This document shows, in pieces, positions 1 to 64,000 of a stretch of DNA of 64,000 bases; position 1 is the stretch's first letter; each line of letters opens with the position of its first letter. Source of the stretch: an uncultured delta proteobacterium (GTDB lineage: Bacteria > Desulfobacterota > Binatia > JACPRU01); the NCBI GenBank assembly GCA_963745025.1, contig CAVUWD010000018.1, positions 64,858-128,857 on the forward strand, read 5' to 3'. A program made the translations under genes and the position numbers. The notes under the pieces were generated by a model that had not been told where the DNA came from, did not search any database, and worked only from the letters and a program-made list of their open reading frames with translations.

Positions 1-148
1 CTTCGATGCGCCTGACGCAACAGGGTTCTTCGCCATGAGGGGGCGTGCTCTCCTGGCTGGAGCCAGCCCACTTCCGTTTTGCTTCGCGTTGGTCTTAGGT
101 CATCGCTGCCCCGAGAGGAGCCCGCGCCATGCTCGAGACCCGGCCCGC

Positions 149-277
149 GACCACGTCGAGGCGATGGCGCGCTACGCGGGACAGTCGGCGGGCGCCGTCG
201 AGGACGTGACTCCTGCCGCCGACGTGGCGCGCGAGATCGCCGAGGGCGCCGTGAGATTGCTTCGTGCCGGGTCCTGA
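149..277 (+). pseudogene. C-terminal fragment resembling nitronate monooxygenase
   Basis: HVEAMARYAGQSAGAVEDVTPAADVAREIAE matches the typical NMO C-terminus (xAGQSxGLVxDIxPAxEI); the upstream frame does not look like NMO. Confidence 0.5.
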
Positions 278-695
278 GCCACGCGGATCGACGGCCGTGA
301 TCGCTCTTCTCTGGTCGAGCGCGGCGGTGACGATCCTCTATTGGGTGGTGTTCTTCACCGGGGGAGAGGTGCAGTCGAGCGAAGCGGAATGCTATCTCGT
401 CTTCGAGCGCGCGTTCCCGGCCGCCGATCTCTGGCTCGCGGCGACGTCGATCGCCGCGGCCGAAGGGCTTCGACGGCGGCGCGAGTGGGCGGTCCTCTTC
501 GGCATCGCCGCCGGCAGCGCGGCCATCTATCTCGGCTGCATGGACGTTCTCTACAACCTAGAGAACGGCACGTACGCCCGCTGGAGCGGGCCGGTTGCGG
601 GCGAGGCGGTCATCAACCTCTTTTGCTTCACCTTCGGTCCCTTCCTCCTCTGGTACTTCTGGAAGAACCGCCGCTTTGCGGGGAGCGTCGCGTGA
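264..695 (+). CDS. Hypothetical membrane protein (~4 TM); start may be GTG 297
   Basis: Hydrophobic segments; stop overlaps the next start (GTGA 692-695). Confidence 0.7.
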   Translation: MPGPEPRGSTAVIALLWSSAAVTILYWVVFFTGGEVQSSEAECYLVFERAFPAADLWLAATSIAAAEGLRRRREWAVLFGIAAGSAAIYLGCMDVLYNLENGTYARWSGPVAGEAVINLFCFTFGPFLLWYFWKNRRFAGSVA

Positions 696-1270
696 GCGAT
701 CGGCGCCGCTGCCCCTGGGGCGAATCGCATCCGCTCTACGTCCCCTACCACGACCGGGAGTGGGGAAAGCCGCTCCACGACGACCACCGGTTCTTCGAGC
801 TCCTCGTTCTCGAGGGTGCGCAGGCCGGCCTTTCCTGGCTGACGATCCTCAAGAAGCGAGACGCGTACCGCAAGGCGTTCGACGGGTTCGATCCGCGCAA
901 GGTCGCGCGCTACGACGCGAAGAAGGTGGCGCGGCTGCTCGCCGACGACGGCATCATTCGCAACCGTCTGAAGATCGAGGCGGCGATCACCAACGCCCAC
1001 GCCTTTCTCGCCGTGCAGCGCGAGTTTGGCAGCTTCGACGCGTACGTCTGGCGGTTCGTCGGCGGCAAGCCCATTCACAACCGCCGGCGGAGCGTGAAGG
1101 AGGTGCCGGCGCGCTCGGCGGAGTCGGACGCGATGAGCGAGGAACTGCGGAGGAGGGGATTCCGTTTCGTCGGCTCGACGATCTGCTACGCGTTCATGCA
1201 GGCGGCGGGCATGGTCAACGACCACCTGGTCACCTGCTTTCGGCACCGCGAGGTCCGCGGCGACGGGTGA
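692..1270 (+). CDS. tag: DNA-3-methyladenine glycosylase I
   Basis: RCPWG..YHDREWG, LEGAQAGLSWLTILKKR, GIIRNRLKI, GMVNDHLVTC. Confidence 0.95.
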   Translation: MSDRRRCPWGESHPLYVPYHDREWGKPLHDDHRFFELLVLEGAQAGLSWLTILKKRDAYRKAFDGFDPRKVARYDAKKVARLLADDGIIRNRLKIEAAITNAHAFLAVQREFGSFDAYVWRFVGGKPIHNRRRSVKEVPARSAESDAMSEELRRRGFRFVGSTICYAFMQAAGMVNDHLVTCFRHREVRGDG

Positions 1271-1321
1271 GCTTCGTGCCGTGTTCTCGTCGAGGAAACG
1301 GTGGGCGGCTCAGCGCGCGGC

Positions 1322-1972
1322 TCAACGACCGCCGCTCGTCGCGAGCAGAAGCTGCGCGACGTAGTAGAGGGGAAGCCCCCAGGCGCGATTGACGAAGCTC
1401 GCGGCCACGAACCGGTCGCGGGCAACCGAGAGATCGGAGAGAAAGAAGGCGAGCGCTCCGGCGGGAATCATCAGGGCCGGTCGCGCGCCGGCCGTTCCGA
1501 TCGCGCAGGCGACCATCAGCGACATCACGCCGACGTACGCGGTGACCGGCCGGCGCATGCCGGCCGGCAGGTGAGGACGCAGCCACGAGAGCGTGATCGA
1601 CGCGAGCGCGGCGACGACGACGAGCGCGACGATCGCGAAACCCGCGTCGATGCCGCGGATCAGGAACGCCAATGAGAACGCGAGATGGCCGCCGAGGAAG
1701 CTCAGCACGCCGACGCGGAAAGCGCGCGCGTCGTCGGGGATGAGGAGAACGTCCCCCAACCCGCACAGGCAAAGGGCAAGAACGATGACGCGGCCGTACG
1801 CGTCATGGAGTGCGCCGGCCGCCACGGCGGTCGCGAGAAACCCGCTCGACGCGAGCGGCTTCCAGATCCAGACGCCGCGCCGCGAGCCGCGATGCTCCGC
1901 GACCAGCAGCCCCGCGACGGCGAGCAGGGTGAGGGCGGCCGATCCCCCCATTCCCGTCACAGCCGCAGACAC
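1322..1972 (-). CDS. Lysoplasmalogenase/YhhN family membrane protein
   Basis: WKPLASS, LGDVLL, SFLGGHLAF, FFLSDLSVARDRF, LPLYYVAQ. Confidence 0.9.
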   Translation of the reverse strand: MSAAVTGMGGSAALTLLAVAGLLVAEHRGSRRGVWIWKPLASSGFLATAVAAGALHDAYGRVIVLALCLCGLGDVLLIPDDARAFRVGVLSFLGGHLAFSLAFLIRGIDAGFAIVALVVVAALASITLSWLRPHLPAGMRRPVTAYVGVMSLMVACAIGTAGARPALMIPAGALAFFLSDLSVARDRFVAASFVNRAWGLPLYYVAQLLLATSGGR

Positions 1973-2721
1973 GCCTCGGCGGCGGCCCAGAACAGGCGAT
2001 CGCGCGCCTCGGCGAGCTTCACCCAGTCGCGGTGGTCGTGATCCTCGCCGCCGACGTCGTCGCCCGCGTACACCACCTGGCCGATCGTCACGCCGCGAAA
2101 GCGAGCCACCGCGAAGAAGGCGGCCGCCTCCATCTCGACGACGAGACAGCCTTCCTCGCGCCGCAGGCGAACCTTGTCGCGCGTTTCGCGGAAGATCGCG
2201 TCGGTGGTCCAGCTCCGGCCGACGAGATAGGGCTCGCCGCGCGCGCGGAGCACACCTTCGAGCGCGGCGGTCGCGGCGGGCGACGCCTCGACGGTCCGGC
2301 TCGGCGGCAGATAATGATAGGAGGTTCCCTCGTCGCGAACCGCGCTCGACAGCACGACCGTGTGGCCGGCGATGATCGACGAGTCGAGCACGCCGGCCCC
2401 GCCGCAGACGATGAACTTACGGCAGCCGCGGGCGATCACGCTTTCGAAGAGCGCCGCCGCAAGCGGCGCTCCCACGCCGGGGTGGACGAGCGCCAGCCGG
2501 CGCCCGTCGACCGTGATCTCGTAGAGCGCGTGCCTGCCGATCTCGGTGGGGATCGACTTCACGAGTCGAAGCCGGCTTTCGGCGGCTAGCCGGTCGATCA
2601 CCTCTTTGAAGAACGTGATCACGCAGTGCTCGGCGACGTCGATGGCGCGATTGTAGCGCGATGGCTCGAGCACGGCGGATGCCGAGGCATCGAACTCGAG
2701 GATCGGGAATTCCCGCTTCAC
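1957..2721 (-). CDS. Nucleoside phosphorylase (PNP/UDP family)
   Basis: GVGAPLAA, AVRDEGTSYHY, WTTDAIFRET, VEMEAAA. Confidence 0.9.
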   Translation of the reverse strand: MKREFPILEFDASASAVLEPSRYNRAIDVAEHCVITFFKEVIDRLAAESRLRLVKSIPTEIGRHALYEITVDGRRLALVHPGVGAPLAAALFESVIARGCRKFIVCGGAGVLDSSIIAGHTVVLSSAVRDEGTSYHYLPPSRTVEASPAATAALEGVLRARGEPYLVGRSWTTDAIFRETRDKVRLRREEGCLVVEMEAAAFFAVARFRGVTIGQVVYAGDDVGGEDHDHRDWVKLAEARDRLFWAAAEACLRL

Positions 2722-3107
2722 TCGATCCGCACGCGGGCGAGCGCCTTCACGTTCGTGCAGCGATCGACGGCGCCGACGTTACACTCTTCGAGGTCGGGGA
2801 TGAGGAAGCGAACGGGACCGCCCTTGTCGACCGGCAGCGGCCGGTCGCCGAGGCGGTAGACGAGGACGGCCGACTCGAGAGCGGCGAGCGGCGCTTGCTG
2901 CGAGAACTTGCCGTCCGCCGACTCGAGCGTCACGCGCGTCGCTGCGGCCGAGACGCCGACCGCGTCGAGCAGCGATCGCAAGGCGACGGCGCCGCCCTCG
3001 CGGCCGGGGACGAGCGAGGCGACGTCGGCGACCTGCCTGGGAAGCGCAGCGAGATCCGCGAAGCCGAATTCGCGGGGTGTTCGAACCTGACCCTCGATGC
3101 GAACCAT
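2718..3107 (-). CDS. Small molybdopterin-dependent oxidoreductase-like domain protein
   Basis: IEGQV..FADLAALP, LVYRLGDRPLPVDKGGPVRFLIP, NVKAL. Confidence 0.7.
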   Translation of the reverse strand: MVRIEGQVRTPREFGFADLAALPRQVADVASLVPGREGGAVALRSLLDAVGVSAAATRVTLESADGKFSQQAPLAALESAVLVYRLGDRPLPVDKGGPVRFLIPDLEECNVGAVDRCTNVKALARVRIE

Positions 3108-3288
3108 CTCGCCCTCGACACTCTAGACGCGGTCCGCAGACGATGAGCGATTCACCCGTTCGAAGAGCTTGGTCATCGGCAATTTCTAGAGAATCGGGCG
3201 AGCCTTGGGAATAGTCCGAGGGAACTCTGGAGCGGAGGGCAGGGTTCCGCTAGGAGGCAGGCCCAGCTTTCGGGGATGGGAGGATAGG

Positions 3289-4929
3289 ATGGAGTTTCGG
3301 AGAGTTCCGGTGGCCCTCGGTGCGGCGCTTCTACTCACGGCCGCCTCCATCGGCGCGGACCAAACGCCGCCGCCGGTCAAGCCGGCCACGCTGTTTCCCG
3401 GGCTCGGCCACCATCACCATCCGATCAAGACACGCAGCCGCGAGGCGCAGAAGTTCTTCGACCAGGGTCTGACGCTCGTCTACGGCTTCAACCACGACGA
3501 GGCGATTCGCTCGTTTCGGCGCGCCGCCGAGATCGATCCCGACGCCGCCATGCCGCTCTGGGGGATCGCCTACGCGCTCGGACCGAACATCAATCTAGAC
3601 GTCGACCCCGAGCGCGAGAAGGCGGCCTTCGAGGCCACCGCGAAGGCGTTGAAGCTCGCCAAGAGCGCTCCCGAGAACGAGCGCGCTTACGTCGAGGCCC
3701 TCGCCCAGCGCTATTCCGACGATCCGCAGGCCGATCTCAAGAAGCTCGCCGCGGACTTCGCCGAGGCCATGCGCGCGCTCTCGGCGCGCTACCCCGACGA
3801 CCTCGATGCGGCGACGCTCTACGCCGAGAGCCTGATGGACCTCGATCCGTGGAAGCTCTGGAGCGCCGACGGCACGCCGGCCGAGCACACGCAGGAGATC
3901 GTCGCCGTCCTCGAATCCGTGCTGCGGCGGAACCCGAATCACGTCGGCGCGAATCACTACTACATCCACGCGGTGGAGGCGTCGCCCCATCCGGAGCGCG
4001 CGCTGCCGTCGGCCGAACGTCTCCCGAAGCTCGTGCCGAGCGCCGGGCATCTCGTGCACATGCCGGCGCACATCTACATGCGCACCGGCGACTACGAGGC
4101 GTCGGCGCAGGCGAACGCGGATGCAGCCCGGGTCGACGAAGCCTACATCAAGGCGAACGACGTCCGCGGGGTCTACCCGGTCATGTACTACAACCACAAT
4201 CTGGATTTCCTCGCCGCGGCCGCATCGATGGCGGGTCGTTACGGCGACGCGAAGCGGGCTTCGCTGAAAGCCGCGGCCAATGCCGCCGCCGTGGTGAAGG
4301 ACATGCCGATGGCCGAGTTCCTGGTGCCGCGGCCATTTTTGGTCGACGTGCGGTTTCAGCGTTGGCAGGCGGTGTTGCAGGCTCCCGAGCCGCCCGAAAG
4401 CATGCCGACGACACGCGCCGTCTGGCACTACGCCCGGGGCGTAGCGCTTGCTGCCAAAGGTGATGTCGCGGGCGCCGAAGAGGAGCGATGGAGCCTCGAG
4501 GACGAGGTGATGAAAGTCCCGAATGACGCGATCTGGGGGTTGAATCAGACCAAGGCGGTGCTCGCTATTGCTCGGTCTTCGCTCGACGCGCGCATTGACG
4601 CCGCCAAGAAGGACAGCCGAGCGGCGATTTCCGCTTGGAGGGTAGCGGTGGCTGTCCAGGACAGCCTCGCCTACGACGAGCCGCCGCCGTGGTACTACCC
4701 GGTGCGCGAGTCGCTCGGCGCGGCGCTCTTCCTGGATGGGCAGAAGGAGGAGGCGGAAAAGACGTTCCGCGAGGACTTGGATCGCAATCCGCGCAATCCG
4801 CGCTCGCTCTTCGGCCTGTGGGAGTGCCTCAAGGCTCAGAAGAAGACGGCCGACGCGGAGTGGATCCGCAACGCCTTTCAGGACGCGTGGAAGAGCTCCG
4901 AGGTCGACGTTCGGATGGAGGATCTCTAG
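3289..4929 (+). CDS. Secreted TPR-repeat protein
   Basis: Signal peptide; AQKFFDQGL..YGFNHDEAIRSF, HYYIHAVE, HLVHMPAHIY, YDEPPPWYYPVR. Confidence 0.85.
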   Translation: MEFRRVPVALGAALLLTAASIGADQTPPPVKPATLFPGLGHHHHPIKTRSREAQKFFDQGLTLVYGFNHDEAIRSFRRAAEIDPDAAMPLWGIAYALGPNINLDVDPEREKAAFEATAKALKLAKSAPENERAYVEALAQRYSDDPQADLKKLAADFAEAMRALSARYPDDLDAATLYAESLMDLDPWKLWSADGTPAEHTQEIVAVLESVLRRNPNHVGANHYYIHAVEASPHPERALPSAERLPKLVPSAGHLVHMPAHIYMRTGDYEASAQANADAARVDEAYIKANDVRGVYPVMYYNHNLDFLAAAASMAGRYGDAKRASLKAAANAAAVVKDMPMAEFLVPRPFLVDVRFQRWQAVLQAPEPPESMPTTRAVWHYARGVALAAKGDVAGAEEERWSLEDEVMKVPNDAIWGLNQTKAVLAIARSSLDARIDAAKKDSRAAISAWRVAVAVQDSLAYDEPPPWYYPVRESLGAALFLDGQKEEAEKTFREDLDRNPRNPRSLFGLWECLKAQKKTADAEWIRNAFQDAWKSSEVDVRMEDL

Positions 4930-4932
4930 CGG

Positions 4933-5679
4933 CTAGGCCAGGCCGATCCGCATGCCGGCGATCGTCACCTGGTCCTCGCCGATCGTGGCGCCGCGCTCGC
5001 GTGCCGATCGCACGAGCGCGCGGCGGTCGTTCGCGTGGATGTCGAAGCCGGCGAGACCCTCACCGCGACCGTCCGTGTCCTCGACGAAGCGAAGCCGGCT
5101 GCGTTCGAGAGGGATCTCGAATCGGCCAGCGGAGATCTCGCGTGCGGGGCGGTCGAGAATCTCCCCCCACCGGCGGGCGAGCCCACCGGGATCGCCAGAC
5201 TGGAGCTCCGCCGCGGTGATCGCCTCGACGACGTCGCGCCGCACGTGACGCTTCCACTCGGGCCCGGCCCAGTGCCACGACTCGGGCGGTGTCGCGTCAT
5301 CGAGCGAGAGCAGCGTGCCGCCGGTGTCCTTCGGATGGAGATGCGTGCCGCGGATCGCCGCCAGATCGGCCTTCCACACCGTGCGCACGCCGATCGACCT
5401 GAGGCGCTCGCGGTCGCGATCGAGATCGTCACACTGGATGATCAACATGTAGCCGCCGTCACCCCGTCGCCGCTCGAGGTAGCGATTGGCCGTCGCATTG
5501 GGGTCGACCGGCGAGACGACTTCGAGGAACGTGTCGCCGAGCGGCATGACGGCGTTTCGCAGCCCGAACTCTCGAACCGACGGATCGTTGAACGCCACCT
5601 CGATGCCGAGAACGGCCGTCAAATCGCTGACGAGCTTTTCGAGATCCCGCGCGACGACGACGACTTGTCGGATTCTCAC
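4933..5679 (-). CDS. VOC/glyoxalase-like family protein
   Basis: VRIRQVVVVARDL, FGLRNAVMPLGDTFLEVVSP, GDGGYM, HLHPKDTGG; GTG start overlaps the upstream stop. Confidence 0.85.
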   Translation of the reverse strand: MRIRQVVVVARDLEKLVSDLTAVLGIEVAFNDPSVREFGLRNAVMPLGDTFLEVVSPVDPNATANRYLERRRGDGGYMLIIQCDDLDRDRERLRSIGVRTVWKADLAAIRGTHLHPKDTGGTLLSLDDATPPESWHWAGPEWKRHVRRDVVEAITAAELQSGDPGGLARRWGEILDRPAREISAGRFEIPLERSRLRFVEDTDGRGEGLAGFDIHANDRRALVRSARERGATIGEDQVTIAGMRIGLA

Positions 5680-6851
5680 GGCGAGCCTCCTTGCGGGCGA
5701 TCGGCGAGCCCTTCTCGGCGCAGGTATCCGAAAACCAGGTTCGCCATCAACTGCTGGCCCTCGCGATCGTAGTGCCGATCGCACGCGAAGCTGAGAAACG
5801 GATAGGCGAGATGGTGCTCGGCGATGTACGCCTGCGTCTCCGGATACATGTCGTAGTAGCGGATGCCGAGCTTGCGGCAGATTCCTCCGAGCCGTTCGTT
5901 CGGATGAGTGGGCGACAGCGCCGTGCGTTCGCGGAGCGAGGCGAGCCGGATCCAGTTCGGGTCGAGCTGGTAGGGATCGGCGACGTCCACGACGACGAGC
6001 GTCGCTCCCTGACCGCGCGTGATATCGAGCAGGCGGCGAAGCGACGTCTCGACGATGGCCCACGCATGCCGCATCTCGTCGTCCTCGATCGGCAGATACG
6101 GGCGCGCCAGCTCGTGGCGAAAGTCCCAGCGCAGGTGGAGCGCGATTTGCAGCCGCTGAAGGAACGTCCGTTGGGTGGAGGCGAGAAAGCGAATCAAGCA
6201 CCAGCCGCCGGCCGGCGGGGTCGGTGACTCCGTAATCCGCTGCTGCCGCACGGTAGCGGCGACCTCGCGAACGTCGCGAACGCGTGGATAGACGAGATTC
6301 AGGTTGTGATCGATGAGCTTTTCCTTTCCAGGATTGAGAAGGTCTTCGAGGTCGTTGTAGTTGAGGAAGAACAGCAGCACGACTTCGGGATCGAAGAACT
6401 TCGCGAAATCGTCATAGAGCACGAGCTCATCGATCGTCGAGAAGAATCCGGAAACGCCGAAGTTGAGCACCTGGTATTCCGACCCGAGCAGGCGCTCGAG
6501 CGAGTGCGCGGCGGTCGCCTCGTTGTCGTGGCCGAATCCCTCGATGAACGAATCACCGAGGAGCGCGATCCGCCTCGCTCCGGTTCGGACCGGGTCGCCC
6601 TTCATGCCGAGCTCGTTCGTGGTGTAGTGAGCCGTGAAGCACGGCTTGCGGTGCTCCACCTCGTTGTTCGGGAAATGCCAGGTCCCCCAGTAGGGGTTCG
6701 GGCTGAGGAACGGCTTGCTCTGGTACTCGTAGGACGCGGCCGAAGAGTCGCACCACGAGAGCCGCAGCGCCACCTCGGCCCCCGCGAGGGCGACGACGAC
6801 TCCCGCCGCTGCCAAGCCGAGCCTCGCCGCGGCCCGGCCGAGCCTCGTCAT
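5676..6851 (-). CDS. SGNH/GDSL hydrolase family protein with N-terminal anchor
   Basis: IALLGDSFIEG, VLNFGVSG, YNDL, DRHY. Confidence 0.85.
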   Translation of the reverse strand: MTRLGRAAARLGLAAAGVVVALAGAEVALRLSWCDSSAASYEYQSKPFLSPNPYWGTWHFPNNEVEHRKPCFTAHYTTNELGMKGDPVRTGARRIALLGDSFIEGFGHDNEATAAHSLERLLGSEYQVLNFGVSGFFSTIDELVLYDDFAKFFDPEVVLLFFLNYNDLEDLLNPGKEKLIDHNLNLVYPRVRDVREVAATVRQQRITESPTPPAGGWCLIRFLASTQRTFLQRLQIALHLRWDFRHELARPYLPIEDDEMRHAWAIVETSLRRLLDITRGQGATLVVVDVADPYQLDPNWIRLASLRERTALSPTHPNERLGGICRKLGIRYYDMYPETQAYIAEHHLAYPFLSFACDRHYDREGQQLMANLVFGYLRREGLADRPQGGSP

Positions 6852-8002
6852 CCGCCGAGTCCGAGACGCCGCGCGATGATCACCTTCATGATCTCGTTCG
6901 AGCCGGCGTAGATCGACTGCACGGCTGCATCGGCGTAGTCGCCGGCGATCGCGTATTCCATCATGAAGCCGTAGCCGCCGTGGAGCTGCAGGCACTGACT
7001 GGTGAGGCGCTTCTGGAGCTCCGTCATCCACCACTTCGCCATGCTCACCTCGGTGACGATGTCCTCGCCGCGTACGTGCGCCGCGAGCAGCTTGTCGACG
7101 AAGGACTGGCCGATTTCCGTTTCCGTGGCGAGCTCGGCGAGCTTGAACTGGGTATTCTGAAACTGCGCGATCGGTTTTCCGAAGGCCTGCCGCTCGCTCA
7201 CGTATTTCATGGTGTCCTCGAGCGAGCGCCGTGAGGAAGCGATCGACCCGACTGCGACCACCAAACGCTCCTGCTGCAGCTTCTGCATCAGCTGCTTGAA
7301 GCCGAGCCCCTCCGCGGGTCCGAGCAGGTTCGAGGCGGGTACGCGGCAGTCCTCGAAGAAGAGCTCGCTCGTGTCCTGCCCGCGCAGGCCGAGCTTGTCG
7401 AGCTTGCGGCCACGCACGAAGCCCGGTCTGTCGGCCTCGACGAGAATCAAGCTGATGCCTCTGTACGGCGGGTTGGCCTTGGGGTCGGTCTTGGCGACGA
7501 CGATGAACAGATCGCCGATCTGACCGTTGGAAATGAACATCTTCGAGCCGTTCAGCACGTAGTGATCGCCGTCACGCCGCGCCGCGGTCTGGATGGCCGA
7601 CAGATCCGAACCAGCTCCCGGCTCGGTCATGGCGATGCCGAGGATGACTTCACCGCGGATCGCGCCCGGCACCCATTTCCGTTTCTGCGCTTCGGACCCG
7701 AAGCTCGCGATGTACGGTAGACAGATGTCGGAATGCAACGACAGCGCGAGCGCGTGTGCGCGAACGCGAGCGAGCTCCTCGATGAGGATCGCGTCGTAGA
7801 GAAAGTCCCCGCCCGCGCCACCGTATTCGACCGGCTGGTTGGTCCCGAGCAGCCCTTCCTCCCCGAGCCGCCTCCAGATCTCCCGATCCGTCATCCCCCG
7901 CTCGTTCCACTCGGGGACTTTGGGCTCGACTTCCCTCTCGACGAACCGGCGCACCTGGCTGCGGAAGAGATCGTGCTCCTCACCGAAGATCTCTCGCCTC
8001 AT
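6848..8002 (-). CDS. Acyl-CoA dehydrogenase (long-chain type)
   Basis: IAMTEPGAGSDL, NGSKMFISNG, QDTSELFF, CLQLHGGYG, IYAGSNEIMK. Confidence 0.95.
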   Translation of the reverse strand: MRREIFGEEHDLFRSQVRRFVEREVEPKVPEWNERGMTDREIWRRLGEEGLLGTNQPVEYGGAGGDFLYDAILIEELARVRAHALALSLHSDICLPYIASFGSEAQKRKWVPGAIRGEVILGIAMTEPGAGSDLSAIQTAARRDGDHYVLNGSKMFISNGQIGDLFIVVAKTDPKANPPYRGISLILVEADRPGFVRGRKLDKLGLRGQDTSELFFEDCRVPASNLLGPAEGLGFKQLMQKLQQERLVVAVGSIASSRRSLEDTMKYVSERQAFGKPIAQFQNTQFKLAELATETEIGQSFVDKLLAAHVRGEDIVTEVSMAKWWMTELQKRLTSQCLQLHGGYGFMMEYAIAGDYADAAVQSIYAGSNEIMKVIIARRLGLGG

Positions 8003-8102
8003 AACCCTCTCATCCCTTGCAGGGTGGTTCGAACTCCCGCCATAAGGGTGCAAAGGCTCCCATGGTCGCTGGGCGCTGTCAATTTGCGATGGTCAGGAGA
8101 TC

Positions 8103-9521
8103 GTGAGCGACGAGCGGTCGTTCGACCTGGTGGTGATCGGCTCCGGACCCGCCGGCGAGAAGGGCGCGGCGCAGGCGGCCTATTTCGGCAAGCGCGTCGC
8201 CGTGGTCGAACGCCAGCCCGCCTTCGGCGGCGCAGCCGCGAACACCGGCACGCTGCCGTCGAAGACGCTGCGCGAGACCTCGCTGACGCTTTCGGGCTTT
8301 CGCAATCGCGGTCTCTACGGGGTCGACCTGTCGCTGCGCCGCCAGGCGACGGTCCGCGACCTGATGCGGCGCGAGGCGGTGATGGTTGCGACCGAGCGCG
8401 AGCGCATTCGCAAGAACCTCGAGCGCCATCAAGTCGAGGTCTTTCGCGGCGAGGCCTCGTTCGTCGATGCTCACACCGTGCGGGTGTCGCGCCCGAGCGA
8501 TGCGCCAATCGACCTTCACGCCGAAATCGTGCTGATCGCCACGGGCTCGAGCCCGCGTCGAGTGAGCCTCTTCCCCTTCGACGATCCTCGGGTCTTCGAC
8601 TCGGACGAGATCCTCAAGCTCGAGCGCGTACCGCGCTCGCTCGCGGTGGTCGGCGGCGGAGTGATCGGCGCGGAGTACGCCTCGACGTTCGCGGCGCTCG
8701 GGGTGGACGTCACGCTGATCGAGAGCCGCGACCGGCTGCTGCCGTTTCTCGACGGCGAGATCGCGGCGGCCCTGAAGCGGGGCATGGAGAACCTCGGCAT
8801 CCAATTCCGCATGCCGAGGAGCGTGGCCGGTTGTGACCCCGGCGCGGATTCGGTGACGTTGCGGCTCGAAGGCGGGGAGACGGTGGACGCCGACGCGGTC
8901 CTGGTGTCCGCGGGGCGCGTCAGCAATACGGCGTCGCTGAATCTCGAGGCGGCGGGAATCCGCTGCGGGGCGTATGGTCTCCTCGAAGTGGACGAACACT
9001 TCCGCACGTCGGCGCCGAGCGTCTACGCGGCGGGTGACGTCATCGGCTTTCCCGCGCTGGCGTCGACGTCGATGGAACAAGCGCGATTGGCGATGGTCCA
9101 CGCCTTCGACCTCGGGTACAAGAAGGCCCTGGCGGTGGTCTTGCCCTACGGCATCTACACGATTCCGGAAGTGTCGATGGCCGGGGACACCGAAGAATCG
9201 CTGGCAGGAAAGGGGATCGACTACGTGGTCGGCCGCGCGACCTACCAGCAGAATGCGCGCGGGCAGATCATCGGCGACCCCGAGGGCATGCTGAAGCTCT
9301 TGTTCGCGCAGAAGGACATGAGGCTCCTCGGCGTGCACGTGATCGGCGAGCAAGCTACGGAGCTCGTCCACGTCGGGCTCACGGTGATCCTCGCCGGCGC
9401 CGGCAACGATCTCTTCATCCAAACGTGCTACAATTATCCAACGCTCACCGAGATGTACAAATACGCCACCTACGATGCGATGGGGAAGCAAGACGCGGCC
9501 GCCGCGCTGAGCCGCGCCTGA
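8103..9521 (+). CDS. sthA: Soluble pyridine nucleotide transhydrogenase
   Basis: GSGPAGEKGA, NTGTLPSKTLRE, GFPALASTSMEQAR, GIYTIPEVS, YNYPTL. Confidence 0.92.
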   Translation: MSDERSFDLVVIGSGPAGEKGAAQAAYFGKRVAVVERQPAFGGAAANTGTLPSKTLRETSLTLSGFRNRGLYGVDLSLRRQATVRDLMRREAVMVATERERIRKNLERHQVEVFRGEASFVDAHTVRVSRPSDAPIDLHAEIVLIATGSSPRRVSLFPFDDPRVFDSDEILKLERVPRSLAVVGGGVIGAEYASTFAALGVDVTLIESRDRLLPFLDGEIAAALKRGMENLGIQFRMPRSVAGCDPGADSVTLRLEGGETVDADAVLVSAGRVSNTASLNLEAAGIRCGAYGLLEVDEHFRTSAPSVYAAGDVIGFPALASTSMEQARLAMVHAFDLGYKKALAVVLPYGIYTIPEVSMAGDTEESLAGKGIDYVVGRATYQQNARGQIIGDPEGMLKLLFAQKDMRLLGVHVIGEQATELVHVGLTVILAGAGNDLFIQTCYNYPTLTEMYKYATYDAMGKQDAAAALSRA

Positions 9522-9545
9522 CGGAATTTCTTCGAGACCAGGCGA

Positions 9546-10109
9546 ATGGCACGACTGCCGTACGTGACGCCCGAGAAGGCCTCTTCTCCTGAAGTCAAAC
9601 AGACCTTCGCGCAGCTGCCGACGGTGCTGAACGTCTTCAAGATGATGGCGCACGCCGAGACTACGTTCCGCCCGCTCGTACGGCTCGGCAGCGCGATCCT
9701 CGCGCAGCAGAAGCTCTCGGCGAAGATCCGCGAGCTGGCGATCCTCCGGGTCGCCGGTCTATCCGGCTGCCGCTACGAGTGGGTGCAGCATCTCTCGCTC
9801 GCTATGCTGATGGGCGCCACGCGCCTGCAGGTCGACGCGATCGAGAAGGGGGAGATTCACGCATCGTGCTTCGACGAGAGCGAGCAGCTTGCGCTCGAGC
9901 TTGCGACGGAGCTCACGCACGGCGTGCGGGGCTCCGACACCACCTTCGCACGGCTGCGCGAGTGCTTCTCGCCGCAGGAGATCGTCGAGCTGGTGCTCGC
10001 GATCGGGTATTACATGATGATCGTGCGGTTGATCGAGACGACGGGTGTCGAGATCGAGCCCCCCTCGGAGCAGGTCGCCAAGCAGGCCCGCGACTGGCGG
10101 CCGAAGTAG
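9546..10109 (+). CDS. Carboxymuconolactone decarboxylase/AhpD-like protein
   Basis: MARLPY, NVFKMMAH, RELAILRV..CRYEWVQH, IVELVLAIGYY. Confidence 0.9.
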   Translation: MARLPYVTPEKASSPEVKQTFAQLPTVLNVFKMMAHAETTFRPLVRLGSAILAQQKLSAKIRELAILRVAGLSGCRYEWVQHLSLAMLMGATRLQVDAIEKGEIHASCFDESEQLALELATELTHGVRGSDTTFARLRECFSPQEIVELVLAIGYYMMIVRLIETTGVEIEPPSEQVAKQARDWRPK

Positions 10110-10143
10110 CGATTCCTACTCGGGACGACGAAGGCGTGCCGTT

Positions 10144-10797
10144 TCACTTCCCGTCGAACTTCTCGAAGAAGAGGCACTCGTCGATCGGGCGCCGAGCGGG
10201 CCTGCCGTATTTTCCGATCGGCCAGCCGATCGGCAGCAGCGCGCAAGTCGGACAGCCCGGCGGAAGGCCGAGCCACTCGTCCACCTCCTTTCCGAACGCG
10301 AGGTGGAGCGTGGTGAGCGAGGCGCCGAGCCCGACCGCGCGGCAGGCGAGCAGCACGTTCTGGACCGCGGGGAAGAGCGCCTGAAGCTGCGGCCGACCGC
10401 GGCGGGTCCAGCCGGCGACGAACAGGTGAACCGGCGCTTCGTGGAGACGATCCGCCAGGTGGATCGCCGCCCGTATGTTGCGCCGCTTGGCTTCGGGATA
10501 CGAGGGGTCTTTCGCCGCCTCGAGCACCGGCTGAATGTAGGCGTGAAACGTCGGACGATAGCGATCGGCGACCCATCGCCTCCGTTCGGGGTCCGTCACG
10601 GCGATGAAGAACCAAGGCTGGCGGTTGCCGCCGCTCGGCGCGCAGGTTCCCGCCGCGCACACCTTGCGAATGAGCTCCCGCGGTACCGGATCGGGTCTCA
10701 GCCGCCGGATCGCGCGGGTCGTGCGGATGCCCTCGAGCAGCGGGACGTCCTCGCCGAGAGCGGCGACATCCACCATCAGGGTTTGGGGCTCACTCAT
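10144..10797 (-). CDS. Nitroreductase family protein
   Basis: TTRAIRRLRPDPVP, APSGGNRQPW, VQNVLLACRAVGLG. Confidence 0.92.
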   Translation of the reverse strand: MSEPQTLMVDVAALGEDVPLLEGIRTTRAIRRLRPDPVPRELIRKVCAAGTCAPSGGNRQPWFFIAVTDPERRRWVADRYRPTFHAYIQPVLEAAKDPSYPEAKRRNIRAAIHLADRLHEAPVHLFVAGWTRRGRPQLQALFPAVQNVLLACRAVGLGASLTTLHLAFGKEVDEWLGLPPGCPTCALLPIGWPIGKYGRPARRPIDECLFFEKFDGK

Positions 10798-10894
10798 GTC
10801 TTCGACTCGGCGCGTGCTCGAGATGGATAGCCCATTCGGCGCGCCCCGTCACCGCTCGTGTCTTCGCCTCGAATGCTTCGGAACGACGAAGAGC

Positions 10895-11058
10895 GCGGTC
10901 GGTTGTGATCGGCCCGTACTCGGGTCGATCACAACCGACCGCAACCGCGCGGAGCGCGGATGCCGATAACCCACGAGATGGTCTATTGCTCTCCGCGCTT
11001 GCGCGCGGTGGCTGGATCCTCCGGTCGACCCGAGCACGGGCCGACCGGAAGATCCAGC
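10895..11058. repeat. Three adjacent hairpins; the outer two share an inverted 20-nt core (REP/REPIN-like or structured RNA)
   Basis: 10895-10942 GCGGTCGGTTGTGATCGGCCCG-TACT-CGGGTCGATCACAACCGACCGC; 11011-11058 GCTGGATCCTCCGGTCGACCCG-AGCA-CGGGCCGACCGGAAGATCCAGC; central hairpin 10944-11009. Confidence 0.8.
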
Positions 11059-11118
11059 GCTTCAGGAATTTCCAGCGCGTGTGGCCAAGACTGAGGCAGT
11101 ACCCCGAAGCCCTGATTC

Positions 11119-11412
11119 CTAGCGCTTCCACCAGGCGGGATAGGGGCGGGCGTGCAGATGGTAGTGCTCGGGGATCTGGCGCATGTGGTCGTCGAAAAAC
11201 CATCCGCGCGGATACTTCGTGTCGGCGACCTTCCCCAGCTCACGCTCGAGAACCTCCCGTTCCGCCTGGGTGGTGGACTTGCGGTGCACGCCGAGCACGG
11301 CCATCGGCACGTCGCACGAGTCGCAATCGAGGATGACGAAACGAACGGGCTCGTCGAATTCCGCGTACCACGTCGTGGTGCGGGCCAGCTGGCAGAGCTC
11401 GCAGTCGGCCAT
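11119..11412 (-). CDS. Small HIT-like/zinc-binding protein
   Basis: MADCELC..DCDSCDVP..IPEHYHLHAR; ATG overlaps the upstream stop. Confidence 0.75.
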   Translation of the reverse strand: MADCELCQLARTTTWYAEFDEPVRFVILDCDSCDVPMAVLGVHRKSTTQAEREVLERELGKVADTKYPRGWFFDDHMRQIPEHYHLHARPYPAWWKR

Positions 11413-12206
11413 CACCTTGCGCGCTGAGTGAGCAGACGCTCGCGAAACCGCGCCAACACCCGTTCGAGGGCCTCGTGCGTCGGGTGACCGCTGCGGTCGA
11501 CCAGATCGACCGTCAACACCGAGTGCGCGCTTCGCGGGATGCCGTGGGGGTTTCCCGGGCCGGAGTCGATCTCGATCGCTTCGAAGCCGCTGCCGAGCTC
11601 CCGGCGCAACGTCTCGAAGCGCTCGCGCGGGCACATGCGATCGTGAGTGAAGCGCAGGCCGAGCACACTGACTCCCTCGCTCGCCCGCCGCTTGACGATC
11701 GCCAGCTCGGCGGGCGACAGGTCGATCGCCGCGCGATGCCAGGAGGTGAGGGGAAACGGACACGACGGCTGGCTCACCACCGGCGCCATCACGGACGGGT
11801 CGACCATCAACGCGAGCGCGTAACCGCCGGTCAGGCACATGCCGATCGCACCCACGCCCGGACCACGGCACTCGGAGTGCATCTGCCTGCAGAGCGCGCG
11901 CAGCCAGTCGGTGATCGGGCTCGATTGGCCGAGCGCGAACGTCGTGAACTCCTTGCGGATGCAGACCCACGCGACCTGCTCGAGCAGGTAGTCCGTCGAG
12001 AGCGGCTTGCCCGGCGTGCCGAACATCACCGGCAGGACCGCGGTCAGCCCCGTGGCCGCCACCCGCTGCGCGAAGGCCGCGACCTGCGGCGTGATACCGG
12101 GAACCTCGTGCATGATGATGACGGCCGGGCCGTGACCGCGGCGGTAGACTGCCCGCCTGACGCCCCGGTCCGTGAAGCTCGACTCTTCGAATCCCTCGAG
12201 GCTCAT
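11412..12206 (-). CDS. Dienelactone hydrolase family protein
   Basis: IMHEVPG, GAIGMCLTGG, AHSVLT. Confidence 0.9.
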   Translation of the reverse strand: MSLEGFEESSFTDRGVRRAVYRRGHGPAVIIMHEVPGITPQVAAFAQRVAATGLTAVLPVMFGTPGKPLSTDYLLEQVAWVCIRKEFTTFALGQSSPITDWLRALCRQMHSECRGPGVGAIGMCLTGGYALALMVDPSVMAPVVSQPSCPFPLTSWHRAAIDLSPAELAIVKRRASEGVSVLGLRFTHDRMCPRERFETLRRELGSGFEAIEIDSGPGNPHGIPRSAHSVLTVDLVDRSGHPTHEALERVLARFRERLLTQRAR

Positions 12207-12315
12207 GCGGTCCCTTCTCGTTGCGTCCCTTCCTCTTGTCGTGATCGGACGAGAGCCGCAAGTGGGTGTTCGCCGCAGGTCGACATCGCCACGGCGCGGC
12301 GCTAAGGGGGAAAAG

Positions 12316-13140
12316 ATGTCTACCGAGGCGACCAAGCGCCTTGCCGCCATCGCCAGCGCGCCGGGCGGGCGGATTCCCCTTGCCGAAGCGGCGCTGTGGA
12401 TCGCCGCCGAGGAGTACCCCGCTCTCGACGTGGAGGCGTATCTCGATCGCCTCGATGAGCTCGCCGAAAAGGCTCGTCGGCGGCTCGCTCCCTATCCCCC
12501 CGCCGAGACGATCGTGCGCTTCAATCATTTCCTGTTTCGCGAGCTCCGCTTCGCCGGGAACACCGAGAGTTACGATGACCCGCGGAACAGCTTCCTGAAC
12601 GAGGTCCTCGACCGAAGGGTCGGGATTCCGATCACGCTCGCGTTGATCTACACGGAGATCGGCGCACGGATCGGTATGCCTGTCGTGGGCGTCGGCTTTC
12701 CGGGGCACTTCCTCGTCAGGTGGATGGGCGAGCGAGAAGTTCTGATCGATCCGTTCCTCGGCAAGGTGATCACGCGCGAGCAATGCGAGGAGAAGCTGCG
12801 CTCGAGCTACGGCCCCGAAGCGCGGATGGACGACAGCCTGCTGGCGCCTGCCACGCCGCGAGAGACCTTGGCGCGAATGCTCCGCAACCTGAAGCTCAAC
12901 TATCTCGGCAGGGGGGACCTCGAGCGCGCGCTCTCGGCGGTCGACCGCATTCTCGTCGTCACACCGGACGATGCGGGCGAGCTTCGCGACCGCGGGATCC
13001 TCTACTTCCGGCTCGAGTGCTTCGCGGCGGCACTCGAGGATTTCGAGCGCTACCTGGCGCTCGCTCCGCAAGATGCGATGGCGGAGGAGATTCGCGCACG
13101 TCTGCCGGACCTTCGCCGCGAGGCGGCGCGCCTGCAGTGA
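12316..13140 (+). CDS. SirB1/transglutaminase-like TPR protein
   Basis: YDDPRNSFLNEVLDRRVGIPITL, GVGFPGHFL, RMLRNLK, ELRDRG. Confidence 0.9.
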   Translation: MSTEATKRLAAIASAPGGRIPLAEAALWIAAEEYPALDVEAYLDRLDELAEKARRRLAPYPPAETIVRFNHFLFRELRFAGNTESYDDPRNSFLNEVLDRRVGIPITLALIYTEIGARIGMPVVGVGFPGHFLVRWMGEREVLIDPFLGKVITREQCEEKLRSSYGPEARMDDSLLAPATPRETLARMLRNLKLNYLGRGDLERALSAVDRILVVTPDDAGELRDRGILYFRLECFAAALEDFERYLALAPQDAMAEEIRARLPDLRREAARLQ

Positions 13141-13547
13141 GTGATCCGGTCCGGGTAGTCGCCGGAGTCGCGGTGCGCGACGGCAACGTGCTCGTCTGCA
13201 AGCGCTCCGCCGGCAGACCGCACGCGGGGAAATGGGAGTTCCCCGGCGGCAAAGTGGGGCCGGGCGAGACGCTTGCCGAGGCGCTGCGCCGTGAGCTCCG
13301 CGAGGAGCTCGGGATCGTGGCGGAGGTCGGCGGGGAGCTCTGGCGAACGCAGCACGACTACGGCCGCGGCGAGCTCGTCGACCTTCACTTTATCACGGTC
13401 GTGGACTTCGACGGCGCGCTCGGCGGCGACGATCATTTCGCCGAGGTTCGCTGGCAAGCGCTCGATCGGCTTGCCGATCTCGATTTTCTCGAGGCGGATC
13501 TTGAGCTGGTGGGCGAGCTCGTGAAGCGCGGAGCGCTCGCGAGTTGA
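13137..13547 (+). CDS. NUDIX hydrolase (MutT/NudG-like)
   Basis: WEFPGGKVGPGETLAEALRRELREELG Nudix box. Confidence 0.92.
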   Translation: MSDPVRVVAGVAVRDGNVLVCKRSAGRPHAGKWEFPGGKVGPGETLAEALRRELREELGIVAEVGGELWRTQHDYGRGELVDLHFITVVDFDGALGGDDHFAEVRWQALDRLADLDFLEADLELVGELVKRGALAS

Positions 13548-13574
13548 TCGAGTGGCGATCGGAGAGCGCGCGGC

Positions 13575-15053
13575 TCACTCGCTGCGGCGAAACGAGTCGA
13601 GCGATACCGCGGGAAGATACAGGCCTTGTGGCGCTCGCTTCCACCAATCCCCCGTTGTGCGCCGCTCCGCGAGGCTCGTGAACGTGTACTGATAGAGCGC
13701 GGCGCGGATGTATTTGGGGGCATGGTCGGGGAACGGATCTCGCGCGAGCAGCGCCGTGACGTCCTTCGAGCCCTCGAGGAGGCGCAGCACGAAGGCGAGA
13801 AACCACGGATTCTGCTCGTAGCGGCCGAGCGCCGCGAACCACATCTGCCAGTCGAGCCGCGGCTGGTGGGGCTCGACGAACGACGGCGCTCGCGAGAGAT
13901 CACCGGCCTTCCACTTGAACTCGTACGGGCGCCATTCGCTCCGATCGTCGCTTCCCTCGACGATGATCTCGGGGCGGGTCGTCGTCATCACCGCGAAGAG
14001 GCCGTAGCCGTTGACGAGACGGAGCGGAGCCGCCACACGGCGAAACCAGAGAAGCGGCTTCGGCCAATCGAGCCCGAACGGCGAGAGCGTGAACATCTGC
14101 AGCACGCCGAGCAGGAGGACGGTGGAGGCGACGGGTGCGACGATCCATCGCGGCCACGCGATTCCGATCGACGTGCCGCCGGCGATTCTCCAGCGGCGAA
14201 TGCGCTGCGGCCACGCGGGGTCATCGAGCAGCAGCACGCAGAGCGCGATCGTCAACAGGTTGAAGAAGCAGTAGTTGCCGGTCGCGAGGATCAGCAGCTG
14301 CAGCGCGACGAACGCCGCGAACGCGAGCAGACGTGGGCCGCTCCCGCCCCAGATCAAACAAGGCGCGCCCAGCTCGATCGCGAACATCAACGCGCAGGAG
14401 ATCTCCTGGAGCCAGGCGGGCTGGAGATTCGCGTACCAGCCGATCCACGTGGGGAGAGGTTGCGTCCAGTAGTGGTACTCCAGCGCCGTCAGGTTGCGCC
14501 ACGCCGCGTCGCCGGAGAGGAGCTTCACCGCGCCGGAGCCGAACATCAGCCGGAAGAGTAGCCATCGGAAGAGCCAGACGATCGCCAAGGGCGGCGCCGC
14601 CTCGCGTGTCAGGCTCGGCCGGAGCTGGAGCGGCGCCAGGAAGATCGCGAGAAAGCCGGTCTCGAGAAGCAGGATGTCCCATTGGAAGGAGAGGAAGTCC
14701 TGGCCGATCGTCTCGAGCGAGAGGTAGGCGAGCCAAAGCCCTGCGAGGCAGGGAACGGGAGCGATGCCGGCGATGAGTAGCACCGCCAGCGCCGAGCCGG
14801 TGGCGCAGAGCGCATGCAGCATGCCATCGGTCGGATGGAGCCAGAAGAGCGTCGGCAGCCACCAGTAGCGCGACCGCCCGACGACGCCCGCCACTTCCTC
14901 GAGGTACGCACGCGCCGGCAGGATGCCGCCCGCGCCCACCAGACCGTCGACCTGTACCCAAAACGAGACGAACGCGATCAGGTAGATCGCGCCGAGAAGC
15001 CGCAGAAACAGCCAGCGGCCGAGGAGCTGTGAGGGCGCGCCCGGATCCTCTAT
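13575..15053 (-). CDS. Lipase maturation factor family protein (5' end uncertain)
   Basis: FQWDILLLETGF, HYWTQPLP, NGYGLFAVMT, HQPRLDWQMWFAAL; conserved-looking RWLFLRLLGAIYLIAF lies upstream of the first GTG (14939). Confidence 0.88.
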   Translation of the reverse strand: MEDPGAPSQLLGRWLFLRLLGAIYLIAFVSFWVQVDGLVGAGGILPARAYLEEVAGVVGRSRYWWLPTLFWLHPTDGMLHALCATGSALAVLLIAGIAPVPCLAGLWLAYLSLETIGQDFLSFQWDILLLETGFLAIFLAPLQLRPSLTREAAPPLAIVWLFRWLLFRLMFGSGAVKLLSGDAAWRNLTALEYHYWTQPLPTWIGWYANLQPAWLQEISCALMFAIELGAPCLIWGGSGPRLLAFAAFVALQLLILATGNYCFFNLLTIALCVLLLDDPAWPQRIRRWRIAGGTSIGIAWPRWIVAPVASTVLLLGVLQMFTLSPFGLDWPKPLLWFRRVAAPLRLVNGYGLFAVMTTTRPEIIVEGSDDRSEWRPYEFKWKAGDLSRAPSFVEPHQPRLDWQMWFAALGRYEQNPWFLAFVLRLLEGSKDVTALLARDPFPDHAPKYIRAALYQYTFTSLAERRTTGDWWKRAPQGLYLPAVSLDSFRRSE

Positions 15054-16201
15054 TTCAGAATCTCCTTGGCGATGGTGTTCAGCTGCATGTTCGAGGTGCC
15101 TTCGTAGATCTTGCCGATCTTCGCGTCGCGATAGAACTTCTCGACCGGGAAGTCCTTGGTGAAGCCGACGCCGCCGAAGACTTCCACCGCCATCGAGGCC
15201 ACGCGCTCGGCGACCTGCGACGAGTAGTACTTCGCCATCGCCGCTTCCTTGAGGAACGGCAGGTCGGCCTCACGCAGGCGCGCCGCGTTGTAGACCATCA
15301 AGCGCGCCGACTCGACCTCGATCGCCATGCGCGCGAGGTCGTGCTGCACCGCCTGGAAATGGGAGATCAATTGTCCGAACTGCTTTCGCTCGTTGGCATA
15401 GCTCCGCGCGGCCTCGTACGCACCGCGCGCTAGGCCGATCATCTGGGCACCGATGCCGATCCGTCCTTCGTTCAGCGTCTCGATCGCGACCTTGTAGCCT
15501 TGCCCCACCTGGCCGAGCACGTTGGCTCGTGGCACGCGGCAATCCTCGAGCAGGAGCTCGCACGTCGAGCTCGCGCGGATGCCGAGCTTGTCCTCCTTCT
15601 TGCCGACCGAGAAGCCGGGGAAGGAGCGCTCGACGAGAAACGTGGTGATGCCCCGGTAGCCCTTGGCCGGGTCCACGGTCGCGTGCAGTACGAAGAGGCC
15701 GGCCTCGGCGCCGTTGGTGATCCAGAGCTTGCGCCCGTTCAGCCGGTACGAGTCGCCGTCGAGCGTGGCGCGCGTAGCGAGCGCGAACGCGTCGCTGCCC
15801 GATCCGGCCTCGGAGAGCGCGTACGCCCCGACCGTGTCGCGCGCCAGCTTCGGCAGGTATTGCCGCTTCTGTTCATCGGTCGCCCAGCGCAGCAGCGCGT
15901 TGTTGACGAGCGTATTCTGCACGTCGACGAAAGCGCTGACCGAGGGATCGACGCGCGAGAGCTCCTCGATGGCGAGGATCGACATGAAGAACGACGCGCC
16001 GGCTCCGCCGTGCTCCTCCGGAATCTCGATCCCCATGACGCCGATGTCGAAGATCTCTTTGATCAGCGCGCGATCGAGCGAGCCGTCACGATCCATCTTC
16101 TCGACCCGCGGGCGCACCTTCTCTTCAGCGAACCCCCGCACCATCTCCTGGAACTGACACTCCTCCTCGCCGAGCGTCGTCAGCGCCTTCGTGGAGCTCA
16201 T
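15050..16201 (-). CDS. Acyl-CoA dehydrogenase (short/branched-chain type)
   Basis: YALSEAGSGSDAF, KLGIRASSTCEL, LNEGRIGIGAQ, IYEGTSNMQL. Confidence 0.95.
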   Translation of the reverse strand: MSSTKALTTLGEEECQFQEMVRGFAEEKVRPRVEKMDRDGSLDRALIKEIFDIGVMGIEIPEEHGGAGASFFMSILAIEELSRVDPSVSAFVDVQNTLVNNALLRWATDEQKRQYLPKLARDTVGAYALSEAGSGSDAFALATRATLDGDSYRLNGRKLWITNGAEAGLFVLHATVDPAKGYRGITTFLVERSFPGFSVGKKEDKLGIRASSTCELLLEDCRVPRANVLGQVGQGYKVAIETLNEGRIGIGAQMIGLARGAYEAARSYANERKQFGQLISHFQAVQHDLARMAIEVESARLMVYNAARLREADLPFLKEAAMAKYYSSQVAERVASMAVEVFGGVGFTKDFPVEKFYRDAKIGKIYEGTSNMQLNTIAKEILK

Positions 16202-16342
16202 TTCGTTCCTCTCTCCTTCTTCGGCATTCGGCTCTCGGCCATCGGCCAGGACGTCGCGGTGCCGAACGCCGACAGCCGATCGCCGATAACCTCCTATCGA
16301 ATCCGCCGCGCGCGCGCCACCGCGAGCCCGGGGCTTCGTCGG

Positions 16343-16570
16343 CTAGAGGCCGAGCAGCGCTTCGAGCTTCGGCCGATCGAAGCCGACGACCGGCTGCTCG
16401 TCGACCAGGATCACCGGCGTAGCGCGGAAGCCCATGTCGAGAAGCTCCTTCCGCGCCGCAGGATCCGTCGCGACCACTCGCTCGGTGAAGGCGATTCCTT
16501 TTTGCGAAAGAAACTCTTTCGCTTGCTTGCAGGGAGCTCAGCCGGGGTTCGTGTAGACGACGACGTTCAT
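16343..16570 (-). CDS. Glutaredoxin/NrdH-like redoxin, probable selenoprotein (U-A-P-C)
   Basis: RBS GGAGG, then MNVVVYTNPG(TGA)APCKQAKEFLSQKGIAFTERVVATDPAARKELLDMGFRATPVILVDEQPVVGFDRPKLEALLGL*; the TGA (16538-16540) occupies the first Cys position of CxxC. Confidence 0.88.
16504..16522 (-). promoter_or_regulatory. Candidate bacterial SECIS hairpin
   Basis: GCGAAAGA-GUU-UCUUUCGC begins 15 nt after the UGA, with G in the apical loop. Confidence 0.65.
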
Positions 16571-16636
16571 GACTTCCTCCCGTCTTCAGGATATGGGCGC
16601 AAACGTATAGACGGAAGGGGCACGGAGGTGACGCCA

Positions 16637-17842
16637 ATGGGACCGCTTTCGGGAATCAAGGTCGTGGAGATGGGGATCTTCGTCGCCGGCCCGGCCACCG
16701 CGGCGGTGCTCGGCGACTGGGGCGCCGACGTCGTCAAGATCGAGAACCCGGCCGGCGGCGACCCGATCCGAGCGCTCGTGTCGCTCGGCCTAGTGCCGGT
16801 CGAGCCCGACGTCAACAGCGCCCTCGAGCTCGAGAACCGCAACAAGCGAAGCGTCGCCGTCGACATCACCAAGCCCGAGGGTCGCGACGTCGTGCTCCGC
16901 CTGCTCCGCGACGCGGATGTCTTCGTGAGCAACCTCCGTGCCGGGGCGCTGGAGCGCGCCGGGCTCGCCTACGAGGACGTCAAGAACGTCAATCCGCGCA
17001 TCATCTATGCGACGCTCAGCGGCTACGGCACCCGCGGCCCCGACAAGGATCGCGCGGCCTTCGACTACGCGGCCTTCTGGGCGCGGACGGGCGCGATGGC
17101 AGCGCTCGCCGAGCCCGATCGGCCGCCGCCCACGCAACGCCCGGCGATGGGCGATCATCCAGCCGGCCTCCAGCTCGCGGGCGCGGTGTCCGCCGCGCTC
17201 TTCCACCGTGAGCGCACCGGCGAAGGCCAGGCGATCCATCTCTCGCTCTTTCAGTCGGGCCTGTGGATGATGGCGAGCGACATCGAGATCGCGCTCGTCA
17301 TGGGAGTCGGCCACTCGCCGACCGGACGGCTGGTACCGAACCCGCTGTGGAACCACTACCAGGCGAAGGACGGGAAGTGGTTCCATCTGGTGATGATCCA
17401 GGCGGATCGCTTCTGGCCGAAGTTCTGCGCGGCGATCGGGGAGCCGGAGCTCGCCGAGGACGAGCGGTACGACGGCGTCGTCAAGCGGGGACGCCACGCG
17501 CAGGCACTGATCGACAAGCTCGATCGCGTGTTCGCGACGAAGAACCGGGACGAGTGGGCCGCGATTTTCGACCGCTACGAGCTCATCTGGGCGCCCGTGC
17601 AAACCGTGCTCGAGGCGTCACGCGATCCGCAAGCGCTCGCGCTCGGGATGTACGAGACGCTGCAGCATCGGAGCGGTCGCGAGATCTCTCTGGTGCGAAC
17701 GCCGGTGGAGTTCGGGGCCACGCCCGCCACCATCCGCTGCGGCGCGCCGGAGCTCGGCGAGCATACCGAGGAGGTGCTACTCGCTCACGGCTACGGCTGG
17801 GAGGACATCGCCAATCTGCGGGAGAAGGGAGTGTTCGGGTGA
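16637..17842 (+). CDS. CaiB/BaiF family (class III) CoA-transferase
   Basis: GPLSGIKVVE, LGDWGADVVKIE, NRNKRS, APELGEHT. Confidence 0.93.
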   Translation: MGPLSGIKVVEMGIFVAGPATAAVLGDWGADVVKIENPAGGDPIRALVSLGLVPVEPDVNSALELENRNKRSVAVDITKPEGRDVVLRLLRDADVFVSNLRAGALERAGLAYEDVKNVNPRIIYATLSGYGTRGPDKDRAAFDYAAFWARTGAMAALAEPDRPPPTQRPAMGDHPAGLQLAGAVSAALFHRERTGEGQAIHLSLFQSGLWMMASDIEIALVMGVGHSPTGRLVPNPLWNHYQAKDGKWFHLVMIQADRFWPKFCAAIGEPELAEDERYDGVVKRGRHAQALIDKLDRVFATKNRDEWAAIFDRYELIWAPVQTVLEASRDPQALALGMYETLQHRSGREISLVRTPVEFGATPATIRCGAPELGEHTEEVLLAHGYGWEDIANLREKGVFG

Positions 17843-18762
17843 GCGACGGGCACGGGACTGCCCTGGTGTTCCCCGGCCAAGGCTCGCAGCGCGCCGGCAT
17901 GGCGAAGGATTTCTACGAGGAGTTTTCCGTCGCGCGCGCGGCGTTCGCCGAGGCTTCCGATGCTTGCGGCGCCGATCTCGGCGCAATTTCCTTTGGCGAC
18001 GACGAGCGGCTGAATCTGACCGAGTTCACGCAGCCCTGCATTCTCACCGCGGAGATCGCGATGCTCGCGGTGCTGCGCCAGGAGTTCGGCCTCGAAGCGC
18101 AGTGGTTCGCCGGCCACAGTCTCGGCGAGTACACGGCGCTGGTCGCCGCCGGTGTGCTCGGCCTCGGTGAGGTGGCGCGGCTCGTCCGGCGGCGCGGCGC
18201 GCTGATGCAGCAAGCCGTGCCGGCGGGACAAGGGGCCATGCTCGCGGTCATCGGCCGCGGCCTCGATCTCGGCGAGCTCCGTGCGGCGCTCGAAGGCCTC
18301 GAGGTCGATGCGGCGAACCACAATTCCTCGTCGCAGATCGTCGTCAGCGGGTCGGCGGCCGACGTCGACAAGGCGAAGGAGCGGCTCGGCGGCAGGGGAC
18401 GGCGGCTCATCCCGCTGAACGTCAGCGCCCCCTTCCACTCGCGCTTCATGCGCGAGGTCGAGCCGGCATTCGCCGCCGCGCTCGCCGCGGCGGAGCTCGA
18501 CGCGGCGAATGCTCCACTCGTCGCGTCCAACTACACGGGTACGTTTCATAGCGCCGATGCCGACGCCGTGCGTGACGCGCTCGTCAAACAGATCAGCGGT
18601 ACGGTCCGCTGGGTCGACAACATGCGCGCGATCGCCGAGCGCGCGCCGCGAATCCTCGAGATCGGCCCCGGCAAGCCGCTCTCGGGGTTCTTCAAGGACG
18701 TCGGCGTGACGGTGCCGGCGATCACGGATCTCAGCGGCGCGCGGCAGACCCTAGGGCGGTAG
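17839..18762 (+). CDS. fabD: Malonyl-CoA:ACP transacylase
   Basis: FPGQGSQ, TQPCI, AGHSLGEY, VSAPFHS. Confidence 0.93.
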   Translation: MSDGHGTALVFPGQGSQRAGMAKDFYEEFSVARAAFAEASDACGADLGAISFGDDERLNLTEFTQPCILTAEIAMLAVLRQEFGLEAQWFAGHSLGEYTALVAAGVLGLGEVARLVRRRGALMQQAVPAGQGAMLAVIGRGLDLGELRAALEGLEVDAANHNSSSQIVVSGSAADVDKAKERLGGRGRRLIPLNVSAPFHSRFMREVEPAFAAALAAAELDAANAPLVASNYTGTFHSADADAVRDALVKQISGTVRWVDNMRAIAERAPRILEIGPGKPLSGFFKDVGVTVPAITDLSGARQTLGR

Positions 18763-18812
18763 GATGCTCGGCCGGAGCGACGGACACGAACGGTGACGCA
18801 GGAGAAGGGCTC

Positions 18813-19538
18813 ATGAGTGAACGACCGATCGCGCTCGTCACCGGCGGCGCCGGCGGTATCGGCGCCGCTTGCTGTCGCGCGCTCGCGCAGGAAGGCATTT
18901 GCGTCGGCGTCGGCTACCGCTCGAGCGCGGATGCCGCACGGAAGCTCTGCGAGGAGATCGACGGCTTCCCCGTCCCGGGAGACATCGCGGTGGTCGAGGA
19001 CGTCGAGCGGATGATCGCGACGATCAAGGAGACGGCGGGCCGGCTCGACGTGCTGGTGAACAACGCGGCGCTCAACGTCAACGGCGCGTTCATGATGATG
19101 GCGCTCGAGGACATCGATCGGGTGCGGGCGGTGACGCGCGGTACGATTCTCCTCACCAAGCTCGCCATCCGCCGCTTCATGTTCCGCCAAAAGAGCGGGC
19201 GGATCATCAACATCTCGAGCGTCGTCGGCCACCAGGGAAACGCGGGCCAGGTTCCCTATACGATGGAGAAGGCCGGTCTCGATGCGATGACTCGCTCGCT
19301 CGCGCTCGAGCTCACGGACCGCGGAATCCTCGTCAATTCGGTGGCGCCGGGCTTCATCGATACCGCCATGACCGCCGAGCTGCCGGCCGAGATCAAGGAG
19401 ACGATCCTCAAGCAGATCCCGCTTGGACGGATGGGCAAGCCCGAGGAGGTCGCGGAGGTCGTGGCGTTCCTCGCCACCAAGGGATCGTACGTGACCGGGA
19501 CCGTGATCCACGTGAACGGCGGGCTCTATCGAAGCTGA
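18813..19538 (+). CDS. fabG: 3-oxoacyl-ACP reductase (SDR)
   Basis: TGGAGGIG, NNAA, NISSVVG, YxxxK, VAPGFIDT; follows fabD. Confidence 0.85.
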   Translation: MSERPIALVTGGAGGIGAACCRALAQEGICVGVGYRSSADAARKLCEEIDGFPVPGDIAVVEDVERMIATIKETAGRLDVLVNNAALNVNGAFMMMALEDIDRVRAVTRGTILLTKLAIRRFMFRQKSGRIINISSVVGHQGNAGQVPYTMEKAGLDAMTRSLALELTDRGILVNSVAPGFIDTAMTAELPAEIKETILKQIPLGRMGKPEEVAEVVAFLATKGSYVTGTVIHVNGGLYRS

Positions 19539-19731
19539 GGCCGCTTCACCGCCGCGTGCCCAATTGGATCAAAAGCCGCCCGCCTTCGGACATCCCGGCA
19601 TTCGACGCCGAGGTCACCGCCCTCTTCGGGGAGCATCGCCGCCACCCGCCAAAGCCCGCCGGCGAAGGCATCGCACCGTGCGTCGGCCGGTAGCCAGCGC
19701 GGGGATCCTCGAAGCTAGGTCGGCCGCAATC

Positions 19732-20019
19732 TCACGCAACGCCCAGCTTGATGCGCTTGGAGTCGCTCTCGTCGTGCTCGTTCGGGCCGCCGGCGCACGC
19801 TTCCGAGATCCAACGGCTGGTGATCGCGTCCTGCAGCGCCGGGAAGCTTCGCCCCTTGCCGACCGCCCATGTTCGACGCGCCGTGGAGTCGAACTTGAAC
19901 CTCCTACCGCAGTTCCGGCACACGAACAGCTGCCCGGGCTGGCCACCGTTCACGAGAACTCCGTCGTCGAAGTCGTGTGTGCGTAGCGGGCTGTAGGATT
20001 TCCACGGATATTTACCCAT
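19732..20019 (-). CDS. Small hypothetical protein with CxxC
   Basis: ATG with RBS-like GGAG; CRNCG motif. Confidence 0.6.
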   Translation of the reverse strand: MGKYPWKSYSPLRTHDFDDGVLVNGGQPGQLFVCRNCGRRFKFDSTARRTWAVGKGRSFPALQDAITSRWISEACAGGPNEHDESDSKRIKLGVA

Positions 20020-20031
20020 CTTCGTTTCTCC

Positions 20032-20322
20032 TCACATCCAGGTCCCGAGCGGCGCGTGATGCATCGGCGTGCTGCAGCGAGGACACGGAACGGCGGTCGA
20101 TAGACCCTCGAGGATCGTCAGAGGGGCGTTGCAGTTGCCGCATCGACGCTCGCTCCGGTCTAGATTTCTCTCGGTGAGATCGACGACGCCGAGCGTCTTG
20201 CACGGGTTGCAGGAAGCCAGCGCGCCCCAAAAACTCTGGCGGCCAGCTTTTCCCCAGCCTACGGAGAGCTGCCCGCTGGTGAATGCGCACGCGGCGCAGC
20301 GATATTCGACTACCGATCCCAT
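20032..20322 (-). CDS. Small double zinc-ribbon protein
   Basis: RBS GGAGG; four CxxC motifs (CAAC, CNPC, CGNC, CPRC). Confidence 0.75.
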   Translation of the reverse strand: MGSVVEYRCAACAFTSGQLSVGWGKAGRQSFWGALASCNPCKTLGVVDLTERNLDRSERRCGNCNAPLTILEGLSTAVPCPRCSTPMHHAPLGTWM

Positions 20323-20373
20323 GATGCCCTCCTAGTGGCGGTCAACGTAGCGGGAGCTCTTCGGTGCCCGCGC

Positions 20374-20577
20374 TCATGAGGGTCGACGACCCGAGCCTGC
20401 GAACCTCGTGCCTCCGAAGCGCGCGACCAGTTGCTCGAGTCTGCGGCGCACGTCGATTGGAGCCTGGCCCGAGGCCAGCCATATGCGCATCTTCCCCACA
20501 TAGTCGTTGCAGGCTCTTGGGTTCTCCGCTCGACGCAGCACACTCTCGATCTTCGTTAGCTCGTTGATCGACACCAT
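20374..20577 (-). CDS. Small hypothetical protein
   Basis: MVSINELTKIESVLRR..; purine-rich upstream; same strand as neighbours. Confidence 0.4.
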   Translation of the reverse strand: MVSINELTKIESVLRRAENPRACNDYVGKMRIWLASGQAPIDVRRRLEQLVARFGGTRFAGSGRRPS

Positions 20578-20918
20578 CCGCGTTTTCCTTCCCGACCGTG
20601 ACGAGATCGCATTCTGCGTCGATCTGCCGTCGAACAGCCGCAAGCGCGTAGAAACAAATCCACTCCCTATCGGGCGGGCGCTCCGTCCGATATTCAGGTT
20701 GGTTTCTTCCAGCAACGGCACCTGTGACCGTTACCGAGACTTCCTGAGAGTGGGGTGCGGGAGTGCGGGTTCCGTCGAGTCTGAATTCTCGCGCCGGACA
20801 GTCAGGTATAGTATGTCAACGTACCACCGATCGGGCGTAGGTGCAATTGGACGGCGCGGTCCATAACTCCGCCTTTAGGGCCAGTACGCCGAGCCCGGAG
20901 GAGTCGGCTGCTCTCTAG

Positions 20919-21287
20919 CTATGCGGCTCGCTTCCGGCTCCTAGCGGCTTCGCGGAACTCAACCCTGATCTCCGCCCCGAGTGCGACCGCCGCGCGCACC
21001 AGGGTCCGCAGCTCGATGTTCCGCGGCGTCGTCGACTCGAGCTGCGCGATGAGCGGCTGGCTCACGCCCATGAGATTCGCGAGCTGCTTCTGAGTGATCC
21101 CGCGCTTCTCGCGAAGACGGATCAGGTCGTTCCGGATGAGGATCCTCGCCAGCATCTCGTCGACTCGTCGTCGGGCCGCAGCATTGTCCTTGGTGGCGAG
21201 CGCGTCGAGCCGCTGGATCACGTCGCCGGCGGTCCGAGCCTTCGTTCGGGAAGATCGCTTCTTGTTCGTCATGGTGTTTCCTCTCAC
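20919..21287 (-). CDS. XRE HTH antitoxin (HigA-like)
   Basis: LIRLREKRGITQKQLANLMGVSQPLIAQLES; directly downstream of a RelE-like gene. Confidence 0.88.
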   Translation of the reverse strand: MRGNTMTNKKRSSRTKARTAGDVIQRLDALATKDNAAARRRVDEMLARILIRNDLIRLREKRGITQKQLANLMGVSQPLIAQLESTTPRNIELRTLVRAAVALGAEIRVEFREAARSRKRAA

Positions 21288-21652
21288 TCGACGCTGTCCA
21301 TGCGGCGTCGCACTCGTTTCAGCACATCGGCCGGGATGTCCATCCGCTTTTTCATGATGCCCTCGAGGAGCACGATCCGACGACCTCGGAAGCAGTAGAA
21401 AATTCGTATCTGCGCCCCACGAAGCTCGTAGAGGCCTCCGCCGAGGTTCTTCGCGTTCGGCATCCCCAGGTCCGCGCCGCGCTCACCCAGCGCCCTCACC
21501 AGCACCGCCGCTTCCTCCCGGTCGCGTTGGGCGAGCTCCGCAGCAAACGTCGTGATCGCGAGGTCGCCACGGGCGCTCTGAAATTCCTCAACCGTCCAGG
21601 ATTCGCGCTCCTTCTCCGCCGCCTTCTTCTTGTCCCGGCGTCCCTTCGCCAC
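21284..21652 (-). CDS. RelE/ParE (Gp49-like) toxin
   Basis: GMPNAKNLGGGLYELR..IRIFYCF..IVLLEGIMKK. Confidence 0.88.
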   Translation of the reverse strand: MAKGRRDKKKAAEKERESWTVEEFQSARGDLAITTFAAELAQRDREEAAVLVRALGERGADLGMPNAKNLGGGLYELRGAQIRIFYCFRGRRIVLLEGIMKKRMDIPADVLKRVRRRMDSVE

Positions 21653-21659
21653 TCCCGGA

Positions 21660-21704
21660 AGAATAAGTCTAGGCTAATGCAGAAGTCAATACGATAGACC
21701 TTAT
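21660..21704 (-). promoter_or_regulatory. Sigma70-type promoter with flanking inverted repeat (probable TA operator)
   Basis: TTGACT-18nt-TATTCT ends 7 nt before the GTG start; ATAAGGTCTA/TAGACTTAT inverted repeat. Confidence 0.55.
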
Positions 21705-22056
21705 ACCGTTCAGCTTCCCCTATGAACGTCGAGGGCGAGGCGGCTTGGGAATCACCCGGCCGGCCGTCGATTCCGCCCGCACCTACTTCCGGCGAGGCTG
21801 CGTATGTCTTGGCAGAAGAGACCCAGCGCCAGTCCGACCTCGATGAGCCGCTCGGAAGGTCTGCTTTGGGGAACACTTGAAAAGAGGGCGTCTCGTAAGG
21901 AGGCGGAGAGGTAGCAGCGGACGATTGGTTTGCGATGTCGGCTCGTTCGACGCGGTCCGGGCAACGCCTTGGCACCGTTCGCCGTTTGATCGGCGATCGG
22001 CGTCTCCTATACGCTCCGGCCACAGCCCTTGGCCAAGGGTACGGGAGAGATGAACA

Positions 22057-22377
22057 ATGCCGATACGGAGCGCCGCCGTCGGTACGAGCATCGAGCCGGC
22101 GCGACTAGAAGTAAGCACGCGCCTCACTCAGGCGTACGCAGCTGGGCTCGCCGACTGTAGCCCGCGCTATCTCGACGACGCCGGAGAGCTCGGCGTGATC
22201 GCGCCTCCGCCCTTCTGCGTCTCGGTCGAGTGGCCGGTGTTCCTGGCACTGAGCGAGATGGAGGTGCTCGGCGCCAACCGCGAGGATCGCCTGCGCGGCG
22301 TGCACGCGCTGCAGGATTCGACGTTCCGGCGCCCGATCCGTCCGGGCGATGTTCTCGTCACCACGGCGAAAATCGTC
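22057..22377 (+). pseudogene. N-terminal fragment of a MaoC-like (hot-dog) dehydratase
   Basis: AYAAGL..YLDD..APPPFCV..GVHALQD..RPIRPGDVL, then an abrupt break. Confidence 0.7.
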
Positions 22378-22812
22378 GTAGACGTGCGGCGCCTGCGCCC
22401 CGGAATTGAATATGATCTCGTTGTCCCACGTATCCCGGATTGTCAGATGGGCGATCGTGGTGTTTCGCGAGTTCGACCAGATGCCGAACGGCACGCTCGC
22501 ACTGGACGTATCCATTCCCTTTCCCGCCAGAACGACGCCGGTGCATCCCGAGGTGCCGCGGATCGTGACGTTGTCCTTCCCGTTGATGTAGAGCGAGCTC
22601 GCGAGGTTGTACGTGCCGTCGGCGATCAGGACCGTATCTCCGGGTTGAAGATTGTTCATCGCGGCTTGCAGAGCCGGCTCAGTCGCGACGTTGACGACAC
22701 GAGTGCCTGCTAGAGGTAGCGCCGGCGCGTTACACGCGGTCTGGGCAAAACCGACTCCAAGAGGCTGAAGACTCGCGATCGACGTCACGAACAGCGCGGC
22801 CGCATACTTCAT
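22378..22812 (-). pseudogene. N-terminal fragment of a secreted right-handed beta-helix protein
   Basis: Signal peptide, LQAAMNNLQPGDTVLIADGTY, NVTIRG, TIAHLTIRD; truncated at ~22378. Confidence 0.7.
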
Positions 22813-22969
22813 CCAGAGTATGGTACGTTACCGCGTCGCTGTTTCACCAGCGGTACGGGGAGAGCCGGAAGGAATTGAGGAAGATCGCGCCATGCGTGGA
22901 CGGCCCGGGTGAGCTCCGCCATCTTCCGTTGATGATCGACCGCGGCCTTGGCTCCGGCGGTCTTGGTGA

Positions 22970-24193
<1,224 letters not shown>

Positions 24194-24303
24194 GTAATTC
24201 TGCTCGCCGACCTGCTCGGTCAGCTGCGACAGGAGCCAAAAAGACCGAACCAGATCCAAGGAAATGGCAGTGCCGGTATCCGAGATCCAACTTCGGGCGC
24301 TAG

Positions 24304-24500
24304 GAGCCTGTCGGAGAAAAATCCACGGGGCGTGGATAGGTCAAGGGTGTGAAGAGTGGTAGAAGGGGCGCCGAGCGGAGGTGGGGAGGATGGAGAGGAC
24401 GTACCGCCCGTACGAAGTGAACCAGCGGCTCTTGTTGCCGCCGGACCTGCGGGAGTGGGTGCCCGAAGGGCACTTGGCTCTGTTCATCCTGAACATCCTG
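24304..24500 (+). mobile_element. IS1182-family left end and transposase N-terminal remnant
   Basis: MERTYRPYEVNQRLLLPPDLREWVPEGHLALFI; end GAGCCTGTCGGA follows CTAG (24300-24303). Confidence 0.75.
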
Positions 24501-24583
24501 GCGACCTCGAGTAGGTTGGCCCGGATCCCGATATCCCTGCCAGCGCAGGCGTGCCCGGCCCGCCCTCGGCCCAGTTCGCCAGC

Positions 24584-25930
24584 ATGAGCGAGCGACGGCG
24601 CCGGCTCGTGGACGTCACCCTACCCCCGTGGCGCAAGGTCGCGGCCGGGCTTTGGAACCTCCTCCCGCTGCCCTTCGAGCGGATGGCCGTGCGGATCGAG
24701 GACGCGGATAGTGCCCAGACACCCACGGAGGATCCGGCCCTCAACAAGATCTGTGATCGCAGCGACTGGGACCATCCCGCCTGGCGTCAGGCGTTGAAGG
24801 ACCTCGGCTACGTCCCCGATCCGGCTCGTCTCCATCGGAAGGAGTGGGAGTTCGCTCACGCGGTGTACGGTCTGCGGAGGCTTCGGTGTCTCTCCCCGGA
24901 CGCCACCGCCCTCGGCCTCGGCGCGGGGACCGAGCCGATCATCTTCTTCCTGGCCGGCCGCCTGCGGCACGTGGTGGCCACCGACGTCTACGCCGGGGCC
25001 TTCAGCGGGCAAGAAGCCGATCCGCGTATGCTCCGGGATCCGGAGGCGTTCGCGCTTGTCTCCTACCATCGTGATCGGCTCGAGGTGCGCCGGATGGACG
25101 CGACGGCGATCGACTATCCACCGGAGTCGTTCGACTTGGTTTTCTCGTTCTCCTCGTTCGAGCACTTCGGCTCTAGGCGGGCGCAACGGGCGTGCCTGGC
25201 CGCGATCCACCGGGTCCTCCGCCCCGGAGGCGTGGCCGTGCTGACGACCGAGGTGATCCTTAATGTCTGGGGGCGCCACGGCGACTACTTCCACCGAGCA
25301 GAGCTACTCGACGACCTCATTCCGCGTGCCGGCTTCCGCCTCGCCGACGGCGACTTTCGCTTCGCCACCAGCCGGGCGACCTTCGAAGGTCTGGTCCAGC
25401 TGCCGAGCGAGATCGAACGGCGGCCCCACCTGGTCCTGCGCCGCTGGCGCACCTACTTCACGTCGGCCGCCTTTTTCCTGGAGAAACCCGTCTCCCCGGG
25501 AACCCCGAAGACGCGCTGCGCGGCGCGCGGCGAGGAGGTCGCGGTCGGCCTGCCACCCCTCCTGTGTGCGCGGCTCACGCCGACAACGACGCAGACGTCC
25601 GTCTCTCGCTCGGCCCGGTACACGCTGACGTGCCGCGTCGAAAATACTGGGCACGCGACGTGGCCGCAGTCGTCGCCGGATGGCTTCGGGATGGTTCGCC
25701 TGGGCGCCCACCTCGTCACCCCCGAGGGCGCGTCCTTCATCCAGGACTATGGCCGGGCCGATCTTCCTCGGGATCTCGCGCCGGGTGCCTCGGCGGTCAT
25801 CACCATCGAGCTCCGTTCGCCAGGCGAGCCCGGGCACTACCAGGTGGAGCTGGACATGGTCCGGGAGAGAGTCGCCTGGTTCTCGAGCCGCGAGCCATCG
25901 AGCGCCACGGTGTCGCTGACGGTGACGTGA
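24584..25930 (+). CDS. Class I SAM methyltransferase with C-terminal Ig-like domain
   Basis: HRKEWEF, LGLGAGTE, FSFSSFEHFG, RVLRPGG; C-terminal VENTG..W..VRLGAHL..PGHYQVELDMVRE..WF. Confidence 0.85.
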   Translation: MSERRRRLVDVTLPPWRKVAAGLWNLLPLPFERMAVRIEDADSAQTPTEDPALNKICDRSDWDHPAWRQALKDLGYVPDPARLHRKEWEFAHAVYGLRRLRCLSPDATALGLGAGTEPIIFFLAGRLRHVVATDVYAGAFSGQEADPRMLRDPEAFALVSYHRDRLEVRRMDATAIDYPPESFDLVFSFSSFEHFGSRRAQRACLAAIHRVLRPGGVAVLTTEVILNVWGRHGDYFHRAELLDDLIPRAGFRLADGDFRFATSRATFEGLVQLPSEIERRPHLVLRRWRTYFTSAAFFLEKPVSPGTPKTRCAARGEEVAVGLPPLLCARLTPTTTQTSVSRSARYTLTCRVENTGHATWPQSSPDGFGMVRLGAHLVTPEGASFIQDYGRADLPRDLAPGASAVITIELRSPGEPGHYQVELDMVRERVAWFSSREPSSATVSLTVT

Positions 25931-26099
25931 CCCCGTCGGTCGCCTGCTAGCGCTCGGCTGGGTGTGCGGCCCTTACGCCAGGCTGACATGGTGCAAGATC
26001 CGGACTACCCATGGACCTCACCGGGGCTGCCCTGAGCTTTGACCGTGTCGCGCATCGGGCAGCCGACGCGTCCCAACGGCGGGGCTGTTGCGGTGCCGG

Positions 26100-26292
26100 T
26101 CGCGGGCACGCTATTGTCCACCTCCGCCTGGCACCCGCCGGTCACCGTGTGAATGTGAACGATCCCTCGCGTCTGCCTCATCTCCGGACGCCATCGATGA
26201 GAACGTCCGCCGATCACTCATTTCCACACCTCCTCACACCTCGATCGACCGATCGTTCTCTACCAGAATCGATCAAGTTGTGCAGAGGTTCA
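26100..26292 (-). mobile_element. Internally deleted IS5-family remnant
   Basis: CTAG then end TGAACCTCTGCACAAC; GGAGG-ATG MSDRRTFSSMA (IS5-like start); out-of-frame TRGIVHIHTVT resembles an internal IS5 motif. Confidence 0.5.
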
Positions 26293-26363
26293 CTAGAGTG
26301 ACGTTCTCCGTCTCGCAAGGGGTGACCAGCCGCGCGTCAGGTCCGTCGTTCGCCGCCTTCACA

Positions 26364-27134
26364 ATGATAGCGGCCCTCGTGCGCCACCGCTCGCTCGTGC
26401 TTGCGCTGCTTGAGCGTGAGCTGAAGGTTCGCTACCGCGGGTCGATACTCGGCTTCGTATGGACCTTCCTGAACCCTTTGTTGTTGATGGCGGTCTACGC
26501 CCTGGTGTTTCGCTACTACATGCGGATCGCGGTGCCGAATTACGCGCTCTTCTTGCTTGCCGGCTTGCTGCCGTGGACGTGGTTCGCGTCTTCGCTCGCC
26601 GGTGGCACCAACGCCATCGTCGGCGGCAGCTCCCTCGTCACCAAATCGATGTTTCCCAGTGAGATCCTGCCCGCCGTGGTCGTGTTCTCCAACATGGTGA
26701 ACTTCGCCCTGAGCATCCCGCTTCTAGCCCTCGTTGGCTGGGCCTACGGCGTCTCGTTCAGCCCGGTCGCCTGGCTGTGGCTATTGCCGGTGATGGTACT
26801 CCAATGTGTGTTCACGCTCGGCCTCGTGCTGTCACTCGCCGCCCTGAACGTGCTCTATCGGGATGTGCAGCACGTGGTGACAAATGTGCTCCTGTTGTGG
26901 TTTTTCCTGACTCCGATCGTCTACCCTGCCTCGCAAGTTCCGGAGCGGCTGCATCCGCTCCTCTGGATGAACCCTGTGGCGCTGTGCACCGAAATCTACC
27001 GGGACATTTTCGTCACCCCGGCATGGCCGGACCTCAGAGCCATCGGCTTGATGACGATCTACGCGCTCGCCTCGATCCTCGTGGGGGCGAAGATCTTCGA
27101 TGGCTACCGCGACACCTTTCCCGAACTCGTCTGA
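26364..27134 (+). CDS. wzm: ABC-2 polysaccharide exporter permease
   Basis: RELKVRYRGSILGFVWTFLNPLL, YRDVQH, FFLTPIVYP, NPVA. Confidence 0.92.
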   Translation: MIAALVRHRSLVLALLERELKVRYRGSILGFVWTFLNPLLLMAVYALVFRYYMRIAVPNYALFLLAGLLPWTWFASSLAGGTNAIVGGSSLVTKSMFPSEILPAVVVFSNMVNFALSIPLLALVGWAYGVSFSPVAWLWLLPVMVLQCVFTLGLVLSLAALNVLYRDVQHVVTNVLLLWFFLTPIVYPASQVPERLHPLLWMNPVALCTEIYRDIFVTPAWPDLRAIGLMTIYALASILVGAKIFDGYRDTFPELV

Positions 27135-27375
27135 CGCCGGTTGCCCAGACTCTGGAGCTCTCCGGGCGGACCATCACGGCGCCGGCGACGAGCACGCGAG
27201 CAGCCAGGACGGCCAACCTGGTGCTCTGCAGGCGCACGAAGTGGCGACGCCGCGAGACCTCCCGGCGGGGAACGTGGACGATCAAGCGCAGGGCTCTCTA
27301 TGGCACGAAGCGCTATCTCGGTGACTCAGCCTCACCGATCAGGACTGCTGAGGGGCGGTCCAAGGGGAGTGGCTC

Positions 27376-28200
27376 TCACGGTTCTTGTTTCGTCCGAGGC
27401 GCTCCAGCATGCGCGGGTGCGCGAGACTCTCGAGGCGGCGAGTATCGTGGATCGGCGCAGAGATCTGGCTGCGCGACGTAGGGATTGAATCGCACGCGCT
27501 CGGGATCCCAGAATCCCTTCCGGGCGTCGAAGTCCTGGAGGAACTGACCTGTCCACCAAGCGTAAGAAGAAACGTAGACCGTTGGCCCGGGGTGGAGGCT
27601 GTAATCGTCGGAGGAACTCTCGTAGTACTTTCCGCCCGCCATCGTTGTCGTATCTGATCGTTCTGCTTCGTTCGGGCCCGTCTTCAGAAGGCCACCCGCG
27701 GCGTTCCTTCGCCAGTATGTTGTGCACGCCCAGTTGAGGCGATTGAGGACCTTGCAGTTCTCAAGCGTCCGCCATTCCCTGGGATGTGGGGCGATCCAAC
27801 CGTGGTCAAACGTGATCCAGACTTGCTGCCGCTTCACATCGGCGAAAAAGGTTTCGGGGTCGAGCGGTACGCCGAGCTTCCCGCAGCATTGGCCGTTGAG
27901 TGATCGCCCGTCACATAGGACAAGATACACGCGTACCTGATTGATCAGCGGACCAACGACGCTGTTGAAGAGCAGGTCTTCGAACATTTCCCATGCGGCG
28001 GTCGATAAAGGTACGAGAATCGGCAACGCCACAAGCGCGGCCCATGCGAGGCGCCTTCGCTTCTTCCATAGCGTCGCAAAGGCAACGATCGCGGCGACAA
28101 GGACTAGGAAGAAGGCCAAGAGATGCCGAACAACGCCGATGACGCCGATCCAGAACAGCCCAGAAGCCAGTGTGAGCAAGTCTCTCAACGTCTCAGTCAT
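27376..28200 (-). CDS. Hypothetical membrane-anchored protein
   Basis: N-terminal TM segments and a Cys/Trp-rich soluble domain. Confidence 0.55.
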   Translation of the reverse strand: MTETLRDLLTLASGLFWIGVIGVVRHLLAFFLVLVAAIVAFATLWKKRRRLAWAALVALPILVPLSTAAWEMFEDLLFNSVVGPLINQVRVYLVLCDGRSLNGQCCGKLGVPLDPETFFADVKRQQVWITFDHGWIAPHPREWRTLENCKVLNRLNWACTTYWRRNAAGGLLKTGPNEAERSDTTTMAGGKYYESSSDDYSLHPGPTVYVSSYAWWTGQFLQDFDARKGFWDPERVRFNPYVAQPDLCADPRYSPPRESRAPAHAGAPRTKQEP

Positions 28201-28512
28201 CCACGGTGACCCGCTCAATCGAAGGCATGGACAAAGCCGGACTCGTCAAGGAAGACTTATTAATAGGTGACTTTTGCCCGCATGGGTCAGGGCGTGGCTG
28301 TGACCTCCGGCTAACACCTCCATGCCGAAACGGGCAGATCCCCGCAAGCCTTGCGGGCAGAAGGGCTCGCGAGCATCCCCCGCCGGTTTAGTGGCGAGAA
28401 GATAGCTGCGAGCAACCTGCGACGCGACTGGAGAGTCCCGCGAGCGAAGCTACGCGGGGGTCTTGAGAGTTCTTGCGCTTGGGATAGGAGCGGTGGATCG
28501 GGAGTCGAATGA

Positions 28513-29646
28513 ATGTTCACGCCTCTGCGGAAATGGCTTACGAACATTGCCCTCATCGCCGTCTCGTTGCTCCTCGTTTTGGTCCTAGTCGAGTTCTGTG
28601 TTCGACGCGCACGTACCCTCGAAAGTCTGTTCGATCCGCTCAGATATGAGCCCGAAGCCGCTTCGATGGGCTGGAAGCGCTGCTTCGTGCGTGACTATGC
28701 AAAACTCAAAAGGAAGGGGCGTATTGGAGACGACCTCGGCGGATATGTCTACGACCCCGACCTTGGATGGGACACTCCGCAGCATGTCCACGGACTTCAT
28801 GAATACCATGTCGATAAGCCGTCCGGCGTGTTTCGGGTGGTCGTGACTGGCGACTCCTACACGTACGGCGCCGAAGTCCGCGACGACGAGACCTACCCGT
28901 GTCGTCTTGAAACGCTTGTGCGAAACGGAGAGGTCGTGAATCTGGGCGTCCGCGCGTATGGCATAGATCAGGCGGTCCTCAAGTACTTAAAGTATGGCCG
29001 CGCCTACAGCCCGGATTTGCTGATTGTCGCGATCTGGGGACCCGACTATTTGCGAGTACCCCTTACATTCTATCGCTTCGCCAAACCCGCTTACGTCATC
29101 GATCCCAAAACACACGCGCTTACCCTGACCAACATACCGATCCCTCCACCGGAAGAAACCTACCGGAAGCTAAAGGGCGAGCTCGGACCATTTTCCTATG
29201 CGTATGCCCTGCTACGAGAAGCATATCGGCTGAAGTTCGGTGAAGACCGTGGCCTCGAGACTTACTACGAAAAGTGGGATCCAGTCATCGAAGCAATCCT
29301 TGATCACCTGGTCGATGTAGCCAAACAGGATGGTACGCCGGTTCTCTTTGTTCTGATTGAGAGCGGCGAGGAGTTCCGAAGCGACGAAGCGATCGCCAAC
29401 AAATGCTGCGAGCGCGAACACCTGCTGAAAATCTTCCAGCGCCTGCCAGTCGCCGCGATCGATTTAGGAGACGCGCTTCTGAAGCGCTATCCTCGAAATG
29501 TCGTGTACAAAGACATGTATATCTATCATGACGGCATCCCGAAGGGGCACTTTACACCGTTCGGCAACGAAGCCGTCGCACGGGTGATCGGCGACTATAT
29601 CCATCAAGAGTTCGGGGTCGAGATTGCCGGCGCACCTCCAACTTGA
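28513..29646 (+). CDS. SGNH/GDSL hydrolase family protein
   Basis: N-terminal anchor, VVTGDSYTYG, VNLGVRAYGIDQ, GHFTPFGN. Confidence 0.88.
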   Translation: MFTPLRKWLTNIALIAVSLLLVLVLVEFCVRRARTLESLFDPLRYEPEAASMGWKRCFVRDYAKLKRKGRIGDDLGGYVYDPDLGWDTPQHVHGLHEYHVDKPSGVFRVVVTGDSYTYGAEVRDDETYPCRLETLVRNGEVVNLGVRAYGIDQAVLKYLKYGRAYSPDLLIVAIWGPDYLRVPLTFYRFAKPAYVIDPKTHALTLTNIPIPPPEETYRKLKGELGPFSYAYALLREAYRLKFGEDRGLETYYEKWDPVIEAILDHLVDVAKQDGTPVLFVLIESGEEFRSDEAIANKCCEREHLLKIFQRLPVAAIDLGDALLKRYPRNVVYKDMYIYHDGIPKGHFTPFGNEAVARVIGDYIHQEFGVEIAGAPPT

Positions 29647-29702
29647 TTTTGTTGCTCGTCGGTCTCGCATTGGCCTTCACCTGAAGGGAGTCACGCCGTC
29701 GC

Positions 29703-30887
29703 TCAGTGCAGAAGGAGGTCGCGCACGATGTCGATGTACGCGCTGCCGTATCCCTCGTACGCATAGCCCTGTGTCAGGAGATGTCGCCCGCTCGCGTCGT
29801 CGGCCGTGGGGGGAGCGGGAGAGAGCGGCTCGATCGCGGTATCCTCGTTCCACTCGTTCCACGACGTGATCAGAATCGCGTGCAGCCTCGGGTCCGCCAG
29901 CGGCTTGCCGATCCGCTCGATTGCCTCCGTGAAGAACGATCCTTCGGAAGCCCCGGCGGTCCAACGGCGGGGAATGACGAAGTGATCCAGTCGAGGCCGT
30001 ACGGCGCGGTCGTTGAAGCCGGGAATTACCCCTGGGACGATGGGGATTCCGGCGACGTTGCGGTAGCGGCGGTAGAGCTTCACGCTGTCCTCCACGAAGT
30101 GGCTCGCGGATCCATATCCGCGATGCCGCTCCGACCCCACGTAGAGGTTGTACGCGGTGATGGCGTCGAAGAGCCGGATCCGCGAGAGCTGCGGTTCGCC
30201 GGTCACGCGGGCCGCCGCGTCGGGATCCTCGGCCGCCTCGACGACGGCCCAGAAGATCTCGTCGCCGATGACGAACGGATCGTAGCCTTCGGCGGCCATC
30301 GCCCGCCTCATCTCGCGCATCGCTTGCGGGAAGAGCCCCCGCATCTGGCGAGTGACGTACAGCACGAGCGTCGGACGGCCATCGATCCGCAGATAGCTCG
30401 GATGCCCAAAATAGCGGCGAGCGATCGTCATCAGATCGGACACGAAGCGGTCTTTTGTGGCCGCGTCGAAGACGATGTCGTTTTCGTCCGCTGAGCGGCC
30501 GAGATCCTTCGATTCATAAAAGATGCAAAAGCGGATCTCGTCGATGTTCGCCGCGCGCAGAAACCCGGATTCGATCGCAGCATTCTGCGCGGGGCGATTC
30601 GGCCACCAGTCGAGGGAGAAGAAGTCGATGGCGTGGGACACAGCGAGGGCGATGTGCTGCTCGGCGATCGACGCGCTGCGCGAGTCGTATTCGCCGAGGG
30701 CCGGTGCCTGCGCTGGCCGCAGAGCACTGCGCAGGTAGCCGTTCGCAAAATTGTCGGGATACCAGACGTAGTAGTGCGCGCCGACGAGGTAGCGCACGCC
30801 ATCCCCGCTGCCGCCAGGGGCGAAGAGCGAGAGCGCGAAGAGGAGGACGCAGGCGAGCGCTGGCCGCGACGGCGCGAGGCGACTCAC
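29703..30887 (-). CDS. GH99/GH71-like glycoside hydrolase, secreted
   Basis: VGAHYYVWY, LGEYDS, IDFFSLDWW, PGFNDR, ITSWNEWNEDTAIEP. Confidence 0.85.
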   Translation of the reverse strand: MSRLAPSRPALACVLLFALSLFAPGGSGDGVRYLVGAHYYVWYPDNFANGYLRSALRPAQAPALGEYDSRSASIAEQHIALAVSHAIDFFSLDWWPNRPAQNAAIESGFLRAANIDEIRFCIFYESKDLGRSADENDIVFDAATKDRFVSDLMTIARRYFGHPSYLRIDGRPTLVLYVTRQMRGLFPQAMREMRRAMAAEGYDPFVIGDEIFWAVVEAAEDPDAAARVTGEPQLSRIRLFDAITAYNLYVGSERHRGYGSASHFVEDSVKLYRRYRNVAGIPIVPGVIPGFNDRAVRPRLDHFVIPRRWTAGASEGSFFTEAIERIGKPLADPRLHAILITSWNEWNEDTAIEPLSPAPPTADDASGRHLLTQGYAYEGYGSAYIDIVRDLLLH

Positions 30888-31147
30888 GTGAGCGCCCAGA
30901 CCCGCCAGTTGCCGGCGCACCATTCGAGGGCCGCGACGGAGCCGAGCGGCGGGCTGGCGAGAAACGCGTATCCCGTGAGGTCCGGGATCTCGGCCACGGA
31001 CCGCAAGGCGAGGAGCAGCGCGAGCGACGTAACCCGCGCGTGGGCCGCGGCGTCCCGCCAAGCCGCGTTCCCGAAAATGAGCACGAACAGCGAGACGACA
31101 AGGCCGGTGAGCAAGGTCTCGACGTCGCGCTTCGCGCTCTGGCCGGC
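30884..31147 (-). pseudogene. C-terminal fragment of a membrane protein
   Basis: Hydrophobic frame whose stop overlaps the GH99-like start; its 5' part is replaced by foreign sequence. Confidence 0.45.
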
Positions 31148-31309
31148 TTGCTGATCCTGCTCGAACACGTGATCAAGCCCGTGCTTACCGGCGCGCGTGG
31201 GTTCCATCAGGGACGCTCGCCCAAAACCATCCATCCCCTTGACCTGCACTACCTCAACCTGCAACGCGAGCCGCACCGCACCTTCCAGACCCTAGCCTTA
31301 GCCGCATGA
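31148..31309 (+). mobile_element. Probable transposase-like C-terminal remnant
   Basis: LLILLEHVIKPVLTG..PLDLHYLNLQRE..FQTLALAA* followed by an AT-rich end; family recognised from memory only. Confidence 0.4.
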
Positions 31310-31810
31310 AGATCAAACGGCGTTGCCACTTACAGCATGTTGGTATTCACATTTCATTAAGCGGCTATCCCCCCGGCGCAATTCCAGAGCGACTACGTCC
31401 TCGGCGATCGGGCTCATCCGACGCGAAGGTGGCAGCCCGGGGAGACCGTGAAGCAGACGGAGCGCGTAAGGGTGCAGGCGAGCGCCCCGTTGGGATGCTA
31501 CGCGGTGGAGCTCGGCGTTTGGTCGCCGTCCGACCACCGGCACCTGCGTCTCGGGCCCTGGTGGCGGCCAGCGCGAAAGTGAGTTCTCCTTCGGCTCGAG
31601 GCAACGCCGGATCGGCTGGCCGCGCGCGCCCCGCAGTGAGCGGCCGCTCCGAGCGAAGCTAGGCCGACGGCCCGCCCACGCCCCGGAAACGAAGGCTCCG
31701 CGGCTCGCTCCCCGGAACGTCTTCGGGCTCGGATCCATGCTATACGCGCCCCGAGCCGGGGAGCGAGCCGATCGGAGCCGAGAAGCTGGAAGAAACCGCA
31801 AACCGAGCCG

Positions 31811-33507
31811 GCCGCGTCGCGGCACTCGATGGTCTGCGCGGGGCGGCTATCGCGCTCGTCCTCGTCTATCACAGCCTCCTGCTTCCGGCGGCGGCAAGCG
31901 TCGCCGACCGATTGTACGCACGCGTCGCGGGCCTCGGTTGGAGCGGCGTCGACCTCTTCTTCGTGCTCTCGGGGTTTCTCGTCACCGGCATCCTCGAGGA
32001 CTCGCGGCGAGGCGTCGACTTCCGCAACTTCTACGCACGCCGGCTGCTCCGCATCTTTCCGCCCTACTACGCGTTTCTATTTCTCCGTCTGCTGCTGATG
32101 CGCACGGGCGCCCTGGCGCAACTGCCCGCTCTCGACGGCGGGGACATCTTCTACCTCTTCTCGTATCTCACCAACGCGGCCATCGCGTTCCAGCTATCGA
32201 CGCCCGAAGCCTATACGTTCGACCTCGGGATCTTCTGGAGCCTGGCGGTCGAGGAGCAGTTCTATCTCCTCTGGCCGCTTTTGGTGTGGGGCCTGCGGCC
32301 GAAGGTCTTCCGGAAGGTGGTTTGCGCGCTGTTCGTCGCGGCCGCTGGGTCCCGCATCGCTCTGCTCTGCCTCGGATACGGCTTCGCCGCCGCCTACATG
32401 CTGACTCCGTGCCGCATGGACGCGCTCGGAGCGGGAGCGCTCGTCGCGCTGCTGGTTCGGGAGCCGATCGACGAGAAGCGTCTCCTGCGCGGCGCCCAGG
32501 CGGTCTTCTTGGCGTGCGCGACGGGGCTCGCCGTGATCGTCTTGGGGACGCGGTCTCCGAGCCCGGCGACGTGGGCGATGGAATCCATCGGGTACAGCTT
32601 GTTCGCCGGCGCCTACGCTTCGGCTCTGATGATCCTGGTCGTCGGCGCGGAAGGGCGCGCGGTCGTTCGTATCTTGAGTGGTCCTCTTCTCGTCGCCCTC
32701 GGGCGGCGCAGCTACGCGATGTATCTCGTTCACGCAACCATCGTCGCGGAAAGCGCGCATTGGTTCCGTACCAGCGGTGAGGCGTTATCGATCGGCGCCA
32801 GCCGGCTTCCTACGCAGCTCGCCTTCACGACCTTTGTCTTCCTCGCCTCGTACGCCGCGGCCGCCGTCTCGTGGCACGCGTTGGAGAAGCACTGCTTGTC
32901 GCTCAAGCGGCTATTCCCCCTGCCCCGCCCCGAAGGGCGGCCGGCGCGCATGGCTTCGTTGAAGGGCTCTTGGGGCTGGCCTGCGGGAGCGACCGTCTCG
33001 CTCGCAACGCTCGCGCTGCTCGTGTCCCTCGCCCTCCGCCTTCTCGGAATGGGCGATGCGCCGCCGCTGCATGCGAGCGCTGGAGGCGGTGCTGTCAAAG
33101 TTCGCTTCGATCGGCCGCTGCCGGGAAGCGGCTGGTACCCCCCGGATACGCTGCCGGCCGGCTACGCCGCATGGACAAGCGCGCCCCGGTCCTCGATACG
33201 TGTGCACCTCGATCCCGGTTGCAGCTATCGCTTGAGGCTTCACGTCCTAGCAGCGATCGCGCCAGAGGTTTCGTCTTCCCTGCGGGCCGGGTTCGGCGAA
33301 ACGGAGATTCCGCTGCGCGCGACGCGCGACGCAGCTGGCGGCGTTTCTTACGAAGGCGTCATCCCGAAGTCGGCGGTCACACCCGAAGGGAGCGTGTTCT
33401 TGAGCGTCGCTGCGGTCCCGACTCCGAGGGCCCTCGCGGCCGGCGACGACGCACGGCCTCGAGGAGTGCTGGTCGACGAACTTCGCATCGAGCCGATCGC
33501 GCCTTGA
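31811..33507 (+). CDS. Acyltransferase-3 (OafA-like) with C-terminal extracellular domain; frameshift at ~31842; start not identified
   Basis: RVAALDGLRG in one frame; GVDLFFVLSGFLVT, FYARRLLRIFP, WSLAVEEQFYLLWP, SYAMYLVH in the next. Confidence 0.85.
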
Positions 33508-33559
33508 GGTCGCAAAGCGCATTTTCTCTCCAGCCGATCCGGACGAGTGGTCGAGCGTT

Positions 33560-34030
33560 TTCAGGGTGAAAGCGTGAGGGCGGGGACGGTCTGGGTAGTC
33601 GAGTCGATCTACGATGGCGAGCTCGGAGACGTGAAGACGCGAAGCTCGGATCGTACAGTGCGGCTGACCGAAGAGAACGGTGCTCCTGGGGCGCCTGATC
33701 GCGGGCAGGAACGACTCCGATAACTTCGCATTCCTCGAACGTGCATGGCCGGGCGGCGAACGGCGCCGCATTCTACAATTGTTTCATAAAGGCCCAGCGC
33801 GAGCTTCGGATCTCTCCGATCCACGACCTCTACTCGACGAAGGACACTTACATCTCCGTCTGCCTCTCGGGCTCTGAGCCCGTGAACCTCTCGCGGCTCT
33901 CGGAGCAGACGGGGGTTTCGGAGTCGACGATCAAGAAGCACTACGGCCGGTTCATGCACCATCCTGATCGCGACGCGATCGAGCTTCGGAAGATCCGCCC
34001 TCCGGCTCTTCCCGAAGAGCTGCTCTATCA
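33560..34030 (+). pseudogene. Degenerate tyrosine recombinase/integrase C-terminal half
   Basis: GTVWVVESIYDGELGDVKTRSSDRTVRL / DLYSTKDTYIS..LSEQTGVSESTIKKHYG, spread over shifting frames. Confidence 0.7.
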
Positions 34031-34200
34031 AACGAGCCCTGCTCCTGACGGCGAGCGCGCGCCTGCATCAACGCGTGGGGCGATGCGGAGAGGAAGCGTG
34101 GTTCGAGAGGGCTCGGTGCGCCGCGCTTCAGGCAAAAAGGGAACCTTTGGCCCTCGTTTGGCCGTCGCGAGGGCCAAACGCGACGTAACCCCGCAAGAAA

Positions 34201-34224
34201 TGGCGGAGATGGATGGGAGTCGAA
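34201..34224 (-). other. 3' fragment of a tRNA (tRNA-Sec-like); probable att site
   Basis: Minus strand TTCGACTCCCATCCATCTCCGCCA gives T-loop, 5-nt T-stem, 8-nt acceptor strand and G-CCA; no 5' half present. Confidence 0.65.
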
Positions 34225-34662
34225 TCCAGCATCGACCGTGAAAAATCAGGAGAATTCTTGCACGATAGTGCGGATTCTGGCCCGACAGGGGAGTTTGGAC
34301 CTCGAGGTCGAAACTTCTGACCACGCCCCGGACCCGGTGCGTGTCGATACGCCGAGGGAGGTGGATCCGCTAACAAGGGGCGGCCGAAGCGATGAGGTGG
34401 CCGAGCAGAAGCGGCGAGGGGCCATCCCCCTGAGGGTCGAGTACTGCAACGGCTTCCGCTCGTCGGGTCGGCCGGGAAGGCCTTCCGCGCAAAACGAAGC
34501 GGCGCCTCGCCGGGGAACCCGGTCCTCCGTCGAAAAGAAAGTCGCACGATGCTGCCACCGGCCGTTTTCTTAGATACGTGGCACGCGGCGCGGCGACCGC
34601 GGGGCGAAGGGGAAGGCGCCCGGCGGTCGTTCAGTGCACGGGTTTTCTCGAGGCGCGCGGCT

Positions 34663-34974
34663 CTAGGCCGCGCGAGGATTGACCTCGCGCGCGATGACCT
34701 CGGATAGATCGTCCTTCGCCTTCTCGAGATCGTATCGGGCCTGGAGGTTGATCCAGAAGTCGGGCGAGTTGCCGAAGTACCGCGAGAGTCGAAGCGCCGT
34801 ATCGGCGCTGATCGAGCGCTCGCCCTTGGTGATCTCAAGGATCCGGTTCGAGGGAACGCGCAGCTCGAGTCCGAGCTTGTTGGCGGAAAGCTCGAGCGGC
34901 TTCATGAACTCCTCCAGGAGAACTTCCCCCGGATGAATCGGCGGCCGGGCCCTCTTGGCCCCCTTTTTCGCCAT
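34663..34974 (-). CDS. higA: HigA family antitoxin
   Basis: PIHPGEVLLEEF, ISADTALRLSRYFGNSPDFWINLQARYDL. Confidence 0.93.
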   Translation of the reverse strand: MAKKGAKRARPPIHPGEVLLEEFMKPLELSANKLGLELRVPSNRILEITKGERSISADTALRLSRYFGNSPDFWINLQARYDLEKAKDDLSEVIAREVNPRAA

Positions 34975-34991
34975 GGCCTCTTCTCCTCTAG

Positions 34992-36994
34992 CGCGAGTTT
35001 ACCGGGTGAGGGGCTGAAGAGGTAGGCAAGGGTGTGTGGCCGCGGGGTTTTCGCGGCGGCCAGGTTGTATTGACTAAGAGCGTGCGGCCGGGGGTTGGGG
35101 GAGCTGGAGCGCCACGGCGAGGCGGGCAATGGCGGGAGGGACTTCGTCGAGCTGGCGGCGCACCTTAGGCCGCCCTCCTTCGGGAGAAGCCTGCACTAGA
35201 GTGGTCTCGCGGATGTGGCGGAGTTTGCGCAGCAGGCTTCGTACGCTGCGAATGGGCACGCCTGCACGGCGAGCGCGGCGCTCAAGGAGCTTCACGAGCA
35301 GATACCCGAGCACGCAGCAGAAGGTGTGGACCTTCAGCTTCTGATCGGTCCAGTGGAAGGTGGGGCGCACAGCGAGCTGGCCTGGATCCTTCAGCTCGCG
35401 AAATGCTCGTTCGGCACGTGACTGCCCGCGATAGGCCGTGATGATGTCGGCCGTAGGCCAGTCGTGGCGGTCGGTCATCAGAATGCGTTTTCCGAAGAGC
35501 TCCTCGGTGAGGTAGTGATAGTGTTCAGCGTCTACCCACGCTTGGAGTCGTAGTCGCCCTGGGCTTCGCTCGACGATCTCGACGTGGAGCAGATCCTTGA
35601 TGTGCTGGCCGCGTAGGATCTCGTCAATGCGCTTGCGCAGCGCGTCGCGACGGCCGCGTCCGCCGCGGGGCGCTTCCAGTCCTGCGGTGAGCTGCGCCAA
35701 CGCCCGAAGCCTCTTGTTGAGCTGTTGGTGAAGGCCGCGGACCTGGCCGGCGCGAAGCGTCGTGGAATCGAGCACGATCAACGTCCGCTCGACTCCCCAG
35801 AGCTCGCGCTGGATCCGATGGGTCCGCAGCCTCTCCCCGCTCGCCAGCTCGACCTCCTCCATGCGATCGCTCGCTTCTGCCAGGAGCGCCGGATACGAAC
35901 TCGGCACCAGACTGCCCACGTAACGGAGCGGCGAGCGATCGACCTCGGCCTGGTTGGTGCGACTATTGTTGCCCTTGTCGTAGACGAGCGTGAGCGGAGT
36001 CTGGGCCCCGAAGAGCTTCTCTACGCGCTCACGAACACTGGTGAGCAGCTCGGGGAATAACCGTGCATCGGGGCGCGACCCCTCGTAAAGCAGGTGAAAG
36101 AGGGGCAGCTGTCCGTCGCGGCTGACCACGAGACCCAGGCCGAGTTGGCGCAGATCGTGCCGCTTCTGCTTGCTATGGCCGCGCTGCGCCAGGGTGCAGC
36201 GCTCGTTGTCCGAGGCGATGAAGGTGAAGAAGTTGGTGGTGTCGTAGAAGAGCAGGTCGGGGGCAATCCCCTCGCGCTCCACCACTCGGCGCACCAGAGC
36301 CTCTTCGATCTGTGCGATGCCCTCGACGGGCAAGAGGTTCATCTGGTCCCAGAAGTGCTGGCTCGTCATCCGCGCCCCATCGACCCCCGCCAGGCGGGGC
36401 AAGCTCGTGGTCGACGCCCATTGGGCCCAGGCACGCTTGCTCGTGGGCTTGCAGGCCCGCCCGATGGCCGCCAGAAGCAGCGACACTCCCGGTGCGACGC
36501 CATCGTTTCGCGGTAGCCGACCCCGGGAGTCGCGAGGGATCTGAGCGTTGATGAGGTCGACCACGCCCAGTTCCTCGGCGAGCGACCACAGGGCTGCCAC
36601 CGCCCCGTGTGAGACCGAGCGGGTACGAAAACCCTCCTCGAGTCGTTGAAGACGGATGAGCAGGTCAGCCGGGCGGCCGAGGTGCATGAGGACGAAGGAG
36701 CGGGGCTTGCCGTTGACCCGCCGCGACTCCACCAACTGCCAGTACTTCTTACCGTGGACGGTCTTGGCGACGAGCGACGCCATATGTTTAGTAGCTACAT
36801 AAATCACCCATCCTCGTCAATAGCTCAACATGCCCTGCGGATAAGGTATAAACACGCCCAGCCAAGACCGCTGGGCCGGCTGAGTTTAGTAGCTACTCAG
36901 GCTTCAACCAACCCATGCGCCCTAAAACCGCCACGGTGCAGCGCTTTCCCCCACGCTGCACCGTCGCGACCCTATGAGCCGCGGTAAACTCGCG
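34992..36994 (-). mobile_element. IS1634-family insertion sequence with 13-bp terminal IR and CTAG duplication
   Basis: CTAG-CGCGAGTTTACCG ... CGGTAAACTCGCG-CTAG (CTAG at 34988-34991 and 36995-36998). Confidence 0.85.
35074..36783 (-). CDS. IS1634-family DDE transposase
   Basis: YWQLVESRRVNGKPR, FYDTTNF, GHSKQKRHDLRQ, VYDKGN, YRGQSRAERAFRELK, HWTDQKLKVH. Confidence 0.92.
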   Translation of the reverse strand: MASLVAKTVHGKKYWQLVESRRVNGKPRSFVLMHLGRPADLLIRLQRLEEGFRTRSVSHGAVAALWSLAEELGVVDLINAQIPRDSRGRLPRNDGVAPGVSLLLAAIGRACKPTSKRAWAQWASTTSLPRLAGVDGARMTSQHFWDQMNLLPVEGIAQIEEALVRRVVEREGIAPDLLFYDTTNFFTFIASDNERCTLAQRGHSKQKRHDLRQLGLGLVVSRDGQLPLFHLLYEGSRPDARLFPELLTSVRERVEKLFGAQTPLTLVYDKGNNSRTNQAEVDRSPLRYVGSLVPSSYPALLAEASDRMEEVELASGERLRTHRIQRELWGVERTLIVLDSTTLRAGQVRGLHQQLNKRLRALAQLTAGLEAPRGGRGRRDALRKRIDEILRGQHIKDLLHVEIVERSPGRLRLQAWVDAEHYHYLTEELFGKRILMTDRHDWPTADIITAYRGQSRAERAFRELKDPGQLAVRPTFHWTDQKLKVHTFCCVLGYLLVKLLERRARRAGVPIRSVRSLLRKLRHIRETTLVQASPEGGRPKVRRQLDEVPPAIARLAVALQLPQPPAARS

Positions 36995-37267
36995 CTAGAG
37001 GTAGTCCACGACTTCGACGTCGTATGCGTTTCCATCCCTCCACACGAAGCAGACGCGCCACTGGTCGTTCACGCGGATCGAGCGCTGCCCGGCGCGTTCG
37101 CCCTTGAGGGTTTCGAGCCGATTTCCCGGCAGAGTTCGCAGGTCTCTGAGATCCTTTGCCGCGTCTAGCAGGTTGAGCTTCCTCTCGATCACGTTCGCGA
37201 GGTTTCTACCAGCTGCGCGAGGGTCGCTTCGTTCCCGCGGTCTTTCGCCGTCTGTGCATTGATTCAA
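36995..37267 (-). pseudogene. higB: HigB toxin with an atypical or truncated N-terminus
   Basis: RKLNLLDAA..PGNRLETLKGERAGQRSIRVNDQWRVCF..VEVVDYL; the usual MIxSF start is absent. Confidence 0.75.
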
Positions 37268-37334
37268 CTGCCTCCAGAACCGCCACCAGGATTCACGCCT
37301 GGTGGCAGTCGACGTGCTGGCTGCTCTCGACCAC

Positions 37335-37661
37335 CTACTCCACGGCCAAGGCGATGCGCAGGGCGGTTCGTAGCTGGCGCAGTTTCGCCGCCGACAGTAC
37401 CGCGACAAAGTCGGTCAGCACCGATTTGTCGAGCGTGAGGAGCTGATCGCAGTTGATGCAGGATGGATGTTTCAGGCCTTCGTCGATCCCTACCGGCACT
37501 TGCGTGGTCAGCCCCACGCAGGTGGTGTTGATCGGAGCACAGACGACGCGCGCGGCTTTCGAGTCGATCAGCGCCTGACGACTGACGACGACGAAGCAGC
37601 GTGATCGCTTCGGGTCGTTGCCGGGCGGGCGGCGGACCCGATAGATCGCGCCGCGATTCAC
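37335..37661 (-). CDS. PemK/MazF family toxin
   Basis: [40 protein letters not shown]. Confidence 0.9.
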
Positions 37662-37960
37662 TCAACGTCCCACGGGGTCTGGTAGGCAAGCGCGTCCGCG
37701 CTCTCCCGGTTGAGGCTGTCGGCATGTTCGTTCAGGAGGCGCACGTCGTTCTCATCGCGCTGCCGCCTGAGGGCGCGCTGCACCGATGCTCGCACGGACC
37801 GTTCAATCCACGCCGAGCGGCTGGCTTTGCCCGCCAGAGCGTCGATGGCCTGCAACAAGCCTTCCGAGAGCGACACCGAGGTCTTCACCTTCCGAGTGCG
37901 CGTCGTAAGCAGAGTGGCGATACTCGCGAGCGGACGCCGGGAGGTTCGTCGAGAAGTCAT
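37658..37960 (-). CDS. Ribbon-helix-helix antitoxin
   Basis: [24 protein letters not shown]; stop overlaps the toxin start. Confidence 0.8.
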
Positions 37961-37999
37961 ACCTCGCTTCTTACCACCTCCAGCGGTAACTAACTAGAA

Positions 38000-38465
38000 C
38001 CGTCAGTGGCGGCGGCTCCGGACGCGGCGTCATCCCCAGGCGCGACCACGACACGTTCCAGCGGATCCTGGGGCTGAGCCGCGCCGAGGTCCACGCTACG
38101 GTGGACGCGATTCTCGACTTCGCGGAGATCACCGATCTGCGCTTCGCGTGCCTCGAGCACTTGTCCTGGGGCACCCAGCAACGGCTCTACGCGTCGGTCA
38201 TGATTCAGACCATGCGACTCGGCCGTGCCGAGGTCTTCCTCTTCGATGAGTGGCTGCCGGCGCCGATCTCCATTTCAAGGACAAGATCGAGCATCTGCTG
38301 CGCGCCCAACGGCGCCCCGATCAGACGGTGATCTACGCCTCGCACGACCTCGACCGCCTGGCCCAACTCTGCGACCGCGCCATCTACCTGCGCGCCGGCA
38401 CGGTGGTGGTCTACGACGACATCGATCGCGTCCTCGAAGCGTACCGACGCGACGCCGGCGAGTAG
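38000..38465 (+). pseudogene. Fragmented ABC ATP-binding subunit (Wzt-like)
   Basis: GLSRAEV..VDAILDFAEI..LSWGTQQRL, FLFDEWL/AGADLHF, IYASHDLD..LCDRAIYL; frameshifted and lacking Walker A. Confidence 0.75.
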
Positions 38466-38546
38466 CATGGGAGCACCGTCGAACGCCAGCGATCCCCCGC
38501 CGTCTGACCGCTTGGACCAAGATTGGCCGATCGGAATTTGCACGAA

Positions 38547-38663
38547 TTCCCGGTTGGCTGACCTATGGGGTGTATTGGACGCTGCTCCTTCTGATATCAT
38601 ATCTCGTCTGCTCACTGATCGAGCGGCCCTGCCACGCAACGTTGGTCGCGTGGTGGCCGATCC
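38547..38663 (+). repeat. Diverged copy of the 3' end of the acyltransferase at 42126-42242
   Basis: PGWLTYGVYWTLLLLISYLVCSLIERPC versus PGWLSYGVYWMLLLLISYLVWLLIERPC. Confidence 0.85.
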
Positions 38664-38745
38664 TGGATTCAATAACGGGCTTGGCAGCGCGATGGCGTAA
38701 AAATTCGAATCGGAGAAGCCGCCATGCCGCCCGACAACGGCGTCG

Positions 38746-40693
38746 TCATGGCGCCTCGAGATCCCCCGGCGCACACGGATTCCGCTCACACCACAAGCGG
38801 ATCAGCTCCGCGTCGCGAATTCTCCTCGCGTCCACGCGGCCGCCGCCCACGATGATCTGGAGCTGCTCCCATCGTGCCCAGTCATAGTCGCGATTCCCCC
38901 GAGGCCCAGGCGTCGTGACGAAGGCGACGGCGACCTTGTCGCGTCCTGGCGGGATGGACAGTGTAATCCGGCCCTGGGGTGTCGTTGGCAGGACATGCTC
39001 CTCAAAGCGCTGGTCTCCATCCGAGAAAACCCGGAATGTCACGCCGTCCGTCTTTTCGACCGGTACCTTGGGGTCGAAGCCCGGGCGGAACGACACCTCC
39101 ACCGGCGCCGCAGGCGGCTTCTCCAGCGTGAAGACCGCACCGCTCGGCGGGTGGGCAAAGAGTGAGTCGCCGTCGATGTGGACGTCCTTCAGGCCGAACT
39201 CGTCCGAAACTGGCGTCGGGGGCGGGAGGTCCCTCAGCCCCATCTTGAAGTACTGCATGCCCCGGCGTGCGATCTCCGACTCGGGCATCACCGAAAACAG
39301 TGAACCACGAGTAGCCGGGGAATAGCTCACTTGCCAGATCGAACTCTGCCAACGGCATGAACCCACTCGGCGCCACCGGAACACTGGATCCTCGATCGTA
39401 GGGTAGGCCATGAGTCACAAAGTAGCTGGGCGAATCGAGCATCTTCCGGCTATTCAGACCGGGCACATCATTGAATGGGCGGCGGGACTCGTAGGCAACC
39501 CACCCGAAGCCCGACGCCACAGCCTCGCTCTGCTCCGCATACTGATCGAGATAGATTCCTGCCAGTCGCCGGTCCGCATCGAACGCCTCCCAAGGCTTCA
39601 CCGGATTGCCTGCTCTTAGATCGCGCCCGGTGGAAAAGTAGAAAATGAGCGCCGCCTGAAAGCAAAACACCGCGAGGAGCGCTAGCGTTACCCCTCGTGC
39701 GAACGCTGCCCGCAGGGACGGGATCCGGAGAGGCGCGAAAACGCCGGCGGCGGATAGGATCAGAAGTGCCGGGAACAGCACCGTGAGATACCAGGGATAG
39801 TTGGCTCCCAAGTCTAACAGGGAGTAGACCATGCCGTGTAACACGAGCCACGCGAGCAGCGTGTAGGCGGCGACCTTCCGGTCGCGATCCCACGCCCGGG
39901 CTGCGACCAGCAGCAAAGGCACGGGCATGAGGTAGAGCAATCGACCCTCCAGCAACTCTAGAATCCAGTATGGGTCGAACCCCTGTGGCTCCCCTCTATG
40001 AATCTTGGCGATCAGCGAGTTCGGGAACACTGATCCGAAGTAGATCTGGGAGAACGAGAACCACGGCAGCGCGACTGCCAGAGAGACAAGGGCAATCTTC
40101 CACGGGAACCGGCGGTGGACCAAGAGCCACGCCCCCGCGACCGCCAGCGCGAGAATTCCCGCATCGAGTTTGGTCCAGATCGCCAAACCCAGCAGCAGCC
40201 CGGCCGGCATCGGTCTGCCCAGTAGCAGACTTACAACGGTGAGCAGTCCGAAGATCACCGACAGGATCGATTCCATCCCGCTGAGGGACTGGTACCGGTA
40301 GAAGCCCTCCGAAGCCAGCGCAAAACCGGCAAGAAACCCTCCCCAGGGGTTTGAGAGCCGGGTCCCCAAGTAAGATGCTAAGACGACTGAAAATACGAAG
40401 AGCAGAGTCCCGAGCGTCCTTGCCACGGTCTCGGTTTGCGGCCCCGTGGAATGGAGTCCCGCCAGGACCAGTGTGTAGAGCGGATTGCTCGCCCCCTGAA
40501 CGTGCTCGTGGTCGTTGTAAGTGAACCCGCGACCTTCCGTGATTCGATCCGCATAGCGGAACGTGATTGCTGCGTCGTCCCCGAGAATGTGCGGCCTCAG
40601 GAGAACGCCAAGAAAGAGCGAATAGGCTATCAACAGGATTGCGAGAGAAATCTGGAGATTCCTCTTGTTCGTTGGAAACGCGAGACCTGTCAT
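38746..40693 (-). CDS. GT-C-like multi-TM glycosyltransferase, frameshift at ~39290
   Basis: DDAAITFRYA, GFTYN, GASNPLY, SGMES; the soluble C-domain continues in another frame. Confidence 0.75.
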
Positions 40694-41086
40694 CGATGCT
40701 TCACTGGCCGAGTGACCTCCGCACGATTTTAAGCGACTCGTCCACGTCGACAGACTATTGAGCGCTGTCTTTGACGGCGCAGTTTTCGCGAAGAGGTCAA
40801 TGCGAAATGTCCTAGTCTACCTTACGCCGGAGGCGGGTACCACGAGTTGCCATCCCGCACGGGGGAAGGGAAGCCGCCGATGGATTTAAATCACCGAAGG
40901 CCACCATGGCTTCGCGAACGACCATGGTAACCGTGTTTTGACCCCTGTTTTCGGTCCCCGTGGCCCGTAGTGATGGTTGGCGGTGCCGCTCCTCTCTTGC
41001 TGTGCCCGTACGGGCGCTTTCGAAAGGTCGTACGGTTGTGTTAGAGTTTAAGCCTCGAAACGGTTTCAGAGGCCGCCCCAACGAGG

Positions 41087-42262
41087 TTGCCATCCGACAG
41101 CGTCAGTCGATACATCGCAATCGCCTCCCGCCATAAGCTGGGTGCTCTTACGTCGCTGCGCTTCGTGGCGGCTGCAGCGATCGTGTTGCACCACTCGCAG
41201 GGCAACTTCGGCTTGCCCAAAAACTTTGCTGGCCCTCTCGTCCTTGATCAGGCGGTTTCCTTCTTCTTTGTGCTGTCCGGCTTCATCCTCACCTACGTAC
41301 ACCCGAGACTCGCCCCTGGGCAGCGAGCACCCTTCCTCTGGGCCCGCCTCGCCCGGGTGTGGCCTGCCCACCTTTCGGCGTTTCTGCTGCTCGTTGGGAT
41401 ATTCGGATTCGCAAGGGGCAATGCGGCGGGACCACTCTCCGCGTCAGTCGTGGCGGCGAACCTCTCGCTACTGCAGGCTTGGATTCCGCTCCGTCGCTTT
41501 TTCTTTTCCTTCAACGGCGTCTCGTGGAGCGTCTCGGTAGAGGCTTTCTTTTATCTGACGTTTCCGTTTCTACTGCATCATTTGGAGCGTACCTGGTTCC
41601 TCAAGCTACCGTTCGCTTTGCTCTGCGCGGTGGGCTTGGTGAACGTCGCCAATGCGTGGCAGCTACCGCTGCTCGACGAAACCTCGCAAGGCCTTACCAT
41701 GGAGGCGCTCGTATACATCAATCCGCTTGCCCGCTGGTTCGAGTTCGTCCTCGGCATGACGGCGGCTCTTGCATGGCGGAGGATCGACATGAGGGTCAGA
41801 TTCGGACCCTGGACGGGCACGATGTTAGAGGTTGCGGGAATCGTCATGGTTGCCGTCATGATGTACGCGACCTCGACGCTGGCGTGGGCTGCCGAACGGC
41901 GACCGTGGATTGGTCCAGCCGGGGCGCTCTGGCTTCTCCACGGTGGATTCAGCGCCCCATGTTTCGCAGTTTTGATCGTCGTGATGGCCCTAGATCGCGG
42001 GCTCGTTTCGCGATGCCTAGGTTTACGGGGGCCCGTGCTCCTCGGTGAGATCAGCTATTCCATCTACCTGATCCATTTCACGTTACTGCGGTGCTACTGG
42101 GACAACCTACCGGCATTCGCGTCGTTTCCCGGTTGGCTCAGCTACGGCGTGTATTGGATGCTGCTTCTTCTGATATCGTACCTCGTCTGGTTACTGATCG
42201 AGCGACCTTGTCGCACCTTGCTCGTCGCGTGGTGGCCGATCCCAGGTGGACGCGACACCTAG
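41087..42262 (+). CDS. Acyltransferase-3 family protein
   Basis: LTSLRFVAA, VSFFFVLSGFIL, RLARVWP, WSVSVEAFFY, GEISYSIYLIH. Confidence 0.92.
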   Translation: MPSDSVSRYIAIASRHKLGALTSLRFVAAAAIVLHHSQGNFGLPKNFAGPLVLDQAVSFFFVLSGFILTYVHPRLAPGQRAPFLWARLARVWPAHLSAFLLLVGIFGFARGNAAGPLSASVVAANLSLLQAWIPLRRFFFSFNGVSWSVSVEAFFYLTFPFLLHHLERTWFLKLPFALLCAVGLVNVANAWQLPLLDETSQGLTMEALVYINPLARWFEFVLGMTAALAWRRIDMRVRFGPWTGTMLEVAGIVMVAVMMYATSTLAWAAERRPWIGPAGALWLLHGGFSAPCFAVLIVVMALDRGLVSRCLGLRGPVLLGEISYSIYLIHFTLLRCYWDNLPAFASFPGWLSYGVYWMLLLLISYLVWLLIERPCRTLLVAWWPIPGGRDT

Positions 42263-42454
42263 AGATCAAGCTCGCCCGTCAAGCCTCTGGCGATGTACGG
42301 TTGTTTTCTATCGTCATCCCGGATCGAGACGAGTTCAGAGTCTGCCGGCTCGACGACACGACACCGCCGCGACCTCTTCCTGAGATTGCTATCCGGCACC
42401 GCTCAACGACAGAACGAATGCGTTCAAGGTATACCGTTGCACGGAGATTGACGC

Positions 42455-44200
42455 GTGTTTACAGCACCTACGACTGAGGGCAACACCTCGCGCAGCCGTC
42501 TGGGACCGACGCTGTTCGCCGCGGCAACGTTGATAGCGCCCCTCCTGATTCTCTGGACGATCCTCAGGCTGGCCGTCAACGTTCCATTCGAGGACGACTG
42601 GGACGTGTTGTGGTTCGACGTCGCTCGCTGGCGCGAAGGTCAGTTTGGTGGCGCCGACTTGTTTGCCTTTCACAACGAGCACCCCGTTGCAGCCGTCCGC
42701 CTCATAGTGCTGGGGCTCGGTGTTTTGACCGATGGCAGCGTCGTTGCCGAATCGCTGGCCGGGTTCGCGCTCGTGGTGCTTACGCTCGCGTGTGTGTGGC
42801 GCATGGCGTCGCTCAGTGCTGGGCGGCATTCTTCGGGACTCGCCTCGGTGCTGGCATTCCTTTCGTCGCTCACGCTCTTTTCCGGGACGCAGTACGGGAT
42901 GTGGCTCTGGGGCTTCGTTGCCGTTCAGTGGTGCCTGATGAACTTCGCTGCTGCCGGGATGGTCTGGGCCTTCACTGAATGGCCAGGTCGCTGGATCGGC
43001 CTGGGACTCGCGGCGCTGTTCGCGACGGTCGGAACCCTGTCTCACGCGGCTGGAGTGACACTGTGGGTCGTCGGTGCTTTGGCCATCCTCCTGGGTGATC
43101 GCTCTGACTGGGCAAGGAGGCGTCTCCGGTTCCTGATCCTCTGGTGTGGCATCACACTTTTCGTGGTACTCATCCTCTGGTGGAGCCTGGACGGGCTCGG
43201 TGGGCAACGCCCGACTCTCTTTTTCTTTCTCGCGCACTTTGTTGACGTCGGCGTCTTTGTTATCACCTGCCTGGGGCTGCCTTGGAGCGGAGGGCCATTC
43301 GATCCTGCGCTGGTTGCGGGAATCGCCATTTTCTGTCTCCCCATTCTCATCGGATGGATTCTCTGGCGCCGCAGAGACTGGCGACGTCTGATCGCTCCGT
43401 GGCTGCTTCTGGGTGTTTACGGACTGCTCTTCGCAGGCACGATTGCGGCGGGGCGTTTCCAGTATGGGCGCGGAGCAGCGTTGGCTGCCCGGTATGCAAC
43501 GGGCACTGCGCTGTTCTGGGTTGGCTTCACCGGAATGGCTACTGTCGCGCTCGCAACACCACGCAATCGCGGACCGTTAGGGTGGAGGCGGTACGTGGCA
43601 GCGGCGCTCCTCCTCGCAGCCGTGGCGGCCTATGGGGCGGGGTACGTCTTCGGATACGGGATCATGTTGCACACAAGCCGGAACCTCGAGTTTGCGTTGG
43701 CGACGCTCTACTCCCCGGCAGGTGCCGATCGTGACGTGATGCTGTTTCTGTATCCTCCCGGAGTTGAAACAGGCAGGGAGCGGGTGGAGGAGCTGATGCG
43801 CCTGCAGCTCGGTCCCTTCTCGCCGGGCATGAGACCCGAGGGACTGCGACTCGCTGCCGCCCTGCGTCCCGCCACCGATGTTCAGAACATAGACGGAGTC
43901 TACCGTGCCGGTGCCTGCGATGTGGGCGTTCAAGGATGGGTCTGGGATACCACTCAACCAGACCGTCCTGTCAGGGTGGATATCTTCGACGGCAACGAGC
44001 GCGTCGACACCGTGACGGCTGGATGGTTCGCGCAGCACCTTGTCATCGCCGGGATGGGCAACGGGCGCCATGTCTTCCGTTATGTGGTGCCCGAAACCCT
44101 CAAGGATGGACGGCCGCACCTGATCACGGTCCGCGTTGCAGGAACGGGAATCGTGCTCAAAGGCACGCCGATAGCGCTCACCTGCAAGAACACAAAGTGA
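42455..44200 (+). CDS. Multi-TM membrane protein (GT-C-like) with C-terminal Ig-like module
   Basis: NVPFEDDW, FAFHNEH, many TM segments; C-terminal GWVWD..GNGRHVF. Confidence 0.75.
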   Translation: MFTAPTTEGNTSRSRLGPTLFAAATLIAPLLILWTILRLAVNVPFEDDWDVLWFDVARWREGQFGGADLFAFHNEHPVAAVRLIVLGLGVLTDGSVVAESLAGFALVVLTLACVWRMASLSAGRHSSGLASVLAFLSSLTLFSGTQYGMWLWGFVAVQWCLMNFAAAGMVWAFTEWPGRWIGLGLAALFATVGTLSHAAGVTLWVVGALAILLGDRSDWARRRLRFLILWCGITLFVVLILWWSLDGLGGQRPTLFFFLAHFVDVGVFVITCLGLPWSGGPFDPALVAGIAIFCLPILIGWILWRRRDWRRLIAPWLLLGVYGLLFAGTIAAGRFQYGRGAALAARYATGTALFWVGFTGMATVALATPRNRGPLGWRRYVAAALLLAAVAAYGAGYVFGYGIMLHTSRNLEFALATLYSPAGADRDVMLFLYPPGVETGRERVEELMRLQLGPFSPGMRPEGLRLAAALRPATDVQNIDGVYRAGACDVGVQGWVWDTTQPDRPVRVDIFDGNERVDTVTAGWFAQHLVIAGMGNGRHVFRYVVPETLKDGRPHLITVRVAGTGIVLKGTPIALTCKNTK

Positions 44201-44529
44201 CCTACGGCGAGCGGACTTCGTCGGCGTGGTTACCCCTACCCAAGACGATGAATACCGCTGGAGATCCGGTCCATCGCGACGCTCTCTCGCGACCAACGTC
44301 ATCCGTCGAGCGGCCCGCGGTTCGCCTCTGGCTGATCGCGATTGTCGTCGTGGGACTTGCGCACAGGCTGGCCGTGTTTTTCGCCTACCTTGAAGACCTG
44401 CGACGCCTCATCGCCGCGAATCCTGATTGGCTCACGGGCTGCTTATGCGAATATGGGCGCAAAGTGTATGATCTTGCGTCCTACCGGAGCCGCGTGGGCA
44501 ACAGGGGTGCCTGCATTCCACACTGCTCG

Positions 44530-45669
44530 ATGGAAATTCAGAATCCGGCTCGCGCGCTTCGACTGCTTATCGCCTTGCTCAGCTTATCGCCGGCGGTTGC
44601 CGTCGACGCCGAGCCCTTACAAGCGGTGGTCCGCTGTAATCCGGACACTGTCATACTGGCCGCGGCTCTCGGCAGCATGCCAACGCTCGAGGATTGTCTT
44701 TCGGCGGGCGTAAGTTTTGACCAGAGAAACGTCCAGGGAGACACACCGCTCCTCGCCGCGGTCGACAAGGATCAGCGGCAGGTTGCTAGGTGGCTTCTCG
44801 AGCACGGCGCGAACCCCAACCTGCCGGACCGCAACGGCAACACCCCGCTGATCGAGGCGGTCCGATTGAATAGGCCGATGCCGTTCGAACTGGCACTGGA
44901 GTTCGGGCGTTTGTTGCATCTTCTGATAAACAAAGGAGCGGACCCGAACCGTCAGAATGCGAGGGGCGAGACCGCGCTCATGTTCGCCGCGCGGATCGAC
45001 AATAGCGACTCGGTCGAGCTCTTGCTCTCGCGTGGGGCCGATCCAAACGTGCGGGCGAATGACGGCCGTACGGTTTTGCTGGAGCTCTGTGAAGCGTTCG
45101 ATCGGGAAGGAAAGGGCCGAATGAAGATGCTCGAGATTTTGTTGAAGGCAGGGGTGGATCCGAACGCAGGAACGACCCCCACCGGCGCGACGCCACTGCT
45201 GAGCGCGCTCGAGCACGGCGACGATTGGGTAGTCTATGGTCTTCTCAAGCACGCTGCGAATGTGAACACGCCTGACAACCTCGGAACCACTCCTCTGCAC
45301 AAGGCGGTACAACAGGGCTCTGATGCGATAATCCGCGCATTGATCGAAAGGGGAGCCGCGGTGAACGCTCGCGACGCCGGCGGTGAGACGCCCATCTTTG
45401 GAGCAACCGCTGGCTGGCAGGTGGCGCTCCTCGCCGCGGCTGGCGCCAATATCGATGCCGCCGACGAGAACGGCACGACCGCGCTAATGCGGGCGGCGGA
45501 GACGGGCAACGAAGAGCTCTTGCGCGCGCTGCTGAAGGCCGGCGCCAAAGTCAACGCAGTCGACAACAAGGGGAGGACCGCTCTGAGGATCGCAAAGGAT
45601 TCGGAGAAGCTCGAGGTGGCCCGTTTACTGCAAGATTCGGGAGGGGTCGTCATGGTGCCTGCGAACTGA
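44530..45669 (+). CDS. Secreted ankyrin-repeat protein
   Basis: Signal-like N-terminus; repeated GxTPLxxA..LLxxGAxxN units. Confidence 0.92.
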   Translation: MEIQNPARALRLLIALLSLSPAVAVDAEPLQAVVRCNPDTVILAAALGSMPTLEDCLSAGVSFDQRNVQGDTPLLAAVDKDQRQVARWLLEHGANPNLPDRNGNTPLIEAVRLNRPMPFELALEFGRLLHLLINKGADPNRQNARGETALMFAARIDNSDSVELLLSRGADPNVRANDGRTVLLELCEAFDREGKGRMKMLEILLKAGVDPNAGTTPTGATPLLSALEHGDDWVVYGLLKHAANVNTPDNLGTTPLHKAVQQGSDAIIRALIERGAAVNARDAGGETPIFGATAGWQVALLAAAGANIDAADENGTTALMRAAETGNEELLRALLKAGAKVNAVDNKGRTALRIAKDSEKLEVARLLQDSGGVVMVPAN

Positions 45670-45930
45670 TGCCATGCGCAGGAAAAGTCTCCAAGGGGCT
45701 TGACCGAGCTGCTCGATCGCTGGACAGCGTATTTCTCGCGTCTCCCGCTACCGCCGTGCAAGACGATGATGATCGTAGCGGTCTCGTGCTCACGCTCGCC
45801 GCAACTTGGAAGTTCCAGACGAGACCGTTGTGGCTCTAGCGTACATCACTTTCGCCGTGCTTCTCTTTCGGACAGCGATCGTCTATTTTAGGTGAGGGCC
45901 ATGTCCGTCTGATTCCTGCCTGCCTCCCGT

Positions 45931-46974
45931 ATGTCCTCGCTGGTCAGCGTCACCCGTATCGCGACTCCGCCCTCGCGGGAGGGTGTGATCGCCGGCGTCG
46001 AGCGCGCGATGGAATCCGCGCGGTGGCGGGAGTTCATTCCGCGCGGTTGCGAAGTTGCGCTCAAACCGAATCTCGGTTGGGATCTGTTCCTACCCGGGGC
46101 GACGACCTCGCCCTGGGCTCTCGAGGGGGTCGTGCGCACCATCCGAGATTGGGTCGGAAGGATCTACGTGGTCGAATCCGACCAGGTCGTCGTCGATGTC
46201 GAGAAGGCCTTTCGGCTGAACCGAGTGGATCGGATCTGTCGCGAGTATGGCTTGACGTGGGTCAACATGACGCGCGAACCGATGCGGATCGTGGCGCTGC
46301 CGAACGGCCGCGTGTTGAAGGAGATCACCGTCCCCGAAATCCTGTTGCGCACGACGCTGGTAACGGTGCCGGTCATGAAGACGCACAACAAGACCGTGAT
46401 CACGGGTGCGATCAAGAACCAGTGGGGCTGCCTGCCGATGTTCCGGCACAACTATCATCTCGTGCTCGACGCGGCTCTGGCGGACATCAATACGGTGGCG
46501 CGACCGCGCTTCGCCATCATGGACGCCACTGTCGGGTTGGAAGGCAACAGTCCGAAGTCCGGAATCCCGAAGGTGGTGAACCGCATTCTCGCCTCTGGGG
46601 ACTTCGTCGCGCTCGATGCTGTAGCGGCCAAGATCATGGGCTTCGATCCGGCGCGAATCGGTCATCTGGCCGAGTGCGTCGCCGCGGGCTTGGGCGCGGC
46701 GAACGTCGAGCAAATCGCGGTCACGGGTGATGACGATTTGTCGCTCGATCTGCACTTCCGTCCCGCCCATCACAACGCGGTCTCCTGGCTCGAGCTCGTG
46801 CTGCGTCGGCGGCCCGTGCTGCGCCGGCTCTTCTTCGACACGCCGCTCTTCGGCCTTTGCTGTCACGCCACCGTGGCGTACTACGCGGCGTGGTACTATT
46901 TGCTCGGCATCGGCCGGCGCCGTCGCGACGCGATCGTCGGTTCCACGACCTACGGCGCACAGTGGCAGCTCTGA
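45931..46974 (+). CDS. DUF362 domain protein
   Basis: VALKPN, TTSP, VPVMKTH, TGAIKNQWG, DFVALDAV. Confidence 0.88.
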   Translation: MSSLVSVTRIATPPSREGVIAGVERAMESARWREFIPRGCEVALKPNLGWDLFLPGATTSPWALEGVVRTIRDWVGRIYVVESDQVVVDVEKAFRLNRVDRICREYGLTWVNMTREPMRIVALPNGRVLKEITVPEILLRTTLVTVPVMKTHNKTVITGAIKNQWGCLPMFRHNYHLVLDAALADINTVARPRFAIMDATVGLEGNSPKSGIPKVVNRILASGDFVALDAVAAKIMGFDPARIGHLAECVAAGLGAANVEQIAVTGDDDLSLDLHFRPAHHNAVSWLELVLRRRPVLRRLFFDTPLFGLCCHATVAYYAAWYYLLGIGRRRRDAIVGSTTYGAQWQL

Positions 46975-47030
46975 CGATGAGCCTTCTTCAGGCGCTTCGG
47001 TGCCCGCGCCCACTCGGGCGTCTCTAATCG

Positions 47031-48339
47031 ATGCGCGTTGGCATCATCGGAGGCGGTGTCGCCGGACTCGGTAGCGCTTACTTCATCGCGCAGCGTGGAC
47101 ATCAGGTCGAGGTTTTCGAGCAAGCGGCGGCGCTCGGCGGGCTCGCCGGCTGCTTCGACTTCGACGGTATGCAGGTCGAGAAATACTACCACTTCGTCTG
47201 TCGCGATGACGCCGATTTGATCGCGATGCTCGACCGGCTCGGCCTGCAGGACGAGCTCGAGTGGCGGCCGGGCCGGATGAAGTTCTTCTATCGCGGCCGC
47301 CTCTATCCGTTCGGCACTCCTTGGGACCTCGTCCGTTTTCGGCCGCTTTCCTTGCCGGAGCGGCTGCGCTTCGGCTTGAACGTGTTGCTGTCGCGCTCGG
47401 CCGCGTCGTGGGAGCAATGCGAGGCGGTGACCGCGCGGGATTGGCTGATCGGGCAAATCGGCGAGCACGCGTACACGGTCGTTTGGGAGCCGCTGCTGCG
47501 CATCAAGTTCGGCCCCTACTACGATCAGATCTCGGCCTCGTGGATCTGGCATCGCATCCACCGGCTCGTGCGCTCTCGCGCGCACCCGCTCGCACGCGAG
47601 CGACTCGGCTTCCTGAAGCGCGGCACACCTGCGCTTCTGGACGCGCTCATCGCCGCGCTTGCGCGGGTTGGGCGTGGCATTGCACACCTCGGTCGGCGTC
47701 GATGCGATCACGATCGATGCACACGGAGTCACCGGCGTGACGATCGCTGGCGAGCATCGTCCATTCGACGTGGTCGTCTCCACCGCTCCGTTGCCCGTGC
47801 TCGGGCGCTTGCTGCCATCGGCCGCCGTCGCGCGGATTGGCAGGATTACCGGCATTCGAGTACATCGCCGTCGCGTGCCTGATCCTGAAGCTCCGCCGGC
47901 CGCGTGACCGACGCTTTCTGGATCAACGTCAACGATCCGCGGGTACCGTTCAACGGCTTCATCGAGTACACGAATCTCAATCCACGTGAGGACGCCGCGC
48001 AGCCGCACCTGCTCTACGTTCCATTCTATCTGCCGCCGGACGATGCGCGCTTCGCCCAACCGGACGCGGAGCTGTTTCGCGAATGCCTCGCGGGCCTGCA
48101 GGTCGTGCGCCCCGAACTAACGCGCCGATTGGGTGCTCGGCTACCGCGTGTTCCGCGACCGCTTCGCCCAGGCCATCTGCACGACCAACTTCGCCGAGCG
48201 CATTCCGCCGATTCGGTCGAACGTTCCGGGATTGCTGATGACGGACTCCACGCAGCTCTATCCCTCCGATCGGACCATCAGCGGCATGTTCGGACAAGCC
48301 CGCAAGGTGGCAGATCTCGTGGAGTCGGCGCGATCGTGA
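47031..48339 (+). pseudogene. FAD-dependent oxidoreductase (protoporphyrinogen/amine oxidase-like), four apparent +1 frameshifts
   Basis: IIGGGVAGL, GGLA, EKYYH, WINVND..EYTN, YPSDRTISG; shifts at ~47667, 47857, 47903 and 48124. Confidence 0.8.
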
Positions 48340-48414
48340 GCCACAGCCTCCGCGCTCGGAACCTCACGTCCGCGACAGCCGGTCGTGCCTGGGAACGTGC
48401 GCGGTGAGAAAAGC

Positions 48415-49077
48415 ATGGCTATAGAGCCCGAGGAGCTCTACCGGCAGCGATTCGCCGAGGTCAGCCATCGCACGCGTGCGGCGATGTGGGAGGTGCTCTG
48501 CCGCGTCGTGCTGCAGCGCTACGTCGGAGCGCAGGACGTGGTCGTCGATCTCGGCGCCGGCCTCTGCGAGTTCATCAATGCGATTCAGTGCCGTAGCAAG
48601 ATCGCCGTCGATCCCAATCCCGCACTTCGGGAGCACGCCAAAGCGGACGTCCGCGTGATCGTGGGCGACATCCCAGAGGCTCTGCGAGCTCTCGCGCCGG
48701 CGAGTGTGAACGTCGTTTTCTGCAGCAATTTCTTCGAACACCTTCACGACAAGGATGCCGTGGTCGCGGTGCTCCAGGAGATCCATCGCCTACTGGTCGC
48801 GGGCGGCCGGTTAATCGTCATCCAGCCAAACATCCGTTACGCGTACAAAGAGTACTGGGACTTTTTTGACCACCACGTGGCGCTGAGCCACAGCAGCCTG
48901 AGCGAGGCATTGCGACTCACGGGCTTCACGATCGACGAGCTCCGGCCGCGATTCCTGCCGTACACCACGAAGAGCAGACTGCCACAAGCCGCCTGGCTCG
49001 TGCGCCTGTACCTCGCGCTGCCGCCCGCGCAGTGGCTCTTCGGCAAGCAGATGCTCGCCGTGGCGCACAAATCGTAG
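48415..49077 (+). CDS. Class I SAM methyltransferase
   Basis: VDLGAGLCEFIN, SNFFEHL, QPNIRY, YWDFFDH. Confidence 0.9.
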   Translation: MAIEPEELYRQRFAEVSHRTRAAMWEVLCRVVLQRYVGAQDVVVDLGAGLCEFINAIQCRSKIAVDPNPALREHAKADVRVIVGDIPEALRALAPASVNVVFCSNFFEHLHDKDAVVAVLQEIHRLLVAGGRLIVIQPNIRYAYKEYWDFFDHHVALSHSSLSEALRLTGFTIDELRPRFLPYTTKSRLPQAAWLVRLYLALPPAQWLFGKQMLAVAHKS

Positions 49078-49428
49078 GCCGGGTCCCGCATGTGGTCGCA
49101 ATGTTGCATCGGCCCCGATCCTGGCGCCGTGAGGATGTGCGCGAAGGCCCGGGATCCGCGTTCCTCGCCCGGCTGATCGCGTCTCGACGACCGCGAGCTC
49201 GCGTTGAATATGGTCCGTATCGGACGCGCTACCCAACCGGCTTGCAGTTGAATCGGATCGGCTTGCGTCGTGGGTAGGATATCCGAGTCGGTCGTGCTGG
49301 TCACCGATGGATAAGCCACAGTATCGAATGGAGGCGCTGGCGAGTTGAACACCAGCAGACGACGAAGAGCAGAGGTTGCGGAGGGGTGCGCCTAGTTGTT
49401 GACCGACTCTGGCGGCAAGTCGCCTCCG

Positions 49429-50406
49429 TCAGACGCCCCGATTGAGCATTCGGTCGATCCGTCGATAAACGCCGCTGCCCTTGGCGAGCCCCGAAACCGA
49501 CCGCGCCCCGAGGAACTGGCCGAGGTTCTGCGCGAGGCTGAAGGGAGTCGCCTTTGCCCACCACTTGAGCCGGGTCGCTGGGACGAGAGACGCGTCGTTG
49601 GCAACGACCCGAAAGAGGTGCACGGCCCCTCCCGCAGTGCAAGCTGCAAGATCTCGCCAGCGAGGAACTGTTTGGACACCGAAAAGGCGGTGCAGATTCT
49701 GATGATCGAGGTAAATGCGCTTGAGCTCATACCACGTCGAGTTGTTGTGCGAATGAATGACACGCGAGAGGGGTTGGTAGACGATCTTGTATCCCGCGAG
49801 CAGCACGCGATGCCCCCAGTCGATGTCCTCACCGAAGCGGCGTTCACGAAACGGGATCTCCAGAGCCACCCGGCGGCGAACGCTCGAGCTCACGTTGTCG
49901 AACGCGGCCCGGGCGAGCTTGTCGAGGGGAAGCAGTGCCTCGAACTCCGCCACACTGGCGACGCACTGGATCCTAGGTGCCTCGGCGGTAGCCACCCAGC
50001 CGTTCAGGCGGTCGCGTATGAAGGGATTCGCGTCGGGTCGGGGAAGCTGGCGACTGTACGCCCCTGCGACTTGCGGGTCCGCGAAACAATCGACGAGTCG
50101 TTGCATCCAAAGGTCGTCGGCCGGCCGAGCGTCTTGCGTCGCGAGGACCACGATCTCCCCCCGCGCCTCGCGAACCCCGAGATTGCGAGTGAGACCGTGG
50201 TTGAACTCCGACTTCGGGATCTCGATCAAGCGAAGTGGCTGGCGCCGGAGGAACTCGGCGGTCCCATCCGTCGAGCTCGAATCGATGACGAGGATCTCGA
50301 AGTTGCGGTCGAGCCGCTGATTTCGCATCCGATCGAGGATCTCCGGGAACTCGGGACCCGCGTTCCAAGTGGGGATGAGCAGCGTGACGGCGGGATTTTC
50401 GGCCAT
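49429..50406 (-). CDS. GT2 glycosyltransferase (rhamnosyltransferase-like)
   Basis: IPTWNA, IDSSSTDGT, FNHGLTRN, TQDA, FGEDIDW, HSHN. Confidence 0.9.
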   Translation of the reverse strand: MAENPAVTLLIPTWNAGPEFPEILDRMRNQRLDRNFEILVIDSSSTDGTAEFLRRQPLRLIEIPKSEFNHGLTRNLGVREARGEIVVLATQDARPADDLWMQRLVDCFADPQVAGAYSRQLPRPDANPFIRDRLNGWVATAEAPRIQCVASVAEFEALLPLDKLARAAFDNVSSSVRRRVALEIPFRERRFGEDIDWGHRVLLAGYKIVYQPLSRVIHSHNNSTWYELKRIYLDHQNLHRLFGVQTVPRWRDLAACTAGGAVHLFRVVANDASLVPATRLKWWAKATPFSLAQNLGQFLGARSVSGLAKGSGVYRRIDRMLNRGV

Positions 50407-50416
50407 GCGCGGAAGC

Positions 50417-51742
50417 TCAGATCAACAGCGGGGGGCTATGCAGTGGCTCTCCCCGCGCGAAGCGCTGGGCAAAGTCGTAGATCTCCTCGAGCCGGGCCAC
50501 ACTCCTCCCGAGGTCGAAGACCAGCGAAGCCTTTCGGCTCATCCCGTCCCTGAGCTCCGAATCGGACAGAAGACGCGACAAGACACGCGCGAGATCCTCG
50601 GGATCGCCGGCACGGAAACCGAGCGCCAGACCCTCGTCGATCGCCTCCCCGAGGCCGCCGAGCCGGCTGGCGACAACTGGCAGGCCCGCGAGCGCACCCT
50701 CGCGCACGGTGAGAGGGAAGTTCTCCCACCAGAGCGAAGGGACGACGAGCACGTCGAGGCTAGCAAGAAGCGCAGACAGATCGCGATGATCGTAACGACC
50801 ATGAAATCGTACGTCGAGGTCCGGCCGGACGAGCAGCCGCAAGCGGTCGAGATACCCCGTGTCTCCATGAAAGTTCGGCGCCTCGCCGTGGACATGCAAA
50901 ACGAGGTCGCGGCGGTCGAGCCGGTTGAACGCCTCGCACAGAACGTGCACCCCTTTCGTCGGAATTACGCTGCCGATGAAGCCGATGTTACGTATCGCTC
51001 GCTTCCCGTGCGGCGCGCCGCCGAGTTCGTGCCTCGGGAAGCCGATTGGCGCGAGAAAGAGACGGTTTCGGTCCGCTCCCCATTCGATGAATCGCTCGCG
51101 GTGGAAACGCCCCGGAGCGGTCAGCGCCTGGCAAGAATCGACCATCCTACGGACGTGTGCTTCCCATGCCGTGAGCTTCTCCATCGAAGGCGGCCGGCCG
51201 AGCAAGCGCTCGAGCAGCGAGCGTGGGCCGTCGAGGGGAAGGAGGTGGGGCCAGAGCTGATTCAGGCAGGAGAGGCAGCGCGCGCGGTCGAGAGTCTCGC
51301 AGATGCCGAGATCGTCGGGGCGGATCCTCTGGCCGCGCAGGCAGACCATCCAGTAGTCGTGGAAGGTCATGACGACCGGCAGCCCGCGACGGCGAGCTAC
51401 CTCGATCATCGAGGTCGAGAGGCAGGTGAGATGATGGACGTGCACGAGGTCGGGCTGCGCTTCGTCTAGGAAATCGTTGAAGCGCGCGTCGATGGTCGGG
51501 TGCGTGTAGAGGAGCTCGAAGCTAGCGAGGTCGGCGAAGTTGTTCGTGATCCGTGTGACCCGGACTCCTTCCCATTCGCTGCGGCTGATCTCGAATTCGC
51601 CGTGCTCATTGCCCGCCAGCCGGGTGAATACCTCCACCTCGTGCCCCCGATCGCGCAGCCCGCGGCACAGATCGCGGACGTGGATCTGGGTTCCGGTCGT
51701 TTCGTGCGGAAGATATCCGTTGATGACCTGGACGACGCGCAA
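50417..51742 (-). CDS. GT4 glycosyltransferase
   Basis: PDLVHVHH, TFHDYW, KGVH, VPSLWWENFPL. Confidence 0.92.
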   Translation of the reverse strand: MRVVQVINGYLPHETTGTQIHVRDLCRGLRDRGHEVEVFTRLAGNEHGEFEISRSEWEGVRVTRITNNFADLASFELLYTHPTIDARFNDFLDEAQPDLVHVHHLTCLSTSMIEVARRRGLPVVMTFHDYWMVCLRGQRIRPDDLGICETLDRARCLSCLNQLWPHLLPLDGPRSLLERLLGRPPSMEKLTAWEAHVRRMVDSCQALTAPGRFHRERFIEWGADRNRLFLAPIGFPRHELGGAPHGKRAIRNIGFIGSVIPTKGVHVLCEAFNRLDRRDLVLHVHGEAPNFHGDTGYLDRLRLLVRPDLDVRFHGRYDHRDLSALLASLDVLVVPSLWWENFPLTVREGALAGLPVVASRLGGLGEAIDEGLALGFRAGDPEDLARVLSRLLSDSELRDGMSRKASLVFDLGRSVARLEEIYDFAQRFARGEPLHSPPLLI

Positions 51743-51743
51743 T

Positions 51744-53099
51744 TCAGCTCACCGGCAGCCGGCCCCCGAGAAGCAACTGGTATCTCTGCTCCATGGCGGC
51801 TGCGTCGTCCTCGATGGTCTTGACCGCGGGGAGCTGTCTTCGCAAGGAATCCAGCAGCCCCGGCTCGTGGCGCACCCGCAGAAGCTGACGCCGCAGGTCG
51901 GCGGCATCGCCGATCCGGAAGTGAAGTCCAGACTTGCCGTGCTCGACGAGCTCGGCCATGCCCCCGCGATCCGACGTCACCACGGGGAGACCGGCGAGAA
52001 ACGCCTCGTGGATGGTCAGTGGCGAATTCTCGAACCACATCGACGGGACGATCAGCAGGTCGAGCTCAGCGAACGCGGCGGCGACGCTCGCGTTCTCGAG
52101 GCGCCCCATGAAGCGAACGGCTGGCGGCGTTTCAACCGCGAGAAGGCGCTTGGTGTAGTCTGGAAACACGTCGAGGTCCCCGTAGACCCTGCATTCGATG
52201 CCCGGCTCGCGGATTTCCCGAAACGCCTCGACGACGAGGTGGACTCCCTTGTACTCGGAGATCGTTCCCACGTAGCCGACCCGAAGAATCGGCGATGGGC
52301 TTCGCCGGATCTTCGCGAAGGGCTCGACGAAGAAGCCGTAGTCGGAATGGAGAATGCGCTCGGGCCGGATCATCCCTTCGTCGACAAACCGCTGCCTCAG
52401 GAAGCGCGACGGGGCTAGAAAGAGGTCAACCTTGTCGAGCTCGGCCTGGATCTCCCTGCGCCGCAAGCGTACTGCGGCCAGATAGGCGCGTGCGTCTCCG
52501 TTTTCGGCGGGCCCTCCGACTCCGAGCTTCGCGGCGAGGCGGCGAAGCAGATCGGAAAGCGGCGATCGCGCCGTGGCCTCGAGCCTTGGCGGGGGCGAAT
52601 CCAGAGGCAAGGAGATCGTCGCCGCACAGCTCGCGCAGGCGCGAGGCTCGGGCCCCTCGCACAGGATCGTCCCGGGCCGCAGCAGCAGACCGTCGTTGAG
52701 GCACATGAGCATGTACTCGTGGAGGGTGTAGAGAACCGGCACATTCCGCCGGCGAGCGATGTCGATGTAACCGATGCTGTGCAAATGGAGATGCTGGAGG
52801 TGGGTGACGTCAGGTGCCGTCGCGTCGAGGACTCTCTGAAACAGCCCTTCCATCTCCGGGTCGCGGTAGCTGTGCCGAAAGGATGGGAGGTAGCGGTTGT
52901 GTACCGCCTCGAAGTACGGAATCCCGTCGAATTCGCCTTGCGTCAACTCATACTGGCGCCGATCGGGGCGGATCTCGGTGAAGAAAAGAGTGACACGATG
53001 GCCTCGAGCTCGGAGCGCCTGGGCGAGACGGTACGTGTAGACTTCGCTACCGGCGAGGTGCCGGGGCAAGAACTGATGGACGACCATCAGGATCTTCAT
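51744..53099 (-). CDS. GT4 glycosyltransferase
   Basis: MKILMVVHQF, TLHEY, KGVH, PSMWFENSPLTIHEA. Confidence 0.92.
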   Translation of the reverse strand: MKILMVVHQFLPRHLAGSEVYTYRLAQALRARGHRVTLFFTEIRPDRRQYELTQGEFDGIPYFEAVHNRYLPSFRHSYRDPEMEGLFQRVLDATAPDVTHLQHLHLHSIGYIDIARRRNVPVLYTLHEYMLMCLNDGLLLRPGTILCEGPEPRACASCAATISLPLDSPPPRLEATARSPLSDLLRRLAAKLGVGGPAENGDARAYLAAVRLRRREIQAELDKVDLFLAPSRFLRQRFVDEGMIRPERILHSDYGFFVEPFAKIRRSPSPILRVGYVGTISEYKGVHLVVEAFREIREPGIECRVYGDLDVFPDYTKRLLAVETPPAVRFMGRLENASVAAAFAELDLLIVPSMWFENSPLTIHEAFLAGLPVVTSDRGGMAELVEHGKSGLHFRIGDAADLRRQLLRVRHEPGLLDSLRRQLPAVKTIEDDAAAMEQRYQLLLGGRLPVS

Positions 53100-53232
53100 C
53101 GGTCCCGTCGTTGGTTCACTCCTTTAGTTTCCGGCTACCCCCCCGAGGCGTCAAGCTCGGATCCCGCAGACCGGAAGCCGGATTTGACAGGGGATTCCCC
53201 CGGCTCGTACAAGGATCTTGATCCAATTGGCT

Positions 53233-54231
53233 ATGGGCGCTCCACCCGTCTACGAATCGGAACAGCCGCCGGGTGGTGACAAAGTCGACCTCTCTGTCGT
53301 CGTGCCGACCTACAACGGCGAGCGGACGATTGCCGACTGCCTGGAATCCGTCCAGCGGGCTGTGCGCCATCACCGGGCGGAGGTCATTGTAGTCGACAGC
53401 TCGACGGACGCGACTCCCGACGTGGTCCGTCGACGCTTCCCTGGCCTGACTCTCGTGCGCTCCGAGGAACGGCTCTCGGCCGGCGAGGCGCGAAACCGTG
53501 GCGTTGCCCTGGCTCGCGGACGGCTGATCTTCTTCACGGATCAAGACTGCGTGGTCCCTGCGGATTGGATCGCCCGGTTCGAAGAGCATCTCCGCGATCC
53601 GACAGTCGACGGGGCGGGCGGCGCGGTCGGTATCCGCAACATTTCGAGCGCGAGCGGTTGCGCTCTCTATTTCCTCGAATTCCTCTATCACTTTCCGGCC
53701 GGCGGACCCCCGCAGCGGGACACGAGGTTTCTCATCGGTTGCAATGCCGCGTATCGCGCCAGCGTGGTGCAAGCCGTGCACTTTCCCGATCAGACGCTCG
53801 CAGAGGACGTTCTCTTCTGGCACCAGCTTCGCCAGCGTGGCTTTCATACCGTGCACGACCCGCGCATCGAGGTGGTGCATCAGAACAAAGAGGGTTGGAG
53901 AATATTCTTCGCCTACAACCACCGGATGGGCCGCGCGGCGGCGGCGTATCACACGACGCTTGGCCTCCCTTGGGCCACACCTTTTCTCCGTCATCCAGCC
54001 CTCGCGTTTGTCGCTCCACTAGCAATCCTACCTTCCATCGTCGTCAAGCTCGTGCGGTCGCGCCCCGCCTACCTCTGGCGGTTTATTCTGCTCGCGCCGA
54101 TGTGCTTCCTCGGAAATCTCTACTGGGCGTGCGGTTTCTTCGAGCAGGCCCGCGAGACGTTCGCGAAAGGACCGCTCGCAACCGTGCCCCAATCGCCCGA
54201 CAAGCCTTCGCTCCCTCGTTCAAGAACGTGA
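53233..54231 (+). CDS. GT2 glycosyltransferase
   Basis: SVVVPTYN, VVDSSTD, ARNRG, FTDQDC, AEDV. Confidence 0.9.
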   Translation: MGAPPVYESEQPPGGDKVDLSVVVPTYNGERTIADCLESVQRAVRHHRAEVIVVDSSTDATPDVVRRRFPGLTLVRSEERLSAGEARNRGVALARGRLIFFTDQDCVVPADWIARFEEHLRDPTVDGAGGAVGIRNISSASGCALYFLEFLYHFPAGGPPQRDTRFLIGCNAAYRASVVQAVHFPDQTLAEDVLFWHQLRQRGFHTVHDPRIEVVHQNKEGWRIFFAYNHRMGRAAAAYHTTLGLPWATPFLRHPALAFVAPLAILPSIVVKLVRSRPAYLWRFILLAPMCFLGNLYWACGFFEQARETFAKGPLATVPQSPDKPSLPRSRT

Positions 54232-55605
54232 CGGGCCGGACGCTCGGAGGAGTCCCCGGTAGCGGACGAGGAGCTCGGCGGCGTGTTCCTCGATGTTCGG
54301 GACAGTCGGGATGCCTCGCCGCAGGCGGTCGATTGTTTCAGGATGGTCGACAATGTGGAGTAGCTTCTCGCGCAAATCGGCGGCGTCACCGAGTCGGAAA
54401 TGTAGGCCGTCGACGCCGTCGCGAACCAGCTCTGCCATGCCACCGACGTCTCCGGTAATCACCGGAACGCCGGCGATGAATGCTTCCTGGATCGTGAGCG
54501 GTGAGTTCTCGTACCAGAGGCTGGGGACGACGACTACGTCGAGATCCCCGAGAATCGCACCCACGCGCTCGTTGTCGTAGGCGCCGTGGAATACCACGTT
54601 TGCCGTCGTTCGACGTTCAACGCGTCTCCAGAAACTCTTCGAGATGGGGCTGCCGAACACCGAGCCGAAGACGTGCAGGCTGGCGCCGTCGCCGAGCCCG
54701 CGAAAGGCCTCGAGAAGCAGCTCGAGGCCTTTCTGCGGGTGAAGGGCACCGATGTATCCGAAGCGAATCGGGCCACGGCGTTCATCCCGACCGGCCGCAG
54801 CAAAGTGGCGCAGCCCGTACCTAGCGAGAATCACCTTGTGCGCGGGAAGCCCGCAGCTCACGTAACGCCGGAGCAGGAAGTCGCTTGGCGCGACGAAGAG
54901 GTCCGCGTCGTGAAAAATGCGTCGGGTGTGCGTGAAGAAGAAGTCGCGCTTGCGCTGGAAGTCGTCTTGCCGCGGGTCGCCCACCCACATGGCCGCGCGA
55001 TCGGTGGCGGCGAGAAGGAGGCGCCGGAACAGCGGACGGGGGTGCTGACGCGCGTAGAGCTGCCAGCGGGCGAGCGACGGTAGCCGCGCACTCCAGGGGT
55101 GGTTCCGGCGTCGCCGGTGCGTGCGGATCAGAACGGGACAGCAGTCCTGAAAGAAGTCCGCGTTCTGTTTGCCGCACAGGACTCCGTCGTCCCGAAGTAG
55201 TAGTGCGTTCGGACAGATCAGGCCGTAGTCGTGGAGCGTGTAGACGACGGAGGTGCCGCCCTCCTTGGCGAGGGTCACAAGATCGTCGGCGAGACTCAGG
55301 AAATTGTGGAAGTGAACGATCTCGGGGCGGAACTCCTCGAGAGCGATTCGAAAGCTCCGGCGGAGGAACTCGTTCGGCCAATCGGCCAGACGGGCATACT
55401 CGCCGCCATCGATGCAGTGATAGGTTTCGAGACTGCCGAGCGTTGCGCGCCGAAGGCGACGCCGCCATACGCGCGGAGTGTGGGAGACGTGAAAGATGCA
55501 AACCCTCTCGCTATCGCTGAGCTGCCGAGAGAGGTTGTAGCAGTAAACCTCCGATCCCTGGGAGGAGTACGGAGGAAACTGGTGGATGACCTGGAGAATG
55601 CGCAA
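54220..55605 (-). CDS. GT4 glycosyltransferase
   Basis: ILQVIHQF, TLHDY, KGLE, PSLWYENSPLTIQEA. Confidence 0.92.
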   Translation of the reverse strand: MRILQVIHQFPPYSSQGSEVYCYNLSRQLSDSERVCIFHVSHTPRVWRRRLRRATLGSLETYHCIDGGEYARLADWPNEFLRRSFRIALEEFRPEIVHFHNFLSLADDLVTLAKEGGTSVVYTLHDYGLICPNALLLRDDGVLCGKQNADFFQDCCPVLIRTHRRRRNHPWSARLPSLARWQLYARQHPRPLFRRLLLAATDRAAMWVGDPRQDDFQRKRDFFFTHTRRIFHDADLFVAPSDFLLRRYVSCGLPAHKVILARYGLRHFAAAGRDERRGPIRFGYIGALHPQKGLELLLEAFRGLGDGASLHVFGSVFGSPISKSFWRRVERRTTANVVFHGAYDNERVGAILGDLDVVVVPSLWYENSPLTIQEAFIAGVPVITGDVGGMAELVRDGVDGLHFRLGDAADLREKLLHIVDHPETIDRLRRGIPTVPNIEEHAAELLVRYRGLLRASGPSRS

Positions 55606-55641
55606 TCCCGCTCGTCTCTTCTGGCCGATGACTCTCCACGC

Positions 55642-57060
55642 TCATTCGCGGAAGACCGCGCGCCAGATGCTCCGTAGCGACGCGGTCCACCGCCAGCTCC
55701 GCGTCGCGGCGACTCCCTCGAGCTGCGCCCTGATTTCCTTCAGGGCTTCTGCCGAGCGTTCTGCTTCCCCCCGTACATTCGCGACCTCTCCTTTCAGCGC
55801 CGCCACCTCGCCATCGCGCGCAGCCAAGGCCCGGCGAAGTTGCTCCGCGTCGGCGCTGTTTGATTCCAGCGAGCGGCGGAGTTGCCTGATGTGAAGGTCT
55901 TGCGATTCGAGCGACCGGCGAAGCTCGGCCGTTTCGGTATCGCGGGTCTTGAGAGCCTCGCGGAGCTCTTCCAGATGGCGATCTTGCGATTCGAGCGACC
56001 GGCGCAGCTCGGCCGTTTCGGTATCGCGGGTTTTGAGTGCCTCGCGGAGCTCTTCGAGATGGCGATCTTGCGATTCGAGCGATCGGCGCAGCTCTTCGAC
56101 CTGCGTGTCTCGCGAGCGCACGAGGTCCGATAGCCGCTCGGTCTCCGCTTCCCGCGCCGGAAGCTCCCGGCGAAGACGTTCGGTTTCTTGCTTCTGGCTT
56201 TGCAGCTCTATCGCGATGTCGTTTCGGGCGTGATCCAGTTCAGCGACCCGACGCTCCAGTTCTTCGACGCCGCGATGCCTCAGCTGTAGATGAATACGCA
56301 CCGCGTCCGGATCGTACGGCGTAAGCGTCTTCGGATCTCGGAGGAATGAGTGGCCCGGTTCGATGCCATCGTACTGCACGTGCCAGCCGCCCTCGCGCTC
56401 GGCTGGATCGAATCGCGGACGGCGTTCGCGAAAAATCTTTCGCTCCCCGTGTGCCTGGCTCCGGATCGGGTAGTGCCGAAGCACGAAGCGTAGCGGGAAC
56501 ACCCGCCGGCCTGGGAAGGAAACATCATGTCCTCCGCTCGAAGCGAGGTCGACCCGCACGTCGAGCTTCTTCCAGCAACGGATCTGCAGTTTGTCCCAGG
56601 GATCACCGAACTCGTAGTATTTGAATGCACGGCGGACATCGGCGGTTCGCCGCGATGCGTTGTTCGTTGGTCGGAAATTGAGAAGCTCGAAGTCGATCGC
56701 GTTGTAGCCGGCTCGGTCGACCGTGCGAATCGCGTCCCGCAGCTTCAGGTGACGCCATGGACTCTCGCGGAACTCATCGGCATCGTGGTGGATGAACCAA
56801 TCGGCGTCGAGCTCCTCCGCTAGCAGCTCTTTTCTAGCGAGGATTTCACGCCAGGCGTAGCGATCGCTCGGGAAGCGCTCGATGTCCAGCAAGCCATGGC
56901 CGAGGAACCTGGATGCCCGCTCTACGGTGCCGTCCGTTGACCCGTTATCGAGGAGGTAGGTACTCACACCTTGCTTCACGAGATCGCTGATTGCCTCCGC
57001 GATGATGTCCTCCTCGTTGAAGGCTGCGATGATCGCAACGACAGTGAAGTCCGTACCCAT
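55642..57060 (-). CDS. GT2-like glycosyltransferase with C-terminal coiled coil
   Basis: FNEEDI, DNGSTDGT, HHDADEF, HYPIRS; heptad-rich tail ending SWRWTASLR. Confidence 0.88.
   Translation of the reverse strand: MGTDFTVVAIIAAFNEEDIIAEAISDLVKQGVSTYLLDNGSTDGTVERASRFLGHGLLDIERFPSDRYAWREILARKELLAEELDADWFIHHDADEFRESPWRHLKLRDAIRTVDRAGYNAIDFELLNFRPTNNASRRTADVRRAFKYYEFGDPWDKLQIRCWKKLDVRVDLASSGGHDVSFPGRRVFPLRFVLRHYPIRSQAHGERKIFRERRPRFDPAEREGGWHVQYDGIEPGHSFLRDPKTLTPYDPDAVRIHLQLRHRGVEELERRVAELDHARNDIAIELQSQKQETERLRRELPAREAETERLSDLVRSRDTQVEELRRSLESQDRHLEELREALKTRDTETAELRRSLESQDRHLEELREALKTRDTETAELRRSLESQDLHIRQLRRSLESNSADAEQLRRALAARDGEVAALKGEVANVRGEAERSAEALKEIRAQLEGVAATRSWRWTASLRSIWRAVFRE
55898..56092 (-). 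repeat. 84-bp in-frame tandem repeat (~2.3 copies)
   Basis: TCTTGCGATTCGAGCGA recurs at 55898, 55982 and 56066; unit RDTETAELRRSLESQDRHLEELREALKT. Confidence 0.9.
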
Positions 57061-57359
57061 TCGTAACGTCAGACACTTGGCAACTGAGTCAGCTCCGCGC
57101 AAGCGGTTCCCATCACACCGTGGGCCCTCACGAATCTAGAGTAACACAATCGGCAGTCTTGTTTGTATGCTGGGCGCCGGCCGCCTCCTTGCACCTGATT
57201 CCAAGCCGCGAAGGCTGATCCACGTCGACTCTCTTTCTCGCATAGGTCTTGGCCCTCGCCCAAGCGAGGTTCAGGAGGCGAAGGCTGTGCGGAAGTATCG
57301 CTCTCGAGGGCGACGCCGGCGGCGACCGAGCCGAGAGCTCGCCTCGCGGAGATTCTGCA

Positions 57360-57540
57360 GCTCATGAGGGGCTGGCGCTGTGTCCGGACGAGAAGTAGAC
57401 GCTGATCGCGGCGGTGGACGACGCGACGAAGAGAGTATGCAACGCGCAGCTTTGGCCCTGGGAACCCTCGAGGCAGTGATTGGCGCCGTGCGGGGCGTGC
57501 TTGTGGCACATGGGCTTCCGATGTCGTTTTACACCAGGAG
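57360..57540 (+). mobile_element. Degenerate ISNCY/IS1202-like transposase core fragment
   Basis: LALCPDEK*TLIAAVDDATKR..AQLWP / TLEAVIGAVRGVLVAHGLPMSFYT. Confidence 0.6.
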
Positions 57541-57775
57541 CTCTCCCCAAGTTCTTGACCGCCTACGAAACCGCGGGTAGGTCCACACTTCGTAATGTGG
57601 TGTCTGGAGTCTTCGCTTGACCACGGCCAGGCGCTTCGTCACACTCAAGGGTCGAAGCCGCGTCGATCTTACAGCAGAGAGTTCGCGGGGGGATGTCAGA
57701 AGCGAAAGATATGTGCAGATAACTGCGTCCTTCGCCTCGGCCGCCGCGATGACGAGGTACCCTCGATCAAGCCGT

Positions 57776-58036
57776 ATGCTGGATAGGCCACTCGTCTCTG
57801 TCGTCGTGCCGTTCTTCAACGCGGCGCCCTTTCTCGCAGAAGCCGTCAGCAGCGTCATCAGCCAAACCTACGATCACTGGGAGATCCTCCTGATCGATGA
57901 CGGATCCGGCGACGCGAGCACGGAAATTGCTCTGCGTTATGCGCTTCAGCAGGAAATGACCGCCATGCGCAAACCCAGAAGTTGGCGATGGATTGCCCCG
58001 CCGCGGCGACTATTCGATATGCTTAACAGTTCCTGA
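57776..58036 (+). pseudogene. Internally deleted GT2 gene
   Basis: PLVSVVVPFFNA..IDDGSGD joined directly to a RSWRWIAPPR tail. Confidence 0.75.
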
Positions 58037-58175
58037 AAAACTCAGTTGCAGGGTATTGGTGCCAGAATCGACTGTTGAATTTCCAGGAAAATTGTTTATG
58101 GCGCGACACCTCAAAGGGCGTTTCTCAGCAGCCGATTAAATTGATTGTACGGGGTCGATAGAACTTTAGGGTAGT

Positions 58176-61100
58176 ATGACGATTGGTTTTAGCCAGGACG
58201 TATTTGAGGGTCATGTCGATCGGGTGGAGAACGGTCGGGTTTTCGGCTGGCTGTGGCAATCGGATCTTCCAAACGCTCCCGTATCGGTAGACCTTTACGT
58301 CGACAACGTTTATGAACAGACGACGGTAGCCTTGCTGTACCGCGCGGATCTCGAAAGTGCGGGAAAAGGAAACGGGCGACACGCGTTTGAAGTAACCCTG
58401 CCCGCCCGCTGCTACGATGGTAAAGCGCACGGAATCAAGCTTTGTTGCCAGGGGACTACCCTAGAGCTACACGGAAGTCCCCAGTCAGTATCTCTCGAGC
58501 CGAGAACAACTCCGGCTTTTCGTATCGACAACCAACAAAGAGTTACTGCTGTGCCGAATCCGTCGAAGACGAGTGTGCTCCCCCGCTTTCGTATGTTCGG
58601 TGTCCTTGGCACGTGGATGGAAGCGGATGTTGTCGCCGCCAACATACGAAACGCCATGACCCAGGGGTGCGAGCGTGTGTACTTGGTCGACAACGGCAGC
58701 ACCGACGGCACCGTCGATATCGCCTGCGCAGAGGGCGCGATCCTCGCACGTTTGTTCCGCACCGACCGATACGATGAGAATCTGCGCCTCCGCCACATGA
58801 ACGACGTCGTTTCCGAAGTATCGGAGTCGGAGCGTGACCAATACATCTGGTGGCTCTTCCTTGACGCTGACGAGTTTGCCCACGGGCCTGGGGGGATGAC
58901 GCTGCGCGATTATCTGAAGACTTTGGACAAGAAGTTCCGCGTGGTGGGGACCAGATTCTTCGATCATTATCCGGGCGACAGTCCACACTACGTGCCCGGT
59001 CGCCATCCGCTCGATTTTCAGCCGCTCTGCGAAGAACTCGCCTATCCCATGTGCCCCAGCATGCACCGTAAGCACCCCTTACAGAGATACGATAGGGGCG
59101 GTGCTCCAATCGAGTGTGGGAGGGGCTTTCATCTTGCGCAGTGCACCGATCAACTCTACGAGCCTTCCCAACCCGCATTCCTTCACCATTTTCCGTTTCG
59201 CGAAGAGAATGTGACCCGCGGGAGGCTTAAAGCACTCTGGGCGAAGGACCAAAAAGGAGTCGCAAGGGCGTTGGAATCGCACGACACGCACATGCTGACA
59301 CGCTTTCGATCGCTGGATGCCGTTTATTCCCAGGATTGGGCCAGGGTTGGGAATTTCATAACGGTAGATCCAATGTGCGGCCTGCTCGAGTCTCCCCCGC
59401 CTGCTTCGGGCGTGAGCTTGAGACCGTGGACCGAGATGGTGGCGACCGAGCATCAGCACGTGCTCCGTTGGTATTCGGTGATCGGCGTTTGGAATTATGA
59501 CAAACTCGATAAGTTTAACTACGGTGACGACACCACATACAAAAAGGGAATCGCGTTTCTCGACGGTCACGGCACAATCGAAGATTGGGGATGCGGGTTT
59601 GCGCATGCCAAACCGTTCGTCACCAAGAGCCAGTACGTCGGTATAGACGGAAGCTCGAAGCATGCCGATAAGATTGTGGATCTGAGGGAGTATACCTCAG
59701 AGACCGATTGCATATTTATGCGGCATGTCTTGGAGCATAATTTTGATTGGAGGCGAATCTTAGCCAACGCGATTGCTTCCTTCAAGAAGCGCATGGTCCT
59801 CGTCATCTTCACTCCGCTGAGTGAAACGACTCGTCAGATCGCGACATCAACTGTCTTAACTTCGATCCCTGTGCCGGATATTTCATTCAGGAAAGAAGAC
59901 CTGACAGACTACTTCAAGCACTACAGATGCACGGAGGAATCGCTTAAAACCGATACTCAGTACGGAACAGAGCACGTCTTCTACATCGAGAAGTATGCCG
60001 AAGAGCAGCTACCAACGCAGACTTCGAGAGTGACGCGGCTCGAAGAGCAACTCGGAAGCGAGCTCGATGCTTGGGCCGCCGCTGGGATGACCGCCAGGTT
60101 GTGGTGGCGCGACGACGATGCGGCTTCTGATACGCCTCAGCTTCGTCGCCTTCTCGATGTCGCGCGGGACGTCGGAATCGTGGTTGCCCTAGCCGTCGTT
60201 CCAGAACGTGCCGACGATTCGTTGGCGACGTTGGTCTCTCCAGCGGAATGCTGTATCTGGCAGCACGGCTGGGGCCATCACTTCCACGCGAGCGGCGAAT
60301 TTGGAGACGGCCGCGCGCTGGACCTCATGATGGACGACGCCCTGGCTGGGCAGCGCTCTTTGGACCGCCTTTTCGGTCCAGCCGGATGGCAGCGGGTGTT
60401 TGTGCCGCCCAATCACGCACTGTCGGTGCCATTCAAAGCACTTATTCCGAGCCTTGGATATCTAGGCGTCTCCGCCGGCGTTCAGCTGACTCCACCTATA
60501 GATCACGTCATCGAAATGAACGCAGACACCGATGTGATGAACTGGTCCGAAGGGAAGATCCTTGGCGCAGATGGCATCTGCAGAATGCTCGTCGACCAGC
60601 TCATGGCGCGCCGGACGGGAGAAGCACCGTGCAAGCGCCCCATAGGTATTCTGACCCATCATCTGGCGTTCGACGACGATGCTTGGGACTTTGTCTCGAG
60701 GCTTCTTCGATACCTCAAATCGCACCCTGCCGTCGAAGTGCTTCGAGCCGATACTTTGTTCGAGGTTCCAAGTGATTCGTTGATGCAGGCACCGCCAGCG
60801 GACCTACCAGGGAGGGTAAAGCACCCTGATCAATCGACGGCTAGCATCACGGTTGTGATCACCAGCTGTGGTCGGCAGGACCTTCTTGTGCGAACGCTTG
60901 ATAGCTTTCTGAAATACAATGGCTATCCTATTCGTGAGGTCGTTGTAATTGAAGACGGAGAGGCAGAGAAGAACGTGGCGCTACAGGAGCGCTATCGGCA
61001 ACACGATTTCAGATGGCTATCGACCGGCGCGCAAGTTGGACAGATAGCCGCAATCGACATGGTCTACCGCTCGGTCGAAACAGAGTACATTTTTCATTGC

Positions 61101-61547
61101 GAGGACGACTGGGAGTTTTTCGCGCCTGGATTCATGGAAAAGTCTCTATCCGTACTGACGCACAATCCCGACATCTTGCAGGTATGGGTACGTGCGCTCT
61201 CCGACACCAATAATTCCCCGGTAATGGATTACGTTTTCTTTGCTGACGAAGTCCCGTACCGCCTCATACAGCCCGGGCATCATACAGAAGAATGGGGGAC
61301 TTGGTATGGTTTCTCTTTCAATCCCGGTCTGCGGCGGAGGCGCGACTACCAGTTGCTCGGCTCCTTCGGAACACTAGATCCCCTTCGGCAGAAGAGATCC
61401 TACGAGGTCGAGCGGGAGGCGTCAGAGTTTTATCTGAAGCACGGATTTCTAGCCGCTATCCTTGCTGACAATGACGGCAAAGGTTACGTCAAGCACATCG
61501 GCTGGGGCCGGCGCGTGTCAACACCTTCGCATGAACATCCGGCGTGA
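58176..61547 (+). CDS. Multidomain glycan enzyme: Ig-like, GT2-like, methyltransferase, polysaccharide deacetylase-like, GT2
   Basis: EGHVD..GW; DNGSTDGT/LDADEF; EDWGCG/RHVLEH; WWRDDDA/QHGWGH/FVPP/ILTHH; ITSCGR/HCEDDW/HIG. Confidence 0.88.
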   Translation: MTIGFSQDVFEGHVDRVENGRVFGWLWQSDLPNAPVSVDLYVDNVYEQTTVALLYRADLESAGKGNGRHAFEVTLPARCYDGKAHGIKLCCQGTTLELHGSPQSVSLEPRTTPAFRIDNQQRVTAVPNPSKTSVLPRFRMFGVLGTWMEADVVAANIRNAMTQGCERVYLVDNGSTDGTVDIACAEGAILARLFRTDRYDENLRLRHMNDVVSEVSESERDQYIWWLFLDADEFAHGPGGMTLRDYLKTLDKKFRVVGTRFFDHYPGDSPHYVPGRHPLDFQPLCEELAYPMCPSMHRKHPLQRYDRGGAPIECGRGFHLAQCTDQLYEPSQPAFLHHFPFREENVTRGRLKALWAKDQKGVARALESHDTHMLTRFRSLDAVYSQDWARVGNFITVDPMCGLLESPPPASGVSLRPWTEMVATEHQHVLRWYSVIGVWNYDKLDKFNYGDDTTYKKGIAFLDGHGTIEDWGCGFAHAKPFVTKSQYVGIDGSSKHADKIVDLREYTSETDCIFMRHVLEHNFDWRRILANAIASFKKRMVLVIFTPLSETTRQIATSTVLTSIPVPDISFRKEDLTDYFKHYRCTEESLKTDTQYGTEHVFYIEKYAEEQLPTQTSRVTRLEEQLGSELDAWAAAGMTARLWWRDDDAASDTPQLRRLLDVARDVGIVVALAVVPERADDSLATLVSPAECCIWQHGWGHHFHASGEFGDGRALDLMMDDALAGQRSLDRLFGPAGWQRVFVPPNHALSVPFKALIPSLGYLGVSAGVQLTPPIDHVIEMNADTDVMNWSEGKILGADGICRMLVDQLMARRTGEAPCKRPIGILTHHLAFDDDAWDFVSRLLRYLKSHPAVEVLRADTLFEVPSDSLMQAPPADLPGRVKHPDQSTASITVVITSCGRQDLLVRTLDSFLKYNGYPIREVVVIEDGEAEKNVALQERYRQHDFRWLSTGAQVGQIAAIDMVYRSVETEYIFHCEDDWEFFAPGFMEKSLSVLTHNPDILQVWVRALSDTNNSPVMDYVFFADEVPYRLIQPGHHTEEWGTWYGFSFNPGLRRRRDYQLLGSFGTLDPLRQKRSYEVEREASEFYLKHGFLAAILADNDGKGYVKHIGWGRRVSTPSHEHPA

Positions 61548-61659
61548 TACGCTTCGGCGGCTTCATCGAATCTTTTTCCCAGACTCGCCTTCCCTCACCA
61601 AGGTGTTACCAGCAGCTGTACTAGGGAAGTATTCGGGAATCCATCCCCCTCAGCCCGCG

Positions 61660-63645
61660 ATGAGGGACCGCATCATCACCCTCGTGCTGGCTTGCGGCGT
61701 GGCTGCTGTTGCGCTCGCCGTGCACGCACGGGTCCTGGGTTACCCCTTCATCCAGGATGATTGGTACTATATCGATAAGGTCCTAACGACTGATCTACAC
61801 CACCTGCTGCTGGACGAGTTCTCACCCTTCGGCAAGGACGTCTATCGCCCACTCGGAATCCTCTACTTCGTCCTGGTGGCCAAGGTATTTGATCTCAATC
61901 CGTTCCTGGCACATATTACTGCCCTCGGCCTCCACGTCGCCAGCTCGCTGGTGGTGGTCGCCGTTCTCGGGCGGCTGACGGGCGATTCCGTCCTCGGTTG
62001 GCTCGGCGGTGTCCTTTATGCCAGCGCGTCCTTTGTGCACATGGATCCCTTGCTTTGGGCGTCCGGCATTTTCGAGAGCGCAAGCGTTCTCTTGGCGCTG
62101 CTATCGTTGTGGGCTTTCTTGCAGGGCCACACGGGGCGCTGTGCGATCGCCTATGCCGCCGCGCTGCTCTTCAAGGAATCCGTGGCATTTCTGCCGTTAA
62201 TTTTCTTCACCATCGCGTGGTTCGACGGGATACCTGGGCATAGGGCGCGAGTGAATGCTAGATGGTCCATTCGCCACTGGACGCCGATATGCCTGGCGAT
62301 GGTGCTGTATGGCGGGATCAAACTCGCAGGCACGTCGGTGCGGGCGCTACCACCGGATCATCCTTATGCCTTGCGCATGACCGGACCGCATGTGCTGCGC
62401 AACGTGCTGACCTATTGGAAGTGGAGTATCGAGGCGCTGTTTCCATCGGATCAGCCGGTCTCGGCAGGAGCGGCACGTCTCCTCGCAGCCCTGGCGGCGG
62501 TCCTTGGCGCCTGTACGCTAGCGGAACGCCAGATATGGCGTCGCGCCATTCCTCTCATCGTCTGGCTAGTCGGGTCGATGAGTATTTATCTCTTTCTCCC
62601 AAATCACGTTTACCGCTACTACATGACAGTGGCGCTTCCTCCCCTAGTGGGCTTGCTTCTTTTGAGCGTACGGGCCTGCTGCAAGCTCATTCGACTCCCA
62701 GCCCCGACGTCGGCCGTATTGATGGCGTTCCTGGCGGCTGCAAGTGTTACTTCTTCTTTTGTATACTTTCGGCAGATTGATGGACGCGGCTTGAATCAAC
62801 CGTATACCGAGGGAACGAACGATCTGGTGCGTCGCGGCATGACGGTGACGGCGGTGCATGAGAGCCTCTTGCGTGCTCACCCCACGCTTCCTCCGGGGGC
62901 CGTGTTATTGTTCAAGGGAGTGGTACTTTGGGCATTTGGGCAGCACGCTGGGCCACGCGTTTGGTACCATGATTCGACGATCCGTGCGTATGATGCGAAT
63001 GATCTAATTCAAGAATCCGGCCGATGGTTCTTGCGCAATCCGCTCGAAGATCAGGTCGAAGCCTATATCGGCGCACCTCCCCGCCGGATTGCGCTCGAAT
63101 GTTGTCAAGTGTTTTTTTTCGAGCTGACCGCTCGGGGCCTGGTCGAGCGCCAGTTAGAATCGATTCAACACTCCATTGATGTTGCCGGGTATGGTCTGTT
63201 GGACGCCGCCTCGGCCAAGGGTACATACCAATTGGAGCAGGAGCAAGACGGCCAAACGGCGGTGCTGCGTCGAGCGCAGGGGAGCACTATCGCCGTTGTA
63301 CGCGATTCTTTGGAAGGCCATCTCGATGTCGTTGCCGTGTCGGAAAACTACATAGACGTCGCCGGCTGGGCGGCGGACACGAGAAGTCTGGCGGCGCAAT
63401 CAATCCTGGTATTCGTTGGTGGCAAAAATGTCCTCACATTGCCACTTGGAGCCGAGCGACCCGATCTCGTTAAGGCGTTCGGCAACAAAGAGCTCCATCG
63501 GGCGGGCTTTCGGTATCGCATCCCGCGCCCCATGTTGATAGCGCCATCGGCGGTCCCATCGCTGCGCTTTTTCGCTATCTCAGACGATGGGCGAGTTGCG
63601 AGTGAGTTGAAGTACCCAGTCGATTACCCGTTCCAACGTCGATAG
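61660..63645 (+). CDS. GT-C-like multi-TM protein with C-terminal Ig-like module
   Basis: FIQDDW, YRPLG, LLFKES, YRYY; C-terminal EGHLD..GWA..RPDL. Confidence 0.8.
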   Translation: MRDRIITLVLACGVAAVALAVHARVLGYPFIQDDWYYIDKVLTTDLHHLLLDEFSPFGKDVYRPLGILYFVLVAKVFDLNPFLAHITALGLHVASSLVVVAVLGRLTGDSVLGWLGGVLYASASFVHMDPLLWASGIFESASVLLALLSLWAFLQGHTGRCAIAYAAALLFKESVAFLPLIFFTIAWFDGIPGHRARVNARWSIRHWTPICLAMVLYGGIKLAGTSVRALPPDHPYALRMTGPHVLRNVLTYWKWSIEALFPSDQPVSAGAARLLAALAAVLGACTLAERQIWRRAIPLIVWLVGSMSIYLFLPNHVYRYYMTVALPPLVGLLLLSVRACCKLIRLPAPTSAVLMAFLAAASVTSSFVYFRQIDGRGLNQPYTEGTNDLVRRGMTVTAVHESLLRAHPTLPPGAVLLFKGVVLWAFGQHAGPRVWYHDSTIRAYDANDLIQESGRWFLRNPLEDQVEAYIGAPPRRIALECCQVFFFELTARGLVERQLESIQHSIDVAGYGLLDAASAKGTYQLEQEQDGQTAVLRRAQGSTIAVVRDSLEGHLDVVAVSENYIDVAGWAADTRSLAAQSILVFVGGKNVLTLPLGAERPDLVKAFGNKELHRAGFRYRIPRPMLIAPSAVPSLRFFAISDDGRVASELKYPVDYPFQRR

Positions 63646-64000
63646 GTAATGGTCTATCCTGAGCCCACCTCGCCACCGGTGAGACGCGCGCCGACAAGCG
63701 CTTCGTCCACACGCTGGATGCGATCGTCCACGCCAGATGCAAAGTCGTCTTCCAGTCAAACACGACTCCTCTTGTGCGCCCGCGGCGATCAGAACGGCGC
63801 GCGCCGACGCCGCCGGCAACGTTTGACTACGTCGGCCCCGAGACGGCGGCGCGAGTGCGCGTTGAACGGTTCGTTCGGAGTGCTCGATCCGTATGATAGA
63901 GAGAAGTCTTGCGAGTGCGCGACGTCAGAGATTTGATCCCGATCACGGGCTATCCAACCGCAATCCTTGGGATGAACATCCAGCCTAATACACTTCGGCG

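Follow-up and report, generated by a model that had tools for sequence, protein, structure and literature searches.

Glutaredoxins of Pfam family PF00462 with a UxxC motif, in which U is selenocysteine (Sec), are counted among the experimentally verified prokaryotic selenoproteins in review tables (PMC13188914, PMC9312934), and the tables of a 2006 survey list Sec-containing glutaredoxins (Sec-Grx) in Geobacter sulfurreducens, Alkaliphilus metalliredigenes, and Moorella thermoacetica (PMC1794560). Among the described systems, the closest to the protein analyzed here is glutaredoxin 1 (Grx1) of Clostridium oremlandii (Clostridium sp. OhILAs). According to PMC7642778, this protein natively contains Sec in a U(or C)PXC motif, and its dithiol and monothiol structures were solved with Cys in place of the catalytic Sec; the mutants named in PMC4479559 are U13C and U13C/C16S. 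In the same two papers, the proposed substrate of Clostridium Grx1 is a Sec-containing MsrA (PMC7642778, PMC4479559).

Here, we describe a gene, referred to as grx, at 16343..16570 on the minus strand of the window, i.e., the whole 64,000-nt stretch of DNA that was analyzed. Of the properties expected of a member of the bacterial Sec-Grx family (PF00462, UxxC), we found the domain, alignment of an in-frame TGA with the catalytic position, a TGA in orthologs, a SECIS-like hairpin, and the Sec decoding machinery. Based on these sequence data, we estimate with a probability of about 95% that the TGA is a Sec codon and that the 75-residue product of grx is a true selenoprotein, a thiol/selenol-disulfide oxidoreductase with the glutaredoxin fold.

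The grx gene and its predicted product

The grx gene extends from an ATG at 16570-16568 to a TAG at 16345-16343 on the minus strand and is preceded by a Shine-Dalgarno core, GGAGG (16576..16580, minus strand), which direct reading places at a 5-nt spacing from the ATG. Ten sense codons (MNVVVYTNPG) separate the ATG from the TGA, which is codon 11 (16538..16540, minus strand), and the body downstream of the TGA is intact, with APC, KEFLSQKGI, ATPVILV, and VVGFD followed by the TAG. With TGA translated as U, the product reads MNVVVYTNPGUAPCKQAKEFLSQKGIAFTERVVATDPAARKELLDMGFRATPVILVDEQPVVGFDRPKLEALLGL and has the active site U11-A-P-C14. A sequence-only reading of this DNA had previously described a ribosome-binding site (RBS), an ATG, ten codons, an in-frame TGA at the nucleophilic position, and a glutaredoxin body (KEFLSQKGI, ATPVILV, GFD) ending in TAG, and we found each of these elements in place on the minus strand. 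That reading had also remarked that the gene is absent from the list of open reading frames (ORFs); indeed, only a 44-aa stub with a GTG start (16343..16477, minus strand) is called in this frame. Because another in-frame TGA located 7 codons upstream of the ATG shuts the frame, this ATG is the sole plausible start codon. Translation of the plus strand over 16343-16570 gave no meaningful protein and was rejected, which places the gene on the minus strand.

Using Pfam, we found that the product (with U replaced by C) matches Glutaredoxin PF00462 with 57 bits (cut-off 22.9; E = 2.3e-15) over residues 3-59, and because this match runs across the TGA position, the frame is more than a chance occurrence. 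The best NCBIfam models were GlrX_YruB (TIGR02196, 73.6 bits versus a curated cut-off of 88.55), NrdH (TIGR02194, 56.6 versus 85.75), UXX-star (NF041212, 52.6 versus 66), and glutaredoxin 3 (Grx3), the classical glutathione (GSH)-dependent form (TIGR02181, 48.2 versus 90); all of these scores are below the cut-offs, and GlrX_YruB is therefore the nearest model and not a family assignment. The best match among solved structures was 7c10_A ("Glutaredoxin"; E = 1.9e-21), which aligns over residues 2-75 with 41 of 74 residues identical (~55%) and on which positions 11 and 14 of the product fall on Cys13 and Cys16; the sister entries 7c12 and 7c13 read CPHS. With a solved structure at ~55% identity, the glutaredoxin fold of the product is not in doubt. 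The identification of 7c10 as C. oremlandii Grx1 is based on the single occurrence of "7c10" in PMC7642778 and on the matching C13/C16 numbering; the U13/C16 mutant numbering in PMC4479559 agrees with 7c10 and 7c12. Judged by these comparisons, grx is placed in the Grx1/YruB-like branch and not in the classical Grx3-like branch.

By homology to C. oremlandii Grx1 (U13/C16), Sec11 of the U-A-P-C motif would be the nucleophile. It would attack a substrate disulfide or a sulfenic or selenenic species to form a mixed selenenylsulfide, which Cys14 would resolve to an intramolecular Se-S bond, and a cellular reductant would then reduce this bond and recycle the product. One possibility is that the product is an NrdH/YruB-type redoxin that is recycled by thioredoxin reductase and not by glutathione, i.e., that it is small-thioredoxin-like despite its glutaredoxin fold. 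This is in agreement with the order of the NCBIfam scores, in which GlrX_YruB and NrdH precede Grx3, with matches of the product to PDB chains named "thioredoxin" (3zij, E = 1.8e-12) and to NrdH, with ATPV and VVGFD in place of the TVPQIF and GG of the classical Grx homologs retrieved here, and with a thioredoxin reductase in the genome that scores above the cut-off (394.8 bits). However, the same NCBIfam scores all lie under the curated cut-offs, a glutathione synthetase in the genome also scores above the cut-off (384 bits), and the closest characterized relative, Clostridium Grx1, is a glutaredoxin for which GSH is the model reductant (PMC7642778, PMC4479559). Weighing these data, we hold recycling by thioredoxin reductase as a tentative proposal to which we give somewhat less than even odds.

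A pyridine-nucleotide disulfide oxidoreductase encoded in the window (8103-9521) was considered as a dedicated reductase of the grx product and rejected; it scores above the equivalog cut-off for the transhydrogenase SthA.

Genomic neighborhood of grx

On the same strand, 141 nt downstream of grx, lies a gene for an acyl-CoA dehydrogenase (15050..16201, minus strand; PF00441, PF02771, and PF02770; no NCBIfam equivalog is reached), which is followed by a gene for a membrane protein of the lipase maturation factor (LMF1) family (13575..14939, minus strand; PF06762, 188 bits; PF25179, 180 bits). Both had been named as downstream neighbors in the sequence-only reading, and Pfam bears this out. A divergent gene for a CoA-transferase family III protein (16637..17842, plus strand; PF02515, 368 bits) begins 66 nt from the grx ATG. 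In a scan for promoters and terminators, no promoter-like site was found, and no terminator-like site was found on the minus strand between grx and the acyl-CoA dehydrogenase gene; the sole terminator-like site of the scan is on the plus strand inside grx and is not informative. Cotranscription of grx with the acyl-CoA dehydrogenase and LMF1-like genes is possible.

Whether grx is also a functional member of an operon with these two genes can be judged from its relatives. The common strand, the 141-nt gap, and the lack of a minus-strand terminator-like site in the scan would fit such an operon, and a contig from a ~98% relative has the same gene arrangement as the window. However, when we compared 147 of the 190 long ORFs located within ~1.5 kb of homologs with Pfam, covering 15 of 20 loci, an acyl-CoA dehydrogenase or LMF1 domain was found near the grx homolog at none of the 15 loci. 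The closest ortholog (G005; 80% identity, same family) sits between genes for a citrate synthase and a methyltransferase, and at four loci of family f2, the grx homolog lies beside a peptidase M28 gene together with isochorismatase, dienelactone hydrolase, or SDR genes. Also, in another genome of the same family (G006), 123 nt separate the acyl-CoA dehydrogenase gene from the CoA-transferase gene, and no grx lies between them.

The most direct comparison is with a genome of the same genus (G001), in which the locus is syntenic at 85-90% identity and the acyl-CoA dehydrogenase gene is kept at 90%, while grx has decayed. The remnant (L140:1350-1700, G001:C24, aligned to window 16150-16640) has a weakened RBS, lacks 1 nt just before the TGA, and has lost ~145 nt of the body; its TGA and the hairpin sequence described below are still recognizable. 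selA scored above the cut-off in all five genomes checked, including G001. Because G001 lost grx and kept selA, the loss is gene specific, and grx is dispensable. As the linkage is not conserved, functional coupling of grx with its neighbors should not be inferred, and we consider membership in a functional operon unlikely. A more specific scenario, in which the Sec-Grx gene in this genus was inserted between the CoA-transferase gene and the acyl-CoA dehydrogenase/LMF1-like pair, is cotranscribed with this pair, and provides a dedicated selenol reductant for the LMF1-family protein or the flavoenzyme, is in our view very improbable. Eukaryotic LMF1 is linked to endoplasmic reticulum (ER) redox homeostasis, and if this scenario were true, it would provide the first functional handle on bacterial LMF1 homologs. 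Instead, grx appears to be a free-standing, movable, and dispensable accessory redoxin gene outside any conserved operon.

We note several other genes in the window. The protein encoded at 13575-14939 (minus strand) is a bacterial homolog of eukaryotic lipase maturation factor 1, with LMF1 and LMF1_C domains at ~180-188 bits; no NCBIfam match was found for it. At 20919-21652 (minus strand), a Gp49-like (DUF891) gene adjoins an HTH_3 gene, and the two resemble a toxin-antitoxin pair of the HigB/HigA type. Two carboxymuconolactone-decarboxylase (AhpD-like, CMD) domains are encoded at 9546-10109 (plus strand) and 23021-24193 (plus strand), one of them fused to an aldo/keto reductase.

Conservation and decoding of the TGA

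To compare the TGA among homologs, we searched 61 related genomes with in-frame stops read through and counted. Ten of the 11 best non-self matches (E = 3e-35 to 8e-16; protein identity 45-80%) have one in-frame TGA each, and the eleventh, in G046, has no TGA and is a Cys form (QDRCPAC). In a sample of 401 genomes evenly drawn from the phylum, 42 had a match at E ≤ 1e-12, and one TGA was present in 35 of the 48 matches listed; i.e., among the matches listed for the sampled genomes, the Sec form of the grx subfamily is commoner than the Cys form. In the residue-11 column, the 67 extracted loci have U (40 loci) or C (27 loci), and a set of 48 named public loci has U in 15, C in 31, and R in 1, with 1 unaligned. 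The U loci of the named set derive from metagenome-assembled genomes (MAGs) titled Candidatus Binatota/Binatia, Acidobacteriota (including Terriglobia and Vicinamibacterales), and Chloroflexota/Chloroflexia and from one titled Bacillota, and many of the C loci are from Saccharibacteria; the closest named record (80% identity) is from a Candidatus Binatota MAG.

Protein similarity among the homologs continues upstream of the TGA (VVVYTxPG-U), from which it follows that translation must begin at the ATG and cross the TGA. The first active-site Cys aligns to the TGA column in G046, in the 31 named C loci, in PDB entry 7c10 (Cys13), and in the genome's own Cys paralog on contig C12 (TPLCAPC). Cys-containing homologs that align to the TGA, which the sequence-only reading had proposed to look for, therefore exist, and its reservation that relatives might lack a TGA at this position is answered by the 10 of the 11 best non-self matches that have one.

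Additional DNA copies were present in public metagenomes. Run X2 contains a 210-nt contig with no difference from the window over 16370-16579, and run X1 contains a 1,428-nt contig that spans 16100-16800 at ~98% identity; both keep the TGA, with the reservation that X1 or X2 may be the source sample of the window itself. The only change near the active site in the X1 contig is 16535 A>G, which is synonymous (GCT to GCC) in codon 12. Thus, TGC or TGT in place of TGA, which had been named beforehand as evidence against Sec, was not seen in these two assemblies. Run X10 contained short partial pieces only, and coverage in the RNA run X15 was confined to 16636-16800, outside grx.

In public protein collections, we identified 157 matches at E ≤ 1e-8. 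Most of the 120 listed are 58-66 aa long and correspond to 75-84% of the query. Among 12 entries that were read, 7 start just after the TGA, 1 is the 44-aa stub of the window (P0007), and 4 are full-length entries with W at the Sec position (QPGWGPC); the entries of the W or post-TGA-fragment type are P0004, P0005, P0006, and P0008 and P0003, P0009, P0010, P0036, P0043, P0066, and P0120. The post-TGA fragments lack the active site. Because the proteins are stored truncated or with TGA translated as W, counts of the selenoproteome in soil and sediment lineages (MAGs titled Binatota, Acidobacteriota, and Chloroflexota) are likely too low, and the practical value of the grx finding lies in annotation.

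The fragments illustrate that gene callers treat the TGA as a stop, in the window as well as in most relatives, and this could be taken to mean that the TGA is a real stop in a pseudogene, the result of a recent nonsense mutation, or an assembly error and that the full-length protein is not made; the decayed copy in G001 shows that loss of grx does occur within the genus. However, the TGA is kept in the same column in dozens of genomes from several phyla, with similarity on both sides, as well as in the two public assemblies, and the true pseudogene in G001, with its frameshift, weakened RBS, and ~145-nt deletion, is quite unlike grx in the window. We therefore regard a real stop as highly improbable compared to a Sec codon.

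Profile searches of the genome identified selD (385 bits; curated cut-off 125), selB (397 bits; cut-off 242), and selA (571 bits; cut-off 268) side by side in one cluster (G000:C20:20417-25012), and ARAGORN identified tRNA-SeC(tca) on contig C15 among 52 tRNAs. These data support the expectation of the sequence-only reading that the organism has selABCD. They come with the caveat that the sel genes are on contigs other than that of the window (C18), in a bin of 20 contigs and 5.65 Mb with an estimated completeness of 92.65% and contamination of 7.6%; the GC content is 64-67% in all 20 contigs, and this uniform composition gives no grounds to split C18 from C15 and C20. The selD gene has one in-frame TGA of its own, in the loop ...KAAGUAAKLGP... 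(G-U-AAK), and SelD of this genome is a selenoprotein too. The grx gene would add one more thiol-oxidoreductase selenoprotein to an organism with a Sec-containing SelD. TGA is the stop codon of seven of the eight confident neighboring genes, and none of the eight contains an internal TGA; as TGA is an ordinary stop nearby, there is no general reassignment of TGA in the genome.

In bacteria, the SECIS element is a stem-loop a short distance 3' of the UGA, and its apical loop contains a conserved G. Based on folds, covariation, RNAalifold, and codon use, we identified a SECIS-like hairpin, GCGAAAGA-GUU-UCUUUCGC, with a stem of 7-8 bp in grx (16504..16522, minus strand). It begins 15 nt past the UGA, within the codons for A-K-E-F-L-S-Q, and is present in both the MFE and the centroid folds of the window sequence. 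In a single-sequence fold of a 76-nt region, stability was no greater than that of shuffles (z = -0.11), and support for the hairpin therefore rests on comparative analysis. For this analysis, we used a gap-free alignment of 66 nt around the TGA from 36 Sec-form loci, from which all 27 C rows were dropped together with 4 U rows scoring <140 versus the query, i.e., L031 (a fused form) and L050-L052 (classical Grx3-like forms).

In this alignment, 92.0% of the 288 cells of an 8-pair helix are standard pairs, compared to a shuffled mean of 81.0%, and in a control in which the 3' partner was slid by 1-3 columns, 35-72% of the cells were paired. Both-sided changes occur at four of the eight pairs (21 cells); among the compensatory changes, C-G is replaced by A-U at pair 26/42, and A-U by U-A, C-G, or G-C at pair 29/39. 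The observed covariation score was reached by none of 500 shuffles, a test that is inflated by the relatedness of the sequences. RNAalifold independently returned the same helix with 7 pairs and a 5-nt loop, and G33 and U34 in the loop are invariant in all 36 Sec-form sequences. Thus, in its distance of 15 nt from the UGA, its loop G, and its stem with four compensatory pairs, the grx hairpin matches a bacterial SECIS element. An Rfam scan of 16250-16650 with E up to 10 returned no SECIS family and only chance-level matches to Actino-pnp and Zeta-pan.

Codon use was also constrained. Downstream of the TGA, third-codon entropy is 0.72 bits inside the helix (6 positions) versus 1.57 bits outside (13 positions), and two third-codon positions within the helix (columns 27 and 33) have an invariant G. 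The hairpin codons of grx in the window include AAA, TTT, and CTT, which in six neighboring genes account for 8 of 86 Lys, 11 of 98 Phe, and 12 of 250 Leu codons, respectively. Low synonymous entropy together with locally rare codons points to selection on the hairpin RNA in addition to the peptide, and the grx hairpin would thus be a clear case of an RNA signal that restricts codon choice as well as protein sequence.

Each of the 15 U loci of the named set has the GU loop and 6-7 of 7 pairs, whereas all 31 C loci have at most 5 of 7 pairs, and 30 of them have at most 3. Among the 27 Cys-form loci from the genome searches, 5 (L022, L057, L065, L072, and L073) keep 6-7 of 7 pairs; the GU loop is kept in three of these, and the loop G is gone in L022 (G046:C5) and L065. 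All five are near relatives of Sec forms, with KEFLSQ, and may be read as cases in which Sec was recently replaced by Cys and the hairpin remained as a fossil. Because the hairpin is kept in these Cys forms, part of its conservation reflects shared ancestry and the conserved KEFLSQ peptide. This highly uniform hairpin in the KEFLSQ codons offers a simple and specific search key for the grx subfamily. As in bacterial Sec decoding generally, SelB with Sec-tRNA(Sec) would bind the hairpin 15 nt downstream of UGA11, and Sec would be inserted.

Insertion of a standard residue (Trp, Cys, or Gly) at the UGA, through an alternative code or near-cognate suppression, would agree with the four full-length database entries with W, but these are translation-table artifacts of TGA-bearing genes. 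In addition, the use of TGA as a stop in seven of the eight confident neighboring genes speaks against genome-wide reassignment, Trp would abolish an active site at a position that is the catalytic Cys in Cys homologs, the genome has the complete Sec pathway, and a conserved hairpin lies at SECIS distance. We give this reading as little credence as a real stop.

Other Sec redoxins were observed among the homologs. L053 (G096:C171) has Sec without a resolving Cys (PGULFS; U-L-F-S), i.e., a monoselenol form, and genes for an AhpC/TSA peroxiredoxin and an alkylmercury lyase (MerB) fragment are nearby. L046 (G008:C137:13115-16339; gene at ~1492-1725) is a second Sec-Grx paralog (SATGUASC) in an arsenic-resistance-like cluster, in which the order is ArsR-type regulator, unassigned ORF, Sec-Grx, low-molecular-weight phosphatase/ArsC-type protein, and SBF/Acr3-type transporter; this arrangement suggests that the L046 Sec-redoxin serves the arsenate reductase. 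In L047 (1492-2244) and also in L048, L049, and L031, an N-terminal Sec-glutaredoxin (YRPGUFTC) is fused to a C-terminal DinB_2/DinB domain in a protein of ~250 aa, a fusion that Pfam confirmed in L047 only; the DinB-fused forms carry the same hairpin as grx.

Comparison with known Sec-containing redoxins

The proposal of the sequence-only reading that grx encodes a UxxC Sec protein with a glutaredoxin fold is supported by homology to the Sec-Grx family, the conserved TGA, and the hairpin with covariation. With the catalogued bacterial glutaredoxin selenoproteins, grx shares PF00462, the UxxC motif, and the position of Sec. Classical Grx3-like Sec forms also occur in related genomes (L050-L052; TDYUGFC...TVPQIF...GG) but belong to another subfamily and lack the grx hairpin in the same register, with 2-3 of 7 pairs. 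YruB-family proteins and NrdH resemble grx in that they are small single-domain CxxC redoxins of ~75 residues that match end to end; unlike in these proteins, the first Cys is replaced by Sec in grx, and the scores are under the cut-offs. The UXX-star selenoproteins (NF041212, NF041114, NF041211, and NF047338) contain Sec and have a glutaredoxin-like fold, but their scores of 26-53 bits are all below the cut-offs, and the matches cover the fold generally (model positions 1-65) with nothing specific to the placement of Sec. The name UXX-star presumably refers to Sec located three residues from the C terminus, whereas Sec in grx is residue 11 of 75.

In Clostridium, the proposed partner is a Sec-containing MsrA, whereas both MsrA genes of this genome are of the Cys type. 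A "tandem Sec" pairing of the grx product with a Sec-MsrA was considered and rejected, as neither of the two MsrA genes has an in-frame TGA or other in-frame stop, and the Clostridium pairing therefore does not carry over.

C. oremlandii Grx1 (U13-P-H-C16) differs from the grx product in being from another phylum and in its active-site dipeptide, which is P-H in Grx1 and A-P in grx. Otherwise, the two proteins are alike: they align over their full length with ~55% identity, are of the same size, place Sec on Sec and resolving Cys on resolving Cys, and have in common the C-terminal VVGFDR-K-E-LLGL and the KEFLS peptide over the hairpin. The family to which grx is assigned is already known and experimentally verified, and its identification here is a sound correction of annotation and not a discovery.
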